Assembly (NCBI GenBank): GCA_051876105.1
Contig: JBJEHN010000065.1
Location: 5,841-69,840, forward strand
DNA: 64,000 bases
From: Coriobacteriales bacterium
Lineage (GTDB): Bacteria; Actinomycetota; Coriobacteriia; Coriobacteriales; QAMH01
Direction: 5' to 3'
Shown: positions 1 through 64,000 of the stretch, in pieces
How the letters are laid out: every line of letters starts with the position of its first letter
Position numbering within the stretch: position 1 is the stretch's first letter
The notes under the pieces: model-generated
Databases searched by the model: none
What the model was told of the DNA's origin: nothing
What the model saw: only the letters and a program-made list of their open reading frames with translations
Position numbers and translations under genes: made by a program

Positions 1-1
1 G

Positions 2-367
2 GCGGCCCAGGCAACGCTCGCCGTGCCCATCCCGCCCACCCCCGGCCACCTGCGCACGCGCGGTTGGGACCACGTTGAGCCCTTGGCCGCCGGCGTGGCG
101 CAGGGCCTGGGGCTGCCGGTCGCGCGCCCCCTGCGCAGCGCCAAGGCGGTGGACCAGCGTCTGCTAGGCCGCAGCGAGCGCGCAGCCAACCGCAGCGGCA
201 CGCTCGCGCTCGACCCCGGCGCCAGCGCGGGGGCCCTGCGCGGTGCGACGGCCCTATTGGTCGACGACGTCCTCACCACCGGCGCCACCTGCAGCGCGGC
301 AGCCGCCCTGCTCAAGGAGGCCGGCGTTGGCCGAGTCCTCGTCCTCTGCTTTGCACGCGTGTGGTAA
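2..367 (+). CDS. ComF-family phosphoribosyltransferase-domain protein, C-terminal part (5' end lies outside the window)
   Basis: The frame is open from the window edge. A PRPP-binding-type motif LLVDDVLTTGAT lies near the C-terminus. Stop is TAA at 365-367. Confidence 0.7.
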   Translation, partial: AAQATLAVPIPPTPGHLRTRGWDHVEPLAAGVAQGLGLPVARPLRSAKAVDQRLLGRSERAANRSGTLALDPGASAGALRGATALLVDDVLTTGATCSAAAALLKEAGVGRVLVLCFARVW

Positions 368-411
368 AGTATTGCGCTTGCAGGGAACCGAATATCAGAC
401 GAAGGATGCTA

Positions 412-1005
412 ATGCTAGGTATTGGCTCTACTGAGCTTGTGCTCATCTTGTTCTTCGGATTCCTCATCTTCGGTCCGGAGAAGCTCCCCGAAATGGGGCG
501 CACGGTGGGCCGCGCAATCAGACAATTCAGGACCGCGTCAGACGAGGCCAGCGCCAAGTTCAAGGAAGAGGTCTACGACCCCTTCCAGGAGGCGATCGAC
601 CCCTACAAGACCGAGCTCGAGAAGACCGTCGCCCCTATCCAGGAGGACATCAACGCCATCAATGACTCCTTCTCGGAGACCAAGCAGGCCTTCACGGACC
701 CCCTGGGCACCAAGGCCCGCAAGAAGGAGGCGCAGGAGCGCAAGCAGGAGCTGCGCAACACCCTGAGCTTTGGCAGCAAGAAGGAGGACGCCCCTGCCGG
801 CGCCGCCGCTGCCAAGCAGGAGGCGCAAGACGCTATCAAGGCTGCCAGCCTCACCGCGGCAGACGCCAAGACCGGCGCCGGCATCGATGTCGACGACCCC
901 TTCGCCGCCGCCCCCGCGGCCGCGGCCCCGGCTGCCGCACCCGCCTCCAAGGAGGCAGACGAGCTCGCCGCCCTGTACGACTTCGACTCCAAGGACGGTG
1001 AGTAG
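412..1005 (+). CDS. tatA: Twin-arginine translocase TatA/TatB-family protein with a long low-complexity tail
   Basis: MLGIGSTELVLILFFGFLIFGPEKLPEMGR matches the TatA/E TM plus hinge plus amphipathic helix. Start is taken at ATG 412, with AAGGA just upstream. tatC follows directly. Confidence 0.85.
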   Translation: MLGIGSTELVLILFFGFLIFGPEKLPEMGRTVGRAIRQFRTASDEASAKFKEEVYDPFQEAIDPYKTELEKTVAPIQEDINAINDSFSETKQAFTDPLGTKARKKEAQERKQELRNTLSFGSKKEDAPAGAAAAKQEAQDAIKAASLTAADAKTGAGIDVDDPFAAAPAAAAPAAAPASKEADELAALYDFDSKDGE

Positions 1006-1007
1006 GC

Positions 1008-1778
1008 ATGCCCATCGGACCCGCACGCATGCCGCTGCTCGACCACCTGGGAGAGCTGCGGCGCCGCCTCGTCATCATCGTCGTCTGCGTGCTCGTCGCG
1101 CTGGTGGTGCTCTACCTCATCTCGCCCCAGCTCGTCGAGTTCCTCAAGCAGCCCATCGCCATGTACCTGCCCAACGACGGCATGCTCTACACCACCAGGG
1201 CCTTCGAGGGCTTCTCGGTCAAGGTCATGGTCTCGCTGTTCGCCGCCGTGGTGGTGTGCAGCCCCATCATCTTCTGGGAGATCCTGGCCTTCTTCCTGCC
1301 GGCCCTCAAACCCAACGAGCGCAAGTGGGTGCTGCCCACCTTCGGCGTGGCCGTGGTGCTCTTCGTGGTGGGCATGGTGTTCTGCTACAACTTCTGCCTG
1401 GGCGCTGCCTTCCAGTGGCTCACAGGCGAGAGCGACTCCATCGCAACTGTGCTGCCCGCGGCCAGCGACTACCTCAAGTTCCTGATGCTCTTCCTGATCG
1501 CCTTCGGCATCGCCTTCGAGCTGCCGCTGGTGATCTTCTACCTCATCCTCTTCGACATCGTCCCCTACCAGAAGCTCCGCAAGAACTGGCGCGTTGCCTA
1601 CATCGCGCTGCTGGTGCTCTCCGCCGTGGTGACGCCGGACGCAAGCCCCATCACCATGTTCATCATGTTCGCCGCGCTGGTGGCCCTCTACGAGGTCTCG
1701 CTCTTCGCAGCCCGCGTCGCCTTGCAGCGCAAGATCAAGCGCGCGGCAGAGCGCGAGGCGGCAGAGGCAGCCGAGTAG
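1008..1778 (+). CDS. tatC: Twin-arginine translocase subunit TatC
   Basis: Polytopic membrane protein with the N-terminal MPLLDHLGELRRRL signature typical of TatC. It is adjacent to tatA. Confidence 0.9.
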   Translation: MPIGPARMPLLDHLGELRRRLVIIVVCVLVALVVLYLISPQLVEFLKQPIAMYLPNDGMLYTTRAFEGFSVKVMVSLFAAVVVCSPIIFWEILAFFLPALKPNERKWVLPTFGVAVVLFVVGMVFCYNFCLGAAFQWLTGESDSIATVLPAASDYLKFLMLFLIAFGIAFELPLVIFYLILFDIVPYQKLRKNWRVAYIALLVLSAVVTPDASPITMFIMFAALVALYEVSLFAARVALQRKIKRAAEREAAEAAE

Positions 1779-1788
1779 GAGGCAGCGC

Positions 1789-2148
1789 ATGCACGAGCTC
1801 AGCCTGATGCAGGGCATCCTGGACTCCATCGCCCCTGTGGCGCGTGATGCCGGGGCCACCCGCGTCACGCAGGTGCGCCTCACCGTGGGCGAGATGACCC
1901 AGGTGGTCGAGGAGGCCATGCGCTTTGCCTGGGAGGCCCTCACCGCCGACGAGCCCCTCTACGAGGGCGGCGAGCTGGTGCTCGACTTCGTGGCGCCCAA
2001 ATCGCGCTGCCTGGACTGCGGGGCGGAGTTCACGCACGACCGCTTCCACCTCCTGTGCCCGGAGTGCGGCAGCCGCCTCACCATGGTCATAGAGGGCAAG
2101 GAGCTGCACATCGCCTCGATCGAGGTGGACGTCCCAGACGAGGAATAG
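1789..2148 (+). CDS. hypA: Hydrogenase nickel-incorporation protein HypA
   Basis: N-terminal MHELSL motif and two CxxC pairs (CLDCG, CPECG). hypB follows. Confidence 0.9.
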   Translation: MHELSLMQGILDSIAPVARDAGATRVTQVRLTVGEMTQVVEEAMRFAWEALTADEPLYEGGELVLDFVAPKSRCLDCGAEFTHDRFHLLCPECGSRLTMVIEGKELHIASIEVDVPDEE

Positions 2149-2157
2149 GAGCACCCC

Positions 2158-2823
2158 ATGGCACACATCGACCTGGACAAGAAGATCCTGGACAAGTCCG
2201 AGCGCTTTGCGCAGGAGAACCGCGAGCTGCTGGACGCGCACGGCGTCTTCATGATCGACCTGCTCGCAAGCCCGGGTGCCGGCAAGACCTCCACCATCAA
2301 GGCCACCATCAACGCCCTGCGCGAGAAGTACAGCATCGCCATCATCGAAGGCGACATCGCCAGCAACGTGGACGCAGTGCGCATCAAGGAGATGGGCATC
2401 CCCGCCGTGCAGATCAACACCGGCGGCAGCTGCCATCTCGAGGGCGACATGATCAACAAGGCCCTCAAGGTGCTCGACTTGGCCAACACCGACCTCATCA
2501 TCATCGAGAACGTGGGCAACCTGGTCTGCCCCACGGACTTCTACCTGGGCGAAGACGTCAAGGTCATGATCCTCTCCGTGCCCGAAGGCGACGACAAGCC
2601 CCTCAAGTACCCCGGCATCTTCCAGGCGGCCAAGGCCATCATCCTCAACAAGGTCGACACGCTGCCCGTCTTCGACTTCGACATGCCGGCCTTCGAGGAG
2701 CGCATCCTCAACCTCAACCCCCAGGCCCCGCTCTTCAAGATCGCAGCCACCAAGGAAAACGGCGTCGAGGGCTGGACCACCTGGCTCACCGAGCAGATCG
2801 AAGCCGCCAAGGCGGGCAGGTAG
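2158..2823 (+). CDS. hypB: Hydrogenase nickel-incorporation GTPase HypB
   Basis: P-loop GAGKTS, IENVGNLVCP motif and NKVD motif. Lies downstream of hypA. Confidence 0.9.
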   Translation: MAHIDLDKKILDKSERFAQENRELLDAHGVFMIDLLASPGAGKTSTIKATINALREKYSIAIIEGDIASNVDAVRIKEMGIPAVQINTGGSCHLEGDMINKALKVLDLANTDLIIIENVGNLVCPTDFYLGEDVKVMILSVPEGDDKPLKYPGIFQAAKAIILNKVDTLPVFDFDMPAFEERILNLNPQAPLFKIAATKENGVEGWTTWLTEQIEAAKAGR

Positions 2824-2840
2824 GCCCAGAGCGGCTCAAT

Positions 2841-3020
2841 GTCATTTCGACCAAGCGAACGTCAGTGAGCGCGTGGAGAAATCTCAGGTGGAGCCGCCGG
2901 GACCGTAACCCGAGACACGGCCTTGCAGCTCAACCTGAGATTTCTCCACTCCGGCGCTGATCGCGCCTACGGTCGAAATGACGCTCCGAGGGTCGGCGCT
3001 GCCGCGGCGGTCGAAATGAC
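2841..3020. repeat. MITE-like repeat, family B, copy R1 (inverted relative to R2 and R6; terminal arm duplicated)
   Basis: Outer inverted termini are gtcatttcgacc and ggtcgaaatgac. Inner stem is ggagaaatctcaggtggagc / gctcaacctgagatttctcc. A second ggtcgaaatgac lies 38 nt after the first (2971 and 3009). Confidence 0.8.
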
Positions 3021-3068
3021 GGCCTGGAGCGGCTCAGCAGCTTCATTCTGGTTGTCAGCCCTCAACGA

Positions 3069-3096
3069 AAAGGACCCGCGCTTGGCGGGTCCTTTC
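3069..3096. terminator. Hairpin between the convergent hypB and membrane-protein genes
   Basis: Stem aaaggacccgc / gcgggtccttt, with A-rich and T-rich flanks on the two sides. Confidence 0.6.
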
Positions 3097-3117
3097 GCGT
3101 TTGCTGCTTGCCTGGGC

Positions 3118-4023
3118 TTACTCCTGCGGGGGAACAGGGGCGGCATTGTCGCCTGCGGGAGCGGGCTGGGGCGCCTCCGCGTAGGGCGCGGCGGGCGGGA
3201 TGCAGTCGCCCGGCGCCGCAGGGGCCTGGCGGAAGCTGCGCACCTTGTGGATGTAGACGCAGTTGATGATCAGCAGCGCCATGGTGATGAGGCGGCAGCC
3301 CAGCAGGGCGATGACCGCGCCGATGATCGACCACACGAAGGCGCCGGTGAGCTTGTCCGGGTTGGAGGCGTTGCGCAGGCTGAGCACGGAGGCCACCAGC
3401 GTGACCGCGCAGCCCAGGACGTCGACGATGACGAAGAACCAGATGAGGGCGATGATCAGCTTGCTGACCGTGTCGCCTACCTCGCCCACCGTGTAGTTGC
3501 CCACAGGATCGCCGGCGTGCGCGTAGAGCCCGTTGGCGTCGCTGAGCACCACAATCAGGTCGAGGTAGTCTTCCTCCGTAACCTGCTGCAGGGCGATGCC
3601 GAACTCGCGCATGTCCTCCACGCCAAGCCCAACGAAGCTGAGCGCGAGCTGGTGGGCGTCGATGTCGGCGCCGGACTTTTTGGCCATGCTCTTGGGCATC
3701 TTCTCGATCTGCGCGGCGTCACCACCCTGGATGACCTGGCCGAGCTCGTGGACCGCGGAGATGTCGTTGTTGACGACCAGCAGCGAGAAGTCGGTCAGCG
3801 AGGTGCCGGTGATCTCCTCCATGGCGTCTGAGATCTCTCCCATGTAGCCTTCGATGTCAAAGGGCTGGTCTGCGACGGGATCGACGAGCTCTTTCTCGAC
3901 AGCCGTGGTGAAGGTGGCCGAGCAGGCGCCCAGGCCGAGGACGAAGACGATGCCCAAGATAGAGAGGACGATGGTGGCGATGCTCAGCCCGCGCACCACC
4001 TTTGAAGAGGACTCGTGCTCCAT
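3118..4023 (-). CDS. Hypothetical membrane protein (one N-terminal TM, an acidic extracytoplasmic domain, C-terminal TM cluster, Pro/Ala-rich tail)
   Basis: A 301-aa ORF with clear hydrophobic segments. I recognise no family motif. Confidence 0.55.
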   Translation of the reverse strand: MEHESSSKVVRGLSIATIVLSILGIVFVLGLGACSATFTTAVEKELVDPVADQPFDIEGYMGEISDAMEEITGTSLTDFSLLVVNNDISAVHELGQVIQGGDAAQIEKMPKSMAKKSGADIDAHQLALSFVGLGVEDMREFGIALQQVTEEDYLDLIVVLSDANGLYAHAGDPVGNYTVGEVGDTVSKLIIALIWFFVIVDVLGCAVTLVASVLSLRNASNPDKLTGAFVWSIIGAVIALLGCRLITMALLIINCVYIHKVRSFRQAPAAPGDCIPPAAPYAEAPQPAPAGDNAAPVPPQE

Positions 4024-4147
4024 GAGATTCTCCTTTCAGATGAAGAGGCTGGTACCCCGCCCCGAGTATACCCCGCATAATCCACAGCCAGCTAACGGCC
4101 GTGTAAGACCGGTGTCCCCTTGTGTCCCCAGCAGAGAGGCCCAAAGA

Positions 4148-4172
4148 AGAGCGCGCCCCGGAGGGCGCGTCC
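4148..4172 (-). terminator. Intrinsic terminator candidate after the NhaC-family gene
   Basis: GC hairpin gcgcgccc-cgga-gggcgcg, followed on the minus strand by tcttctttggg. Confidence 0.55.
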
Positions 4173-4197
4173 TGGAAGGGTGTTGCAGCGCTGCGGT

Positions 4198-5733
4198 TTA
4201 CTCAGCAGCAGCGGCAGGCTGGATGTCCTTGACGGACTTGCCGCAGACCTTCTTGATCACCAACAGGGTGCCGATGACCAGCACCACGCCGATGGGCAGG
4301 CAGATCACGGCGCTCTTGACAAAGCCCGCGATCACAAAGCACACAAAGCTCACGGCCGCCATGGTGAGGACGTAGGGCAGCTGGGTGTTCACATGCTCGA
4401 TGTGGTTCATGTTGGCGCCCGCAGATGCCATGACCGTGGTGTCCGAGATGGGGCTGCAGTGATCGCCGGCAACGGCGCCCGCCAGGCAGGCGGAGATGCC
4501 GATGGTGAGCAGGGTGGGCTCGTTGGCGAAGATGGGCAGCACGATGGGGATCAGGATGCCGAAGGTGCCCCAGCTGGTGCCGGTGGCGAAGGCGAGACCC
4601 AGGGCCACCAGGAAGATGATGGCGGGAAGCATGGCGTAGAGGCCCGCAGCCGCGCCCTCCATCACGCCGGCCACGAAGACGTCGGCGCCCAGCAGGCTGG
4701 TCATGTTCTTGAGGCTCACGGCAAAGGTGAGGACCAAGATGGCGGGGACCATGGCGTTGAAGCCGGCCACGAAGGAGGAGGTGGCGCCCTTGAAGGTCAC
4801 CACGCGGCGGGCCAGCAGGTAGATAAAGCTGAAGCACAGGGCGATGAGGGAGCCCCAGGGCAGCGCCGCGAGGGGGTCCGTGTCGGCAAAGGCGCCGATG
4901 ACGTCGTGGTAGGCCTCACCGTCCTCGGCCCAGAAGCCGCCCACGTAGAGCATGCCGACGATGCAGCACACGATGAGCACGATGATGGGCAGCAGCATAT
5001 CCCAGAGGCTGGCGCGCTTGTTCTCGACCGGGGTCTCGTCAGAGAGCGACCCCAGCTCGCCGTCGCGGTAGGCCTTGAGCTCGGCGGCGGCCATGGGGCC
5101 GTAGTCGAAGTTCAAGAACACCAGGCCGATGATGAAGACGATCATCAGCAGGGAGTAGAAGTTGAAGGGGATGGCGCTGATGAACAGCTCGATGCCGTTG
5201 ACACCCAGGTCGGCCGCCACGCCGGAGACGGCAGCTGCCCAGGAGGACACCGGCGCGATCATGCAGATGGGGGCGGCGGTGGCGTCGATGAGGAAGGCCA
5301 GCTTGGCGCGCGAGACGTTCTTGCTATCTGTCAGCGGGCGCATGACGGAGCCCACGGTGAGGCAGTTGAAGTAGTCGTCCACGAAGATGAGCACGCCCAG
5401 GACGAAGGTGGCGATCTGGGTGCCCACGCGGCTCTTGATGTGCTTGGCCGCGAACTTGCCGAAGGCCGCCGCGCCGCCGGCCACGTTGACCAGGGCAACC
5501 AGGATGCCCAGCATCACCAGGAAGATGAAGATGCCGGCGTTGTCTGCCACAGCGGGGATCATGCCGTCGTTGATGATGGTGTTCAGCGTGGCAACGGGTG
5601 CGAAGCCGGCCACGAGCAGGCCGCCCACCACGATGCCAATGAACAGGGAAGTGTAGGTCTCCTTGGTGATGAGCGCCAAGACGATTGCCACTATGGGCGG
5701 CAGCAGCGCCCACGCGGTGTTGACGAACTCCAT
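4198..5733 (-). CDS. NhaC-family Na+/H+ antiporter-type transporter (candidate lysine transporter given the leader)
   Basis: Polytopic protein starting MEFVNTAWALLPPIVAIVLALITKE, with NhaC-like architecture. Start ATG 5733 is preceded by AAGGAGGAG. An L-box leader lies upstream. Confidence 0.8.
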   Translation of the reverse strand: MEFVNTAWALLPPIVAIVLALITKETYTSLFIGIVVGGLLVAGFAPVATLNTIINDGMIPAVADNAGIFIFLVMLGILVALVNVAGGAAAFGKFAAKHIKSRVGTQIATFVLGVLIFVDDYFNCLTVGSVMRPLTDSKNVSRAKLAFLIDATAAPICMIAPVSSWAAAVSGVAADLGVNGIELFISAIPFNFYSLLMIVFIIGLVFLNFDYGPMAAAELKAYRDGELGSLSDETPVENKRASLWDMLLPIIVLIVCCIVGMLYVGGFWAEDGEAYHDVIGAFADTDPLAALPWGSLIALCFSFIYLLARRVVTFKGATSSFVAGFNAMVPAILVLTFAVSLKNMTSLLGADVFVAGVMEGAAAGLYAMLPAIIFLVALGLAFATGTSWGTFGILIPIVLPIFANEPTLLTIGISACLAGAVAGDHCSPISDTTVMASAGANMNHIEHVNTQLPYVLTMAAVSFVCFVIAGFVKSAVICLPIGVVLVIGTLLVIKKVCGKSVKDIQPAAAAE

Positions 5734-5789
5734 TGCTCTCCTCCTTACGCGGCGGGCGTTCACGGCGCCGCGCAGGCATGGAGCCAGGC

Positions 5790-5965
5790 GATGTCGTGGC
5801 AGCTCTCCGCTGGTTGCGACAGTGCGCAGGATCTTCTCCTGCGCCCCAGGCCACCCCAGCCCGTTGGGAAGCGGGGGTGCCTTCGGCGGCTGTCCCTTTC
5901 GCCCCGGGCCTCCCTAAGCCCGTGCCGGGGGTACTGATGAGAGCCGCACCTCTACCACACGTACA
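5790..5965 (-). promoter_or_regulatory. Lysine riboswitch (L-box)
   Basis: The minus strand reads GTAGAGGTGCGG...AGTA...GGGAGG...GAAAGGGACAGCCGCCGAAGG...GGCTGGGG...CACTGTCGCAA. These are the conserved L-box blocks AGAGGUGC, GAAAGGG, GCCGAAG and CUGUC in the canonical order. Boundaries are approximate. Confidence 0.85.
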
Positions 5966-5974
5966 GATATGGAG

Positions 5975-6002
5975 ATTGTAGGGTGATTTCAACGCAGGTC
6001 AA
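5975..6002 (-). promoter_or_regulatory. Sigma-70-type promoter for the riboswitch-nhaC transcript
   Basis: Minus strand has TTGACC, a 16-nt spacer, then TACAAT. The predicted start is a few nt before the L-box. Confidence 0.6.
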
Positions 6003-6038
6003 TTGCGAATACGTGAACTCCCCTCCCCAACGGGGCGG

Positions 6039-6073
6039 AATGGGACAGTGGGGACGTAGCCTACTGTCCCATT
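6039..6073. repeat. REP-like repeat, family A, variant copy
   Basis: Sequence aatGGGACAGTGGGGACGTAGCCTACTGTCCCatt. Confidence 0.85.
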
Positions 6074-6111
6074 TTTTGGGGTGTAGTTGCATAACATCGT
6101 ATATTGAAAAG

Positions 6112-6144
6112 AATGGGACAGTAGGCTACGTCCCCACTGTCCCA
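6112..6144. repeat. REP-like repeat, family A, variant copy (exact reverse complement of the core at 6042-6070)
   Basis: Sequence aatGGGACAGTAGGCTACGTCCCCACTGTCCCa. Confidence 0.85.
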
Positions 6145-6149
6145 CGCTG

Positions 6150-7199
6150 CTACACGCGCAGCACGCCCTGCTCGGTGAAAATGCCGGCCAGCAGCTGGTG
6201 GGGCGTGACGTCGAAGGCGGGGTTGAACACCGGCACCTCAGCGGGTGCGACGGGCTGCCAGGCGCCGCCGGCTATGGGCGCGCAGCGCACCTCGTGCGGG
6301 TCGCGCTGCTCGATGACGATGTCTGCGCCGCTTGCCAGGCTGCAGTCGAAGGTGCTCTGGGGCGCCGCCGTGTAGAACGGCACGCCGTGGTGCTGGGCGA
6401 GCACCGCCAGCGGGTAGGTGCCGATCTTGTTGGCGAAGTCGCCGTTGGCGCAGATGCGGTCCGCACCCACCACCACCAGGTCCACCTGCCCCGCCTGCAT
6501 AAGCGCGCCGGCCATGTTGTCGCACACCAGCGTGCAGGGCACGCCGGCCTGCATGAGCTCCCAGGCGGTGAGGCGCGCGCCCTGGCCCACGGGGCGGGTC
6601 TCGTCTACCCAGACCTTCTCGACCAGGCCCTCCTCCCAGGCATGGTAGATGACAGAGGTGGCCGTGCCGTAGAAGGCGGTGGCCAGGCTGCCGGCGTTGC
6701 AGTGGGTCTCGATGCGCAGGGGGCGGCCCAGGCGCTGCACCAGCTCGCGCAGCTCGGGCAGGGCGTTGAGCCCTATGGCGCGGCAGCTCTCGACGTCGTC
6801 TTCCAGGATCTGCTGCGCCAGAGCGAGCACCTCCGCGGCCAGCTGATCGCGGCCGGCGCCCAGCTCCACCAGGCCTTCCGCCAGGCTGCGGCAGCGCTCG
6901 ACGGCCCAGCTCAGGTTGACGGCCGTGGGGCGCACGGCGGCGATCTGCGCGCAGCGTTCGTCGAGCTGGGCGCGGGTGAGCCCGGCCGGCGCCTCGTTCA
7001 GCAGCCACAGCGCCACGGCAAAGGCCCCGGCATCGCCTATCGCCGGGGCGCCGCGCACCGCCAGCTCCGCGATCGCCGTGCACACCTCGCCCGAGCAGCG
7101 GCACTCGAGGAAGCGCAGCTCGTGCGGCAGCAGGCGCTGGTCTACCAGGCGCAGTGCGCCATCCGCCCACTCGAGCGTGCGGGGAAGGGACTCCAACAT
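6150..7199 (-). CDS. mtnA: S-methyl-5-thioribose-1-phosphate isomerase (eIF-2B alpha/beta/delta family)
   Basis: LRLVDQRLLPHE...VRGAPAIG...VVVGADRICANGDFANKIGTY are typical MtnA blocks. Confidence 0.85.
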   Translation of the reverse strand: MLESLPRTLEWADGALRLVDQRLLPHELRFLECRCSGEVCTAIAELAVRGAPAIGDAGAFAVALWLLNEAPAGLTRAQLDERCAQIAAVRPTAVNLSWAVERCRSLAEGLVELGAGRDQLAAEVLALAQQILEDDVESCRAIGLNALPELRELVQRLGRPLRIETHCNAGSLATAFYGTATSVIYHAWEEGLVEKVWVDETRPVGQGARLTAWELMQAGVPCTLVCDNMAGALMQAGQVDLVVVGADRICANGDFANKIGTYPLAVLAQHHGVPFYTAAPQSTFDCSLASGADIVIEQRDPHEVRCAPIAGGAWQPVAPAEVPVFNPAFDVTPHQLLAGIFTEQGVLRV

Positions 7200-7229
7200 C
7201 AGCTCACACCTCTCTCTGCGTGGCCCGCA

Positions 7230-7598
7230 TCAGCGGTAGCCCATGGCCTCGATCTGCTCCTCGCTCATCCCAAAGTAATGCCCCACCTCGTGCACCACGG
7301 TGCGGCGCACCTCCTCGGCCACCACGGCCGGGTCATCCGAGATGCGCTCGTGCGGGCCCTTGAAGACGGTAATGCAGTCCGGGTAGTCGTCGATGGAGCC
7401 GTAGCCGCTGCCGCGCTCCAGCAGCGAGACCCCGTCGTAGTTGCCCAAGATGTCCTCGCAGCCCTCTCCGTAGACCGCCGGGTCGGGCTCATCCTCAACG
7501 GCGAACACCACGTTGTCGAGCTCTGCCAAGAAGCGCTCCGGGATGGAGTCGATGGCGTCTTCAACCAAGGCGTCGAACTCCTCGTCTGTGAACATCAT
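7230..7598 (-). CDS. Zincin-like metallopeptidase-fold protein (DUF1025-type)
   Basis: 122 aa with an HEVGHYFG (HExxH) motif and an acidic N-terminus. Start is taken at the ATGATG at 7598. The longer track ORF runs antisense or out of frame into rlmL. Confidence 0.65.
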   Translation of the reverse strand: MMFTDEEFDALVEDAIDSIPERFLAELDNVVFAVEDEPDPAVYGEGCEDILGNYDGVSLLERGSGYGSIDDYPDCITVFKGPHERISDDPAVVAEEVRRTVVHEVGHYFGMSEEQIEAMGYR

Positions 7599-7600
7599 GG

Positions 7601-9817
7601 CTAGCCCCTCCTCAGCACGTAGCACTTGTGGATCTTCTGGTTGCGCTGGAAGTCGTCCGGGATGGTGCGCGCGGTGATGTCGTTGATCACCACGCCCGCC
7701 TTCCTGAGGGTCTCGACATCGGGCTTGAAGTCGCGCAGGTTGCAGCTGAAGACGATTGCGCCCGTGCGGGTGAGCAGGCGGCTGCTGCCGATGAGCAGCT
7801 CGGCGTGGTCTGCCTGCACGTCCCAGGTGCGGCGCCCCATCTTCGAGCTGTTGGAGAAGGTGGGCGGGTCCACGAAGATGAGGTCCCAGCGGTTGCGGCT
7901 GTGGCGCTGCTCCTGCACCCAGGCCAGCACGTCGGCACGCTCGAGCTCCATGTGCTCGTTCTCCATCCCGTTCAGGCGGAAGTTGCGGCGCGTCCACTCC
8001 TGGTAGGTGTTCGACATGTCAACCGTGGTGGTGAACTTGGCGCCGCCCGCCGCCGCGTAGACGCTGGCGCTGCCCGTGTAGGCGAAGAGGTTGAGGAAGG
8101 CCTTGCCCGGGGCTAGCTGGCGCAGCAGCTGGCGGGTGTCGCGGTGGTCGAGGAAGAGGCCCGTGTCGAGGCGGTCGCCCAGGTCAACCTCGAAGAAGAG
8201 GCCGTTTTCCTGCGTGATGAGCTTGCGGCCCTCGTAGGCGGCCTCGCGCTCCTTGCGCGCGTACTGGCTGCCGCCCTTGGCGCGCAGGCGCTGCTTGGCA
8301 AAGACGTCGCCCGGGTCCACGCCCAGCACGGCCGGGATCACGGCCAGGGCATCGGTCATGCGGCGGGCGGCCTTGGCGGGGTCGATCTTCTTGGGAGCGG
8401 CGTACTCGGCTACGTGCACGAGCATCTTGCCCTCGTCTGGGCCGGCACCGTTGTAGACGTCGACGGCCAGGTTGTAGTCGGGCAGGTCGGCGTCGTAGAG
8501 GCGGTAGCAGGAGATGCCCTCCTTCTTGGCCCACTTGCGGCGCTGCTTGTAGACCTTGGCCAAGCGCGCGGCGAACTGCTCCACCGCGGCGTCGCCCACG
8601 TTCACGCTGCGGCCCGCGACCTCCAAGGTGCAGCCGGCAGGCAGCACGGCCTCGCCTTCTTCGCCGGCGGCCAGGCTGTAGATGCGCACGCTGGCCTCCG
8701 TGGCGCCGTTGCGGGCGTCGAGCTCCTGCCGCAGCGGCAGGCCGAGGGCGCTGTCTGCCAGGGCGTCGGCCGCCAGCAGGCAGAGGGTGTCTGCGCCCTC
8801 GATGCCGCGCAGGGCGGCGGCGAGCTGGGCGTAGAGCGCGGGCATCTGGGCGAGCGAGGCAAAGCGGCCGTCGCCGGCGAGGTTGGCGGCGAGCAGCGTG
8901 CCCTGCGGCTGCTCGGCGGCCTGTGGCGCCTGGGGCAGGAAGCTGACGAGCTCCGCCACGCCTGCACGCTTGGCGCAGGCGGCAGCGTAGGCCAGGGCCG
9001 CGGGGTCGGCATCCCAGGCGGTGATCTGCGAGCAGAAGCTCTCGCGGCCGGCCTCGGCGCGGGCGTCGGCCTCGTCGAGCACGCGGCCCCATGCTTCCTC
9101 GTCGTGGCCCAGCCAGCCCTCGAAGCCCCAGTTGCGGCGGTAGATCTGCGGGGCGATGTCTGCCGCGATCATGGCCGCCTCGATGGCCAGGGTACCCGGG
9201 CCGGCAAAGGGGTTGAGCAGCGAGGCCCCGCTGCGGGAGCGCTCGTCCCAGCCGCTCAGCAGCAGCATGCCGGCGGCGAGGTTCTCGCGCAGGGGCGCGC
9301 CTTGGGGCTTGCCCGCGCTGGCATAGCCGCGGCGGTCCAAGCTGGCGCCGGCCAGGTCCAGGCTCACCGTGGCCTTGTTGTCGTGTATGCCGACGTTGAT
9401 GCGCACGCTGGGGTTGTCGGTGTCCACATCCGGGCGCTCGCCGCGCAGCTCGCGCAGGCGGTCGCACACGGCGTCCTTGGAGCGCAGCGCTGTGAAGCGC
9501 GTGTCGCGCAGGCGGCCGTTGGTGCCGCGCGCGTCGATGGCGATGGTGCCTTCAGCAGGCACGTGCTCTTCCCAAGGAATGGCCTTGACGCCCTCGTAGA
9601 GCGCGTCCGCATCGCGCGCGTCGATGCGCGCGAGCGTGAGCAGGACCCTGCTCGCCACGCGCGACCACAGCAGCGCGCGGTAGGCGTCCTCGGGCCCGCC
9701 CTGGAAGGCGACGCCGGCCTTCAGGGGGCGCACCCCGTGCACGCCCGCAGCACGCAGCTCGTCGCCGAGGACCTTCTCGAACCCCCTCGAGCACGTTGCG
9801 AAGAACTCCATAGTCAT
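7601..9817 (-). CDS. rlmL: Bifunctional 23S rRNA methyltransferase RlmKL-type (THUMP domain plus two SAM-MTase domains)
   Basis: About 738 aa. It has an N-terminal THUMP/N6-MTase-like region and a C-terminal LNLFAYTGSASV...DLIFVDPPTFSNS class-I MTase motif. Start ATG 9817 has GGAGG 10 nt upstream. The track N-terminus is a translated REP. Confidence 0.8.
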   Translation of the reverse strand: MTMEFFATCSRGFEKVLGDELRAAGVHGVRPLKAGVAFQGGPEDAYRALLWSRVASRVLLTLARIDARDADALYEGVKAIPWEEHVPAEGTIAIDARGTNGRLRDTRFTALRSKDAVCDRLRELRGERPDVDTDNPSVRINVGIHDNKATVSLDLAGASLDRRGYASAGKPQGAPLRENLAAGMLLLSGWDERSRSGASLLNPFAGPGTLAIEAAMIAADIAPQIYRRNWGFEGWLGHDEEAWGRVLDEADARAEAGRESFCSQITAWDADPAALAYAAACAKRAGVAELVSFLPQAPQAAEQPQGTLLAANLAGDGRFASLAQMPALYAQLAAALRGIEGADTLCLLAADALADSALGLPLRQELDARNGATEASVRIYSLAAGEEGEAVLPAGCTLEVAGRSVNVGDAAVEQFAARLAKVYKQRRKWAKKEGISCYRLYDADLPDYNLAVDVYNGAGPDEGKMLVHVAEYAAPKKIDPAKAARRMTDALAVIPAVLGVDPGDVFAKQRLRAKGGSQYARKEREAAYEGRKLITQENGLFFEVDLGDRLDTGLFLDHRDTRQLLRQLAPGKAFLNLFAYTGSASVYAAAGGAKFTTTVDMSNTYQEWTRRNFRLNGMENEHMELERADVLAWVQEQRHSRNRWDLIFVDPPTFSNSSKMGRRTWDVQADHAELLIGSSRLLTRTGAIVFSCNLRDFKPDVETLRKAGVVINDITARTIPDDFQRNQKIHKCYVLRRG

Positions 9818-9858
9818 AAGCAACTGGCCTCCTTTTTGGCCTTGAGATGGATGGCGGA

Positions 9859-9903
9859 AATGGGACAGTGGGGACTGTCCCCACTGTCCCACCACTGTCC
9901 CAT
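9859..9903. repeat. REP-like repeat, family A, with an extra ACTGTCCC module
   Basis: Sequence aaTGGGACAGTGGGGACTGTCCCCACTGTCCCACCACTGTCCCAt. Confidence 0.9.
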
Positions 9904-9966
9904 ATGTTGCAAAGGGCGACGCTTTAAGAACATGGGGCGGTGGGAACCGCTCCCGCTGCCCCGCTT

Positions 9967-11121
9967 TTAATTGCGGGAGAAGAACTCGCCGGCGCTGGGG
10001 AAGTCGGGGCCGTCCTCGTCGTCGGGGCGGGTGTGGTGGTTGCGGAAGTCGTCGAGCGTTGGGTCGCCCGTGCCCATCTGGCCGGTGCCGGCCATCTGCG
10101 CCTGGATGGAGTTGAAGAGCTCGCGCAGGCGCGGGTCGTTGATCTGCTCGGAGCTGTACTCGCCGCCGTAGCCGAAGGCGGAGCCGCCCTGGTCGCGCAT
10201 GTCATCTGCAAGCGACCAGTCCAGCCCGTAGTCGGCGCAGGTCTGCTCGTCTTCGTAGAGCAGGCTGATGGCCTGGATGTTGAGCTCGTCGCCGCCCACG
10301 ACGCTCAGCAGGTCGTAGAGCTGGTAGGCGGTCTCTGTGCAGGGCAGGGTGACGTCCATGTCCTCGCTGGCCATGAGGGCCGTGTCGAGCATGTCGAGCA
10401 TCTGCGTGACGGTGGTGCGGCCGCTGAAGTCGAACTCCAGGGTCTGGGGGACGAACTCGATGAGCGTGCGCGTGGCGGCGCTGGTGGAGGCCAGGGCGTC
10501 AAGCGCGCTGCGGGTGTTGAAGCCGCAGATTCGCGCCATGGCCATGGCCTCGATGGTCCCCATGAGGCTGCCGGCCAGGCCGATGACGGCCATCACGCCA
10601 GAGAGCGCGCCCTCGCCCGGAGAGCCCAGGGTGCGGATGGTGTGCGCCATGTAGGGCAGCAGCGGGCCGACGAGCTTGACGGCCTCAGGCTCGCCGCCCA
10701 CGAAGCACACCGCCTTCTCCTTCTCGCCCACGTTGAGGAGCGGGGCGTCCAGGTAGGTGAGGCCGTTGACCGCCGCCATGGCCTGGATCTCCTGCGCGAG
10801 GCGCGGGGTGATGAGCGAGAGGTCGATGAGGAAGGTGCCCTCGTCTGCTATCTCCAGCAGGCCGTTGTCGCCCAGGTAGAGCTCCTCGACCTGGGAGGGG
10901 TGGGCGCAGCTGGTGAGGATCACCTGGGCGCCCTGGCAGGCCTCTATGCGGTTTTGCACCGTGGGGATCCCGGCGTCGTTGAGTACGACGCCCTCGCGGG
11001 GGTCGTGCGGGCCGGCTACCATCTCGAAGCCGGCGTCGACCAGGCGCACCACGGCCTCGAGGGCGGCGATGCTGCACGAGCCGCCGAAGAAGGCGATGCG
11101 GGTGTCGAGGCTGCTGAACAT
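9967..11121 (-). CDS. Beta-hydroxyacid (HIBADH/6PGDH-NAD-binding) dehydrogenase-fold protein with degenerate motifs and a C-terminal extension
   Basis: The layout IAFFGG...VILTS...LIDLSLITP...YLDAPLL...FVGG parallels HIBADH blocks. The GxGxxG and SGG/K positions look substituted. Confidence 0.5.
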   Translation of the reverse strand: MFSSLDTRIAFFGGSCSIAALEAVVRLVDAGFEMVAGPHDPREGVVLNDAGIPTVQNRIEACQGAQVILTSCAHPSQVEELYLGDNGLLEIADEGTFLIDLSLITPRLAQEIQAMAAVNGLTYLDAPLLNVGEKEKAVCFVGGEPEAVKLVGPLLPYMAHTIRTLGSPGEGALSGVMAVIGLAGSLMGTIEAMAMARICGFNTRSALDALASTSAATRTLIEFVPQTLEFDFSGRTTVTQMLDMLDTALMASEDMDVTLPCTETAYQLYDLLSVVGGDELNIQAISLLYEDEQTCADYGLDWSLADDMRDQGGSAFGYGGEYSSEQINDPRLRELFNSIQAQMAGTGQMGTGDPTLDDFRNHHTRPDDEDGPDFPSAGEFFSRN

Positions 11122-11132
11122 GCGGGGCTCCT

Positions 11133-12071
11133 CTATTTCTTGGAGATCTTGCTGGCGATGCGGTCGCCGATGGAGAGGCTCTTGCGGCGGTCCTCACCCC
11201 AGAACACCACGGCCACCATGCCGGGACCCACGTGGCTGCCGATGACGGGCCCGATGTTGCAGAACATGGGCGGCACGTCCTCCCTGGAGAGGCCCAGGTG
11301 CTCGGCAACCCACTTGGCCTCCTTCTCCGCATCTGCGCTGGCGACGATGACCGTCCCGGAGTTGCCCTCCTTGATGCGGCCCTGCTCAAAGCACTTGACC
11401 AGCGCCTTGAGGCTCTTCTTGCGGCCGCGGGAGACCCCGGCCAGGGCAAGCGAGCCGTCTGCGTTGAAGTTGAGCATGGGCTTGACGTCGAGGGCGTCTC
11501 CCACGCGCGCTGCTGCGTCCGGGATGCGGCCGCCGCGGCGCAGGGCCTCCAGGCCCTCGCAGGTGAAGAGGCAGTTGACGTACCAGCGGGCCTCCTGCGC
11601 CCACTCGGCCAGCTGCGCGGCGCCCATGCCGGACTTGTAGTGGCGGATGGCCTCGTAGACCAGCAAGCCCTCGGCCACAGAGGCGAGCAGGCTGTCCACA
11701 ACATAGCACTCCCACTGGGGGTACTTCTCCATGAGCTCGGTGGTCACGCGGTCCACGGTCTCGAAGGTGCCGGAGAGGCCGGCGGTGAAGGCCAGGTAGA
11801 CCGTGGGCGTGCCCTCCTTGGCCCAGGCCTCGAAGCGCTCCATGATCACCGGCAGGGGGATCTGGGCGGTGCCAGAGACCTCGCCGCCGCGGAGGCGGTC
11901 GTAGAACTCCTTGGGCTGTATGGAGACGCCCAGGTCGTCGAAGTGCTCCCCGTCGTTCATGATGAAGGGGAACTCCAAGAACTCGATACCGGCCTCGTCG
12001 AGGACCTCGCGGGGCAGGTCGCAGCACGAGTCGAGGATGAGCCTGCAGTTTGAGTTGCGGTTGATTGCCAT
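11133..12071 (-). CDS. DegV-family (fatty-acid-binding) protein
   Basis: LILDSCCDLP N-terminal block and typical DegV length. Start is ATG 12071, after GGAAGGAAG. Confidence 0.8.
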   Translation of the reverse strand: MAINRNSNCRLILDSCCDLPREVLDEAGIEFLEFPFIMNDGEHFDDLGVSIQPKEFYDRLRGGEVSGTAQIPLPVIMERFEAWAKEGTPTVYLAFTAGLSGTFETVDRVTTELMEKYPQWECYVVDSLLASVAEGLLVYEAIRHYKSGMGAAQLAEWAQEARWYVNCLFTCEGLEALRRGGRIPDAAARVGDALDVKPMLNFNADGSLALAGVSRGRKKSLKALVKCFEQGRIKEGNSGTVIVASADAEKEAKWVAEHLGLSREDVPPMFCNIGPVIGSHVGPGMVAVVFWGEDRRKSLSIGDRIASKISKK

Positions 12072-12198
12072 TCCGTCTTCCTTCCGCAGAGCGGGGACAT
12101 GTTTAGATAACCCACCGATTATAAACGGCAGGTGCTTTCTGCCTGTCAAGCGTTGTCCAACTGCAGGTTTTCTGCACAAAGCGCGCCGGGGCGGCAGG

Positions 12199-13665
12199 CT
12201 AGTACATGTCCTCGCCGCGCAGCTCGCGGATCATGGCGTCACGCCTGGCGTGCAGGCCCTTCTCCAGGCCCGCCGGGTAGCGGTGCGGGTTGAGGAAGCG
12301 CTTGGTGGAGGCGTCCAGGCAGGCCAGCTGGGCCTTGCAGCGCGCCTTGGCGGCGTGAACGTCGCTGATCTGCTGGCCCTCGACCACCTTGCCAGCGCGC
12401 ACCAGCGGCTCAAGCAGGGTCTGGCGCTGCAGCTCGGCGCCGTAGCGCTTGCGATGCGTGCCGTCCATGGGGTCCACGCCCACGCAGGCATCCGGGCAGC
12501 CTTGCTCCACGTCGAAGACCACGTCGCCGCAGAACATGCCGCTCTCGTCCGTGAAGCGCATGGTGTCGAGCACACCGGGCGTGGTGATCTTGACCGTTGC
12601 CTCGGAGATCTTGATCTTGGGGATCCACTCGCTGTGGCCGGCCGGTTTGACGGCGCTGAGCTTGTAGACGCCGCCCAAGGCGGGCTGGGGGTTGCCGGTG
12701 ATGAGGTGGGTGCCGATGCCGATCGCGTCGAAGCAGGCCCCCTGGTCGACCAGACTTTCCACTAGGTACTCGTCGAGGTCGTTGGAAAGCACGATGGACG
12801 TGTCCTCCAAGCCGGCCTCGTCGAGCATGCGGCGGGCCTTCTTGGAGAGCCAGGCGAGGTCGCCGGAGTCGATGCGGATGCCGTTGAGGTGCTCGCCGCG
12901 CTCGCGCATCTCCAGCCCCACGGTGATGGCGTTGCGCACGCCCTGCTCGACGTCGTAGGTGTCGACCAGCAGGGTGGAGTTGCCGGACATGGAGGCCACC
13001 CACGCGCGGAAGGCGCTCAGCTCGTCCGGGAAGCTCATCACCCAGCTGTGGGCATGGGTACCGCTCACGGGGATGCCGTATTTCTTGCCGGCGAGCACGT
13101 TGGCCACGCTGCCGCAGCCGCCCACGAAGGCGGCGCGGTCGCCGCTCATGCCGCCGTCGGGGCCCTGGGCGCGGCGCAGGCCGAACTCTGCCACCCCCCT
13201 GCCGCCGGCGGCGTGAGCCACGCGCGCGGCCTTGGTGGCGATGAGGGTCTGGAAGTTCACGCCGTTGAGGATGCAGGTCTCCAGCAGCTGGCACTGCAGC
13301 AGCGGGCCGGTGACGCGCACCAGCGGCTCGCGCGGGAAGACCACCGTTCCGTCCGGCACGGCGTCGATATCCACCTGCAGCTCCATGCCGGCGAGCCACT
13401 CCAAGAAGCCGGCATCGAAGAGTGGGGCGCCGCTGGGGGCCTTGAGGCCGGCGAGGTAGTCGATGTCGTCTGCGCTGAAGCCGAAGCCCTCCACGAGCTC
13501 TGCCACCTGGTCCATGCCGCAGCTGACCGCGTAGCCGCCCTTGAAGGGGCTCTCGCGGAAGAACATGTAGAAGCAGGCCTCGATGCCGGGCTTGAGCTGC
13601 TGCCAGTAGCCCTGGGCCATTGTGAGCTGGTAGAGGTCGGTGAGAAGCGTGAGGTTGCGGGCCAT
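12199..13665 (-). CDS. pncB: Nicotinate phosphoribosyltransferase
   Basis: LLTDLYQLTMAQGYW N-terminal motif, length about 488 aa. Start is ATG 13665. The upstream track residues are a translated REP. Confidence 0.85.
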   Translation of the reverse strand: MARNLTLLTDLYQLTMAQGYWQQLKPGIEACFYMFFRESPFKGGYAVSCGMDQVAELVEGFGFSADDIDYLAGLKAPSGAPLFDAGFLEWLAGMELQVDIDAVPDGTVVFPREPLVRVTGPLLQCQLLETCILNGVNFQTLIATKAARVAHAAGGRGVAEFGLRRAQGPDGGMSGDRAAFVGGCGSVANVLAGKKYGIPVSGTHAHSWVMSFPDELSAFRAWVASMSGNSTLLVDTYDVEQGVRNAITVGLEMRERGEHLNGIRIDSGDLAWLSKKARRMLDEAGLEDTSIVLSNDLDEYLVESLVDQGACFDAIGIGTHLITGNPQPALGGVYKLSAVKPAGHSEWIPKIKISEATVKITTPGVLDTMRFTDESGMFCGDVVFDVEQGCPDACVGVDPMDGTHRKRYGAELQRQTLLEPLVRAGKVVEGQQISDVHAAKARCKAQLACLDASTKRFLNPHRYPAGLEKGLHARRDAMIRELRGEDMY

Positions 13666-13694
13666 GGCGGCGCCTTCTTCCTGTTGATAGTCCG

Positions 13695-13733
13695 AAAATG
13701 GGACAGTGGGGACAGTCCCCACTGTCCCATTTT
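13695..13733. repeat. REP-like repeat, family A, archetype (perfect palindrome, A-run and T-run flanks)
   Basis: Sequence aaaATGGGACAGTGGGGACAGTCCCCACTGTCCCATttt, directly downstream of the ricT stop. Confidence 0.9.
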
Positions 13734-13740
13734 GCCTATG

Positions 13741-15279
13741 TTACTCGGAGGCGGCGCTGCCGCTGCCGCCCTTGCCGCGGCTACCGCGGCGGCGCCTGCG
13801 GCGGGGCTTCTTCTCGCCGCCCTCGGCGCTGTTGGCGCTGCCCTGGCCGTGAAGCGTGGAGCTGTTCTGACCGGGGCGCGGCTTGGAGGGCTGCTCGGCC
13901 GCCTGCTTGGAGCCGCCCTGCGCCTGCTGGCCGGCGCCGTTGCCGGAGCCGCGGCTGCCGCGGCGGCGCCTGCGGCGGCTGGGGGCCTGCTTGGCCTCCT
14001 GCTCGTCTGCGGCTGCGCGCTTCTCGGCTGCCTCGGGCGCCTGCTTAGGGTTGGCCGCCTTCTGGCTGTTGCGGCGCTGGCGCGGCTTGCGCTCGGAGGG
14101 GGCCGCCTGCGCCGCGGCACCCTCTGCGGGCTCGCCCACGGTCACGCTGCGGCGGCGGCGCCTCTGGTCGCGCGCGGGGGGCTCGGGCTGGTGCGCCTCG
14201 CCGCGGTCTGCCCCGCGGCGGCGCTTGCGGCGGTCGTCGCCTGCAGAGCTGGAGCCCACGTGCTCGGAGCCCATGGCGATGCGCCCCTTGCGGCGCCCGC
14301 CCTCGCTGCGGTCGAGCTGCCCACGCTCCGCGACCTTGTCTGCCAGGGTGTCGTCGCTGGAGAAGAGCTTGTCGCCCATCATGGCCAGGTTGGCGTCCTT
14401 GTGCAGGTCCTCGATGATCTTGTCGAAGGCCTCCTGCCCGATGTGGCAGGGGCGCAGGCGCTCGCCCTCTCGGGGCTCCTTGCCGCCGGTGTCCATGCTG
14501 CTCAGGGGCACCACCAGGCTGCTACCGTCCTCCATGCGCAGGCGCAGCTGCTCGCGCGGGGTGTCGAACTCGACCACCTTTGCCATTCCCATGGGGGTGT
14601 CGATGAGGGCGTTCTTCTTGGGGGCGCGGCCCTTGAAGTCCTTGTAGGCCTCGAACTCGTAGCGCAGGCAGCACATGAGGCGCCCGCACAGGCCGCTGAT
14701 CTTGCTGGGGTTGAGCGGCAGATCCTGCTCCTTGGCCATGCGGATGGAGACCGGCTGGAACTCGCCGCCCAGGCGCGCGCAGCACAGCTCCTCGCCGCAG
14801 TGTCCCAGGCCACCGAGCATGCGGGCCTCGTCGCGCACGCCGATCTGCCTCATGTCGACGCGCACCTTGAACTGGGCCGCCAGGTCGCGCACCAGGTTGC
14901 GGAAGTCGACGCGGTCGTCCGCGGCGAAGTAGAAGGTGGCGTAGTCGCCGGTGAACATGAACTCGACGCGCACGGGCTTCATGTCCAGGCCGTGCTTCTC
15001 GATCAGCTCGCGGAAGACGGGCATGGCCTCCTCGCCGCGGCGGTTCATCGCGTCTGCCTGGTCCAGGTCCTCCTGGGTGGCGATGCGCAGCACGGGCTTG
15101 AGCGGCTGCTGCAGCTCCCTGTCCTCGACCTCGCGCAGATCCTCAACCACCAGGCCGATCTCGCGGCCGCGAGCGGTCTCGACCAGCACGTGGTCGCCTT
15201 CCTCCACGGGCAGGCCCGCGGGGTTGAACCAGTAGTCCTTGCTCACATAGCGGAGCCTGATGACGGCTACCTTGGGCAT
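13741..15279 (-). CDS. ricT: PSP1-domain protein RicT/YaaT with an Arg/Gly/Gln-rich C-terminal tail of about 220 aa
   Basis: MPKVAVIRLRY...GHCGEELCCARLGGEFQPVSIRMAKEQDLPLNPSKISGLCGRLMCCLRYE is the PSP1 signature. Start ATG 15279 overlaps the holB end. Confidence 0.85.
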   Translation of the reverse strand: MPKVAVIRLRYVSKDYWFNPAGLPVEEGDHVLVETARGREIGLVVEDLREVEDRELQQPLKPVLRIATQEDLDQADAMNRRGEEAMPVFRELIEKHGLDMKPVRVEFMFTGDYATFYFAADDRVDFRNLVRDLAAQFKVRVDMRQIGVRDEARMLGGLGHCGEELCCARLGGEFQPVSIRMAKEQDLPLNPSKISGLCGRLMCCLRYEFEAYKDFKGRAPKKNALIDTPMGMAKVVEFDTPREQLRLRMEDGSSLVVPLSSMDTGGKEPREGERLRPCHIGQEAFDKIIEDLHKDANLAMMGDKLFSSDDTLADKVAERGQLDRSEGGRRKGRIAMGSEHVGSSSAGDDRRKRRRGADRGEAHQPEPPARDQRRRRRSVTVGEPAEGAAAQAAPSERKPRQRRNSQKAANPKQAPEAAEKRAAADEQEAKQAPSRRRRRRGSRGSGNGAGQQAQGGSKQAAEQPSKPRPGQNSSTLHGQGSANSAEGGEKKPRRRRRRGSRGKGGSGSAASE

Positions 15280-16328
15280 AGCGCCTCCCTGATCTCGAAG
15301 AGCATGGCCTCCAGGGCCAGCTGGGGTGTTACGTTTCTGGCGATGCGGGTGCGGGCCGCGCCGAGGGCCGCTGCCGCCGCGACGATGCCGGCGTACCCGG
15401 CCTGCTGCGCTGCCTGCTGCTTTGCCGGGTCGAGGAAGCCCTCGCTCTGTGCGCCGAGGGCGAGCGAGCCCTGTGCGGCGGCACCGGCGCTGCAGGCGAG
15501 CTGCGGCGCGCCGCCCGCGATGAGGAGGCAGTCGCGCAGCCAGGCCTCCCCTGCGTCGAGCAGCTGGGTGTAGCCCGCGCGCTGCTCCATGGTCACTTGG
15601 CGCTTGTGAGCCTGCTCGAGCTCCTTGCGCGCGCCGGCGGCCAGGTAGTCCGCCGCCTCGCGCTCTGCCTGGGCCTGGGAGCCCTTGAGCTCCTCGACCC
15701 CCACGTTGGCCGCCTGCACCAGCTCCTTGGCCAGGGCGAGCATCCTGCGGTTGCCCTCGTGTGCCGCGCATGCGCGCAGGGCCTGCTCCATGACGGGAGC
15801 CCCCTGCTGCTGCACCGCACCCTGCGGCAGCTCGCAGGCGTTGGCCGGGGCGGCGAGGGTGAGGACCTGGCAGCGGCTGCGGATGGTGGGCAGCACAGCG
15901 CCCTCCGCGGCGGCGAGCATGATGATGCAGACGCTTTCCGGCGGCTCCTCCAAGGTCTTGAGGAAGGCGTTGGCAGGGGCGCCGCGCATGCTGTCTGCCT
16001 GCTTGACGATGTAGGCCTTGCACGCAGCGCGCACGGGAGCCAGGGCGCTGTCGCGCACGACCTCGCGCACCTGCTCCACCAGGTAGCCTGCAGAGGACGC
16101 GGGCTCGAGGACGTGCAGGTCGGGGTGGGCCCCCCTCAAAGCCGCGTCGAACTGCTCGGGGTCACCCGCGGCCAGCAGGGCGGCGGCCAGCCGGGCGGCG
16201 ACAACGTCGCTGCCGCAGCCAGCGGGCCCTGCAAGCAGGTACGCATGGGTGACGCCGCCCTGCTCCAACGCACCGCGCAGGTAGCGCACGGTCTGCGAGC
16301 CGGGCAGCCCCTCGAAGGGGTCGAACAT
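15267..16328 (-). CDS. holB: DNA polymerase III delta-prime subunit
   Basis: HAYLLAGPAGCG clamp-loader P-loop-like motif and FLKTLEEPP block. Sits in tmk-holB-ricT synteny. Confidence 0.8.
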   Translation of the reverse strand: MFDPFEGLPGSQTVRYLRGALEQGGVTHAYLLAGPAGCGSDVVAARLAAALLAAGDPEQFDAALRGAHPDLHVLEPASSAGYLVEQVREVVRDSALAPVRAACKAYIVKQADSMRGAPANAFLKTLEEPPESVCIIMLAAAEGAVLPTIRSRCQVLTLAAPANACELPQGAVQQQGAPVMEQALRACAAHEGNRRMLALAKELVQAANVGVEELKGSQAQAEREAADYLAAGARKELEQAHKRQVTMEQRAGYTQLLDAGEAWLRDCLLIAGGAPQLACSAGAAAQGSLALGAQSEGFLDPAKQQAAQQAGYAGIVAAAAALGAARTRIARNVTPQLALEAMLFEIREALCPR

Positions 16329-16477
16329 ATGTGAAGCCTCTCAGGAGCAGGCGAACAGGTACTCGCGGGAAGGGCCGCGCCGCTTGGGCGCCGCCTTACC
16401 CATAACCCGCTAATGCTACCACGAGCAGACAGCACCACAGCTTGGTGCGCGGGCCTGCAAGCGCGGGGCGGCTGCCC

Positions 16478-17137
16478 TCAGAGCATGGGGAGCACGCGGG
16501 CGAGCACCGCCTGGTGCACTTCCTCCACTGTGCCGGCGGCACCCACGGCCAGCACGCGCTGGGGTTCCTCCATGGCGATGCGCGAGAAGCCCTGCCCCAC
16601 GCGCTCGTGGAAGGCCAGGCCCGCTGCCTCGATGCGATCCCCGCTGCCGTCCCCGCCGGTGGCGCCCATGGCGCGGCGCAGACCCTCCTGCGGATCGATG
16701 AAGAGCATCACGGTGGCGTCTGGCTCAAGGCCGCCCGTTGCGGCGGCGTTCAGGCGGGTGATGAGCTCGACGTCCAGCCCGCGGCCATAGCCCTGGTAGG
16801 CGAGCGTCGAGTCCGTGAAGCGGTCGCAGAGCACCACCTTGCCTGCCTCCAGCGCGGGGCGTATGAGCTCGCTCACGATCTGCGCGCGGGCGGCCTCGTA
16901 GAGCATGAGCTCGGCCATGGGGCTCAGGCCGTCGCTTTCCTTGGCGAGCAGCATCTCGCGTATGCGCTCGCCCGCAGCGGTGCCGCCGGGCTCGCGCAGG
17001 GCGAGCACGCTGAATCCGCGCTCCTCGAGCGCTGCGGCCAGCAGCCTGAGCTGCGTGCTCTTGCCGCAGCCCTCTCCGCCCTCGAAGGTGATGAAGCGCC
17101 CGCGGCCGCGCGCGGGGGCGGCAGCCTCCCAGCTCAT
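16478..17137 (-). CDS. tmk: Thymidylate kinase
   Basis: FITFEGGEGCGKSTQ P-loop and DRF...S..AYQG block. Confidence 0.9.
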   Translation of the reverse strand: MSWEAAAPARGRGRFITFEGGEGCGKSTQLRLLAAALEERGFSVLALREPGGTAAGERIREMLLAKESDGLSPMAELMLYEAARAQIVSELIRPALEAGKVVLCDRFTDSTLAYQGYGRGLDVELITRLNAAATGGLEPDATVMLFIDPQEGLRRAMGATGGDGSGDRIEAAGLAFHERVGQGFSRIAMEEPQRVLAVGAAGTVEEVHQAVLARVLPML

Positions 17138-17688
17138 GCGCGGCCCGCTTCCTGCACCTGGGCGTAGACGTCGTTGCCCAGGGTGTCCACGGCCACAAAG
17201 CAGGGGAAGTCCACCACGTCCAGGCGGCGCAGGGCCTCTGTTCCCAGGTCCTCCCAGGCCACCGTCTCTGCCGCCACAACGCTCTTGGCAAGCAGCGCCG
17301 CGCAGCCGCCGATGCTGCAGAGGTAGACGCTGCCCGTCTCGACGCAGGCGTCGATCACCTCCTGGCTGCGGCTGCCCTTGCCGATGCTGGCCACCACGCC
17401 CGCGCGATAGAGCGCCGGCGCGGCGAAGTCCATGCGGCCGGCGGTGGTGGGGCCCACGGCGCCCAGGGGGCGCCCGGCGCTGGGCGGCGTGGGGCCGGCG
17501 TAGAAGATGGTCTGGCCTTCCAAGCCGTAGGGGAGCCGGCCCGTTGACTCCAGGGCTTCCATGAGGCGCATGTGGCCGGCGTCGCGGCTGGTGTAGAGCG
17601 GGCCGGTGAGCATGAGGGGCTCCCCCGCCCGCAGGCCGGCGACGTCCTCCCTGCTCAGCGGCAGGCTCAGCTTCTTGGGCTCTACCAT
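17134..17688 (-). CDS. Fe-S type hydro-lyase beta subunit (class I fumarate hydratase / tartrate dehydratase C-terminal domain)
   Basis: LTGPLYTSRDAGHMRL...GPTTAGRMD...IGKG blocks. Start is ATG 17688. Overlaps the alpha subunit end and the tmk start. Confidence 0.8.
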   Translation of the reverse strand: MVEPKKLSLPLSREDVAGLRAGEPLMLTGPLYTSRDAGHMRLMEALESTGRLPYGLEGQTIFYAGPTPPSAGRPLGAVGPTTAGRMDFAAPALYRAGVVASIGKGSRSQEVIDACVETGSVYLCSIGGCAALLAKSVVAAETVAWEDLGTEALRRLDVVDFPCFVAVDTLGNDVYAQVQEAGRA

Positions 17689-18557
17689 GGCAGCTCCCCC
17701 GTCTCCTCGTAGCGCGCCAGGTCGACGCTGATGCTCCTCATGGCGCTGCAGCCCATGTTCACCGCCACGGGGAGCGCGGCGATGTGGCAGGGCGCGGTCT
17801 CGATGTTGCAGGCGAGCGCCGTGCACGCGCCGCCCAGCGCGCCGGGCCCGATGCCCGTCGCGTTCACGGCGGCGAGCAGCTCGGCCTCCAGAGCGGCGAC
17901 GCGCTCGTCTGGGTTGGGGGTGCCCACCGGGCGCAGCAGGGCATGCTTGGCCAGCCCGCCCACCTTGTCGAAGGTAGCGCCCACACCCACGCCCACGATG
18001 AGCGGCGGGCAGGCGCTCGAGGCCTTCTTGCGCACGCGGGCCAAGACCAGCTCGCGCACGCCGTCCCAGCCGGCGCCGGGGGGCAGCATCTCCACCTGAG
18101 AGGCGTTGTCGCTGCCGCCGCCCTTGAGCATGATGTGCAGCTTGGCGCCGCGGCCAGGCACGAACTTGAGCTCGGTGAAGGCGGGCGTGTTGTCACCGGG
18201 GTTGGTGCGCTCCACCAGAGCGTCGCGCAGGGTGCTCATGCGCAGCTTGCCGGCGCGGTAGGCGCGGCCCACGGCGGCGTCCACGTGCGCGAAGGGTTCG
18301 CTTGCCAGCGAGCAGTCGTCCGCCCCCAGCTCCAGGCACACCCACACGGTGCCGGTGTCCTGGCACAGGGGCACGCGGTCCTGCGCGGCGATGCGGCTGT
18401 TCTGCAGCAGCTGGTCCAAGACCAGCTTGCCGCGGGGGTCGCCCTCTGCCGCGGCGGCGCGCTCCATTGCGGCCAGAACGTCTGGCCTCAAGTCGAAGGC
18501 GATGTGCGGTATGACCCGCTCCACCACCTCCGCCACCAGGTCTGCTGTCACTTGCAT
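17682..18557 (-). CDS. Fe-S type hydro-lyase alpha subunit (class I fumarate hydratase / tartrate dehydratase N-terminal domain)
   Basis: PLCQDTGT motif, GGGSDN block and CPP...GVGVG block. Confidence 0.8.
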   Translation of the reverse strand: MQVTADLVAEVVERVIPHIAFDLRPDVLAAMERAAAAEGDPRGKLVLDQLLQNSRIAAQDRVPLCQDTGTVWVCLELGADDCSLASEPFAHVDAAVGRAYRAGKLRMSTLRDALVERTNPGDNTPAFTELKFVPGRGAKLHIMLKGGGSDNASQVEMLPPGAGWDGVRELVLARVRKKASSACPPLIVGVGVGATFDKVGGLAKHALLRPVGTPNPDERVAALEAELLAAVNATGIGPGALGGACTALACNIETAPCHIAALPVAVNMGCSAMRSISVDLARYEETGELPW

Positions 18558-18571
18558 GCGTGGTGCCTCCT

Positions 18572-19018
18572 CTAGACGCGCGGGGCCTTATCGGCGTTGA
18601 TGCGGCTCACAGCCTCGAAGGCCAGCTCCACGCCGGTGGCGATGTACTTGTTGCAGGTCTGCTTGCGGGTCTCCATGTTGGGGTCGAGCAGCTGCTCGCA
18701 GACGGTGGAGCCATGCTCGAGGTGGAAGTCGTCCACCAGCTCCTCCACATGGGCGTAGGTGCTCTTCTTGGAGGTGTAGGGGCTGCTGCCGCTGCTGTTG
18801 GCCAGCCCCACCAGCGCGACCACCGCGCTCAGGGCGCCACAGGTCTGGGTGTTGCCGCCCATGCCCGCGCCAAAGCCCTCCATGACCTTGAAGAGGGACT
18901 CCCTGTCCACCTCCACCAGGTCCTCCACCGCCAGGGCGACGCATTGTGCACAGTTGAAGGTCTGGTCGTGCATCCGGAGGGCGCTCGCCACCCTCTCTTC
19001 AAGGCTGAGGTTCTCCAT
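18572..19018 (-). CDS. C_GCAxxG_C_C-family protein
   Basis: FNCAQCV...GFGAGMGG...TCGALSAV...C..L...C pattern. Start is ATG 19018. Confidence 0.7.
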   Translation of the reverse strand: MENLSLEERVASALRMHDQTFNCAQCVALAVEDLVEVDRESLFKVMEGFGAGMGGNTQTCGALSAVVALVGLANSSGSSPYTSKKSTYAHVEELVDDFHLEHGSTVCEQLLDPNMETRKQTCNKYIATGVELAFEAVSRINADKAPRV

Positions 19019-19150
19019 CAGGGCTCCTTTGCCACGGGCGCAGCCGCGCCGATTCTCCCAACACCCCCAGTCTACGCCATCGCTGTGACAGCGGCAGCAG
19101 GGACAGCGGGCAGCCGGGGAACTGGGGGCAATGCATCGCTTCCTGCAACG

Positions 19151-19193
19151 AATGGGACAGTGGGGACTGTCCCCACTGTCCCACTGTCCCATT
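19151..19193. repeat. REP-like repeat, family A, with an extra module, located in a divergent promoter region
   Basis: Sequence aATGGGACAGTGGGGACTGTCCCCACTGTCCCACTGTCCCATt. Confidence 0.9.
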
Positions 19194-19273
19194 CCCAGGC
19201 CTGGTGTCGTCAAAATAAATGGGAATCGGTCTTAGTAAGAGTGGTATCCTCTGCACGTTAGGAGGTAGCGAAG

Positions 19274-19666
19274 ATGGAGCGACGCAACACCCGCCAGCGC
19301 CAGCTCGTGCTCGAGGCCGTGCGCTCGCGCTGCGACCACCCCACCGCAGAGCAGGTCTACCAAGACGTGGCTGCCAGGGACCCAAAGGTCAGCAGGGGCA
19401 CGGTGTACCGCAACCTCGCCGTCCTCGCCCAAGCGGGCGAGATATGCGAGGTCGAGACACCCTCTGCAAGCCGCTACGACCTGCGCCAGGACCGCCACCA
19501 CCACCTGGTGTGCAGCTCCTGCGGCGCCGTGGTGGACGCACCCGTGCACTACCAAGAGCAGCTCGACGCCCTGGCCGCTGCGGGGTCGGGTTACGACGTG
19601 AGCGGGCACCACATCATCTTCCAAGGCCTCTGCCCTGCCTGCAGCAAGGCAGCGGGGCAAGGATAA
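19274..19666 (+). CDS. perR: Fur-family transcriptional regulator (PerR-like)
   Basis: [11 protein letters not shown]...TVYRNL w[13 protein letters not shown] and CPAC metal sites. Lies immediately upstream of rubrerythrin. Confidence 0.8.
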
Positions 19667-19688
19667 GGTAGCAAGAGAAGGGAATCCC

Positions 19689-20228
19689 ATGGCCAACCAG
19701 TACGCAGGAACCCAGACCGAGAAGAACCTCCAGACCGCCTTCGCCGGCGAGTCCGAGGCACGCAACAAGTACACCTACTTCGCCAGCGTTGCCAAGAAGG
19801 AGGGCTTCGAGCAGATCTCCAGCCTCTTCCTGAAGACCGCTGACAACGAGAAAGAGCACGCCAAGATGTGGTTCAAGGAGCTCGAGGGCATCTCGGACAC
19901 CGCCCACAACCTGGTCGCCGCTGCAGAGGGCGAGAACTACGAGTGGACCGACATGTACGCCGGCTTCGCCAAGACCGCCGAGGAGGAGGGCTTCATCGAG
20001 CTCGCCGCAAAGTTCCGCATGGTCGCAGACATCGAGAAGCAGCACGAGGAGCGCTACCGCGCACTGCTGCACAACGTCGAGGCCAAGGAGGTCTTCGCCA
20101 AGAGCTCTGTCAAGGTGTGGGAGTGCCGCAACTGCGGTCACATCGTCGTCGGCATGGAGGCCCCCGAGATCTGCCCCGTCTGCGCGCATCCGCAGAGCTA
20201 CTTCGAGATCCACGCCGAGAACTACTAG
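19689..20228 (+). CDS. rbr: Rubrerythrin
   Basis: Di-iron four-helix motifs ([14 protein letters not shown]) plus a C-terminal rubredoxin-like CRNCGH...CPVC. Confidence 0.9.
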
Positions 20229-20260
20229 GCGCCCGCGCCTGAGAAGCGCCGCATGCACAA

Positions 20261-20292
20261 GGGGGAGGAGCCGCGTGGCCCCTCCCCCTTTT
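20261..20292. terminator. Intrinsic terminator between the convergent rbr and ahcY genes
   Basis: Stem gggggagg...cctccccc followed by tttt. Confidence 0.7.
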
Positions 20293-20314
20293 CGTGTTCC
20301 CAAAGAGCTGGGTG

Positions 20315-21562
20315 CTAGAAGTTCCAGGAGTTCATGTACTCGCGCTGCTCGGCGGTGAGCTCGTCGATGGTGACGCCCAGGGTCTGCAGCTTGACGCGGG
20401 CAACGCCGTCGTCGATCTGCGCGGGAACGTCGTAGACCTTGTTCTCCAGCTCGGCCGCATGCTGGTAGAGGTACTCGGCGGCCAGAGCCTGGTTGGCAAA
20501 GCTCATGTCCATGACAGACGCGGGGTGCCCCTCGGCGCAGGCTAGGTTGACCAGGCGGCCCTGGGCAAGGACCACGATCTTGCGGCCGTCCTCGAGGGTG
20601 TATTCCTCGACCAGCGGCTTGAGCTCGACCTTGGAGACCGCGTGCTCCTCCAGCCAGACGAGGTTGATCTCGCTGTCGAAGTGGCCGGAGTTGCAGAGGA
20701 TGGCGCCGTCCTTCATGTTCTCGAAGGCGGGGGCGTCGACCACCTTGCAGTTGCCGGTGACGGTCACCCAGACGTCGGCGAGCTTGGCGGCCTCGGCGGC
20801 TGGCATGACCTTGTAGCCCTCCATGTAGGCCTCGAGCGCCTTGAGCGGGTCGACCTCGCAGACCACGACGTCCATGCCCATGCCCTTGGCGCGCAGTGCC
20901 AGGCCGCTGCCGCAGTGGCCGTAGCCGCTGACGACGATGGTGCGGCCGCACATGAGGCGGTTAGTGGCGCGGATGATGCCGTCGAGCGTGGACTGGCCGG
21001 TGCCGTAGTGGTTGTCGAAGAAGTGCTTGGTGTTGGCGTCGTTGATGTCGAAGACGGGGTAGCCCAGCGAGCCGTCTGCCTCCATGGCCTTGAGGCGCAC
21101 CACGCCGGTGGTGGTCTCCTCGGTGCCGCCGATCACGCCGGCGAGCTTGTCCTTGAAGCGGGTATGCAGGGCGGTGTCGAGGTCGGCGCCGTCGTCCATG
21201 ACGATCTGGGGGTTGGTGGCGACGACCGCGTCGATGTGGCGGTTGTAGGTCTCGGCGTCCTCGCCGGTGATGGCGTAGACGTCGACGCCGTAGTACTTGA
21301 CCAGGGCAGCGGCGGTGTCGTCCTGGGTGGAGAGCGGGTTGGAGGCGCAGAGCGTGACCTGGGCGCCGGACGCCACCAGGGCGCGCATGAGGTTGGCGGT
21401 CTCCGTGGTCACGTGCATGCAGGCGCCGATGCGCACGCCCTCGAGCGGCTTCTCCTGCGCAAAGCGCTCCTGGATGCTGGCGAGCACGGGCATGTCGCGC
21501 GCCGCCCACTCGATGCGGGCCTTGCCTGCCTCGGCAAGGGAGATGTCTTTGATGTCGGCCAT
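20315..21562 (-). CDS. ahcY: Adenosylhomocysteinase
   Basis: [20 protein letters not shown]...HVTTETANL...GYGHCG NAD-binding site. Start is ATG 21562. Confidence 0.9.
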
Positions 21563-21693
21563 AAGGGTCCCTCCCTCTAGGTGCTGTTGGGGATCGGCGC
21601 GCAAACGCGCGTTTGGGCAAAAGGATACCGCATTGCCTGCCCAGACGAGCGCGGAGCCGCAAATGTGAAATGCGAGAACAGCACCCCCGGACC

Positions 21694-21834
21694 GTCATTT
21701 CGACCGGAGGCACGAAGTGCCGGAGTGGAGAAATCTCGGGTTGAGCTGCAAGACCGCTTGTCTCGAGTCACGGTGCTCTGGCTCCCCCCGAGATCTCTCC
21801 ACGCGCTCGCTTACGCTCGCTTGGTCGAGATGAC
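21694..21834. repeat. MITE-like repeat, family B, copy R2
   Basis: Sequence gtcatttcgaccggaggcacgaagtgccggagtggagaaatctcgggttgagctgcaagacc...gagatctctccacgcgctcgcttacgctcgcttggtcgagatgac. Confidence 0.8.
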
Positions 21835-21883
21835 GTGCTGAGAGGCGCCCGCAGCCGCTTGGCGATGACGTAAAGGTGCTCGG

Positions 21884-22306
21884 CTACTGCTCGGTGCGGT
21901 GCTTGCAGGCGCGGCAGGTCTCCATCCAGGCGCTCCAGCGGTCCATGGTCTCCTGGGAGATGCAGTGCTCGATCTTGCAGGCCTCGGCGTTGGCGGTCTC
22001 GGGGTCGATCTCCAAGATGTCCTCGAGGAAGCTCCTCAGCGCGCGGTGGCGGTTGAGGATGTTGCGGCCGTACTCCTCGCCCTTGGGCGTAATGCTGATG
22101 AGGCCGTAGCGCTCCTGCTCGATGTAGCCGCCCTCGCGCAGGTTCTTGGTGGCGCGCGTCACGCTGGCCTTGGAGAAGCCCAGGCTCTCCGCCACGTCGA
22201 CGCTGCGGCAGCTGCCGTCGCCCTTCTTGCACAGCTCATAGATGGCCTCGATGTAGTCCTCGTAGGCGGGGGTGAGCTGGCCTTCTTCTAGTTGTGTCTG
22301 CGGCAT
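21884..22306 (-). CDS. mntR: DtxR/MntR-family metal-dependent transcriptional regulator
   Basis: YEDYIEAIYEL...VDVAESLGFSKASVTRATKNL...RHRALRSFL blocks. Start is ATG 22306. Confidence 0.8.
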   Translation of the reverse strand: MPQTQLEEGQLTPAYEDYIEAIYELCKKGDGSCRSVDVAESLGFSKASVTRATKNLREGGYIEQERYGLISITPKGEEYGRNILNRHRALRSFLEDILEIDPETANAEACKIEHCISQETMDRWSAWMETCRACKHRTEQ

Positions 22307-22377
22307 TGCGGGTCTCCCAGGTCGAGCGGTGCGTCCCACCATTGTAGCGCTGCCGGCAGCCGCGGCCAGAAACAGCC

Positions 22378-22493
22378 GTCAAAGGGTGTCTGCTGTCAAA
22401 AACACGCGTTCAAAGGGTGTCGATAAAAATAGACACACCCTTTGAGTGGGATTTATTGACAGCAAACACCCTTCGAGCGCGTTTTCAGACAGC
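22378..22493. repeat. Nested-palindrome repeat, family C
   Basis: Sequence caaagggtgtctgctgtcaaaaacacgcgttcaaagggtgtcGATAAAAATAGacacaccctttgag...ttgacagcaaacacccttcgagcgcgtttt. Homologous to 63833-63922. Confidence 0.7.
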
Positions 22494-22544
22494 GGCGCCC
22501 CCGCGGGTGCGAGGGCGCCGGCTTGCTCGCTGTGGTGCGGGTGC

Positions 22545-23477
22545 TTAGCGCAGGCCCAGGCTGTCGACCTGATCGGCGATGCTTGCGGCGGATGCCTGCA
22601 GCTCGGCCAGCTCGGCCTCGTTGACGTCGAACTCCACGATCTTCTCGACGCCGTTGCGGCCCAGCTCGACGGGCACGCACATGTAGGTGTCCTCGATGCC
22701 GTACTCGCCCTCGAGGTAGGCGCAGACGCTCATGACCTCGTGGGTGTCGTTGAGGATGGCCTCGACCATCTTGGCGATGGAGGAGCCGGGGGCGTAGAAG
22801 GCGGAGCCGGTCTTGAGCAGCTCGACGACCTCGGCGCCGCCGTTGACGGTGCGGGCGGTGGTGGCCTCGATCTGCTCGGGGGTCAGCAGCTCGGTGAGGG
22901 GCTGGCCCTTGACGGTGGAGAAGCGCGGCAGGGTCACCATGGACTGGCCATGGGCGCCCACGGCGTAGGCGACGATGTCGTCGACGCTCTCGCCGGTTGC
23001 CTCGGCGATGGCGAAGGCGTAGCGCGCGGAGTCGAGCACGCCGCCCATGCCCATCAGGCGGTTCTTGGGCACGCCGGCGTTCTTGAAGGCCAGGTAGGTC
23101 ATGACGTCGAGCGGGTTGGTGACGCAGATGAAGACGGCGTCGGGGCTGGCCTCCTTGGCCTTGCCGATGACGTCGAGCATGATCTTGGAGTTGATGCCGA
23201 TGAGGTCCTCGCGGGTCATGCCCGGCTTGCGCGCCACGCCGGCGGTGATGACCACGACGTCGGAGCCGGCGGTGTCGGCGTAGTCGTTGGTGCCGGTGAT
23301 GGTGGTGCCGTACTTCTCGTTGGAGCGCATGTGCATCATGTCGAGAGCCTTGCCCTGGGGCATGCCCTCGACGACGTCGCAGAGCACGACGTCGGCGATG
23401 TTCTTCATCGCCAGGATCATGCCGGCGGTGGCGCCGACGTTGCCAGCGCCGACGATGGTGACCTTGGGGTAAGCCAT
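22545..23477 (-). CDS. mdh: Malate dehydrogenase (LDH-like MDH type)
   Basis: KVTIVGAGNVG Rossmann motif. ITAGVARKPGMTREDL has Arg at the substrate-specificity position, which is MDH-like rather than LDH-like. Start is ATG 23477. Confidence 0.8.
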   Translation of the reverse strand: MAYPKVTIVGAGNVGATAGMILAMKNIADVVLCDVVEGMPQGKALDMMHMRSNEKYGTTITGTNDYADTAGSDVVVITAGVARKPGMTREDLIGINSKIMLDVIGKAKEASPDAVFICVTNPLDVMTYLAFKNAGVPKNRLMGMGGVLDSARYAFAIAEATGESVDDIVAYAVGAHGQSMVTLPRFSTVKGQPLTELLTPEQIEATTARTVNGGAEVVELLKTGSAFYAPGSSIAKMVEAILNDTHEVMSVCAYLEGEYGIEDTYMCVPVELGRNGVEKIVEFDVNEAELAELQASAASIADQVDSLGLR

Positions 23478-23579
23478 GGTGAGTTCTCCCTCTGGAGCTT
23501 GATGTTCAGATACAGCGCACCATTTTACGCCGCTTTTGTTGCCGTTGCGTGTACTGCCCCCCAGACGGGCGCGCAGCGA

Positions 23580-23611
23580 GTGGGACAGTGGGGACTGTCC
23601 CCACTGTCCCA
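23580..23611. repeat. REP-like repeat, family A
   Basis: Sequence gTGGGACAGTGGGGACTGTCCCCACTGTCCCAc. Confidence 0.9.
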
Positions 23612-23655
23612 CTTTCAGCCCCCGCAGCCCCCACCGCAGTCCCGGGCGCCTTGTG

Positions 23656-23709
23656 AAAATGGGACAGTAGGCTACGTCCCCACTGTCCCGTCCCCACTGT
23701 CCCATTTTT
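23656..23709. repeat. REP-like repeat, family A, GTAGGCTAC variant with a duplicated module
   Basis: Sequence aaaaTGGGACAGTAGGCTACGTCCCCACTGTCCCGTCCCCACTGTCCCAttttt, just downstream of the rnhA stop. Confidence 0.9.
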
Positions 23710-23714
23710 GCAAG

Positions 23715-24203
23715 CTAGGGGCGGTAGCCCTCGTCTTCGCGCCAGCGCTCGCGGCAGTCGGCGGCGGCGGTTGCCAGCTCGTCGCAGCGCTCGTTTTCCG
23801 CATGGCCGGCGTGGCCCTTGACCCAGTTCCAGCTCACGCGCTCGTGCCGCTCCACCGCGGCGATGAGGCGCTTCCACAGGTCTGGGTTGGCGACGGGCTT
23901 CTTCTGGCTGTTGACCCATCCGCGCTTGACCCAGCCCGCTATCCAGTCCTTGTTGAAGGCGTTGACCACGTACTGGCTGTCGGTCCACATCTCCACCACG
24001 CAGGGGCGCTTGAGCGCCTCGAGGCCGGCGATCGCGCCCATAAGCTCCATGCGGTTGTTGGTGGTGAGCCGGTAGCCGGCGGAGAGCTCCTTGACATGCA
24101 GCTTGCCGTTGGCGTCGACGAAGTGCATCACAGTGCCAAAGCCGCCTGGCCCGGGGTTGCCGCGGCTGCTGCCGTCGCTGTAGACGGTGACCCTCATGCT
24201 CAT
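23715..24203 (-). CDS. rnhA: Ribonuclease HI
   Basis: VYSDGSSRGNPGPGG...TNNRMEL...TDSQYV...W.W.KGHAGH..NE..D motifs. ATG 24203 forms an ATGA overlap with the upstream stop. Confidence 0.9.
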   Translation of the reverse strand: MSMRVTVYSDGSSRGNPGPGGFGTVMHFVDANGKLHVKELSAGYRLTTNNRMELMGAIAGLEALKRPCVVEMWTDSQYVVNAFNKDWIAGWVKRGWVNSQKKPVANPDLWKRLIAAVERHERVSWNWVKGHAGHAENERCDELATAAADCRERWREDEGYRP

Positions 24204-25234
24204 GAGCAGAAGCCTCCCTTGAACCAGTAGACCCACCAGGCGGGGATCTCGCGCCAGATGCTCGCCAGCGTACCGTTGCCGGCGATGTTGCCCACAGTGG
24301 GCACAGTGAGCACGTCGACGTTGCTAGCGTTGTAGAGCATCTTGATGCGCGGCATGTGGTAGAAGCTGCTGGTGGCGATGATGGTGCCCAGCTGGTACTG
24401 GCTGGCCAGCTTGATGGTGTTGCTGACGCTCTTCTCCGTGGAGTCGCCGTAGCGGTCGATGAGCAGGGCGCTCGCCGGCACGCCGTTGGCCAGGGCGTAG
24501 TTGTACATGGCCTGCGCCTCGTCCGCGCCGCCCTCCTCGATGCCGCCGCTCACGACGAGCTTGCGGATGAGGCCCTGGTCGTAGAGCTCAACGGCGGTGT
24601 CCATGCGCTCGCGCAGCGCGGTGGAAAGCGTGCCGTCTGGGTAGACGCGCGCCCCGAAGACCACGGCGCAGTCGGCCGGGCGGCGGTAGTCCGTGGTGCC
24701 GAAGAAGCCGATCTGCAGCAGCGGGAAGGCGAGCGCAGCCACCAGCGCGGCGGCTACGGCGGCGGCAAGCGAGAGGCGGCTGCTGTGCGCGGGGGCGCTG
24801 CTGCGGGCGATGCGCACGGTGATCAAGGCGAAGGCGAGCGCGATGCAGAAGCTGAGCGGCACCGGCAGCGCGCGGTAGAGCACGCCGGAGGCCAGCGTCT
24901 GCCAGTACGTGACGGCGTTGAGCAGGGCGAAGAGCGCCACCGCCCCCGTGAGCACGCAGGTGACGACGCGGCGCACCAGGCAGCAGCCGGGCTTGACGCC
25001 CCAGGCGATCATGGCCGCCGCAGCGCAGGCCTCCACGATGAAGCCGAAGTGCACCGAGCTGCCGTTGTAGGCAACGCTCAGTCCGCTGAGGTCAAGCCAC
25101 CACATGTTCATGTTCTGCGCAGTGACCCCGCCCTTGAGGCAGACGACGACGTTGAGCAGGGCGAAGAGCCCGAAGAAGAGGCAGAGCCCCCGCGTGACGG
25201 GGTAGCTGCGCGTGGTGTCTGTGTGATTTGCCAT
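24200..25234 (-). CDS. DUF218 (YdcF/SanA-like) domain membrane protein
   Basis: N-terminal multi-TM region followed by VVFGARVYPDGT...LVVSGG...DRYGDSTEKS...TSSFHMPR-type DUF218 blocks. Start is ATG 25234. Confidence 0.7.
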   Translation of the reverse strand: MANHTDTTRSYPVTRGLCLFFGLFALLNVVVCLKGGVTAQNMNMWWLDLSGLSVAYNGSSVHFGFIVEACAAAAMIAWGVKPGCCLVRRVVTCVLTGAVALFALLNAVTYWQTLASGVLYRALPVPLSFCIALAFALITVRIARSSAPAHSSRLSLAAAVAAALVAALAFPLLQIGFFGTTDYRRPADCAVVFGARVYPDGTLSTALRERMDTAVELYDQGLIRKLVVSGGIEEGGADEAQAMYNYALANGVPASALLIDRYGDSTEKSVSNTIKLASQYQLGTIIATSSFYHMPRIKMLYNASNVDVLTVPTVGNIAGNGTLASIWREIPAWWVYWFKGGFCS

Positions 25235-25306
25235 GCCGCTAAGGATACCGCAGCCCGCCAGCACGCTACACTTTGCCCATCTGCAAATCGCGTACCGGGG
25301 GGACAT

Positions 25307-27265
25307 ATGAAGCGCGACTATCCCAATCTCTGCAAACCGCTCGACATCTGCGGCCTGACCCTGCGCAACCGCATGTGCTCGGCGCCGATAGGCGCCACCG
25401 ACATCGACAAGGACGGCACGCCCGGCCCGCGCACCCTGGGCTTCTACGAGGCCCGCGCCAAGGGTGGCGCCGCCATCGTCACCGTGTCTGAACTGGTGGT
25501 CCACCCGCAGACCGACGGCTCCCAGATGCTGCACCTGAGCCTCCAGACGCCCGGCCAGCTGGCCGCGTTCACCTACGTGGCAGACGCCATCGCCCGCCAC
25601 GGCTCCATCCCCAGCATCGAGCTCTCGCACTCCGGCCAGTACGCCGGCACCTACATGGTCGACAAGGACGCCAAGGGCGAGCTGTGCCAGTACGGCGCAA
25701 GCGACGGCGTGCGCCCGGACGGCATCAAGGTCAAGGCGCTCACTGCAGAGCAAATCGACTCCATCGTCGAGGCCTACGCCAACGCGGCGGCCCTGGCCCA
25801 GCGCGCCGGCTTCCGCATGTGCATGGTGCACTGCGGCCACGGCTGGCTGATCAACCAGTTCTTCAGCCCCTACTTCAACAAGCGCGAGGACGAGTACGGC
25901 GGCAGCCTGGAGAACCGCACCCGCCTGGCGCGCCGCATCCTGCAGGCCATCCGCGCCAAGTGCGGCCCGCGCTTCGCCATCGAGATGCGCATGAGCGGCA
26001 GCGAACTCTTCGAGGGCGGCTACGACCTCGAAGAGGGCGTAGCGATAGCGCAGATGCTCGAAGAATACGTCGACATCATCCACGTGAGCGCCGGCAGCTA
26101 CCAGTTCGGCTTTGCCACCACGCACCCCAGCATGTTCAAGGACCACGGCTGCAACGTGTACCTGGCGGCAGAGATCAAGAAGCACGTGAGCAAGCCGGTC
26201 GCCACCCTCGGCGGCCTGAGCGACCCTGCCCAGATGGAGGAGATCATCGCATCCGGCCAGGCCGACATCGTGTGCATGGCCCGCGGCCTGCTGGCCGACC
26301 CGGAGCTCCCCAACAAGGTCATGGCCAACCGCGGCGACGAGGTGGTGCGCTGCATGCGCTGCTTCACCTGCATGGCCGAGCGCCCCGTCACCCAGACGCG
26401 TCGCTGCAGCCTCAACCCGCGCATCGGCCGCGAGCTCGAGGGCCACAGCCTCACCCCCGTCCCCAAGGCAGACCGCAAGAAGGTGCTGGTGGTGGGCGGC
26501 GGCATCGCCGGCATGGTGGCCGCCTACACGGCCCGCAAGCGCGGCCACAAGGTGACGCTCTGCGAGGCCCGCGGCCAGCTGGGCGGCATCCTCGCCACCG
26601 AGGCGGCCGTCCCCTTCAAGCAGGACATGTTCCACCTGGGCGAGACCTACGCCACGCTCTGCGAGCGCGCGGGCGTGAAGATCAAGCTCAACACAACGGT
26701 CGACGCCGCTTGGGCAGATAAGTTCGGCGCCGATGCCGTGGTGGTGGCCGTGGGCAGCGAGCCCATGAGCCTGAGCTTCCTGCCCATCGCAGACGACGCC
26801 TACGTGGTCAACGTCGAGGACCTCTACCTCGACGGCGCCGCAGTCACAGACGAGATCGTGGTCGTGGGCGGCGGCCTCACCGGCGCCGAGTGCGCGCTCA
26901 AGTACGTGCGCGAGGGCAAGAAGGTTCACCTGGTCGAGATGCGCGGCGGCATCGCCATCGACGCCAACTGCCGCCACCGCCCCATCCTGCTGGAGCAGAT
27001 CGAGGAAAGCGAGATCGACGTCGTTGTCAACGCCAAGGCAGCCGAGGTCACGGCCGAGGGCGTCTACGTGGTCATGCCGGATGGCGAGCGGCGCTTCGTG
27101 CCCGGTACCACCGTGGTGAGCGCCATCGGCCAGCGCAGCCGCAAGGCAGCCGCCAGCGAGCTGCGCGACGCCGCCCCCTGGGTACGCGTCATCGGCGACG
27201 CCTGGTTGCCGCGCAACGTGACCGCCGCCACCTACGAGGGCTTCCACGCCGGCCTCGACATCTAG
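25307..27265 (+). CDS. Old-Yellow-Enzyme-family NADH:flavin oxidoreductase fused to an FAD/NAD(P)-binding domain (2,4-dienoyl-CoA / enoate reductase-like)
   Basis: HCGHGWLINQFFSPYFNKRED, a CxxC...C Fe-S motif, and VLVVGGGIAGM / VVVGGGLTGAE dinucleotide motifs. Start is ATG 25307. Confidence 0.8.
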   Translation: MKRDYPNLCKPLDICGLTLRNRMCSAPIGATDIDKDGTPGPRTLGFYEARAKGGAAIVTVSELVVHPQTDGSQMLHLSLQTPGQLAAFTYVADAIARHGSIPSIELSHSGQYAGTYMVDKDAKGELCQYGASDGVRPDGIKVKALTAEQIDSIVEAYANAAALAQRAGFRMCMVHCGHGWLINQFFSPYFNKREDEYGGSLENRTRLARRILQAIRAKCGPRFAIEMRMSGSELFEGGYDLEEGVAIAQMLEEYVDIIHVSAGSYQFGFATTHPSMFKDHGCNVYLAAEIKKHVSKPVATLGGLSDPAQMEEIIASGQADIVCMARGLLADPELPNKVMANRGDEVVRCMRCFTCMAERPVTQTRRCSLNPRIGRELEGHSLTPVPKADRKKVLVVGGGIAGMVAAYTARKRGHKVTLCEARGQLGGILATEAAVPFKQDMFHLGETYATLCERAGVKIKLNTTVDAAWADKFGADAVVVAVGSEPMSLSFLPIADDAYVVNVEDLYLDGAAVTDEIVVVGGGLTGAECALKYVREGKKVHLVEMRGGIAIDANCRHRPILLEQIEESEIDVVVNAKAAEVTAEGVYVVMPDGERRFVPGTTVVSAIGQRSRKAAASELRDAAPWVRVIGDAWLPRNVTAATYEGFHAGLDI

Positions 27266-27298
27266 CACCCTGAACACACCCGCACACGGGCACGAAAA

Positions 27299-27339
27299 AG
27301 CTCCCGGCAGCGCACCTGGCTGCCGGGAGCTGTGGGTTT
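27299..27339. terminator. Bidirectional intrinsic terminator between convergent genes
   Basis: Sequence aaaaAGCTCCCGGCAGC...GCTGCCGGGAGCTgtgggttt. Confidence 0.75.
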
Positions 27340-27359
27340 GAGCTACTGCGCGGGTGAAG

Positions 27360-27662
27360 CTACTGCTTGACAGACGCGTAGAACTTGGACTCGGGGAAGA
27401 CCTCGCGCAAGGTGAGGTTGCGGGGGCCGAACTGGAGGTCGACGAACTCGCCCACGGTGGGAACCAGCTCGGAGGCGTCCACGTAGTGGCCCTTCTCGTT
27501 CAGCTGGTCGGTGTACTGGACGCGCCAGTAGTGCTCGTTGCAATCGGTGATGTAGTAGACGGTGCCGTCGCCGATCTCGATGTACACAGCGTGCTCGGCG
27601 CCAAGATACTTGGTGAGCTCCTCGAAGGTGATGTTCAGGGGCTCCTCTGCCTTGATACCCAT
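27360..27662 (-). CDS. Hypothetical small protein (100 aa)
   Basis: ATG 27662 is preceded by AAAGGAG. Composition looks coding. I recognise no family. Confidence 0.5.
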   Translation of the reverse strand: MGIKAEEPLNITFEELTKYLGAEHAVYIEIGDGTVYYITDCNEHYWRVQYTDQLNEKGHYVDASELVPTVGEFVDLQFGPRNLTLREVFPESKFYASVKQ

Positions 27663-28025
27663 TTTCGGCTCCTTTACTAGGGGACCAAACTCTATGAGGT
27701 AAATATACGCTAACACTCCGCATTTAAGCGCGGGCTTCCGCCCCTATTTGGCGCTTCATGGCTACTTCACAGGCTGAAGCAGCGCCGCGATGTGCAAAAC
27801 CACAGGACACGCATCCGGGAGTGCAGCGCGAGGCCGATCATGATGGTCGCGCTCGGCGAGCACGCCGAGGCACCATTGATTCAACAGGATCAGGAGTCGG
27901 CCCGGAGACGAGAGGCGCCCCCTCGTACACCGCGATCCGCGACGCGACCCCGGGAGTGCCGCGCGGGGCCGAGACAGAGGTGCGGCGGTACGGACCGTGC
28001 CTCCCTTCGCCAGCTCTGAGCAAAC

Positions 28026-28193
28026 TTGTGGTCAAAACCGCGGGATTGTGCGCCTTCACACGGCGGATACGCGGCCTGCAAGCGCAAATAGAACCCGCGT
28101 TGGCCAGCTTGCAGGCGCCCTGGTGCTGCAAACGCGCCCTCAAGCTGCGTATCCGCGGCTTGAGGGCGCACAATCCCGCGGTTTTGACCACAA
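28026..28193. repeat. 168-bp compound inverted repeat (related to family C)
   Basis: 29-nt exact termini ttgtggtcaaaaccgcgggattgtgcgcc / ggcgcacaatcccgcggttttgaccacaa. Internal hairpins are cctgcaagc...gcttgcagg and gcgccctcaagc...gcttgagggcgc. Confidence 0.75.
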
Positions 28194-28280
28194 AATGCTC
28201 CAGAGCTGGAGCGCGGGGGCGGCGGGGGCGACAATGCGCGTATCCTTGGCAATGCACGGTGCGATCACGAGGGGGTACCC

Positions 28281-28889
28281 ATGAGCTACATAGTCTGCGT
28301 GTGCGGCGGCAGCGGGAGCGGGAAGTCGACCTTCACGGGCAGGCTGCTGCAAGAGCTGGGCCCCAGCGCCGCCTTCATCGCGCACGACGACTACTACAAG
28401 CACACCCCCGGCATGACGCCCGAGCAGCGCGCAGCCTACAACTTCGACGTGCCCGCCGCGCTCGACACGCACCTCCTGGTTGAGCATGTGGCTCAACTGC
28501 GCGCTGGCAAGCCGGCGCAGGTCCCCGTCTACGACTTCTGCACCCAGGAGCGCCTGCCTCAAGCGCGCACGGTTGAACCTGTGCCCGTAGTAGTGGTCGA
28601 GGGCATACTCGCCATGGCAGACGAAGACCTCATGCGCCAAGTCGACCTGAGCATCTACATCGACGTCGACGAGCAGACGCGCCTGGAGCGCCGCTTGCGC
28701 CGCGACTGCCAGGAGCGCGGCTGGAGCCTGGAGAACGCTCGGCGCAACTACGAGCAGATCGTGCGCCCCGCCCACCTGCGCTACGTGGAGCCCGCACGCA
28801 GCAGGGCAGACATCGTCCTCAACGACGCGCTCGACGCCGCGGCGCTGCAGGTGCTGGCCGCCGGCATCCGCGCCGCCGCAAGCTGCTAG
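28281..28889 (+). CDS. udk: Uridine kinase
   Basis: VCGGSGSGKST P-loop, HDDYYK and NFD.P.A.D blocks. Confidence 0.85.
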   Translation: MSYIVCVCGGSGSGKSTFTGRLLQELGPSAAFIAHDDYYKHTPGMTPEQRAAYNFDVPAALDTHLLVEHVAQLRAGKPAQVPVYDFCTQERLPQARTVEPVPVVVVEGILAMADEDLMRQVDLSIYIDVDEQTRLERRLRRDCQERGWSLENARRNYEQIVRPAHLRYVEPARSRADIVLNDALDAAALQVLAAGIRAAASC

Positions 28890-28891
28890 CG

Positions 28892-28927
28892 AAAATGGGG
28901 CAGTTGGGGCGTACCCTACCGTCCTAT
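28892..28927. repeat. Degenerate REP-like repeat, family A
   Basis: Sequence aaaatggggcagttggggcgtaccctaccgtcctatt. Confidence 0.55.
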
Positions 28928-28967
28928 TAGTGAGGGGGAGAACCACATAAAGAATCGCTTGTTGCAA

Positions 28968-29005
28968 GGAATGGGACAGTGGGGACTGTCCCCACTGTCC
29001 CATTC
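28968..29005. repeat. REP-like repeat, family A
   Basis: Sequence ggAATGGGACAGTGGGGACTGTCCCCACTGTCCCATTc. It abuts the ABC ATPase stop codon. Confidence 0.9.
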
Positions 29006-29812
29006 CTAGTCGGCGATCTTGCTCAGGAAGGCGCGCAGGCGCTCGGTCTTGGGGTTGCCGATGAGCTCCTCGGCTGGGCCCTCCTCGGCGATCACACCGT
29101 CTGACATGAAGATGATGTGGTCGGCTACGTCGCGCGCAAAACCCATCTCGTGCGTGACGATCACCAGGGTCATATGCTCGGCCGCCAGCGCACGGATGAC
29201 CTTGAGGACCTCCTGGGTGAGCTCGGGGTCGAGCGCGGAGGTGGGCTCGTCGAAGAACAGCACCTCGGGGTTCATGCACAGGGCGCGGGCAATGGCCACG
29301 CGCTGCTGCTGGCCACCGGAGAGCTCGCAGGGGACCATGTCCTCCTTGCCCTCGAGCCCCATCTTGGCGATAAGCTGGCGCGCCTGGGCCTCGACCTCGT
29401 CCTTGGCGCGCTTCTGCACACGGACGGGCGCATCCATGATGTTCTTGAGCACCGTGTAGTGCGGGAAGAGGTTGAAGTTCTGGAACACCAAGCCGAAGCG
29501 CATCTTGGCGGCCTGGAGGGTCTTCTTGTCGGCGTAGCGAGCGGCGCCACCCTCGGCGCAGGTGGCAACCGCCAGGTCGCCATAGCTCAGCGAGCCGCCG
29601 TCGAGCGTCTCCAGCAGGGTGGCGCAGCGCAGCAGGGTCGACTTGCCGCCGCCAGAGGGGCCGATCACGGCCACGACCTGGCCCTCTCGCACATCAAGGG
29701 AGATGTCCTTGAGGACCTGGTTGCTGCCAAACGCCTTCTGGGCGTGCTCGAGCTTGAGCAGGGAGGGGCGCTCGTCTGCCGCGGCGGGCGCGGTGCATGC
29801 GGTGTTAGTCAT
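29006..29812 (-). CDS. Polar amino-acid ABC transporter ATP-binding protein
   Basis: Walker A GPSGGGKST, signature LSGGQQQRVAIARAL, Walker B LFFDEPTSALD. Confidence 0.9.
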   Translation of the reverse strand: MTNTACTAPAAADERPSLLKLEHAQKAFGSNQVLKDISLDVREGQVVAVIGPSGGGKSTLLRCATLLETLDGGSLSYGDLAVATCAEGGAARYADKKTLQAAKMRFGLVFQNFNLFPHYTVLKNIMDAPVRVQKRAKDEVEAQARQLIAKMGLEGKEDMVPCELSGGQQQRVAIARALCMNPEVLFFDEPTSALDPELTQEVLKVIRALAAEHMTLVIVTHEMGFARDVADHIIFMSDGVIAEEGPAEELIGNPKTERLRAFLSKIAD

Positions 29813-30458
29813 GGTAGTAGCTCAGCTTCTTCTCGACACGGCTCAGGACAAACTCGACGATCAGCGTGAAGCACCAGTACAGCGCCGCTGCGATGAAGTA
29901 GGGCAGCATGCTCACCTGGCTTGCAGCGATGGCCTTGGCCTGCGTGAACATCTCCATCACGCCCAGCACGAAGGCAAGCGAGGTGTCCTTGATGAGGGCG
30001 ATGACCTCGTTGCCCATGGCGGGCAGGATGCGCTTGATGACCTGCGGCAGCACGATGAACATGAAGGTCTGCACAGGCGTGTAGCCCAGCACCTGTGCCG
30101 CCTCGTACTGGCCGCGCGGGATGCTCTGGATGCCCGAGCGGTAGATCTCTGCGAAGTAAGCGGCGTAGTTGAGGATGAAGCCGATGGCGCAGGCCGTGAA
30201 CTTCCAATCCGAAGCCAGCTGCATGCCGAACACGTAGTACGGGACGAACATCCACGCCATGAGCTGCAGCATGAGCGGCGTGCCGCGCAGCACGCTGATG
30301 TAGAAGCGCGCCAGCAGCGCCAGCGGCTTGAACGAGCTCATGCGCGCCAGGGCCACCAGCACGCCCAGGGGCAGCGCGCCCACTAGGGTGATGACGAAGA
30401 TCTGCATCGTCATACCCAAGCCGCTGAGCAGCAGCTGCATCATCACCGAGAACTCCAT
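29805..30458 (-). CDS. Polar amino-acid ABC transporter permease
   Basis: His/Glu/Gln/Arg-type permease blocks (RGTPLMLQL, EAAQVLGYT). Start ATG 30458 follows GGAGGGGGAG. Confidence 0.85.
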   Translation of the reverse strand: MEFSVMMQLLLSGLGMTMQIFVITLVGALPLGVLVALARMSSFKPLALLARFYISVLRGTPLMLQLMAWMFVPYYVFGMQLASDWKFTACAIGFILNYAAYFAEIYRSGIQSIPRGQYEAAQVLGYTPVQTFMFIVLPQVIKRILPAMGNEVIALIKDTSLAFVLGVMEMFTQAKAIAASQVSMLPYFIAAALYWCFTLIVEFVLSRVEKKLSYYHD

Positions 30459-30639
30459 GCGCTCCCCCTCCTTGTTGAAGCCACAAGCTTTCCCTCGTGC
30501 GGCGGCCGCAGTGCGGCGGCGCATGCCGCATGGCGAAAAGCTCCCTCCCCTTGAAATCGCGCGAAGCGGCGAGCCGCGGTGAACCCGCAGCCCGCCGCAT
30601 CAAGCGCGTTGCCTCAGTCAGACGCTGAGAGAACAGGGC

Positions 30640-31482
30640 TTAGTCGAGCACCCAGTTCTCGTAGGCCATGCCCTGGTCGGCGTACTTCTCGCACAGCTCC
30701 TTGACCTTGCCCTCGTCGTTGAGCTTGCGCAGGTCCTCGGTGACCTTGGCGGCAATGGCGGCACCCTCGTCGCCCTTCAGGAAGCCGACGCCGTAGTGCT
30801 CTTCGGAGAGGGTCTCCTCGACCTGGGCGAAGACATCGGGCTTGGCTGCCATCTGGAAGGCGGCGATGGAGAGGTCGCAGGCCACGGCGTCAACCGCGCC
30901 GGACTCGAGCTGCATGAAGGCGTTGTTGTAGTCGGCGATGGTCTGGAGCTCCTTGAAGGTGTCGGCCACGGCCTTCTGGTCGCCCTCGAGCACCTCGAGG
31001 GCAGCGGAGCCCTTCTGGGTCAGGACGATCTTGCCGGCGAGATCGGCCAGGGAGGCGATGCCGGCGTCCTTCTTGGCGACGACGACCTGGGCGTTGATCA
31101 TGTAGGGCTCGGTGAAGGAGTAGTCCTCCTCGCGGCCCTCGATGGTGAAGCCGTTCCAGATGCAGTTGATGGTGCCGGCACCCAGCAGGGCGTCCTTGGC
31201 GTCCCAGTCGATGGGCTCAGCCTGGAACTTCCAACCCTCCATCTCGCACACAGCCTGGGCGAGGTCGAGGTCGAAGCCGGTGTAGGAGCCGTCGTCGGCA
31301 ACATAGCCGTAGGGCGGGTACTCGGCGTCGAAGCCGACCACCAGGGTGTCGAGGCTGACCTCGGCGCCGGCAGCGGGGGTCTCTTCCTTCTTCTGGCCAC
31401 CGCAGCCGGCAAGGCCGAGGGCGGCAGTAGCGGCAACGGCGGCGGATGCGCCCAGGAAGCCGCGGCGAGTCATGTTCTTCAT
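30640..31482 (-). CDS. Amino-acid ABC transporter substrate-binding lipoprotein
   Basis: Signal peptide RRGFLGASAAVAATAALGLAGCGG with a lipobox. Type-3 SBP blocks (DAEYPPYGY, FDLDLA). Confidence 0.85.
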   Translation of the reverse strand: MKNMTRRGFLGASAAVAATAALGLAGCGGQKKEETPAAGAEVSLDTLVVGFDAEYPPYGYVADDGSYTGFDLDLAQAVCEMEGWKFQAEPIDWDAKDALLGAGTINCIWNGFTIEGREEDYSFTEPYMINAQVVVAKKDAGIASLADLAGKIVLTQKGSAALEVLEGDQKAVADTFKELQTIADYNNAFMQLESGAVDAVACDLSIAAFQMAAKPDVFAQVEETLSEEHYGVGFLKGDEGAAIAAKVTEDLRKLNDEGKVKELCEKYADQGMAYENWVLD

Positions 31483-31536
31483 ATCGGGTCCTCTCCCTAA
31501 ACTGATATAGCGCTCTACCACGCTAAAGTGCTGTGC

Positions 31537-31564
31537 ATTATACCCCAGCAGCACAGAGCTACAA
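31537..31564 (-). promoter_or_regulatory. Candidate promoter of the ABC transporter operon
   Basis: Minus strand has TTGTAG, a 16-nt spacer, then TATAAT. Confidence 0.45.
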
Positions 31565-31610
31565 GCTGGCAGGGGCGCCGCAGCGGCAAGGGAGGGGCAG
31601 GCCGCGGCCG

Positions 31611-32990
31611 CTAGCGCAAGAAGAGGCGCACCAAGCGCTCCTTGGCGGCACTGTAGGGCTGGTAGCGCATGGGCAGGTCGAGCCACCCCTTCTTCAGCAC
31701 ACTCTTGGTGTGCGAGAAGGTCTCGAAGCTCTTGCGCCCGTGGTAGCTGCCCATGCCGCTGTTGCCAACGCCGCCAAAGCCCATCTTGCTCGTGGCGATG
31801 TGGACGATCGTGTCGTTGATGCAGCCGCCGCCAAAGGGCACGTAGCGCATGAAGCGCTCCTGCAGCTCCCGGTTGTTGGTGAAGAGGTAGAGCGCCAGCG
31901 GCTTCTCCTGCTCCCTGATATAGCCCTCCGCCGCAAGGGGGCTCGCCACCTCGATGATGGGGCAGATCGGCCCGAAGATCTCCTCCCCCATCACTGCGTC
32001 GTCCATGGTGACGCCGGTCATGATTGTGGGCTCGATCTTGAGGGAGGCCTCGTCGCAGCGGCCGCCGTAGACCACCTTGGCCGGGTCGATCAGCCCGCGC
32101 ACACGCTCGAAGTGCTTGCGGTTCACGATCTTGCCGTAGTCGGGGTTTGCCAGCGCGTCGCTGCCGTACATGGCGGCGGTCTTCTCCTTCAGCAGCTCGA
32201 CGAAGCGCTCGTGCACGCTGCTCTCACAGAGCACGTAGTCTGGCGCGATGCAGGTCTGGCCCACGTTGAGCCACTTTCCGAAGGCCAGGCGCGTGGCGGC
32301 CAGCTCAAGGTTGCAGTCCGCGGCGATGATGCAGGGGCTCTTGCCGCCCAGCTCCAGGCTCACCGGGGTGAGGAAGCGGCTGGCCTTCTCCATGACGAGC
32401 TTGCCCACGCTGGGGCTGCCGGTGAAGAAGATGTAGTCCCAGCGCTGCTCCAGCAGCAGCGAGTTCTCGTCGCGCCCGCCCAGGATGCAGGTGACATGCC
32501 CTGGGTCGAATGCCTCCTCGATGAGCTCGGCCATCACCGCAGAGGTCGCGGGGCTGTAGGCGCTGGGCTTGACCACGCAGCAGTTGCCCGCGGCAACCGC
32601 GCCGATGAGCGGCTCGATGGTGAGCAGGAAGGGGTAGTTCCACGGGCTCATGACCAGCACCTGCCCGTAGGGCTCGGGCACGGTGCGGTAGCTGCTGGGG
32701 AAGTTTGCCAGGTCCGGCATGACGCGCTTGGGGCTGGCCCAGCGGCGGATGTGCTTGAGCTGGTAGGAGAGCTCGGCGAGGGTGAGGCCGACCTCGCACA
32801 TATAGCCCTCGAAGGCGGATTTGCCCAGGTCTTGCGTGATGGCGGCCTCGATCTGGGCCTCGCGGCGGCGGATCGCTGCCTCGAGCTTGTGCAGCGCCTG
32901 GATGCGGTAGCTCAGGTCGATGGTGATACCGCTGTTGAAGAACGCGTGCTGGCGGCGGCAGATCACGTCGACTTGCTCTTGCGTGGCCAT
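31611..32990 (-). CDS. NAD(P)-dependent aldehyde dehydrogenase (class-3-like, 459 aa)
   Basis: ELGGKSP and GQTCIAPDY catalytic-Cys blocks, and EEIFGP. Confidence 0.85.
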   Translation of the reverse strand: MATQEQVDVICRRQHAFFNSGITIDLSYRIQALHKLEAAIRRREAQIEAAITQDLGKSAFEGYMCEVGLTLAELSYQLKHIRRWASPKRVMPDLANFPSSYRTVPEPYGQVLVMSPWNYPFLLTIEPLIGAVAAGNCCVVKPSAYSPATSAVMAELIEEAFDPGHVTCILGGRDENSLLLEQRWDYIFFTGSPSVGKLVMEKASRFLTPVSLELGGKSPCIIAADCNLELAATRLAFGKWLNVGQTCIAPDYVLCESSVHERFVELLKEKTAAMYGSDALANPDYGKIVNRKHFERVRGLIDPAKVVYGGRCDEASLKIEPTIMTGVTMDDAVMGEEIFGPICPIIEVASPLAAEGYIREQEKPLALYLFTNNRELQERFMRYVPFGGGCINDTIVHIATSKMGFGGVGNSGMGSYHGRKSFETFSHTKSVLKKGWLDLPMRYQPYSAAKERLVRLFLR

Positions 32991-33027
32991 CTTGGGGCTC
33001 CTTGTCTCCTTATGCGCGGCGCGGCGG

Positions 33028-34227
33028 CTAGGCCATCACCTTGCGGTAGACCTCTTCCAGCTCGCGCGCGTCCATGAGCTTAGGCACAGGGTACAGCGGA
33101 TTGCTCTCGACATCTGCCTTGCGCGCCATGGCAGCGATGTCCTCCTCGGCGATGCCCTCGAGTTTTTCGGGGATGCCCATCGAGGCGTTGAGCTCGCGGA
33201 ACCACTGGATGAAGGTGCGGCTGGCCTCTTCGTCGCTGCTAGCCTGCGGGGCCACGCCGCTCAGGCGCGCCAACTCGCCCAAGCGCTTGTGGCAGGCGGG
33301 GCCGTACATCTCGAGCACGTAAGGGCAGATTACCGCGTTGGCTAGCCCATGGGGAATGCCGTACTGCCCGCCCAGGCTGTGCGCCACACCGTGGACGTAG
33401 CCCACATAGCTCTTTGAGAAGGCCAGGCCTGCGCGGTTGGCGGCGCGGAGCATGGCCTGGCGTGCCTCTTGGTCGGAGGGCTCGTCGTAGGCGCGCTTGA
33501 GGTAGCGGCGGATCAGACTCACGGCCTCTACGGCACACGCCCGGGTCTCCGCGTTGGTGCTGCGGCCGATGTAGGCCTCGGTAGCGTGCACCAGCGCGTC
33601 CATGCCCGTGGTGGAGGTGATGTGCTTGGGCAGGCCGGCGGTCACGCGCCAGTCGAGCACGGCGTAGCTGGGGATGAGGGGGAAGTCGTTGATGGGGTAC
33701 TTGTAGTGGGTCTCGCCGTCGGTGATGACGGCGGCCAGGGTGGTCTCGCTGCCGGTGCCGGCCGTGGTGGGCACGGCCACCAGCAGCGGTGTCTTCCTCA
33801 GCACCTTGAGGATGCCGCGCATCTTGGGGATGGGCTTGTTCGGGCGGGCGATGCGCGCTCCGGTTGCCTTGGCGCAGTCCATAGAGCTGCCACCGCCGAA
33901 GGCGACCAAGCAGTCGCAACCTTCCTTGAGGTAGAGGTAGCGCGCTGCCTCGACGTTGGCGATGGTGGGGTTGGGGACCACGTCGTCGAAGACGAGGAAG
34001 TCGATGCCCTGCGCGCTGAGCGCCGCCTTTAGGCCGTCGACCAGACCCAGCCCGTGCACGCCCTTGTCGGTGACGATGAGGGGGCGCTGCAGGCCGCGCT
34101 CGCGCAGCATGCGGGCCGCATCCTCAACGCTGCCGAGCACCTGCGGGTCGCGGTATGGCAAGAACGGCAGGGCGGCGCGCAAGACCCCCTGGTAGACACG
34201 GCAGTATGCAGAGCGGAGAGCGTTCAC
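33028..34227 (-). CDS. Iron-containing (group III) alcohol dehydrogenase
   Basis: GGGSSMDCAK, PTTAGTGSE and H..H metal-site blocks. Confidence 0.85.
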   Translation of the reverse strand: MNALRSAYCRVYQGVLRAALPFLPYRDPQVLGSVEDAARMLRERGLQRPLIVTDKGVHGLGLVDGLKAALSAQGIDFLVFDDVVPNPTIANVEAARYLYLKEGCDCLVAFGGGSSMDCAKATGARIARPNKPIPKMRGILKVLRKTPLLVAVPTTAGTGSETTLAAVITDGETHYKYPINDFPLIPSYAVLDWRVTAGLPKHITSTTGMDALVHATEAYIGRSTNAETRACAVEAVSLIRRYLKRAYDEPSDQEARQAMLRAANRAGLAFSKSYVGYVHGVAHSLGGQYGIPHGLANAVICPYVLEMYGPACHKRLGELARLSGVAPQASSDEEASRTFIQWFRELNASMGIPEKLEGIAEEDIAAMARKADVESNPLYPVPKLMDARELEEVYRKVMA

Positions 34228-34518
34228 AAGGCACCTCGGGTATGGTTGAAACTTAGTTTGACTAACAAATAGCCCGTATCATACCCATATCGCCCGCAGC
34301 ATACCCGCTCCCCCTCCAACTTTGCGCAAGAACCGCCGCCAACAGCGGCGGGCGCCAAGCGGGTCCGGGGGCGGGGGCTCTCCGCGTATTCGCTTCGCGA
34401 ATCCGCCCCCTCCGCTCGCCTTCGGCTCGCTACGGGTGTTCGGGCTACAAACGCGCCACCGGCGCGTTTGCTTAACGCCCTCACTCTCGCGGGGTTCGAG
34501 CCCCCAGGGAGGGCTCCT

Positions 34519-34549
34519 AACAAGAAAGGCCGCTTCAATAGCGGCCTCT
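34519..34549 (-). terminator. Intrinsic terminator after tRNA-Ala
   Basis: Minus strand reads aggccgct-attga-agcggcct followed by ttcttgtt. Confidence 0.65.
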
Positions 34550-34559
34550 TCATAATCTA

Positions 34560-34635
34560 TGGTGGAGGTAAGGGGGCTCGAACCCCTGACATCCAGCTTG
34601 CAAAGCTGGCGCTCTCCCAGCTGAGCTATACCCCC
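34560..34635 (-). tRNA. tRNA-Ala (anticodon TGC), CCA encoded
   Basis: Sequence GGGGGTATAGCTCAGCTGGGAGAGCGCCAGCTTTGCAAGCTGGATGTCAGGGGTTCGAGCCCCCTTACCTCCACCA. It folds as a cloverleaf with the G3:U70 identity pair. Confidence 0.95.
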
Positions 34636-34663
34636 AGAGAGCTGCGGTGTTCGCCCATCTATC

Positions 34664-34710
34664 TAATAAACTCCTCGGAGGCTACTCGGCTCACTCCGAG
34701 GAGTTTATTT
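34664..34710. other. 16-bp perfect hairpin between the two tRNA genes
   Basis: Stem aataaactcctcggag paired with ctccgaggagtttatt, with loop gctactcggctca. Confidence 0.7.
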
Positions 34711-34718
34711 CTGAGTGA

Positions 34719-34795
34719 TGGTGGGCCTTACAAGATTCGAACTTGTGACCTCACGATTATCAGTCGTGCGCTCTAGCCAACTGAGCTAAAGGCCC
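34719..34795 (-). tRNA. tRNA-Ile (anticodon GAT), CCA encoded
   Basis: Sequence GGGCCTTTAGCTCAGTTGGCTAGAGCGCACGACTGATAATCGTGAGGTCACAAGTTCGAATCTTGTAAGGCCCACCA. All four arms pair. Confidence 0.95.
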
Positions 34796-34899
34796 AAACA
34801 CGCAAGACGGTATTATGCAGACCTCCAAGCCTTTTGGCAAGAAAAAACTTGTGAGAATTTCAAAATTCCCCCAACGGCACGAAGGGTGCAAGCAAAGCA

Positions 34900-34929
34900 A
34901 GCGCGCCCCTGCAGGTGCGGGGGCGCGCT
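34900..34929 (-). terminator. Intrinsic terminator candidate after gyrA
   Basis: Stem agcgcgcccc...gggggcgcgct, followed on the minus strand by tgctttgctt. Confidence 0.55.
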
Positions 34930-34954
34930 CAGGTGTGCTCTAGTGGTGTCGGGC

Positions 34955-37591
<2,637 letters not shown>

Positions 37592-37605
37592 GTTCTATCT
37601 CCCTT

Positions 37606-39564
<1,959 letters not shown>

Positions 39565-39772
39565 TTACAATATATGAAGCGCGCCATGACAGATGGCACG
39601 CTTCCCTCGTAAGTTCTTGGTTGCATATTCTACCTTATAGAGCCTGTTTTGTCCCGCTTCAGAGGCCCTACAAACGCCCTGAGAGGCCGTTTCAAGGCAA
39701 AAACGAGTCCACTCGCCAAATCAAAGCCCAAAACACCCCAGAGCCGCGTTTTTTAGCCAAATCTCAGATAAC

Positions 39773-40951
39773 TCAGTAGCTGTGGCGGGTGCCCTCTATA
39801 GGGAGCTCGACCACCTGGGCCTGCGCAAGCAGCTCGGGTGAGAAGTAACCCAGGTTCGTGGTGGTGATGAAGGCTTGTGTGCTGCCTTCGATGAAGGCGG
39901 TGAGGGCGGTGCGGCGGGTTGCGTCGAGCTCGCTCATCACGTCGTCGAGCAGCAGCACCGGGTCCGTCCCGGCAAACTCGCGCACCAGCTCGACCTCGGC
40001 CAGCTTCCAGGCAAGCACGATGGTGCGCTGCTGCCCCTGCGACGCGAAGAGCCGCGCGTTGCGCCCGTTGATGAAGAATGCCAACTCGTCTTTGTGCGGC
40101 CCGACGAGGCTCGTCTTGCGCGAGAGCTCCTGCCCTGTAAGCAGCGCAGACCAGCGCGCGATGACCTCCTGCACCTGCTCCACGCCCAGCTCGAGCAGGT
40201 GGTCGGTCTGGCAGATGCTGCCCAGTCCGGGGATGTCGCCGCGCTGGTGGCCCCCGTCGTCGAAGCGCATCCAGCTTGGCAGGTAGAGGCAGCTCAGCTC
40301 CTCCCCCTCCACGAGCTGGGGGTAGATGCGCTCCATGTGCGCGGCCAGGCGCGAGAACAACCGCATTCGCTTGACGCACAGGCGCGCACCGTAGGCCGCC
40401 AGGCTCTCGTCCCAGCTCTCGAAGAGCGGGCCGACATGAACGCCCTCCTTCAGCAGCAGGTTGCGCTGGCGCAGGGCGCTCGCGTAGTCGGCCTTGAGGG
40501 CGCCGTAGCTCTTTGAGAGCTGCACACCCAGGCTGTCGAGCGCGTCGCGGCGCTGCGAGCTGGCCGCCTTGACGAGCTGGAGATGGTCGGGGATGAACAG
40601 CACGCTGGGGCAGGTGCCGCGCAGGGCGGCCGCCGTCTTCCTCTTGCCGTTGACCTCGTAATTGCGCTTGCCGCCGGCCGCCGTCATCCGGTGATCGACG
40701 ACGCGGTTTTGCGCCGGGTCCTCGAGCCGCGCGCTGATCGAGGCGCTGGCGGCGTCCCAGCTCACGACCTCGTCCCACGACGGCTTGCGGAACGACTCGC
40801 CAGCAGTGAGCAGCTGTATCGCCTCGATGATGTTGGTCTTGCCCACGGCGTTGGGCCCCACCAAGACGACCAGCGGGCCCAAGCCCGCCAGCTCGAGGCA
40901 GCTGTAGCCCCTGTACTCGCTGAAGCGTATCTCTGTGATGCTGAGTCCCAT
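39773..40951 (-). CDS. recF: DNA replication and repair protein RecF
   Basis: GPNAVGKTNIIEAI Walker A, GSQGQQRT-like signature SQGQQRTIVLA, and LLLDDVMSELD Walker B. Start is ATG 40951. Confidence 0.9.
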   Translation of the reverse strand: MGLSITEIRFSEYRGYSCLELAGLGPLVVLVGPNAVGKTNIIEAIQLLTAGESFRKPSWDEVVSWDAASASISARLEDPAQNRVVDHRMTAAGGKRNYEVNGKRKTAAALRGTCPSVLFIPDHLQLVKAASSQRRDALDSLGVQLSKSYGALKADYASALRQRNLLLKEGVHVGPLFESWDESLAAYGARLCVKRMRLFSRLAAHMERIYPQLVEGEELSCLYLPSWMRFDDGGHQRGDIPGLGSICQTDHLLELGVEQVQEVIARWSALLTGQELSRKTSLVGPHKDELAFFINGRNARLFASQGQQRTIVLAWKLAEVELVREFAGTDPVLLLDDVMSELDATRRTALTAFIEGSTQAFITTTNLGYFSPELLAQAQVVELPIEGTRHSY

Positions 40952-41061
40952 AGCACGTGATGATACAAGATGCTGCGCCGTGCGGCCCCTGCGCGCGCAA
41001 GCTGTGGGGGCAAGCGCGCCGCGCATGTAGTACCGTGTACCAAAGACGCTAAGGAGGCCCT

Positions 41062-41655
41062 ATGACAGAGTTGCGCAGCGGGGGAACAGACCTGGGCGGC
41101 GCCGTGCGCGAGCTGCTGGAGATCATCGAGCGCCGCAACCCCGAGGTGGTCGCCAGCGCGCGCAACTCCCGTGCCTGGGCCCAAGCGGCAGACGAGGCAC
41201 AGCGCTCCCACACCTGCGCCGTCTACACCGTCCCCGGCACAGGCGGCGCCGAGGTCGTGGTCTACGTCGACTCAAACATCTGGGCCACCGAGCTCAGCCT
41301 CCAAGGCGAGCTGCTGCGCCTGAAGATGAACATCGCCCTGCGCGATGCAGCAGAGCACGCCGGCACCTTCGACCCGCAGGCAGACAACGAGCGCGTCAAG
41401 AAGCTGAGGTTCGCCACCAGCCGCGAGCGCTACCGCAGCGCCCGCCCCGAAGACACGAGCACTGCCCAGCAACTGCTCGACGAGGGCATGCACTACGACG
41501 TCGAGCCCCTCCCCCTCACCCATGAGGAAGAGGCGCAGCTCGAGGCCCAGGCAGCCGCCATCGAGAACCCCCAGGTCCGCAAAGCCGCTCTAGAGGCCAT
41601 GAGGGCCGACGCCATGCTCAAGAAGGCGCTGTCGAACCAAAGCAAAGAAGCCTGA
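41062..41655 (+). CDS. DUF721 / DciA-like protein, encoded opposite to its neighbours
   Basis: VVYVDSNIWATELSLQGELLRLKMN resembles the DUF721 core (L.V.VDSS.WA.EL......L...LN). It lies in the dnaN/recF neighbourhood typical of this family. Confidence 0.6.
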   Translation: MTELRSGGTDLGGAVRELLEIIERRNPEVVASARNSRAWAQAADEAQRSHTCAVYTVPGTGGAEVVVYVDSNIWATELSLQGELLRLKMNIALRDAAEHAGTFDPQADNERVKKLRFATSRERYRSARPEDTSTAQQLLDEGMHYDVEPLPLTHEEEAQLEAQAAAIENPQVRKAALEAMRADAMLKKALSNQSKEA

Positions 41656-41666
41656 AGAAGGCGCTG

Positions 41667-42767
41667 TTAAGCGAGCCTCACAGGCATGGCCAGGTAGAGG
41701 AAGCTGTCGTCATCGGCAGCGTGGAGGGTGCCGGGCTTGAGGCTGCTCTGCAGCTTGATGAGCACGTCGCCCTCGACCGCCTGCAAGCCGTCGAGCAGGT
41801 ACTGGTGGTTGAAGGCGATCTCCATGCTCTCTCCTTCGACCTCGGCCGCGAGCGCAGCGCGGCTGGCACCTACGTCCTGGGTCTTGGCAGAGACGGTGAC
41901 CTTCTGCTCGTCAACGTCGAACGCAAAGCGCACCGGTGTGTGCGCTTGAGCCAGGATGCTCACGCGCTTGACGGTTGCGATGAGCTCTTGCACGGGCAGC
42001 TTGATGGTGCAGGCAGAGTCCTTGGGCAACAGCTGCTTGTAGTTGGGGTAGGTGCCCTCGATCTTGCGGCTGACGAAGGTGCATGCACCGAAGCTGAACA
42101 CGACCTGGTTCTCGGAGAAGGCGATGGTGATCGCCTCGTAGCCGCTGGCCATCTTCGTGACGTCCTCGAAGATGCGGCCCGGGATGATCGCCTGGAAGGG
42201 CTCGTACGGGTCGCCCTCCTCGATCAGCACGTCTGCCACAGCCAGGCGGTAGCTGTCTGTGGCGGCAAGGCGCACTGTGTCGTCCTCGACGGCGAAGAGT
42301 ATGCCGGTGAGGATGGCACGGCTCTCGTCGCGCGAGACGGCCTTGCCCACCTTGCGCACCGCGTCTGAGAGGCGCTTGGAAGGCAGCACCACCTTGGTGC
42401 TCGTCTCGACCTGCGGGAAGGCGGGGAAGTCCACTGGGTTCAGAGTGGAGAGGGTGAAGGCGCTGTCAAGGCAGCTGATGACGACCTGGTCTGCATCCGT
42501 GGCAACGGTGACCGCCGCGTCTGGCAGGGCCTTGGAGATGTCGCCGAAGAGCTTGCCCGGCACCACGGTGCGGCCCGGCTCCACGACGTCTGCCACGATG
42601 GAGTGGCGGATGGATATCTCCAGGTCTGTGGTCTGGAAGGTGACCGAGCTGTCCTCCGCGCTCACGAGGATGCCGCTGAGGATGGGCAGCGTGCTCCTGG
42701 ACGACATGCCCTTTGACACGATGTTCAGGACTTCGATGAGCTCGTCTTTCGCTATGTTGAACCTCAT
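41667..42767 (-). CDS. dnaN: DNA polymerase III beta sliding clamp
   Basis: MRFNIAKDELIEVLNIVSKGMSSRSTLPILSGILV and three-domain length (366 aa). Confidence 0.97.
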   Translation of the reverse strand: MRFNIAKDELIEVLNIVSKGMSSRSTLPILSGILVSAEDSSVTFQTTDLEISIRHSIVADVVEPGRTVVPGKLFGDISKALPDAAVTVATDADQVVISCLDSAFTLSTLNPVDFPAFPQVETSTKVVLPSKRLSDAVRKVGKAVSRDESRAILTGILFAVEDDTVRLAATDSYRLAVADVLIEEGDPYEPFQAIIPGRIFEDVTKMASGYEAITIAFSENQVVFSFGACTFVSRKIEGTYPNYKQLLPKDSACTIKLPVQELIATVKRVSILAQAHTPVRFAFDVDEQKVTVSAKTQDVGASRAALAAEVEGESMEIAFNHQYLLDGLQAVEGDVLIKLQSSLKPGTLHAADDDSFLYLAMPVRLA

Positions 42768-42800
42768 GGCGCTTGCCCCAATCCCGGTTTCCCGGCTCCT

Positions 42801-42850
42801 GTTATATATAAGACCTCTTATATAAATACATTTAGTAATAGTAATAAAGC
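42801..42850. other. AT-rich candidate DNA-unwinding element of oriC
   Basis: Sequence gttatatataagacctcttatataaatacatttagtaatagtaataaagc in an otherwise GC-rich context. It lies 34-83 bp upstream of the dnaN start, next to DnaA-box-like sites. Confidence 0.55.
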
Positions 42851-42851
42851 A

Positions 42852-43006
42852 GGTGGAAATGTGGAGGTGTGTGCGTCACCGCACGTCAGCCCCTGTTTTC
42901 CCATCAACAACGCTGTTGAAAACAGCCGAGCTCTCTCCACAGCCGCTTTTCCACAGTTTTCACCTTCTCACAGACGGCCAACATGTTCTCCACCAGCTTA
43001 TCCCCA
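42852..43006. other. oriC part 2: DnaA-box cluster in the dnaA-dnaN intergenic region
   Basis: TTTTCCACA at 42947-42955 and TTATCCCCA at 42998-43006 each have one mismatch to TTATCCACA. Weaker sites include ggtggaaat, tgtggaggt and ctctccaca. Confidence 0.6.
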
Positions 43007-43028
43007 GGGTGTGACACAGCTTGCTCCC

Positions 43029-44603
43029 TTACGAGCGCGCGCGGATGCGGTCGTTCAGCTCGGCGATCTGGTCGTACAACAGGCGGTTGTCCTGCTGGTC
43101 GCTCTCTATCTTGTTCACGCTGTGCATGACCGTGGTGTGGTCGCGGTTGCCGAACTTCTTGCCGATGCTCTCGAGGCTTTCGTCTGTGAGGTAGCGGCAC
43201 AGGTAGATGGCGATGTGGCGCGGCAGGGTGATGCCCTTGCTGCGCTTGCTGCCGATGATGTCCTCGTGGCTCACCTGGAAGTAGCGCTCGACCTCCGCCT
43301 GGATGGTCGAGATGCTCACCTTGGTGTCGCGCAGCGCGGGGAAGAAGTCCTGCAGTATCTCCTGCGCCTCGTCGACCGTGATCTCCGGTTTGCGGGTGAG
43401 GTTCATGTTGCCGATGAGGCGGGTGATCGCACCCTCCATCTCGCGGATGTTGGTGGAGGCGCTTTCCGCCAGCCAACTGAGCACGTTGTCTGGGATCACA
43501 CCGCAGAAGGTGGTTGCCTGCTGCACGCGCAGGTAGCTGTTCTTGATGATGGCCAGGCGGGTCTCGTAGTCGGGCGGCTTGATGTCTGCCAGCAGGCCGC
43601 TCACAAAGCGGCTGCGCATGCGGTCGTCCATGTCGATGTCCTTGGGCGCGCGGTCTGCGCTGAGCACGACCTGCTTTGCCTGGCTGGTCATCTCGTTGAA
43701 GATGTTGAAGAGCTGGTTGATGGTCTCGTCCTTGCCTTCCAAGTACTGTACGTCGTCAACCAGCAGGACGTCGGCGTGGTGGTACTTGGTGTTGAAGCCG
43801 CCCCAGCTGTTGCGCTGCGTTGCCTCGACGTAGTCGTTGAGGAACTCGTTGGCGCTCACATAGCAGGTGGCCATGTTGGGGTAGTTCTGGCCGATGTAGT
43901 TGGCGATGGAGACCAGCAGGTGGGTCTTGCCCAAGCCGCTCGAGCCGTAGATGAACAGCGGGTTGTAGACGATGCCCGGCTGCTCGGCCACGGCCAGCGC
44001 CGCCCCGCGGGCGAACTCGTTGCTCTTGCCCACGACGAAGGTCTCGAACGTGCACTTGGAGAACAGCGCCTCGTTGCCGGTGCGGCGGGATTGCTGCCCG
44101 GGCTGTTGCGCGGGCTGTGCTTGCTGCACCTGCGCCTGGCCGCCTGCTCCGGGCAGGTCGCTCATCTGCACATAGGTGTTCATCCACTCGGGCACGGCGG
44201 GGCTTTCCGCCGGCGCAGGCTGCGGGTCGAGGTTGGGTATGGCGAACACGGGGTTCTGCTCGGGTGCGGGGGCCTTCTGGCTTGCCACTTGCACGGCTGC
44301 TGCCGCTGGGTTGCCCTGCGGCGCGGTGGGCTGCGGAGCGGGCGCGGCTTGGGCGGCGGGGTTGCCGGCGATCTGCACGGTGTAGGCAGCGCCGCTTGCC
44401 GCCAGCGCGGCAGCAGAGATCTCTCCCAGGTAGTTGCGGCGCACCCAGCTCTCGACCTGCTCGTTGTTGGTCAGGAGGATGAACTGGTCGCCGAAGACGC
44501 CCAGCGGGTGGAGCTGCCCTAGGAAGAAGTTCTTCGGGTCGTCCTCCCCCACCCCGTCGAGCATGATGGCCAGCGTCTTTGCCCAGAGCTCGTCTTTGTC
44601 CAT
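43029..44603 (-). CDS. dnaA: Chromosomal replication initiator DnaA
   Basis: AAA+ GSSGLGKTHLL, LLVDDVQYL, and C-terminal HTH RDHTTVMHSVNKI. A Q/P/A-rich domain II linker is present. Confidence 0.97.
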   Translation of the reverse strand: MDKDELWAKTLAIMLDGVGEDDPKNFFLGQLHPLGVFGDQFILLTNNEQVESWVRRNYLGEISAAALAASGAAYTVQIAGNPAAQAAPAPQPTAPQGNPAAAAVQVASQKAPAPEQNPVFAIPNLDPQPAPAESPAVPEWMNTYVQMSDLPGAGGQAQVQQAQPAQQPGQQSRRTGNEALFSKCTFETFVVGKSNEFARGAALAVAEQPGIVYNPLFIYGSSGLGKTHLLVSIANYIGQNYPNMATCYVSANEFLNDYVEATQRNSWGGFNTKYHHADVLLVDDVQYLEGKDETINQLFNIFNEMTSQAKQVVLSADRAPKDIDMDDRMRSRFVSGLLADIKPPDYETRLAIIKNSYLRVQQATTFCGVIPDNVLSWLAESASTNIREMEGAITRLIGNMNLTRKPEITVDEAQEILQDFFPALRDTKVSISTIQAEVERYFQVSHEDIIGSKRSKGITLPRHIAIYLCRYLTDESLESIGKKFGNRDHTTVMHSVNKIESDQQDNRLLYDQIAELNDRIRARS

Positions 44604-44606
44604 GGC

Positions 44607-45542
44607 TTACACCTGCTCTCTCAATGCTGCCAGACCCAGCTGGGTCAGCATGCGCTTGCCCTTGTGGTTCTCGTCGCTCATCAGCATCCCCGCCTTCTGG
44701 AGCTTGTCGAGGACGCGGTACGCCGTTGCGGTGGGGATGCCCATGCGGTTGGTGATGTCTGTGGGGCCCACGCTCATCTCCGTTGCCAGCGCCAGGATGT
44801 CGAGCTCGCGCTGGTCGAGCGGGACGGCGCCGGCTGCGGGGGTGAGAGCTGCAGGCGTGGTGGCCGCTCGCTGGGCGGTGCCGTAGGCAGGCTGCTGCCA
44901 CTGCGGTTGGGCCGGCTGCTGCCATGCGCTGCCCGGCGCCTGCATCTGCTGCTGCCACATGCCGGCGTCTTGCTGCGGGTAGGGCTGCGCGTACTGCGCT
45001 GCCTGCGTGGGCACCTGCACGACCGGGCTCTCCTGGTAGACGACCGGCTGCTGCTGTATGCCTGCGTTGCGGTCGACAGCGATGGTCACCACCGCGCCGT
45101 CGCGTATGTTGTCCTCTATGACCAGCCGCCCGTTGGAGAACTTGAGGTACTCCTTCACGATGGGCAGCCCGCTGCCTACGCCGCGGATATAGCCCTTCAT
45201 CTCTGCGGTTGCGCTCGAGAAGCCGGGCAGCTGGACGCGGTCCTTGTTCTCGATGCCAGGGCCCTGGTCTGCAAAGCGTATCGTGCAGCCGCGGTCCAGG
45301 ATGCTGACCGTTATCTCCTTGAACTGGGCGTGGATGAAGTTCTCCGAGACCTCGCGGATGACGGTGTAGGGGATCACCCCACCCTGCTGGGTCGCCAACT
45401 CGTAGGTGGTCGAGGCGATGCTCTCTATATAGTGTGAGACCTCGTCTGGCTGGATCTCCACGATGCGCGGCGCAGAGAGAAGATCGTCGTAGACGGCGAT
45501 GCGCGCCACCTGCGTTGCGGTAACAGGCTCTTCCTGGGGCAT
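44607..45542 (-). CDS. GHKL (HATPase_c-like) ATPase domain fused to a winged-helix DNA-binding domain via a Gln/Pro-rich linker; function unknown
   Basis: N-box-like REVSENFIHA, G1 DQGPGI, G2 GVGSGLP. C-terminal wHTH GPTDITNRMGIPTATAYRVLDKLQKAGML. ATG 45542 lies 4 nt after GAGGAGG. The TAA stop ends 3 nt before the dnaA ATG. Confidence 0.75.
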   Translation of the reverse strand: MPQEEPVTATQVARIAVYDDLLSAPRIVEIQPDEVSHYIESIASTTYELATQQGGVIPYTVIREVSENFIHAQFKEITVSILDRGCTIRFADQGPGIENKDRVQLPGFSSATAEMKGYIRGVGSGLPIVKEYLKFSNGRLVIEDNIRDGAVVTIAVDRNAGIQQQPVVYQESPVVQVPTQAAQYAQPYPQQDAGMWQQQMQAPGSAWQQPAQPQWQQPAYGTAQRAATTPAALTPAAGAVPLDQRELDILALATEMSVGPTDITNRMGIPTATAYRVLDKLQKAGMLMSDENHKGKRMLTQLGLAALREQV

Positions 45543-45575
45543 CGTTCCTCCTCTCGCGTGGCTTGGGTGTGAAAA

Positions 45576-45604
45576 AGTGTAGTTTTCCACAGAGAAATTC
45601 ACAA
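45576..45604 (-). promoter_or_regulatory. Candidate promoter of the GHKL-wHTH/dnaA transcript, with a DnaA box in its spacer
   Basis: Minus strand has TTGTGA, a 17-nt spacer, then TACACT. The spacer contains TGTGGAAAA (plus-strand TTTTCCACA at 45583-45591). Confidence 0.4.
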
Positions 45605-46053
45605 TCGTTTTCCCGAAAAAACTCCAGCCCTTGCTTCTCGTTTCATTTCATTTCAGGTTTCCGCATATATGAAATACCTATCTACCTGCTGTTTTCAATG
45701 TTTTCCACATTACTTTCCACCTCTGTTGAAAACTATGGAGAAAACTGAAACAAGTGTGGAAACTGTGGTTGAAAGATGAGAAAGGCAATCGAGAAGCTGC
45801 TTGGGTACACACTTGAACAGCGGATTTGGGTACTTATCCACATTTCAGATTATTTCAAGAGGCGGAATCCACTGAAAACACCCCCTGTTTCAAGCTGTCT
45901 CTTTTCACAAAGTGCTGAAAAATCGTCCTGAAATAGTTCTGAAACGAGTTTTCCCCAATACAGATCTCGCAGATTCACCCGCTGTGGTAAAAGTTCACAG
46001 AGTTTTCCCCAGCAAACCCGTGTTTAACAACAGGGTTTTCCCCGTTTTCCACA
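45583..46053. other. oriC part 1: DnaA-box cluster between the dnaA operon and rpmH
   Basis: Perfect TTATCCACA at 45834-45842. TTTTCCACA at 45583-45591, 45701-45709 and 46045-46053. Several two-mismatch sites (ctttccacc, tgtggaaac, tgtggtaaa). About 700 bp are non-coding. Confidence 0.75.
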
Positions 46054-46154
46054 TTTTGGGAAGTTTTTTCCCACTTGCCCTTGCATTGGGTGATAGCCCG
46101 TGCAGGTGAACAGATACGAACAACCCTGCACAAAACGTCGTTCGCATGCGGTTC

Positions 46155-46183
46155 TTGACGATTTTTGTGAAGGCAAATATAAT
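46155..46183 (+). promoter_or_regulatory. rpmH promoter
   Basis: TTGACG, a 17-nt spacer, then TATAAT, about 55 nt upstream of the rpmH ATG. Confidence 0.7.
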
Positions 46184-46238
46184 CTCGGGGCTTATGTAAT
46201 CAATTAAGGGGTTCGTTTACCCTAGGAGGAATGCCGCA

Positions 46239-46373
46239 ATGAAACGTACTTATCAGCCTAACAAGCGTCGTCGCGCCAAGACCCATGGCTTCCGTGCCCG
46301 CATGGCTACCCGCGGTGGCCGTGCTGTTCTGAAGGCCCGCCGCGCAAAGGGCCGCAAGCGCCTGACCGTCTAG
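46239..46373 (+). CDS. rpmH: 50S ribosomal protein L34 (44 aa; below the ORF-track length cutoff)
   Basis: Hand translation gives [51 protein letters not shown] lies 8 nt upstream. Confidence 0.97.
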
Positions 46374-46389
46374 CAACGGCAGGGCTTGG

Positions 46390-46740
46390 TTGGAGGAGCC
46401 CTTGAGGGGCACCGTCAAATCCAAGGATGACATGGAGCGCCTCTTCCGTGAGGGGAGGCGCTCTTCTTCGTATTTGATGAACGTCATCACCGGCCCCTCC
46501 GGGGAGGCCTGCCCGCGTGGGAGATGGGCCTTCATCGCAGGCAAGAAGCTTGGCTGCGCACCGCTGCGCAACCGCTGCAAGCGCGTGATGCGCGCCGCGG
46601 CAGCAGAGCTCGGCGGCCCCTGGCCCCAGCTCGATGTGGTCTTCGTCGCCCGCTACAAGCTGGCGTTCGCTGATCATCAGGCGGTAGTGCGCGAGATGCA
46701 GAAGTGCTTGCGCAAGCTCGGTGTCGAAGATGAGCGGTGA
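46390..46740 (+). CDS. rnpA: Ribonuclease P protein component
   Basis: Basic protein of about 116 aa directly after rpmH, with a ...AGKKLG.A..RNR.KR..R... block. Apparent TTG start. Confidence 0.85.
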   Translation: MEEPLRGTVKSKDDMERLFREGRRSSSYLMNVITGPSGEACPRGRWAFIAGKKLGCAPLRNRCKRVMRAAAAELGGPWPQLDVVFVARYKLAFADHQAVVREMQKCLRKLGVEDER

Positions 46741-47104
46741 CGACAACCGCCGATGCGGGGACGGCGCTCCCCCACCTGCCTGCGAGCCCGGTGGCCAAGC
46801 ACCGCGTCTCAAACCCGAGGACCTCTACGGCGCCGAGGTGGAGGACCAGCACCCGCGCGAGGGCGGCGGCTTCTTCAACGCGCTCGCCCGCGCTCCCAAG
46901 CGGGCTGTCATCAGCTTCATCAGGTTCTATCAGAAGGCTGTCTCACCGCTCTTCCCCAGAACCTGCAGGTTCGTACCCAGCTGTTCGCAATACGCTATCA
47001 TTGCTGTTCAGCGCTATGGGCTCGCCAAAGGGGGCTTGCTTGCTGTCAAGCGGCTTCTCAAGTGCGGACCCTGGCACCCAGGTGGCTACGACCCGGTCCC
47101 CTAG
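46721..47104 (+). CDS. yidD: Membrane protein insertion efficiency factor YidD (start uncertain; N-terminal extension overlaps the rnpA end)
   Basis: Motif FIRFYQKAVSPLFPRTCRFVPSCSQYAIIAVQRYG...KRLLKCGPWHPGGYDPVP. Confidence 0.85.
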   Translation: MSKMSGDDNRRCGDGAPPPACEPGGQAPRLKPEDLYGAEVEDQHPREGGGFFNALARAPKRAVISFIRFYQKAVSPLFPRTCRFVPSCSQYAIIAVQRYGLAKGGLLAVKRLLKCGPWHPGGYDPVP

Positions 47105-47175
47105 CGGCCCGGGCGCCCTTCCTGGACAACCGTAAGTAGTGGCTGGGGTTATCCCCCAAGCTGAGAGGAACATAT

Positions 47176-47946
47176 ATGTGGGATTCGATACTGAACGGCT
47201 GCGCGTGGCTGCTCTACCAGCTGGCAACCGTTGTTGGTGACTGGGGTCTTGCGATCTGCATCGTCACCATCATCATCCGCCTGCTGCTCTTCCCCGTGCA
47301 GCAAAAGCAGCTCAAGTCCAGCTTTGGCATGCAGGAGCTGCAGCCCAAGATGCAGGCCCTGCAGGAGAAGTACGCTGACGACCAGCAGCGCCTCTCCGAA
47401 GAGACGATGAAGCTGTATCAGGAGGTGGGTTTCAACCCGCTCGCAGGCTGCCTGCCCATGCTGGTCCAGATGCCCATCTTCATCATCCTGTTCCAGACCC
47501 TGCGATTCAAGCTTGCCGATTACCAGGTCGAGGGCCAGCTCGCCGTGAGCTTCTACAACATCCTCCCCGACCTCACGCTCACCATCCCTGACGCCGGCTT
47601 CGGCATCTGGTACTGCGTGTTCGGCATCCTGTTCATCGTTCTTTCCGTTGGCCCCATGGGCTACCAGCTCATCAAGCAGAACACCAACAAACAGAACGAG
47701 TCCATGACCTGGATGATGCTCATCTTCTTCGGCATCATGTTCATCTACATGGCATGGATCTCCCCCGCCGGCGTCATCCTGTACTGGGCCCTGTCCTCCG
47801 GCTTCGGCTTTGCGCAGCAGCTGATCACCAACCGCGCGCTCAAGAAGAAGCGCAACGAGGAGATCGCAGAACTCAACCTCCCCGAGAAGATCGAGGTCGA
47901 CGTCGAGCGCAAGGTCAAGAAGAAGCGCCCCCACAAGAAGCATTAA
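47176..47946 (+). CDS. yidC: YidC/Oxa1-family membrane protein insertase
   Basis: Motif GLAICIVTIIIRLLLFPV..KQ.KS...MQELQPKM..LQEKY..D.Q....E.MKLYQE.G.NPLAGCLPMLVQMPIF. Confidence 0.92.
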   Translation: MWDSILNGCAWLLYQLATVVGDWGLAICIVTIIIRLLLFPVQQKQLKSSFGMQELQPKMQALQEKYADDQQRLSEETMKLYQEVGFNPLAGCLPMLVQMPIFIILFQTLRFKLADYQVEGQLAVSFYNILPDLTLTIPDAGFGIWYCVFGILFIVLSVGPMGYQLIKQNTNKQNESMTWMMLIFFGIMFIYMAWISPAGVILYWALSSGFGFAQQLITNRALKKKRNEEIAELNLPEKIEVDVERKVKKKRPHKKH

Positions 47947-47970
47947 GCTTCCCAGCGCACCCCGCACCCA

Positions 47971-48003
47971 ACAGGCACCCATCTAGGTGCCTGTTTTGCT
48001 TTT
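47971..48003 (+). terminator. Intrinsic terminator after yidC
   Basis: Hairpin acaggcacc-catcta-ggtgcctgt followed by tttgctttt. Confidence 0.75.
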
Positions 48004-48037
48004 GGCTGTGTTGGGGCAAGATAGAGCGCCTCCTCTC

Positions 48038-48180
48038 GACATCCTGAGCGGAGGCGCTTTAGCGCCGGAGTCGAAGGATCTCGAGTTGAGCCGCAAGACC
48101 ACCGCACCCGAGCCGCAGGTCTCGCGAGTCCGCTTAAGATCCTTCGACTCCGCTCCTTACGGCGCTGCGCTCATGATGAC
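48038..48180. repeat. MITE-like repeat, family B, subfamily B2, copy R3
   Basis: Sequence gacatcctgagcg...ggagtcgaaggatctcgagttgagccgcaagacc...cttaagatccttcgactcc...cgctcatgatgac. Confidence 0.75.
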
Positions 48181-48359
48181 GGACGGGGGTGACTCGGCAG
48201 TTGGTCTAACAACCTCATTGGTTAGAAGGTGAGACCTCAATTCTGGTTTTTGCCTTGCAATTCTGGCGGGTTCGTTCATCATCATTCAAGTCGTTTGCTG
48301 CACGCGTCTGTTCCCCACACGCAGAGACCGGCAGCGTCCCCAATATGAGGAGGGCTGCT

Positions 48360-48911
48360 ATGCCTGAAGAGTTCGAGAGCTTTGAGGAAGAGGAGCTCGA
48401 GGAAGTCGTCGAGTCTGAGGACGAAGAGGAGCGCGAGTTCACGGACGAGGAGCTCGACCTCGTTGCAGACACCGCCATCGACACGCTGAAGGAGATCCTC
48501 GACTACTTCGACATCACCAACGCAGAGATCAATGAGTACGAGGGCGATGAGGGAGAGATCATCCTCGACATCGTCGGCGGTGACGAGCTTGCCATCCTCA
48601 TCGGCCGCCGCGGCCGCACGCTCGATGCCCTGCAGCTGGTAGTCTCCACCATCAGCTACCGCAAACTGGGCTTCCGCTACCCCGTCACCGTTGACGTCGA
48701 GAGCTACAAGCACCGCCAGCGCCAGAAGATCGAGTCCATGGCTGCTTCTGCTGCCAGCCGCGCCTATCGCCAGGACCGCGAGGTCAAGCTGCGCCCCATG
48801 AACCCCTACGAGCGCCGCATGGTCCATATGGCCCTTCGCGATGACGAGCGCGTTGAGACCGTCTCTGAGGGTGTTGACCCCAACCGCTGCGTAGTGATCC
48901 GCCCGCTGTAA
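48360..48911 (+). CDS. jag: Jag/KhpB-type RNA-binding protein (acidic N-terminus, KH and R3H domains)
   Basis: LAILIGRRGRTLDALQ (KH GxxG) and ERRMVHMAL...V.T.SEG (R3H). Start ATG 48360 follows GAGGAGGG. Confidence 0.85.
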   Translation: MPEEFESFEEEELEEVVESEDEEEREFTDEELDLVADTAIDTLKEILDYFDITNAEINEYEGDEGEIILDIVGGDELAILIGRRGRTLDALQLVVSTISYRKLGFRYPVTVDVESYKHRQRQKIESMAASAASRAYRQDREVKLRPMNPYERRMVHMALRDDERVETVSEGVDPNRCVVIRPL

Positions 48912-48952
48912 CAGTACGCGGTGGGTTCCGACTTTCGTATGACAAAATAGGC

Positions 48953-48968
48953 AGGTTTCACGTGAAAC
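48953..48968. promoter_or_regulatory. parS site (one mismatch), overlapping the rsmG start codon
   Basis: GGTTTCACGTGAAACA compared with the consensus TGTTNCACGTGAAACA. Confidence 0.75.
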
Positions 48969-49687
48969 AGACCGAAGAAAAGAGGGCCGCCCTTGCAGCG
49001 GCCCTTGGTCGCTTGGAGCTTGAGCTTAGCCAGCAGGTGCAAGATCAGCTCCTGAGCTTCCTCGACCTGGTAGTAGAGAAGAACAAGGTCCTCAACCTCA
49101 CACGCATCACATCATTCGATGATGCTGTAGTTCTGCACCTTGAAGACTCGCTTTCCATACTTGAGACCTTCCGTCATACCTCCGGGGAGTTTCTAGACAT
49201 CGGCACTGGTGGAGGCTTCCCAGGTATACCGATGGGGATCACCACCGAGCGCAGGGGTGTGCTCCTGGATTCAGTGAAGAAGAAGGCTGTTGCTGTTGGA
49301 GAGTTCATAGAGCAGCTTGGATTGCAGGAGCGGCTGAAGGCTGTGGGTATGCGCAGTGAAGAGCTGGCAGCAGAGATGCCTGGGCACTTCGGTGTGGTGA
49401 CAGCGCGAGCTGTCTCATCTCTGCCGGCGGTTGAAGAGCTTGCCACTCCCCTACTCAAGCACGGTGGGCACCTGATTGCCATGCGCGGCCCTGACTCTCC
49501 TGAAGATATTGAACAAGGTAAGGCTGCTGCAAAGCTACTTGGGCTCACACTTATGGAGCGTTTAGAGTTCACTATTGGTCCGGAGCGGGAATATCACAGG
49601 TCTCTCTGCGTGTTTGAGAAAACCGGTAAGCCTAAAGTTAAGCTCCCCCGTCATCCCGGCTACGCGTCAAAACGTCCCTTGGTGTAG
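48962..49687 (+). CDS. rsmG: 16S rRNA (guanine527-N7)-methyltransferase RsmG/GidB
   Basis: NLTRITSFDDAVVLHLEDSL...LDIGTGGGFPGIP SAM motif. GTG start lies inside parS. Confidence 0.9.
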   Translation: MKQTEEKRAALAAALGRLELELSQQVQDQLLSFLDLVVEKNKVLNLTRITSFDDAVVLHLEDSLSILETFRHTSGEFLDIGTGGGFPGIPMGITTERRGVLLDSVKKKAVAVGEFIEQLGLQERLKAVGMRSEELAAEMPGHFGVVTARAVSSLPAVEELATPLLKHGGHLIAMRGPDSPEDIEQGKAAAKLLGLTLMERLEFTIGPEREYHRSLCVFEKTGKPKVKLPRHPGYASKRPLV

Positions 49688-49910
49688 CTGTTTGAAGCGA
49701 ATTACTGGCTATGGTAGATGCACTAGCGGCGCTTCTGAGCCGCTAGTGCTATGTGTAGATAACACTTAAACCACCACATAGCATGTCAATTAGAGAAGGC
49801 GAAGGTTGAATCCTTAGAGGTTTAATGGCAAAAATGGTGCTGCTTACCCATAATAAAGCTGTTGGGTCTTCCCCTTCTCGTTCTCCTGAACACAGCGAAT
49901 GCCCCCTTCT

Positions 49911-50054
49911 GTCATTCTGAGCGCAGCGAGCCTCAGCGAGCGAAGTCGAAGGATCTCCAGCGGAGCCGCGAGACCGCAGCGCGGGTGCACGCGTCTCGCA
50001 CATCACCTCGAGATCCTTTGACTCCGGCACCAAGGCCCCTATGCTTAAGGTGAC
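49911..50054. repeat. MITE-like repeat, family B, subfamily B2, copy R4
   Basis: Sequence gtcattctgagcgcagcgagcctcagcgagcgaagtcgaaggatctccagcggagccgcgagacc...cctcgagatcctttgactcc...gcttaaggtgac. Confidence 0.75.
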
Positions 50055-50510
50055 AGGATGAAGACATGAAAGACTGTAAGTTGACTACATTCTGTTGTGG
50101 TTGCTCATGAAACTCATCGACTGCAGCCTTCTAGGTACTCCACCTTAGGTGATGGAAGAAGGCGACTCAGCAGCTTTGCTCTGATCCAAAACAATCCCTT
50201 CAAACAGAACGATCTAAGAAGAAGCCTGCCTAGTATCAGTGATACAAGCCATTGAGTCATAGATATATATACATTGTATAGATAAGTTTACATAAACGAC
50301 ATTAAAATCATGCATATAAGATATACATATACACTATCGATTTAGCTGCTTTGAATTACTAACACCCGTCGGGCGATCCTCTCACTTTATAAAAGTAAGG
50401 CGAGTTCGTTCAAGTCATTCAACAAGAACTAAACACAGCTAATAATGTAATCCTCTAAAGTTAGTTATAAGCGTTCTTAACTTGAATAGAGCTGTTGTCT
50501 CAACCTTTTC

Positions 50511-50634
50511 TCATCATCTTGAGCATAAAGAGCGCTAGCAAGTGGAGTTAAAGAATCTCGAGTTGAGCTGCGAGGCCGCAGCTCAACTCGAGATTCTTTA
50601 ACTACTACGTAAATGCGCCTCCGCTTAAGATGAC
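50511..50634. repeat. MITE-like repeat, family B variant, copy R5, with a 27-bp perfect inner stem
   Basis: Left arm 50546-50572 is agttaaagaatctcgagttgagctgcg. Loop is aggc. Right arm 50577-50603 is its exact complement. Outer ends are tcatcatcttgagc / gcttaagatgac. Confidence 0.8.
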
Positions 50635-50679
50635 GAGAATGAGAGCTCTGTAGTGGTCCTATAGCTCCACAGTGATGAT

Positions 50680-50695
50680 TGTTTCACGTGAAACA
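50680..50695. promoter_or_regulatory. parS site (perfect), centre of a 28-bp perfect palindrome at 50674-50701
   Basis: Sequence gatgatTGTTTCACGTGAAACAatcatc. Confidence 0.85.
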
Positions 50696-50756
50696 ATCAT
50701 CAAAACTTTTGGCTTTGTTTACCTTCAATGGTGCCAATAAAACCACAAGCCGGACC

Positions 50757-50933
50757 GTCATTTAGACCGGAGGCGCGTAGCGCTGTTGTGGAGAAATCTC
50801 AGGTTGAGCCGCGAGACTGTATCCGGAGCCACGGTCTACAAGCTCCATCTGAGATTTCTCCACGCTTGCACTAACGTTTGCTTGGTCGAAATGACGGCAG
50901 ATGGGGTGCTTTCGCTCGTGTGGTCGAAATGAC
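50757..50933. repeat. MITE-like repeat, family B, copy R6 (terminal arm duplicated)
   Basis: Sequence gtcatttagaccggaggcgcgtagcgctgttgtggagaaatctcaggttgagccgcgagac...catctgagatttctccacgcttgcactaacgtttgcttggtcgaaatgac. A second ggtcgaaatgac lies 38 nt later. Confidence 0.8.
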
Positions 50934-51095
50934 GTGTGGAGCCCACAAATAAGGAATAATGCAGACAATTATTGGATGTGTAAATCCATAATGGTGCTAA
51001 CGAGGTAAAGCCCTGAGCTGACAACTATAACAGCGGGGCAGCGATGCCTACCAATCCGTCAGTTCGACCGAAAGGGCGCTAGCGGACCTGAGATT

Positions 51096-51237
51096 GTCAT
51101 TTCAACTGGAGGTGTGTAGCACTCTAGTGCAGAAATTACAGGATGAGCAATAAGACGGTGCTTCGAGCTGTAGTTCTCTACCCCACTTAGAATTCTTCAC
51201 TTACTCACTCACTAACGTTCGCTTGCCTAAAATATCG
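51096..51237. repeat. Degenerate AT-shifted MITE-like repeat, family B, copy R7
   Basis: Sequence gtcatttcaactggaggtgtgtagcactctagtgcagaaattacaggatgagcaataagacgg...cttagaattcttcacttactcactcactaacgttcgcttgcctaaaat. Confidence 0.55.
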
Positions 51238-51455
51238 GTAAAGGCTGCGCTGTTATTCAAAAGGTCAAAACAATATTCAAAGAGATCCATTACGGATTTC
51301 CAAAGCCACTAATTATGTAGTAGCCATAGCAATCGCAAAATATAGTAATCCAGGAAGTGTACACAGTATAAGGCGAGCACTGCAATAACCCTTTGAATCG
51401 AATGGAAGTGTAGAAAATAGTTTTTAAACATGGTATTCAAAAAAAATAAACAGAT

Positions 51456-51471
51456 TGTTTCACGTGAAACA
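51456..51471. promoter_or_regulatory. parS site (perfect), about 70 bp upstream of parA
   Basis: Sequence TGTTTCACGTGAAACA. Confidence 0.85.
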
Positions 51472-51538
51472 AAACTGTATCTAGCTATGACAGAAGAATG
51501 CACATATACTCACATCAGCACGCTAAGAAAGGAGAATC

Positions 51539-52345
51539 GTGAGTAATACAGAACGAAAAGAAGCAGATCGCGATTGCTTGATCCTTGGAGTGATTAACCA
51601 AAAAGGCGGTGTAGGTAAGTCTACTACTGCTGTAAATCTCTCTGCGGCGCTAGGTGAAAAAGGTTTCAAGGTACTGTTGGTTGACCTTGATCCACAAGGG
51701 AACAGCTCCTCAGGAATCGGCTTTGATAAGACTGACTGTGAGTTGAGCTCGTATGATTGTCTGTTGAACGATGATGTAGAAACCGCGAACATTATCGTTG
51801 AGGTTGATGTAAAGGGCGTAGACTTGATACCAGCCACTATTGACCTAGCTGGAGCGGAAGCAGAGCTGGTTCAGGAGATTTCAAGAGAATCTAGGCTGAA
51901 AGAAGCTCTTGAGGAAGTCCAAACGGAGTATGACTTCATCATCATCGATTGCCCGCCTTCACTTGGTTTGTTGACTATCAATGCACTCACTGCATCAAAT
52001 CAGCTGATAATTCCTATCCAATGTGAGTTCTTTGCACTGGAGGGTCTTGCAAAGATCATGAACTCAGTGAATATGGTGAAAAAGCGCCTAAATAAGAAGC
52101 TAGAGATATTTGGTGTTGTTATCACGATGTTTGATGGTAGGACTTCTCTTGCAAAACAAGTTGCAGAAGAAGTGAAGAATTACTTTGGTAAAAAGGTGTT
52201 TGCAACAAAGATACCCCGTACTGTACGCATCAGTGAGGCTCCTGGGTATGGTCAACCTATCACAGAGTATGAGCCGAATGGCAAAGGTGCAAAGGCGTAT
52301 CGCGATCTAGCAGAAGAAACTGCTGAGCGTTACTACGCGCTCTAA
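51539..52345 (+). CDS. parA: Chromosome-partitioning ATPase ParA/Soj
   Basis: Deviant Walker A NQKGGVGKSTT, and IIIDCPPSLG. GTG start follows AAGGAG. Confidence 0.93.
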   Translation: MSNTERKEADRDCLILGVINQKGGVGKSTTAVNLSAALGEKGFKVLLVDLDPQGNSSSGIGFDKTDCELSSYDCLLNDDVETANIIVEVDVKGVDLIPATIDLAGAEAELVQEISRESRLKEALEEVQTEYDFIIIDCPPSLGLLTINALTASNQLIIPIQCEFFALEGLAKIMNSVNMVKKRLNKKLEIFGVVITMFDGRTSLAKQVAEEVKNYFGKKVFATKIPRTVRISEAPGYGQPITEYEPNGKGAKAYRDLAEETAERYYAL

Positions 52346-52383
52346 ACGAATAAGTGTTCGGTTCGCTCTCAATTGGAGTAAGC

Positions 52384-53253
52384 ATGGCAGCTAAAGCAAA
52401 AAGTGGGTTGGGTAAAGGTCTTGGTGCTTTGTTTGAAGAAGCAACGATGGAGTCTGGAACCAAAGAGAAGTCGAATGGTGACAGCACTCTCTTGCTAGAC
52501 GAGATTGAACCTAACCCGGATCAGCCTCGCTCGAACTTTGATCAGGCCGCACTTGATGACTTGGCTGACTCAATCAAGAAAGAGGGTCTGCTTCAGCCGA
52601 TTTTAGTGCGCCCGCGTGATGGCAAGTACCAGATTATCGCAGGTGAAAGGCGCTACCACGCTTGTAAGCTTGCAGGTTTGGAAGAAGTGCCGGTTCGCAT
52701 CCTGGAGATGGATGAGGAGCAGACGCTTCGCGTTGCGCTAATTGAAAATCTTCAGAGAAGCGACCTCAACGCTATCGAAGAGGCACGCGGTTACAAGAAC
52801 CTCATGAGGGTTGGAAACCTCACACAGGCTGAGTTGGCCGAGGCGGTATCAAAATCACGCAGTGCAATCGCCAACAGCCTCCGTCTGCTCGACTTGCCAG
52901 AAGAAATCCAGGAGTACATCTACGAAGGGAAGATCACAGCGGGTCATGCACGCGCTATCCTCTCTGTTCCTGAGTACGAGAAGCGCCTTAAGCTTGCAGA
53001 GAAGATCTTTGATGAGAACCTCTCTGTACGCGAGGCTGAGAGCATCGCTCGTCTTTACGCTGCTGGGAACCTCGAGCGTCCCGTGAAGCCCGCTGCCCCT
53101 AGGAGCTATAAAGTGATAGCGAAGGAGTTGAAATCGCGCTTCAACACGCCGGTGAAGGTGAAGACCACTGGCGGTAAGAACCGCATCGAGATTGAGTTCA
53201 AAGACGAAGAAGACCTCCAGCGCATCTATGCAGTGATCAAGAACCAGATGTAA
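52384..53253 (+). CDS. parB: Chromosome-partitioning protein ParB/Spo0J
   Basis: GLGKGLGALF, ParB boxes QPILVR...IIAGERRYHA and ALIENLQRSDLN, and the HTH TQAELAEAVSKSRSAIANSLRLL. Confidence 0.93.
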   Translation: MAAKAKSGLGKGLGALFEEATMESGTKEKSNGDSTLLLDEIEPNPDQPRSNFDQAALDDLADSIKKEGLLQPILVRPRDGKYQIIAGERRYHACKLAGLEEVPVRILEMDEEQTLRVALIENLQRSDLNAIEEARGYKNLMRVGNLTQAELAEAVSKSRSAIANSLRLLDLPEEIQEYIYEGKITAGHARAILSVPEYEKRLKLAEKIFDENLSVREAESIARLYAAGNLERPVKPAAPRSYKVIAKELKSRFNTPVKVKTTGGKNRIEIEFKDEEDLQRIYAVIKNQM

Positions 53254-53273
53254 CCATACAGCTGTATATATAG

Positions 53274-53308
53274 AAGCAGCCCCTCCCGATAATCGAGAGG
53301 GGCTGCTT
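53274..53308. terminator. Bidirectional terminator between the convergent parB and MarR-like genes
   Basis: Hairpin aagcagcccctc...gaggggctgctt followed by gcgttt. Confidence 0.75.
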
Positions 53309-53336
53309 GCGTTTGAGTGGGGGAGTGTTACTCAGC

Positions 53337-54242
53337 TTATTTAGCGGGGAAGAACTCAGAGAACTCGTGGTTGGAAAGGCCGGGGAAGCAAGTATCGAAG
53401 ATCTCGCACAGCTCGCCCTTGGTGTCGTGCACGAAGCGCGAGCCCTTGCGCGAAAGCGTAACGCTTGCCGCGCGGCGGTCCTTGCTGTTGCAGGCCCTGT
53501 TGATGAGGTTGCGGTCTGTAAGCGTGCGGATGGAGAGGGATGCAACGTTGGGGCGGATGTTGATGAACGCGCTCAGGTCCTTGAGCCTCATGCCCTTGTT
53601 GTTGTTCCCAAGCACGCGCAGGATGCGGGCCTCGTTGGGGGAGAGGTCCATCGTGCGCTCGAACTCGGTCATCTTGGAGATGAAGTACGTGATGCTCTCA
53701 ACGATGAGGACGCGGGTGATGTGCTGGATAATCTCGTCCTGGCTCTGGTCGAGATGGAGGTCGCTTGCGATCCGCGTGGCGATGGAGGTGATGTCTTCCT
53801 CATCGGTATCGAAGAACACGTGCGAAGAGGCTGGCAACAACAGCTCGTTGAGCTCCTCGATCTTCTCAGGGAAGGGCGCAGGGCAGTCAACTTCAAACGC
53901 CTTGCGCACAGCGGGGATGAAGTTGGGGGTGATGGCTATGCCCTTTTCGGTGATGTTGATGTAGACGTTGCGGCGGTCGAGGTCGTCGTAGGTGCGGCTG
54001 ATGTAGCCGTCATCGACCAGATGGTTGACGGCAGCGGTGATAGTGCTGGGCTTGAGGAACAGCGAGGTGCCTACGTTGCCGATGGGGTGAGGCTCATGCG
54101 TGCCGATGTAGAAGAGGATGCGGGACTGGGTGATGTTGAGGCCGCAGGACTCTTTGACGTTCTTGTCGATGCTGTTGTTGAGACGTATGAAGTGGTTGAT
54201 CCAGTCGAGACGTGACCCGATGGACAGGTCTGCTGATGCCAT
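53337..54242 (-). CDS. Tandem (two-domain) MarR-type winged-helix transcriptional regulator
   Basis: There are two MarR-like units. The first is ITQSRILFYIG...LKPSTITAAVNHLVDDGYISRTYDDLDRRNVYINITEKG. The second is EARILRVLG...IRPNVASLSIRTLTDRNLINRACNSKDRRAASVTLSRKG. Start ATG 54242 follows GGGGGAG. Confidence 0.7.
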   Translation of the reverse strand: MASADLSIGSRLDWINHFIRLNNSIDKNVKESCGLNITQSRILFYIGTHEPHPIGNVGTSLFLKPSTITAAVNHLVDDGYISRTYDDLDRRNVYINITEKGIAITPNFIPAVRKAFEVDCPAPFPEKIEELNELLLPASSHVFFDTDEEDITSIATRIASDLHLDQSQDEIIQHITRVLIVESITYFISKMTEFERTMDLSPNEARILRVLGNNNKGMRLKDLSAFINIRPNVASLSIRTLTDRNLINRACNSKDRRAASVTLSRKGSRFVHDTKGELCEIFDTCFPGLSNHEFSEFFPAK

Positions 54243-54605
54243 AGCGCTCCCCCTTGGTTGCAAGCTCTCACGAATAATAAGGATAAACAAGCTGCTCAAC
54301 GCGCTTTCGTTGCAATAGAAAGTGTAATACGTCAAGAGTAGTAATGAATAAAACAAATGAAATAATCGTGAAGAATAACTTAATCAAAAACACAACTAGT
54401 AAATAAAATACTCAATTCAAGGAATTAGGAGAATTTAATATCAATAATGATTCACACTACAGTCAATAAAACCGCAGGTAAACGAGCTAATTCAGAATTA
54501 TAGTAAAAAGAGAATAAACAACAAAACAACCAACAGATAGTAAAAGGCGTAGCTTGACACTGCGCTCCAACGAGAGATTAATTACTCAAATTAACCATAT
54601 GTAAA

Positions 54606-55697
54606 CTAAGAGTTGTTGTGGGCTTGGATGAGCTGGCCACACGCTCCGTCGATATCGGAGCCGCGGGAGTCGCGTATGCTCACCTGCACACCGGCACGCT
54701 CGAGGGCGGTTTTGAACTCGGGCATGCGGCCGGAAGGCTCCATAAGGTAGCCTTGCTCATCGCCGCTGGAGCGCTTGATGGGGTTGAGGGGGATGAGGTT
54801 CACATGGCACAGCATCCCGCTGCAGAAGCCCACAAGGGCCTCGAGCTGCTCGTCTGAGTCGTTGACGCCGGCCATAAGCGCGTATTCGAGAGAGGGCCGG
54901 CGGCCGGTGGTACGCCCGTATTCGACAAGCGCCGCGCGCAGGCGGGGGAGGGGGTGGCCCTTCACGCCGGGCATGATCTGGTCGCGTGTCTGCTGGACAG
55001 CGCTGTGCAGGCTGATGGCGAGGGTGAACTGCTCGGGCTCGCGCGCGAAGCGCTCGATACCGCCGATGATGCCGCAGCTGGAAAGCGTGATGTGGCGCGC
55101 GCCGACGCCTAAGCCCAGCTCGGCGTTGATGCGGCGCAGGGCCTCGATGCTTGCCTCGTAGTTGGTGAAGGGCTCGCCCTGCCCCATGGCGACCACGTTG
55201 GTCACGCGCTTGCCGAAGTCAGCGCCCACGAGGCGCACCTGCTCAACCATCTCACCAGCGTTGAGGTTGCGGGTGAAGCCGCCCCAACCGGTGGCGCAGA
55301 AGGTGCAGCCCATTGCGCAGCCCGCCTGAGTTGAGAAGCACACCGTAAGGCGCGAGCCGTCGTGCGAGGGGATGCCCACCGTCTCAACAGCCACGCCGTC
55401 TGCAAAGCACACGAGGTACTTGCGTGTGCCGTCTGCGCTCACTTGGCGCGCGGCCACCTGGGGCAGCTGCAGGGTGCAGGCCGCGGCGAGCTGAGCGCGC
55501 AGGTCCTTTGAGAGGTTGGTCATCTCGTCGAAGGAGGCCGCGCACTTCTGCCAGAGCCACTGCTCGACCTGCTTGACGCGGAAGCGCGCCTGCCCGAGCT
55601 GGCCTGTGAGCAGCTCCTCGAGTTGGGCGTGGGTGAGCGCCTTGATGTCGACGGGCGTGCGAGCGTCCACGTGAGCCTCCAAAAAACCATGAAACAA
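54606..55697 (-). CDS. rlmN: 23S rRNA/tRNA (adenine-C2)-methyltransferase RlmN (radical SAM)
   Basis: FRVKQVEQWLW, radical-SAM CAMGCTFCATG, and the C-terminal GSDIDGACGQL block. Confidence 0.9.
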   Translation of the reverse strand: MFHGFLEAHVDARTPVDIKALTHAQLEELLTGQLGQARFRVKQVEQWLWQKCAASFDEMTNLSKDLRAQLAAACTLQLPQVAARQVSADGTRKYLVCFADGVAVETVGIPSHDGSRLTVCFSTQAGCAMGCTFCATGWGGFTRNLNAGEMVEQVRLVGADFGKRVTNVVAMGQGEPFTNYEASIEALRRINAELGLGVGARHITLSSCGIIGGIERFAREPEQFTLAISLHSAVQQTRDQIMPGVKGHPLPRLRAALVEYGRTTGRRPSLEYALMAGVNDSDEQLEALVGFCSGMLCHVNLIPLNPIKRSSGDEQGYLMEPSGRMPEFKTALERAGVQVSIRDSRGSDIDGACGQLIQAHNNS

Positions 55698-55793
55698 AAC
55701 CAGGCCGCGCGTGCTCCCGTAACACTATGGGTGCAGCGCTCAGTTAAGATACCACCTGCGAGGAAAGAACCCATACGAGCAGAGGGGTCAACT

Positions 55794-56750
55794 ATGGTCA
55801 ACGCAACGCCCTGCAATCCCGCCACGACGAAGGTCACCTTGCTGAAGGGCGGCCGCAGCGGCGAGCGCGAGGTGTCGCTGCGCTCCGGTGCCGCCTGCGC
55901 ACAAGGCCTGCGCAGCATGGGCTTCCCCGTCACAGAGGTGGATACAGGCGAGCCCGACATGATCGCCCAGATCATCGCCAGCGAGCCGGACGTCATCTTC
56001 TGCGCCCTGCACGGTAGGGACGGCGAGGACGGCCGCATGCAGGGTCTGCTCGAGCTGATGCGCGTGCCCTACACGGGCTCCGGCGTGCTGGCCAGCGCGC
56101 TTGCCATGGACAAGACCCGCGCCAAGGCCATCTACCGCCAGGCCGGCCTGCCCACCCCGGGCTCCGTGGACCTGGTCCGCGGCCGCGGCTACAGCGTGGA
56201 CGAGATCGTGGCGGCGGTTGGGGAGCACTGCGTGGTCAAGCCCGCCAGCGAGGGCTCCAGCCTGGGGATGGCGATCATCGAGCGCGCCGAGGACCTGCCC
56301 GCCGCCATCGAGGAGGCCTTCAAGTTCGACTCGCTCCTGCTGGTGGAGAGCTTCGTCGCCGGCATTGAGACCACCATCGCCGTGCTCGGCAACGACGAGC
56401 CCGAGCCGCTCCCTGTGATCGAGATCGTCACCCAGGAGAGCAGCGAGTTCTACGACTTCGACGCCAAGTACGCCCCCGGCGGCTCCACCCACATCATCCC
56501 CGCGCGCATCCCCGCCGAGCAGCTGGCCGAGTGCCAGCGCCTGGCCGTCGAGGCCCACAAGGCCCTGGGCTGCCGCGGCGTCTCGCGCACGGACATCATC
56601 GTCTCACCGCAGGGCCAGATGTGGATCCTGGAGACCAACACCCTGCCCGGCATGACCGCGACCTCCCTGCTGCCAGACGCCGCCAAGAGCGTCGGCATCG
56701 AGTTCGGCCCGCTGTGCAAGCTGCTCGTGGAGCTGGCGCTGGAGCAGTAA
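55794..56750 (+). CDS. ddl: D-alanine--D-alanine ligase
   Basis: LLKGGRSGEREVSLRSG, HGRDGEDGRMQGLLE, and the ATP-grasp blocks EVNTLPGMT-like ETNTLPGMT. Start is ATG 55794. Confidence 0.9.
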   Translation: MVNATPCNPATTKVTLLKGGRSGEREVSLRSGAACAQGLRSMGFPVTEVDTGEPDMIAQIIASEPDVIFCALHGRDGEDGRMQGLLELMRVPYTGSGVLASALAMDKTRAKAIYRQAGLPTPGSVDLVRGRGYSVDEIVAAVGEHCVVKPASEGSSLGMAIIERAEDLPAAIEEAFKFDSLLLVESFVAGIETTIAVLGNDEPEPLPVIEIVTQESSEFYDFDAKYAPGGSTHIIPARIPAEQLAECQRLAVEAHKALGCRGVSRTDIIVSPQGQMWILETNTLPGMTATSLLPDAAKSVGIEFGPLCKLLVELALEQ

Positions 56751-56869
56751 GCCCGTCCCCGCGCTTTTGGAAAACTGAGGGGGCCGCTCGGCGGTTGGGA
56801 GCGGCACGTTTCCTCCTGGTTGGTATTCTTGTGCGAATCAAGAACCCACTAGCCAGGAAGGAGAGCGCA

Positions 56870-57433
56870 ATGTCTCAGCTCACAGAGATCCGCTGGCACG
56901 CGCGCGCCGGCCAGGGTGCCGTCACCGCTGCCAAGCTGGTTGCAGAGACCGCCCTTTCCCAGGGTCGCTACATGCAGGCGATGCCCGAGTACGGCCCGGA
57001 GCGCGCCGGCGCCCCGCTCAAGGCCTTCACCCGCGTGTGCGACGAGCCCATCGAGGTCCACAACAACGTCACCAACCCCGCCATCGTGGTGGTGCTCGAC
57101 GACACGCTCCTGCCCATCGTCGATGTCACCGAGGGCATCCTGCCCGGCGGCAGCATCATCCTCAACACCAAGCTGAGCCCCGCCGCTGCGCGCGAGCAGC
57201 TCAAGGTGGGCGACGACATCACCGTGGCCACGGTGGACGCCTCTGGCATCGCCATCGACACCATCAAGCGCGACATCCCCAACGCCGCCATCGTCTCTGC
57301 CGTGATCAAGGTCACCGGCGTGGTGCCCTTGGATGAGTTCAAGGCCCACTTCGAGGGCTCCTTTGCCAAGAAGGAGCTGGTCCCGGCCAACATGGAGGCC
57401 ATCGACCGAGCCTTCGAGGAGGTGCAGCTGTAA
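56870..57433 (+). CDS. 2-oxoacid (pyruvate/2-ketoisovalerate):ferredoxin oxidoreductase gamma subunit
   Basis: IRWHARAGQGAVTAAKLLA-type block (EIRWHARAGQGAVTAAKLVAE). First gene of a four-gene G-D-A-B cluster. Confidence 0.85.
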   Translation: MSQLTEIRWHARAGQGAVTAAKLVAETALSQGRYMQAMPEYGPERAGAPLKAFTRVCDEPIEVHNNVTNPAIVVVLDDTLLPIVDVTEGILPGGSIILNTKLSPAAAREQLKVGDDITVATVDASGIAIDTIKRDIPNAAIVSAVIKVTGVVPLDEFKAHFEGSFAKKELVPANMEAIDRAFEEVQL

Positions 57434-57786
57434 TGAGCGCGAACACCAGCGCGGCCCCGCGCAAGTGGGACGTGAGCCGCGTCGACCAGCAGAGCTACAA
57501 GGTGCTGCCCTTGGGCGGCGTCAACCCCGACGGCGGCAACTCCGTCTGCTACATCACCGGCGGCTGGCGCAGCGAGCGCCCCGTGTGGGACGAGCAGGCC
57601 TGCAAGCACTGCCTGCTGTGCTGGGTCATGTGCCCGGACTCCTCCATCTTGGTGGAGGGCGGCAAGATGACTGGCATCGACTACGACCACTGCAAGGGCT
57701 GCGGCATCTGCGTCAACGAGTGCAAGTTCGGCACGCTGAAGATGGTTTCCGAGGCAAGCGCCCTGGCCGAAGAGGGGAGGGAGTAG
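57433..57786 (+). CDS. 2-oxoacid:ferredoxin oxidoreductase delta subunit (2x[4Fe-4S] ferredoxin-like)
   Basis: CKHCLLCWVMCPD and CKGCGICVNECKF. The ATG overlaps the upstream TAA. Confidence 0.85.
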   Translation: MSANTSAAPRKWDVSRVDQQSYKVLPLGGVNPDGGNSVCYITGGWRSERPVWDEQACKHCLLCWVMCPDSSILVEGGKMTGIDYDHCKGCGICVNECKFGTLKMVSEASALAEEGRE

Positions 57787-57789
57787 GGA

Positions 57790-58989
57790 ATGGCTGAGAA
57801 GAAGATCCTCTCTGCAAACGGCAACCAGATGGTGGCCGAGGCCTACCGCCAGGCCGAGCCCGACGTCGTCTGCGCCTACCCGATCACCCCGCAGACCACC
57901 ATCGTTGAGAACTTCGCCAAGTACGTGGCCCAGGGCCGCGTCCACACGGAGTTCGTTACGGTCGAGAGCGAGCACTCGTCCATGAGCGCATGCGTGGGCT
58001 CCTGCGCTGCCGGCGCGCGCACCTTCACCGCCACCTCCAGCCAGGGCCTGGCCTACATGGTCGAGGAGCTGCCCATCGCCTCCGGCCTGCGCCTGCCCAT
58101 CATCATGGCCAACGCCAACCGCGCCATCGCGGCTCCCATCAACATCAACTGCGACCACTCCGACGTCATGCTCGCCGCCGACTGCGGCTGGCTGATGTTC
58201 TTCGCGGAGAACGCCCAGGAGGCCTACGACAACACGCTCGTGGCCATCCGCGCGGCCGAGGACCACAGGGTCCTGCTGCCGGCCATCACCGCGCTCGACG
58301 GCTTCATCACCTCGCACGCCATGGAGCGCTGCGAGCTGATGGACGACGAGACCGTGGCCGCGTTCGTGGGCGAGCGCGAGGCGGTCTACCCGCTGCTCGA
58401 CACCGCCAACCCCGTGGCCGTGGGCAGCTACACCAACGCCGAGCCCCACTACGAGGTCAAGAAGTCGCAGCGCGCCGCCATGGAGGCCGCGCGCGGCGTG
58501 ATCAAGGAGTACGGCGACAAGTGGGCGCAGGTCTGCGGCCGCCCGTTCGAGATGGTCGACTGCTACGGCTGCGAGGACGCCGAGCTCATCGCCGTGGTCA
58601 TCGGCTCGTGCGCCGGCAACCTGCGCCACGTGGCCCGCGAGCTGCGCGCCCAGGGCAAGAAGGTGGGCGTGGCCCGCATCCGCGTGTACCGCCCCTTCCC
58701 GGCCGAGGAGCTGGCCGCCGCGCTCAAGGGCGCCAAGGCCGTGGCCGTGCTCGACCGAAGCGAGACCTACGGCGGCCAGATGGGCCCGCTGGGCCTGGAG
58801 ACCGCAGCGGCCCTGTTCAAGGCCGGCGTGAGCGTCCCGCTCAAGGACTACCTCTACGGCCTGGGCGGCCCGGATGTCACGCTGGCGGACATGCACCGCG
58901 TGTTCCGCGAGCTGGAGCTGCTGGCCGCAGGCGACGCCTCCGTCGACGCGGGCGTCGCGTACCTGGGTTCTGAGAAGGAGGGTGAGTAA
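57790..58989 (+). CDS. 2-oxoacid:ferredoxin oxidoreductase alpha subunit
   Basis: NGNQMVAEAY....DVVCAYPITPQT...ESEHSSMSAC...TATSSQGLAYM blocks. Confidence 0.88.
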   Translation: MAEKKILSANGNQMVAEAYRQAEPDVVCAYPITPQTTIVENFAKYVAQGRVHTEFVTVESEHSSMSACVGSCAAGARTFTATSSQGLAYMVEELPIASGLRLPIIMANANRAIAAPININCDHSDVMLAADCGWLMFFAENAQEAYDNTLVAIRAAEDHRVLLPAITALDGFITSHAMERCELMDDETVAAFVGEREAVYPLLDTANPVAVGSYTNAEPHYEVKKSQRAAMEAARGVIKEYGDKWAQVCGRPFEMVDCYGCEDAELIAVVIGSCAGNLRHVARELRAQGKKVGVARIRVYRPFPAEELAAALKGAKAVAVLDRSETYGGQMGPLGLETAAALFKAGVSVPLKDYLYGLGGPDVTLADMHRVFRELELLAAGDASVDAGVAYLGSEKEGE

Positions 58990-58990
58990 C

Positions 58991-59926
58991 ATGGCGAGCA
59001 TCAAGGAGCTTTCCGCCCTGCCCGAGCGCCTCTGCGGCGGGCACCGCCTCTGCGGTGGCTGCGGAGCTGGCATCGCCGTGCGCCAGGTCATGATGGGCGC
59101 GGGCGACAACGACGTTGTGGTCGCAAACGCAACCGGCTGCCTGGAGGTCTCCACCACGGTGTACCCCTACTCCAGCTGGAACGCCCCCTTCATCCACAAT
59201 GCCTTCGCCAACGGGGCAGCCACCTGCTCCGGCGTGGAGGCCGCCTACAAGGGCCTCAAGCGCGCTGGCAAGATCCCGGCCGACAAGGAGATCAAGTTCG
59301 TCTGCTTCGGCGGCGACGGCGGCACCTACGACATCGGCTTCCAGAGCCTCTCCGGCGCCATGGAACGCGGGCACGATATGGTCTACGTCTGCTACGACAA
59401 CGGCGCCTACATGAACACCGGCATCCAGCGCTCCAGCGCCACGCCCCACGGTGCCTGGGCCACCACGGCCGAGGTCGGAGCAGCCCAGCAGGGCAAGGAG
59501 CAGCGCCGCAAGGACCTCACCAGCATCCTGGCAGCCCACCACATCCCCTATGTGGCGCAGGCCTCCGTCAGCCACTGGAAGGACCTGGTCGCAAAGGCGG
59601 AGAAGGCCTTCAACACCCCCGGCCCGGCGTTCATCAACGTGCTCGCTCCCTGCCCGCGCGGATGGCGCATCCCCAGCGACCAGACCGTCGAGGTCGCCCG
59701 CATGGCTGTGCAGTCCGGCTTCTGGCCGCTGTTCGAGGTCGAGGACGGCAAGTGGAGCATGACCAAGATCAAGGGCGAGAAGCTGCCGCTGGTTGAGTTC
59801 ATGAAGCCCCAGGGCCGCTTCAAGCATCTGTTCAAGCCCGGCAACGAGGAGCTGCTCGAGCAGCTGCAGCGCGAGTGCGACGAGTACTACGCCTACATCG
59901 AGCGCCGCTGCGAGCTCGAGGGCTAA
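58991..59926 (+). CDS. 2-oxoacid:ferredoxin oxidoreductase beta subunit (TPP-binding)
   Basis: CGGCGAG, GGDGGTYDIGFQSLSGA and YDNGAYMNTGIQRS blocks. Confidence 0.88.
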   Translation: MASIKELSALPERLCGGHRLCGGCGAGIAVRQVMMGAGDNDVVVANATGCLEVSTTVYPYSSWNAPFIHNAFANGAATCSGVEAAYKGLKRAGKIPADKEIKFVCFGGDGGTYDIGFQSLSGAMERGHDMVYVCYDNGAYMNTGIQRSSATPHGAWATTAEVGAAQQGKEQRRKDLTSILAAHHIPYVAQASVSHWKDLVAKAEKAFNTPGPAFINVLAPCPRGWRIPSDQTVEVARMAVQSGFWPLFEVEDGKWSMTKIKGEKLPLVEFMKPQGRFKHLFKPGNEELLEQLQRECDEYYAYIERRCELEG

Positions 59927-59931
59927 GCACC

Positions 59932-59970
59932 AAAATGGGACAGTGGGGACAGTCCCCACTGTCCCATTTT
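59932..59970. repeat. REP-like repeat, family A, identical to the archetype at 13695
   Basis: Sequence aaaATGGGACAGTGGGGACAGTCCCCACTGTCCCATttt, 6 nt after the porB-like stop. Confidence 0.9.
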
Positions 59971-60197
59971 GGCTTGACCAGCAAGAGCATGAGCTGGAGA
60001 GGGGATGAGCCCGCCCCAGCGCCCCCGCAGGTGCGTACAGCCGTAAGGCTGGCAGCGGGGTACCACGTGCCGAAGAGCGGGCCTGCTTGCAGCGGGGGAG
60101 CGCCGCGGCTCGCATAGTATTCACGCTATTGGAGTGTTCACGCGCTCCGCTGGTTTTCTGCATGCACCCACTTACATACACGCTCGAGAGGAAGCCT

Positions 60198-63737
<3,540 letters not shown>

Positions 63738-63762
63738 GCCGCTGCTGAGCGCATACGCATGC

Positions 63763-63797
63763 GAGGGGCGCCCCCATGAGGGCGCCTCTCTTGCGTT
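63763..63797 (+). terminator. Intrinsic terminator candidate after nifJ
   Basis: Stem gagg(gg)cgccc...gggcgcctc with a 2-nt bulge, followed by tcttgcgtt. Confidence 0.5.
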
Positions 63798-63832
63798 CGG
63801 GGATGGCCGGCCCGGCCCGAAAGGTGCATTTA

Positions 63833-63922
63833 GGGGTGTTTTGTGGCACGAAAAGCGCGCTGAGGGGTGTTGATAAAAGTAGCCGCACCCCTCAACGCGC
63901 TATTCGGACCACAAAACACCCT
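63833..63922. repeat. Nested-palindrome repeat, family C
   Basis: Sequence gggtgttttgtggcacgaaaagcgcgctgaggggtgttGATAAAAGTAGccgcacccctcaacgcgctattcggaccacaaaacaccc. The two arms are near-perfect reverse complements. Confidence 0.75.
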
Positions 63923-64000
63923 TTGACGCACTTTGCGTGACAGCGCCTGTCCCCACTGCCCCGAACAGGGCGGGTACAATGGGGCGAACAGAAGAAGACG

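Follow-up and report, generated by a model that had tools for sequence, protein, structure and literature searches.

A histidine-kinase-type ATP-binding protein with a tethered winged helix, encoded next to dnaA in Coriobacteriia, is a candidate regulator of chromosome replication

Introduction

How DnaA is controlled has been worked out for just a few model bacteria, and the known regulators are lineage-specific. The Coriobacteriia include the medically relevant gut genera Eggerthella, Collinsella, Slackia and Adlercreutzia; no initiation regulator described for this class was found in the literature. The present work deals with a 64,000-nt window, i.e. the whole stretch of DNA that was analysed, from a Coriobacteriales bacterium (assembly GCA_051876105.1, contig JBJEHN010000065.1, positions 5,841 to 69,840 of the forward strand). 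In this window an open reading frame of 311 codons is inserted between the DnaA boxes of the origin region and dnaA. What kind of protein does it encode, is its place beside dnaA conserved, and what function do architecture and position suggest?

Results

Gene organization at the origin region

The gene, hereafter called the ATPase-wHTH gene, is located on the minus strand (44607-45542, stop codon included). It starts with ATG at 45542-45540, which is preceded by a strong ribosome-binding site (GAGGAGG, 45547-45553 on the same strand) at a distance of 4 nt (AACG). The stop codon TAA (44609-44607) is followed by GCC and then by the dnaA start codon ATG at 44603, leaving a gap of 3 nt. These signals and distances agree with those given in the original prediction. 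A longer reading that starts with GTG at 45602 would yield 331 aa; the ATG at 45542 was favoured because alignments of homologues start there and because of its strong Shine-Dalgarno sequence. Database searches yielded 2502 homologues (E≤1e-3) and 364 homologue clusters (50% identity, E≤1e-30). The 311-aa open reading frame is a real gene, as documented by its sequence, its homologues and Pfam matches, and its product consists of three parts, namely an ATP-binding domain, a linker and a winged helix.

Upstream of the gene pair, and divergent from it, lies rpmH (46239-46373, plus strand), followed by rnpA, yidD, yidC, jag and rsmG. The region between rpmH and the ATPase-wHTH gene (45543-46238) harbors a cluster of 13 DnaA boxes when up to two mismatches are allowed. 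Downstream, dnaA (43029-44603, minus strand; 524 aa, with Bac_DnaA and Bac_DnaA_C matches) and dnaN (41667-42767, minus strand, from gene calls) are separated by a second intergenic region (42768-43028) which contains another DnaA-box cluster and, at approximately 42801-42848, an AT-rich stretch with a TAG/TAA trio-like run. This second region is likely the unwinding part (DUE) of a bipartite origin. The DnaA-box consensus TTWTCCACA occurs five times in the window (0.27 expected), and all five occurrences are in the two intergenic regions flanking the gene pair. Box clusters and gene order thus bear out the predicted position of the gene between the upstream DnaA-box cluster and dnaA.

A promoter-like sequence (TTGTGA-17-TACACT, 45576-45604, minus strand) precedes the ATPase-wHTH gene and carries the DnaA box TGTGGAAAA (45591-45583) in its spacer. 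Sequence and embedded box are kept in the closest relatives (loci L001 to L005). The site was missed by a consensus scan because it scores only 8/12; the same scan listed another promoter-like site at 45878-45849, so that the claim of a sole promoter could not be upheld. In this organism the dnaA transcription unit opens with the ATPase-wHTH gene, which is preceded by a promoter-like site with an internal DnaA box and lies between the two DnaA-box clusters.

Inspection of the upstream region (45543-46238) did not reveal an operator distinct from DnaA boxes, as all direct and inverted repeats were of the (A)GTTTTCC(A/C)CA type. DnaA-box k-mers also dominated in 72 non-redundant upstream regions, where TTTTCCAC was present in 56 of the 72 (0.7 expected); the only recurrent motifs obtained by k-mer footprinting of this set were the DnaA-box variants TTTTCCAC and TTTTCAAC plus one extra motif, TGAATAAA. 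Rfam RNA families were not detected in or near the locus.

The ATP-binding domain is of the histidine-kinase type

Residues 10 to 160 or thereabouts (45063-45515, minus strand) form a Bergerat-fold ATP-binding domain corresponding to the catalytic (CA) domain of histidine kinases, as judged from alignments, an AlphaFold2 (AF2) model and Foldseek searches. Pfam HATPase_c matched residues 59-157 with 37 bits (gathering score 26.4) and was found in all 32 aligned family members. The motifs named in the original prediction were located at residues 63-72 (REVSENFIHA), 92-97 (DQGPGI) and 121-127 (GVGSGLP). The residues of the N box (E64/E67/N68/H71), the G1 box (D92-G94-G96), the F box (F108) and the G2 box (G121-G123-G125) were invariant in alignments of 32 and 81 sequences, with conservation of at least 90% for E64, which is located four residues N-terminal of N68. 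Invariant features of the domain further include an N-terminal RIAxYDD strand and several tyrosines.

A fold search with the full-length model was uninformative for the ATPase part because lid and linker were modelled with low confidence, and the N-domain was then searched alone (AF2 model, pTM 0.78). The best matches were the catalytic domains of EnvZ, HK853, CpxA and PDK with E values from 5e-7, and the fold matches comprised PDK2 and PDK4. The predicted GHKL-ATPase was therefore upheld by the Bergerat motifs and the HATPase_c match, and could be refined by Pfam and Foldseek: the domain is of the histidine-kinase type and not of the GyrB/MutL/Hsp90 type. ATP sensing or protein phosphorylation thereby become the more plausible chemistries.

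No HisKA-type Pfam match indicative of a phospho-acceptor (DHp) domain was obtained for the 311-aa protein at E≤1. The sole histidine that precedes the N box, H37, lacks conservation in the alignment, and in the N-domain model residues 10-160 are wholly accounted for by the CA fold. In the models the Bergerat fold extends to about residue 160, where the disordered linker begins; neither Pfam nor the models indicated a transducer (ribosomal S5 domain 2-like) domain behind it. Hence the protein is not a two-component sensor histidine kinase, as it has HATPase_c but lacks a DHp/HisKA domain, a conserved acceptor histidine and a nearby response-regulator gene. Nor is it a GHL ATPase (GyrB, MutL, Hsp90, MORC, Topo VI-B), given the missing transducer and MutL matches that only reached the level of N box and G1, far below cut-off. 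Assignment to the anti-sigma serine kinases (SpoIIAB/RsbW) was likewise rejected: HATPase_c_2 did not match at E≤1, TIGR01925 scored 14.8 bits (E=0.02) against a cut-off of 135, structures of SpoIIAB or RsbW were absent among the 32 PDB sequence matches listed and the best 50 fold matches, and STAS or sigma-factor genes were found neither next to the gene at the loci with called genes listed nor in the window. One family member bears the automatic JGI name 'anti-sigma regulatory factor (Ser/Thr protein kinase)'.

A disordered linker connects the ATP-binding domain to a winged helix

Linker and winged helix-turn-helix (wHTH) were found where they had been predicted. The low-complexity Gln/Pro-rich linker (residues ~161-240; 44823-45062, minus strand) is predicted to be disordered (pLDDT below 50). 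Family members are between 235 and 624 aa long. In those sequences that were inspected, this variation resides mainly in the linker, which reaches approximately 400 residues; in a few members N-terminal low-complexity extensions account for it instead.

The C-terminal wHTH (residues ~241-311; 44610-44822, minus strand) was modelled with pLDDT values of 91-96 and is supported by Pfam, Foldseek and profile searches. HTH_IclR matched residues 251-290 with 23.7 bits (gathering score 22) and was found in 29 of the 32 aligned members, whereas TrmB (23.4 bits; gathering score 25.6) and MarR (19.1 bits; gathering score 24.6) remained below threshold. As HATPase_c and HTH_IclR each exceeded the respective gathering score, the proposed order of GHKL-type ATP-binding domain, Gln/Pro-rich linker and wHTH was substantiated. 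Structural matches (rmsd ~2 Å) included the MarR-family proteins ZitR and AdcR as well as DNA complexes, and by profile the domain is of the Csa3/CARF3 type, with the Csa3 wHTH as best match. Since only about 70 residues match, and MarR dimerization helices, an IclR effector domain or a TrmB C-terminal domain were not detected by Pfam or in the models, the protein was not classified as a full MarR, IclR or TrmB transcription factor: it has the wHTH but lacks the family-specific second domain.

The recognition helix of the wHTH shows far lower conservation than the ATPase domain (median identity 39% where alignable). It differs between clades, which makes it a poor fit to one fixed operator. 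TGAATA/TATTCA repeats present upstream in some Eggerthellaceae were considered as a feature that might track the recognition-helix sequence and were dismissed, as no clear correlation was seen and their counts also follow AT content.

The designation 'uncharacterised' was appropriate, as Pfam, NCBIfam, PDB and PADLOC profiles gave no confident match to a characterised family of another role, and neither a curated family nor a solved homologue was found. The gene was not encountered in the literature on dnaA, oriC, signature proteins and essential genes of Coriobacteriia and Eggerthella, or on HATPase_c combined with a winged helix. Pfam and NCBIfam did not relate the protein to the known DnaA/oriC regulators YabA, SirA, Soj, Hda, DiaA/HobA, SeqA or DnaD, the DnaD_N score being a trace only (E=0.076, 13.6 bits; gathering score 27). 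A GHKL protein of anti-phage defence was discarded as well, because PADLOC profiles matched the wHTH only (Csa3/CARF3 type), the locus has a fixed core position, and the gene is absent from plasmids and phages.

The gene is linked to dnaA in all Coriobacteriia loci examined

Linkage to dnaA, as opposed to homologues at scattered loci, had been set beforehand as a test of the original prediction. In all 146 testable loci, which were collected via the ATPase-wHTH gene itself and include Eggerthellaceae, Collinsella, divergent clades and environmental contigs, dnaA is located immediately downstream on the same strand. This arrangement was present in 78/78 species-representative genomes and in 65/65 metagenome contigs with room for a downstream gene, and likewise in Collinsella and two divergent clades; the record of the complete genome of Collinsella sp. 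zg1085 ends with the ATPase-wHTH gene. In 33 loci (20 plus 13) both genes are inverted together, and the pair is kept in two different flanking-gene arrangements. Its neighbors were rpmH and dnaA at every locus with gene calls listed, and a tblastn survey found homologues of the same neighbors. In a look-up anchored on rpmH, which is independent of the gene and was confined to one species (the source of L001), the gene was present in 10/10 places; dnaA was annotated next to it in nine, and in the tenth it adjoined a cut, unannotated open reading frame.

No second, dnaA-unlinked copy was present in any collection searched. Plasmids and phages did not carry the gene and gave only generic HATPase_c matches of 29-33% identity. 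All family members belong to a single bacterial class. Median identity of the ATPase domain was 68.5%, as compared with 46% for DnaA domains III-IV and 45% for DnaN, and the domain exceeded DnaN in identity in each of 125 loci.

The stoichiometric coupling with dnaA that had been proposed applies to part of the family only. In some clades the gap to dnaA is 2-28 nt, in accordance with the proposal. In most Eggerthellaceae loci, however, it amounts to 40-300 nt and contains a TAnAAT-type promoter-like sequence of its own, often together with DnaA boxes. Co-translation is therefore not the conserved principle, and a shared transcript is not universal.

Discussion

Its position in front of dnaA, kept in 146/146 loci, makes the ATPase-wHTH protein a strong candidate regulator of chromosome replication, and position and conservation together suggest a possible role in initiation. 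We propose a one-component regulator of dnaA and the origin region whose binding to DNA depends on its ATP state, a reading to which we assign a probability of roughly 45%. Csa3, in which a sensor domain for a nucleotide ligand is joined to a wHTH, offers an analogy. Binding of ATP to the CA-like domain, probably accompanied by dimerization, would alter the way in which the tethered winged helices engage origin-proximal DNA. This in turn might set transcription of the dnaA operon, assembly of DnaA on the upstream DnaA-box cluster, or both, and DnaA could feed back on the shared promoter via the DnaA box in its spacer. As the gene is located at the origin beside dnaA, the protein would be made where it is proposed to act. 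Several points count against this reading. No operator other than DnaA boxes emerged in the window or from k-mer footprinting, the variability of the recognition helix is a poor fit to a single operator sequence, and the promoter-like region in front of dnaA in most Eggerthellaceae loci argues against a universal shared transcript. Moreover, CA domains without DHp domain such as those of SpoIIAB, RsbW and PDK are protein kinases or partner binders in the known cases, and not ligand sensors.

The main rival is a DNA-tethered protein kinase or partner switch in the mode of SpoIIAB, RsbW or PDK, which we consider rather unlikely. Such a protein would bind, and perhaps phosphorylate on Ser, Thr or Tyr, a partner that would most plausibly be DnaA or another initiation factor, with wHTH and flexible linker merely serving as an anchor near the origin. 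The complete CA domain without phospho-acceptor domain or conserved histidine before the N box fits this idea, as do PDK2 and PDK4 among the fold matches, the conservation of E64 as in anti-sigma kinases and the automatic JGI name. The whole surface of the N-domain, with its RIAxYDD strand and invariant tyrosines, is very conserved, suggesting a conserved protein partner, and the variable wHTH and linker would suit a mere tether. Against these points stand the lack of a HATPase_c_2 match, of SpoIIAB/RsbW among the sequence and fold matches considered and of adjoining STAS or sigma-factor genes at the loci with called genes listed; moreover, the sequence names no substrate.

An ordinary transcription factor or ATP-binding protein unrelated to replication, which would stay beside dnaA by descent and promoter dependence only, appears unlikely. 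In the clades with gaps of 2-28 nt dnaA seems to depend on the promoter of the upstream gene, so that rearrangements splitting the pair would be lethal whatever the protein does, and confinement to one class means that the shared position could be inherited. Yet the position is also maintained in the many Eggerthellaceae loci in which dnaA has its own promoter-like region, and across two flanking-gene arrangements. Further, stronger conservation of the N-domain than of DnaA and DnaN points to a core function, and unlinked second copies were not encountered. Very unlikely is an origin-region organizer of MutL/MORC-like layout or ParB/Noc-like role, in which an ATP-dimerizing GHKL head with linker and DNA-binding tail would bridge or clamp DNA near the origin. 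Its task would be to position or segregate origins and not to control initiation. The head-linker-tail layout with linkers of up to ~400 residues, the invariable location at the origin, the parS sites and parAB 3-7 kb from the gene in the window and a sequence specificity that is weak, judging by the variability of the recognition helix, would suit a structural DNA binder, but the domain is histidine-kinase-type and has no S5-fold transducer, canonical ParABS is already present, and an organizer has no particular need to adjoin dnaA itself.

Returning to the regulator reading, it is possible, and we suggest it tentatively, that the protein is the founder of a new class of initiation regulators, in which a wHTH would tether to origin DNA a histidine-kinase-like ATPase that may be a protein kinase. 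Such a regulator would occur in all Coriobacteriia and probably be essential there, and it would make DnaA activity or dnaA expression respond directly to cellular ATP status or to a phosphorylation signal. A gene that is never found apart from dnaA, co-inverts with it and encodes an ATPase domain more conserved than DnaA offers experiments a concrete starting point in one gene. Should its link to dnaA be functional, the combination of a histidine-kinase-type ATP module with a wHTH would represent a new origin-regulator architecture and a use of the histidine-kinase catalytic domain outside His-Asp phosphotransfer. Otherwise, the gene still marks the class as a signature gene of unknown core function.

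Comparison with known systems

The CA domains of EnvZ, HK853, CpxA and KinB share fold, N/G1/F/G2 motifs and motif spacing with the 311-aa protein, and are its best matches in sequence and structure. Unlike these sensor kinases, it has no DHp/HisKA domain, acceptor histidine, sensor, membrane part or adjoining response regulator, and its output is a covalently tethered wHTH. SpoIIAB, RsbW and PDK/BCKDK resemble it in having a histidine-kinase-like ATP domain of ~150 aa without His-phosphotransfer domain, and an acidic residue that precedes the N-box asparagine by four positions; it differs from them by the DNA-binding domain and the linkage to dnaA, and by the lack of HATPase_c_2 and of STAS or sigma partners. 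MutL and MORC likewise connect a GHKL head to a functional domain at the C-terminus by a disordered, proline-rich linker, and weak MutL matches were obtained from N box to G1. However, the 311-aa protein is devoid of a transducer, its G2 box and lid are of the histidine-kinase type, and its C-terminus is a wHTH instead of a dimerization or endonuclease domain.

A similar C-terminal winged helix occurs in Csa3 (CARF plus wHTH), MarR, IclR and TrmB, and Csa3 also joins a nucleotide-binding sensor domain to a wHTH transcription factor. In the 311-aa protein the sensor is a Bergerat fold separated from the wHTH by a long disordered linker, and CARF, MarR helices and IclR effector are missing. DIP2311 from Corynebacterium diphtheriae (PDB 3LMM; AlbA_2, HATPase_c_4 and wHTH), a protein of unknown function, provided the only solved structure whose alignment with the full-length model spanned the wHTH as well as the ATPase-like part; it ranked 16th with a probability of 0.99, at a TM-score of 0.34 and 12% identity. 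Its N-terminal AlbA_2 domain has no counterpart in the 311-aa protein, which in turn does not match HATPase_c_4, and we know of no dnaA linkage of DIP2311.

Known regulators of DnaA and oriC comprise Soj/ParA, YabA, SirA, DnaD, Hda, DiaA/HobA and SeqA, together with the origin-binding response regulators Spo0A, CtrA, MtrA, HP1021 and AdpA. None of them is, to our knowledge, encoded as a fixed upstream neighbor of dnaA across a whole class, and none is related in sequence to the 311-aa protein. What they would share with it is the proposed role, i.e. nucleotide- or signal-dependent action on DnaA or origin DNA; the neighbor of dnaA in Coriobacteriia would resemble Soj as an ATP-switch protein, and MtrA, CtrA and Spo0A as a wHTH/HTH protein at the origin.

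Organization of the dnaA region

The ATPase-wHTH gene extends on the minus strand from an ATG at 45542 to a TAA at 44609-44607, with GAGGAGG (45553-45547) in Shine-Dalgarno position and a 4-nt spacer. Only three bases (GCC) separate its stop from the dnaA ATG at 44603. All these elements of the original prediction were confirmed in the sequence, and the gene is real because 2502 homologues were found at E ≤ 1e-3. The dnaA product (524 aa) matches Bac_DnaA and Bac_DnaA_C. Downstream of dnaA, also on the minus strand, come dnaN (42767-41667) and recF (41026-39773), and rpmH (plus strand, start at 46239) is followed by rnpA, yidD, yidC, jag and rsmG.

A DciA-like ORF of 197 aa (41062-41655, plus strand; PF05258, 22.3 bits, slightly below the gathering score of 24) lies between dnaN and recF, opposite to both. 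In a Collinsella locus (L082) DciA is encoded after recF on the same strand, and in the close relatives L002-L004 the dnaN-recF gap is too small for any gene. Beyond rsmG, a gene-free, AT-rich spacer of 1.85 kb (49688-51538; GC ~0.43) precedes parA/parB. It contains two perfect parS sites, TGTTTCACGTGAAACA (50680-50695 and 51456-51471), and a long hairpin repeat that occurs three times (49941-50026, 50546-50603 with perfect 27-nt arms, and 50788-50863); a third parS with one mismatch (48954-48969) overlaps the rsmG start. Immediately past parB, the opposite (minus) strand encodes a protein of 339 aa (53337-54356) that has two MarR-type winged-helix domains in tandem. The window also carries a lysine riboswitch (5792-5962, minus strand; 83 bits) and two tRNA genes (34563-34635 and 34722-34795, minus strand).

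Domain structure of the ATPase-wHTH protein

The predicted N box (REVSENFIHA, residues 63-72), G1 (DQGPGI, 92-97) and G2 (GVGSGLP, 121-127) motifs, Q/P-rich stretch and C-terminal HTH are all present. Pfam HATPase_c matched residues 59-157 (37 bits; gathering score 26.4) and HTH_IclR residues 251-290 (23.7 bits; gathering score 22), while TrmB, MarR and related wHTH models were narrowly sub-threshold. Alignment of 32 and of 81 family members showed E67, N68 and H71 (N box), D92, G94 and G96 (G1) and G121, G123 and G125 (G2) to be invariant. F108 (F box) shows no variation among the 32 sequences, and at least 90% of the 81 retain E64. Judged from these residues, the ATP site of histidine-kinase type appears intact.

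An AlphaFold2 model of residues 1-165 (pTM 0.78) had its best PDB fold matches in the catalytic domains of EnvZ, HK853 and CpxA (E from 5e-7), with CheA, PhoQ and pyruvate dehydrogenase kinase placed lower; in sequence profiles, KinB and HK853 were the best solved relatives. The ATP-binding domain (~residues 10-160) has the extent of a whole histidine kinase catalytic domain. Pfam detected no HisKA/DHp (phospho-acceptor) domain, and H37, the one His on the N-terminal side of the N box, is not a conserved residue; an assignment as sensor kinase was rejected on these grounds. A GHL ATPase was likewise rejected, as no transducer domain follows the ATP-binding fold.

The Q/P-rich linker (~residues 161-240) is predicted to be disordered. 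Protein length across the family is 235-624 aa, and most of the variation falls in the linker in those sequences that were inspected. A few members carry low-complexity (Q/P/Y/G-rich) N-terminal extensions of 150-240 residues or linkers of ~400 residues (P0172, P0177, P0170, P0258 and P0263 exemplify unusual N-termini or linkers), and in another subgroup a conserved M(A)xDFYPFVD motif opens the protein. The last 70 residues were modelled as a helix-turn-helix (pLDDT >90) that matches MarR-family winged helices, DNA complexes among them, and, by profile, the wHTH of Csa3/CARF3 regulators. Membership as a full MarR/IclR regulator was rejected, the defining tests having failed.

Family distribution and linkage to dnaA

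Searching 1.84 billion cluster representatives with a profile revealed a compact family of 364 clusters at E ≤ 1e-30 (493 at E ≤ 1e-10). All source names that give an organism belong to Coriobacteriia (Coriobacteriales, Coriobacteriaceae, Collinsella, Arabiibacter), and the records bear generic names such as 'ATP-binding protein'. No members were found on plasmids or phages.

The original prediction proposed checking whether orthologues always lie immediately 5' of dnaA, and they do in 146 of 146 loci, all collected via the ATPase-wHTH gene itself. On the same strand, dnaA follows directly in 78 of 78 species-representative genomes (two further contigs of the 80 end first), in all 65 with room among 80 metagenome contigs, in Collinsella intestinalis and in two divergent subgroups. 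The metagenome contigs, from gut and JGI samples (the latter taken as non-human from Ga/JGI record names alone), were recovered by degenerate motif patterns; an rpmH-anchored look-up yielded one species only. The complete-genome record of Collinsella sp. zg1085, which conventionally begins at dnaA, ends with this gene.

The gene and dnaA form an inverted unit in 20 + 13 loci, where dnaN-recF is found upstream on the opposite strand and rpmH-rnpA-yidC downstream on the strand of the pair. The 20 are L017, L033, L037, L039, L045, L048, L051, L053, L054, L057-L064, L075, L076 and L080, and the 13 are metagenome loci (e.g. L090, L098, L150); the breakpoints lie inside the two DnaA-box-rich intergenic regions.

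Adjacency and orientation are conserved but translational coupling is not, because gap size is clade-specific. The predicted coupling fits the 3-nt gap of the window, its closest relatives L001-L005 and L164, and does not extend to most Eggerthellaceae loci, where the gap is 40-300 nt; it is 9-10 nt in L007, L011-L016 and L025, and 2-28 nt, depending on the estimator, in L066-L072. In the Eggerthellaceae gap, TAnAAT-like -10 elements often occur together with TTTTCCACA boxes, one or two in number. Paired TTTTCCACA boxes flank or precede a TATACT/TATAAT-like element in L010, L043, L053, L058, L059, L063, L064, L076 and L078-L080, an arrangement suggesting that dnaA there has a DnaA-box-controlled promoter of its own.

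DnaA boxes and promoter-like sites

TTWTCCACA occurs five times in the 64-kb window (0.27 expected), always inside the intergenic regions between rpmH and the gene (45543-46238) or between dnaA and dnaN (42768-43028). With up to two mismatches, these regions contain 13 and 5 DnaA boxes, respectively. Upstream repeats are all of the (A)GTTTTCC(A/C)CA type, and in the dnaA-dnaN spacer an AT-rich stretch (~42801-42848) with a TAG/TAA trio-like run lies beside the boxes. The origin would thus be Bacillus-like and bipartite, with its unwinding element between dnaA and dnaN.

The sequence of the predicted promoter, TTGTGA-17-TACACT (45604-45576, minus strand), is present, with TGTGGAAAA within its spacer, and is kept in the closest relatives; it scores only 8/12, and is not the sole candidate, as a second promoter-like site was found at 45878-45849. 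Between the gene and dnaA, the window scan detected neither promoter-like nor terminator-like sites. K-mer searches of upstream regions and the window repeat search revealed no operator apart from DnaA boxes. In some Eggerthellaceae (L033 at ~5840-6000, L039, L020, L047, L043, L008, L009, L018), TGAATA/TATTCA occurs 5-7 times within 350 nt upstream of the gene. In L033 the copies form direct repeats ~10-11 bp apart, against a chance expectation of ~0.4 copies. These arrays do not track with the wHTH recognition helix sequence and could be weak DnaA boxes or sites of another protein.

Sequence constraint and possible function

Across 125 loci, median identity to the window proteins was 68.5% for the ATPase domain, 46% for DnaA domains III-IV, 45% for DnaN, 43% for RecF, 44% for YidC and 39% for the wHTH where alignable. 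The ATPase domain exceeded DnaN in 125 of 125 loci and DnaA III-IV in 113. Invariant positions also lie outside the ATP site, among them several Tyr and the RIAxYDD strand at the N-terminus, and suggest a conserved macromolecular partner.

The protein combines an ATP site, a winged helix of DNA-binding type and a flexible tether, and is fixed beside dnaA in a DnaA-box-rich origin region. Our leading interpretation, at slightly under even odds (roughly 45%), is a one-component regulator whose head, by its ATP state, would set DNA binding at the dnaA promoter or origin region, with DnaA exerting feedback via the DnaA box of the shared promoter. The main rival, though unlikely, is a DNA-tethered Ser/Thr/Tyr kinase or partner switch, the role of DHp-less histidine-kinase-like domains in SpoIIAB, RsbW and PDK. 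It would account for the much stronger conservation of the head than of the DNA-binding tail, but the protein lacks a HATPase_c_2 signature, and neither a STAS nor a sigma partner is present. An anti-sigma kinase was rejected on the same two counts. Rather unlikely, too, is a role unrelated to replication, with the position kept by operon structure, and an origin organiser is improbable.

Comparison with known systems

No description of the gene or its dnaA linkage was found in the literature. The family is uncharacterised and assembled from known domains in a conserved, suggestive context; its unusually clean linkage to dnaA turns the function that we infer for the candidate regulator into a specific question open to testing. 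Among solved proteins, only DIP2311 (3LMM) aligned across the ATPase-like part as well as the wHTH; it is a weak match that carries an additional AlbA_2 domain. The logic proposed here can be likened to the nucleotide-sensing one-component logic of Csa3 and to that of Soj, an ATP-switch regulator of DnaA, neither of which belongs to the same family.
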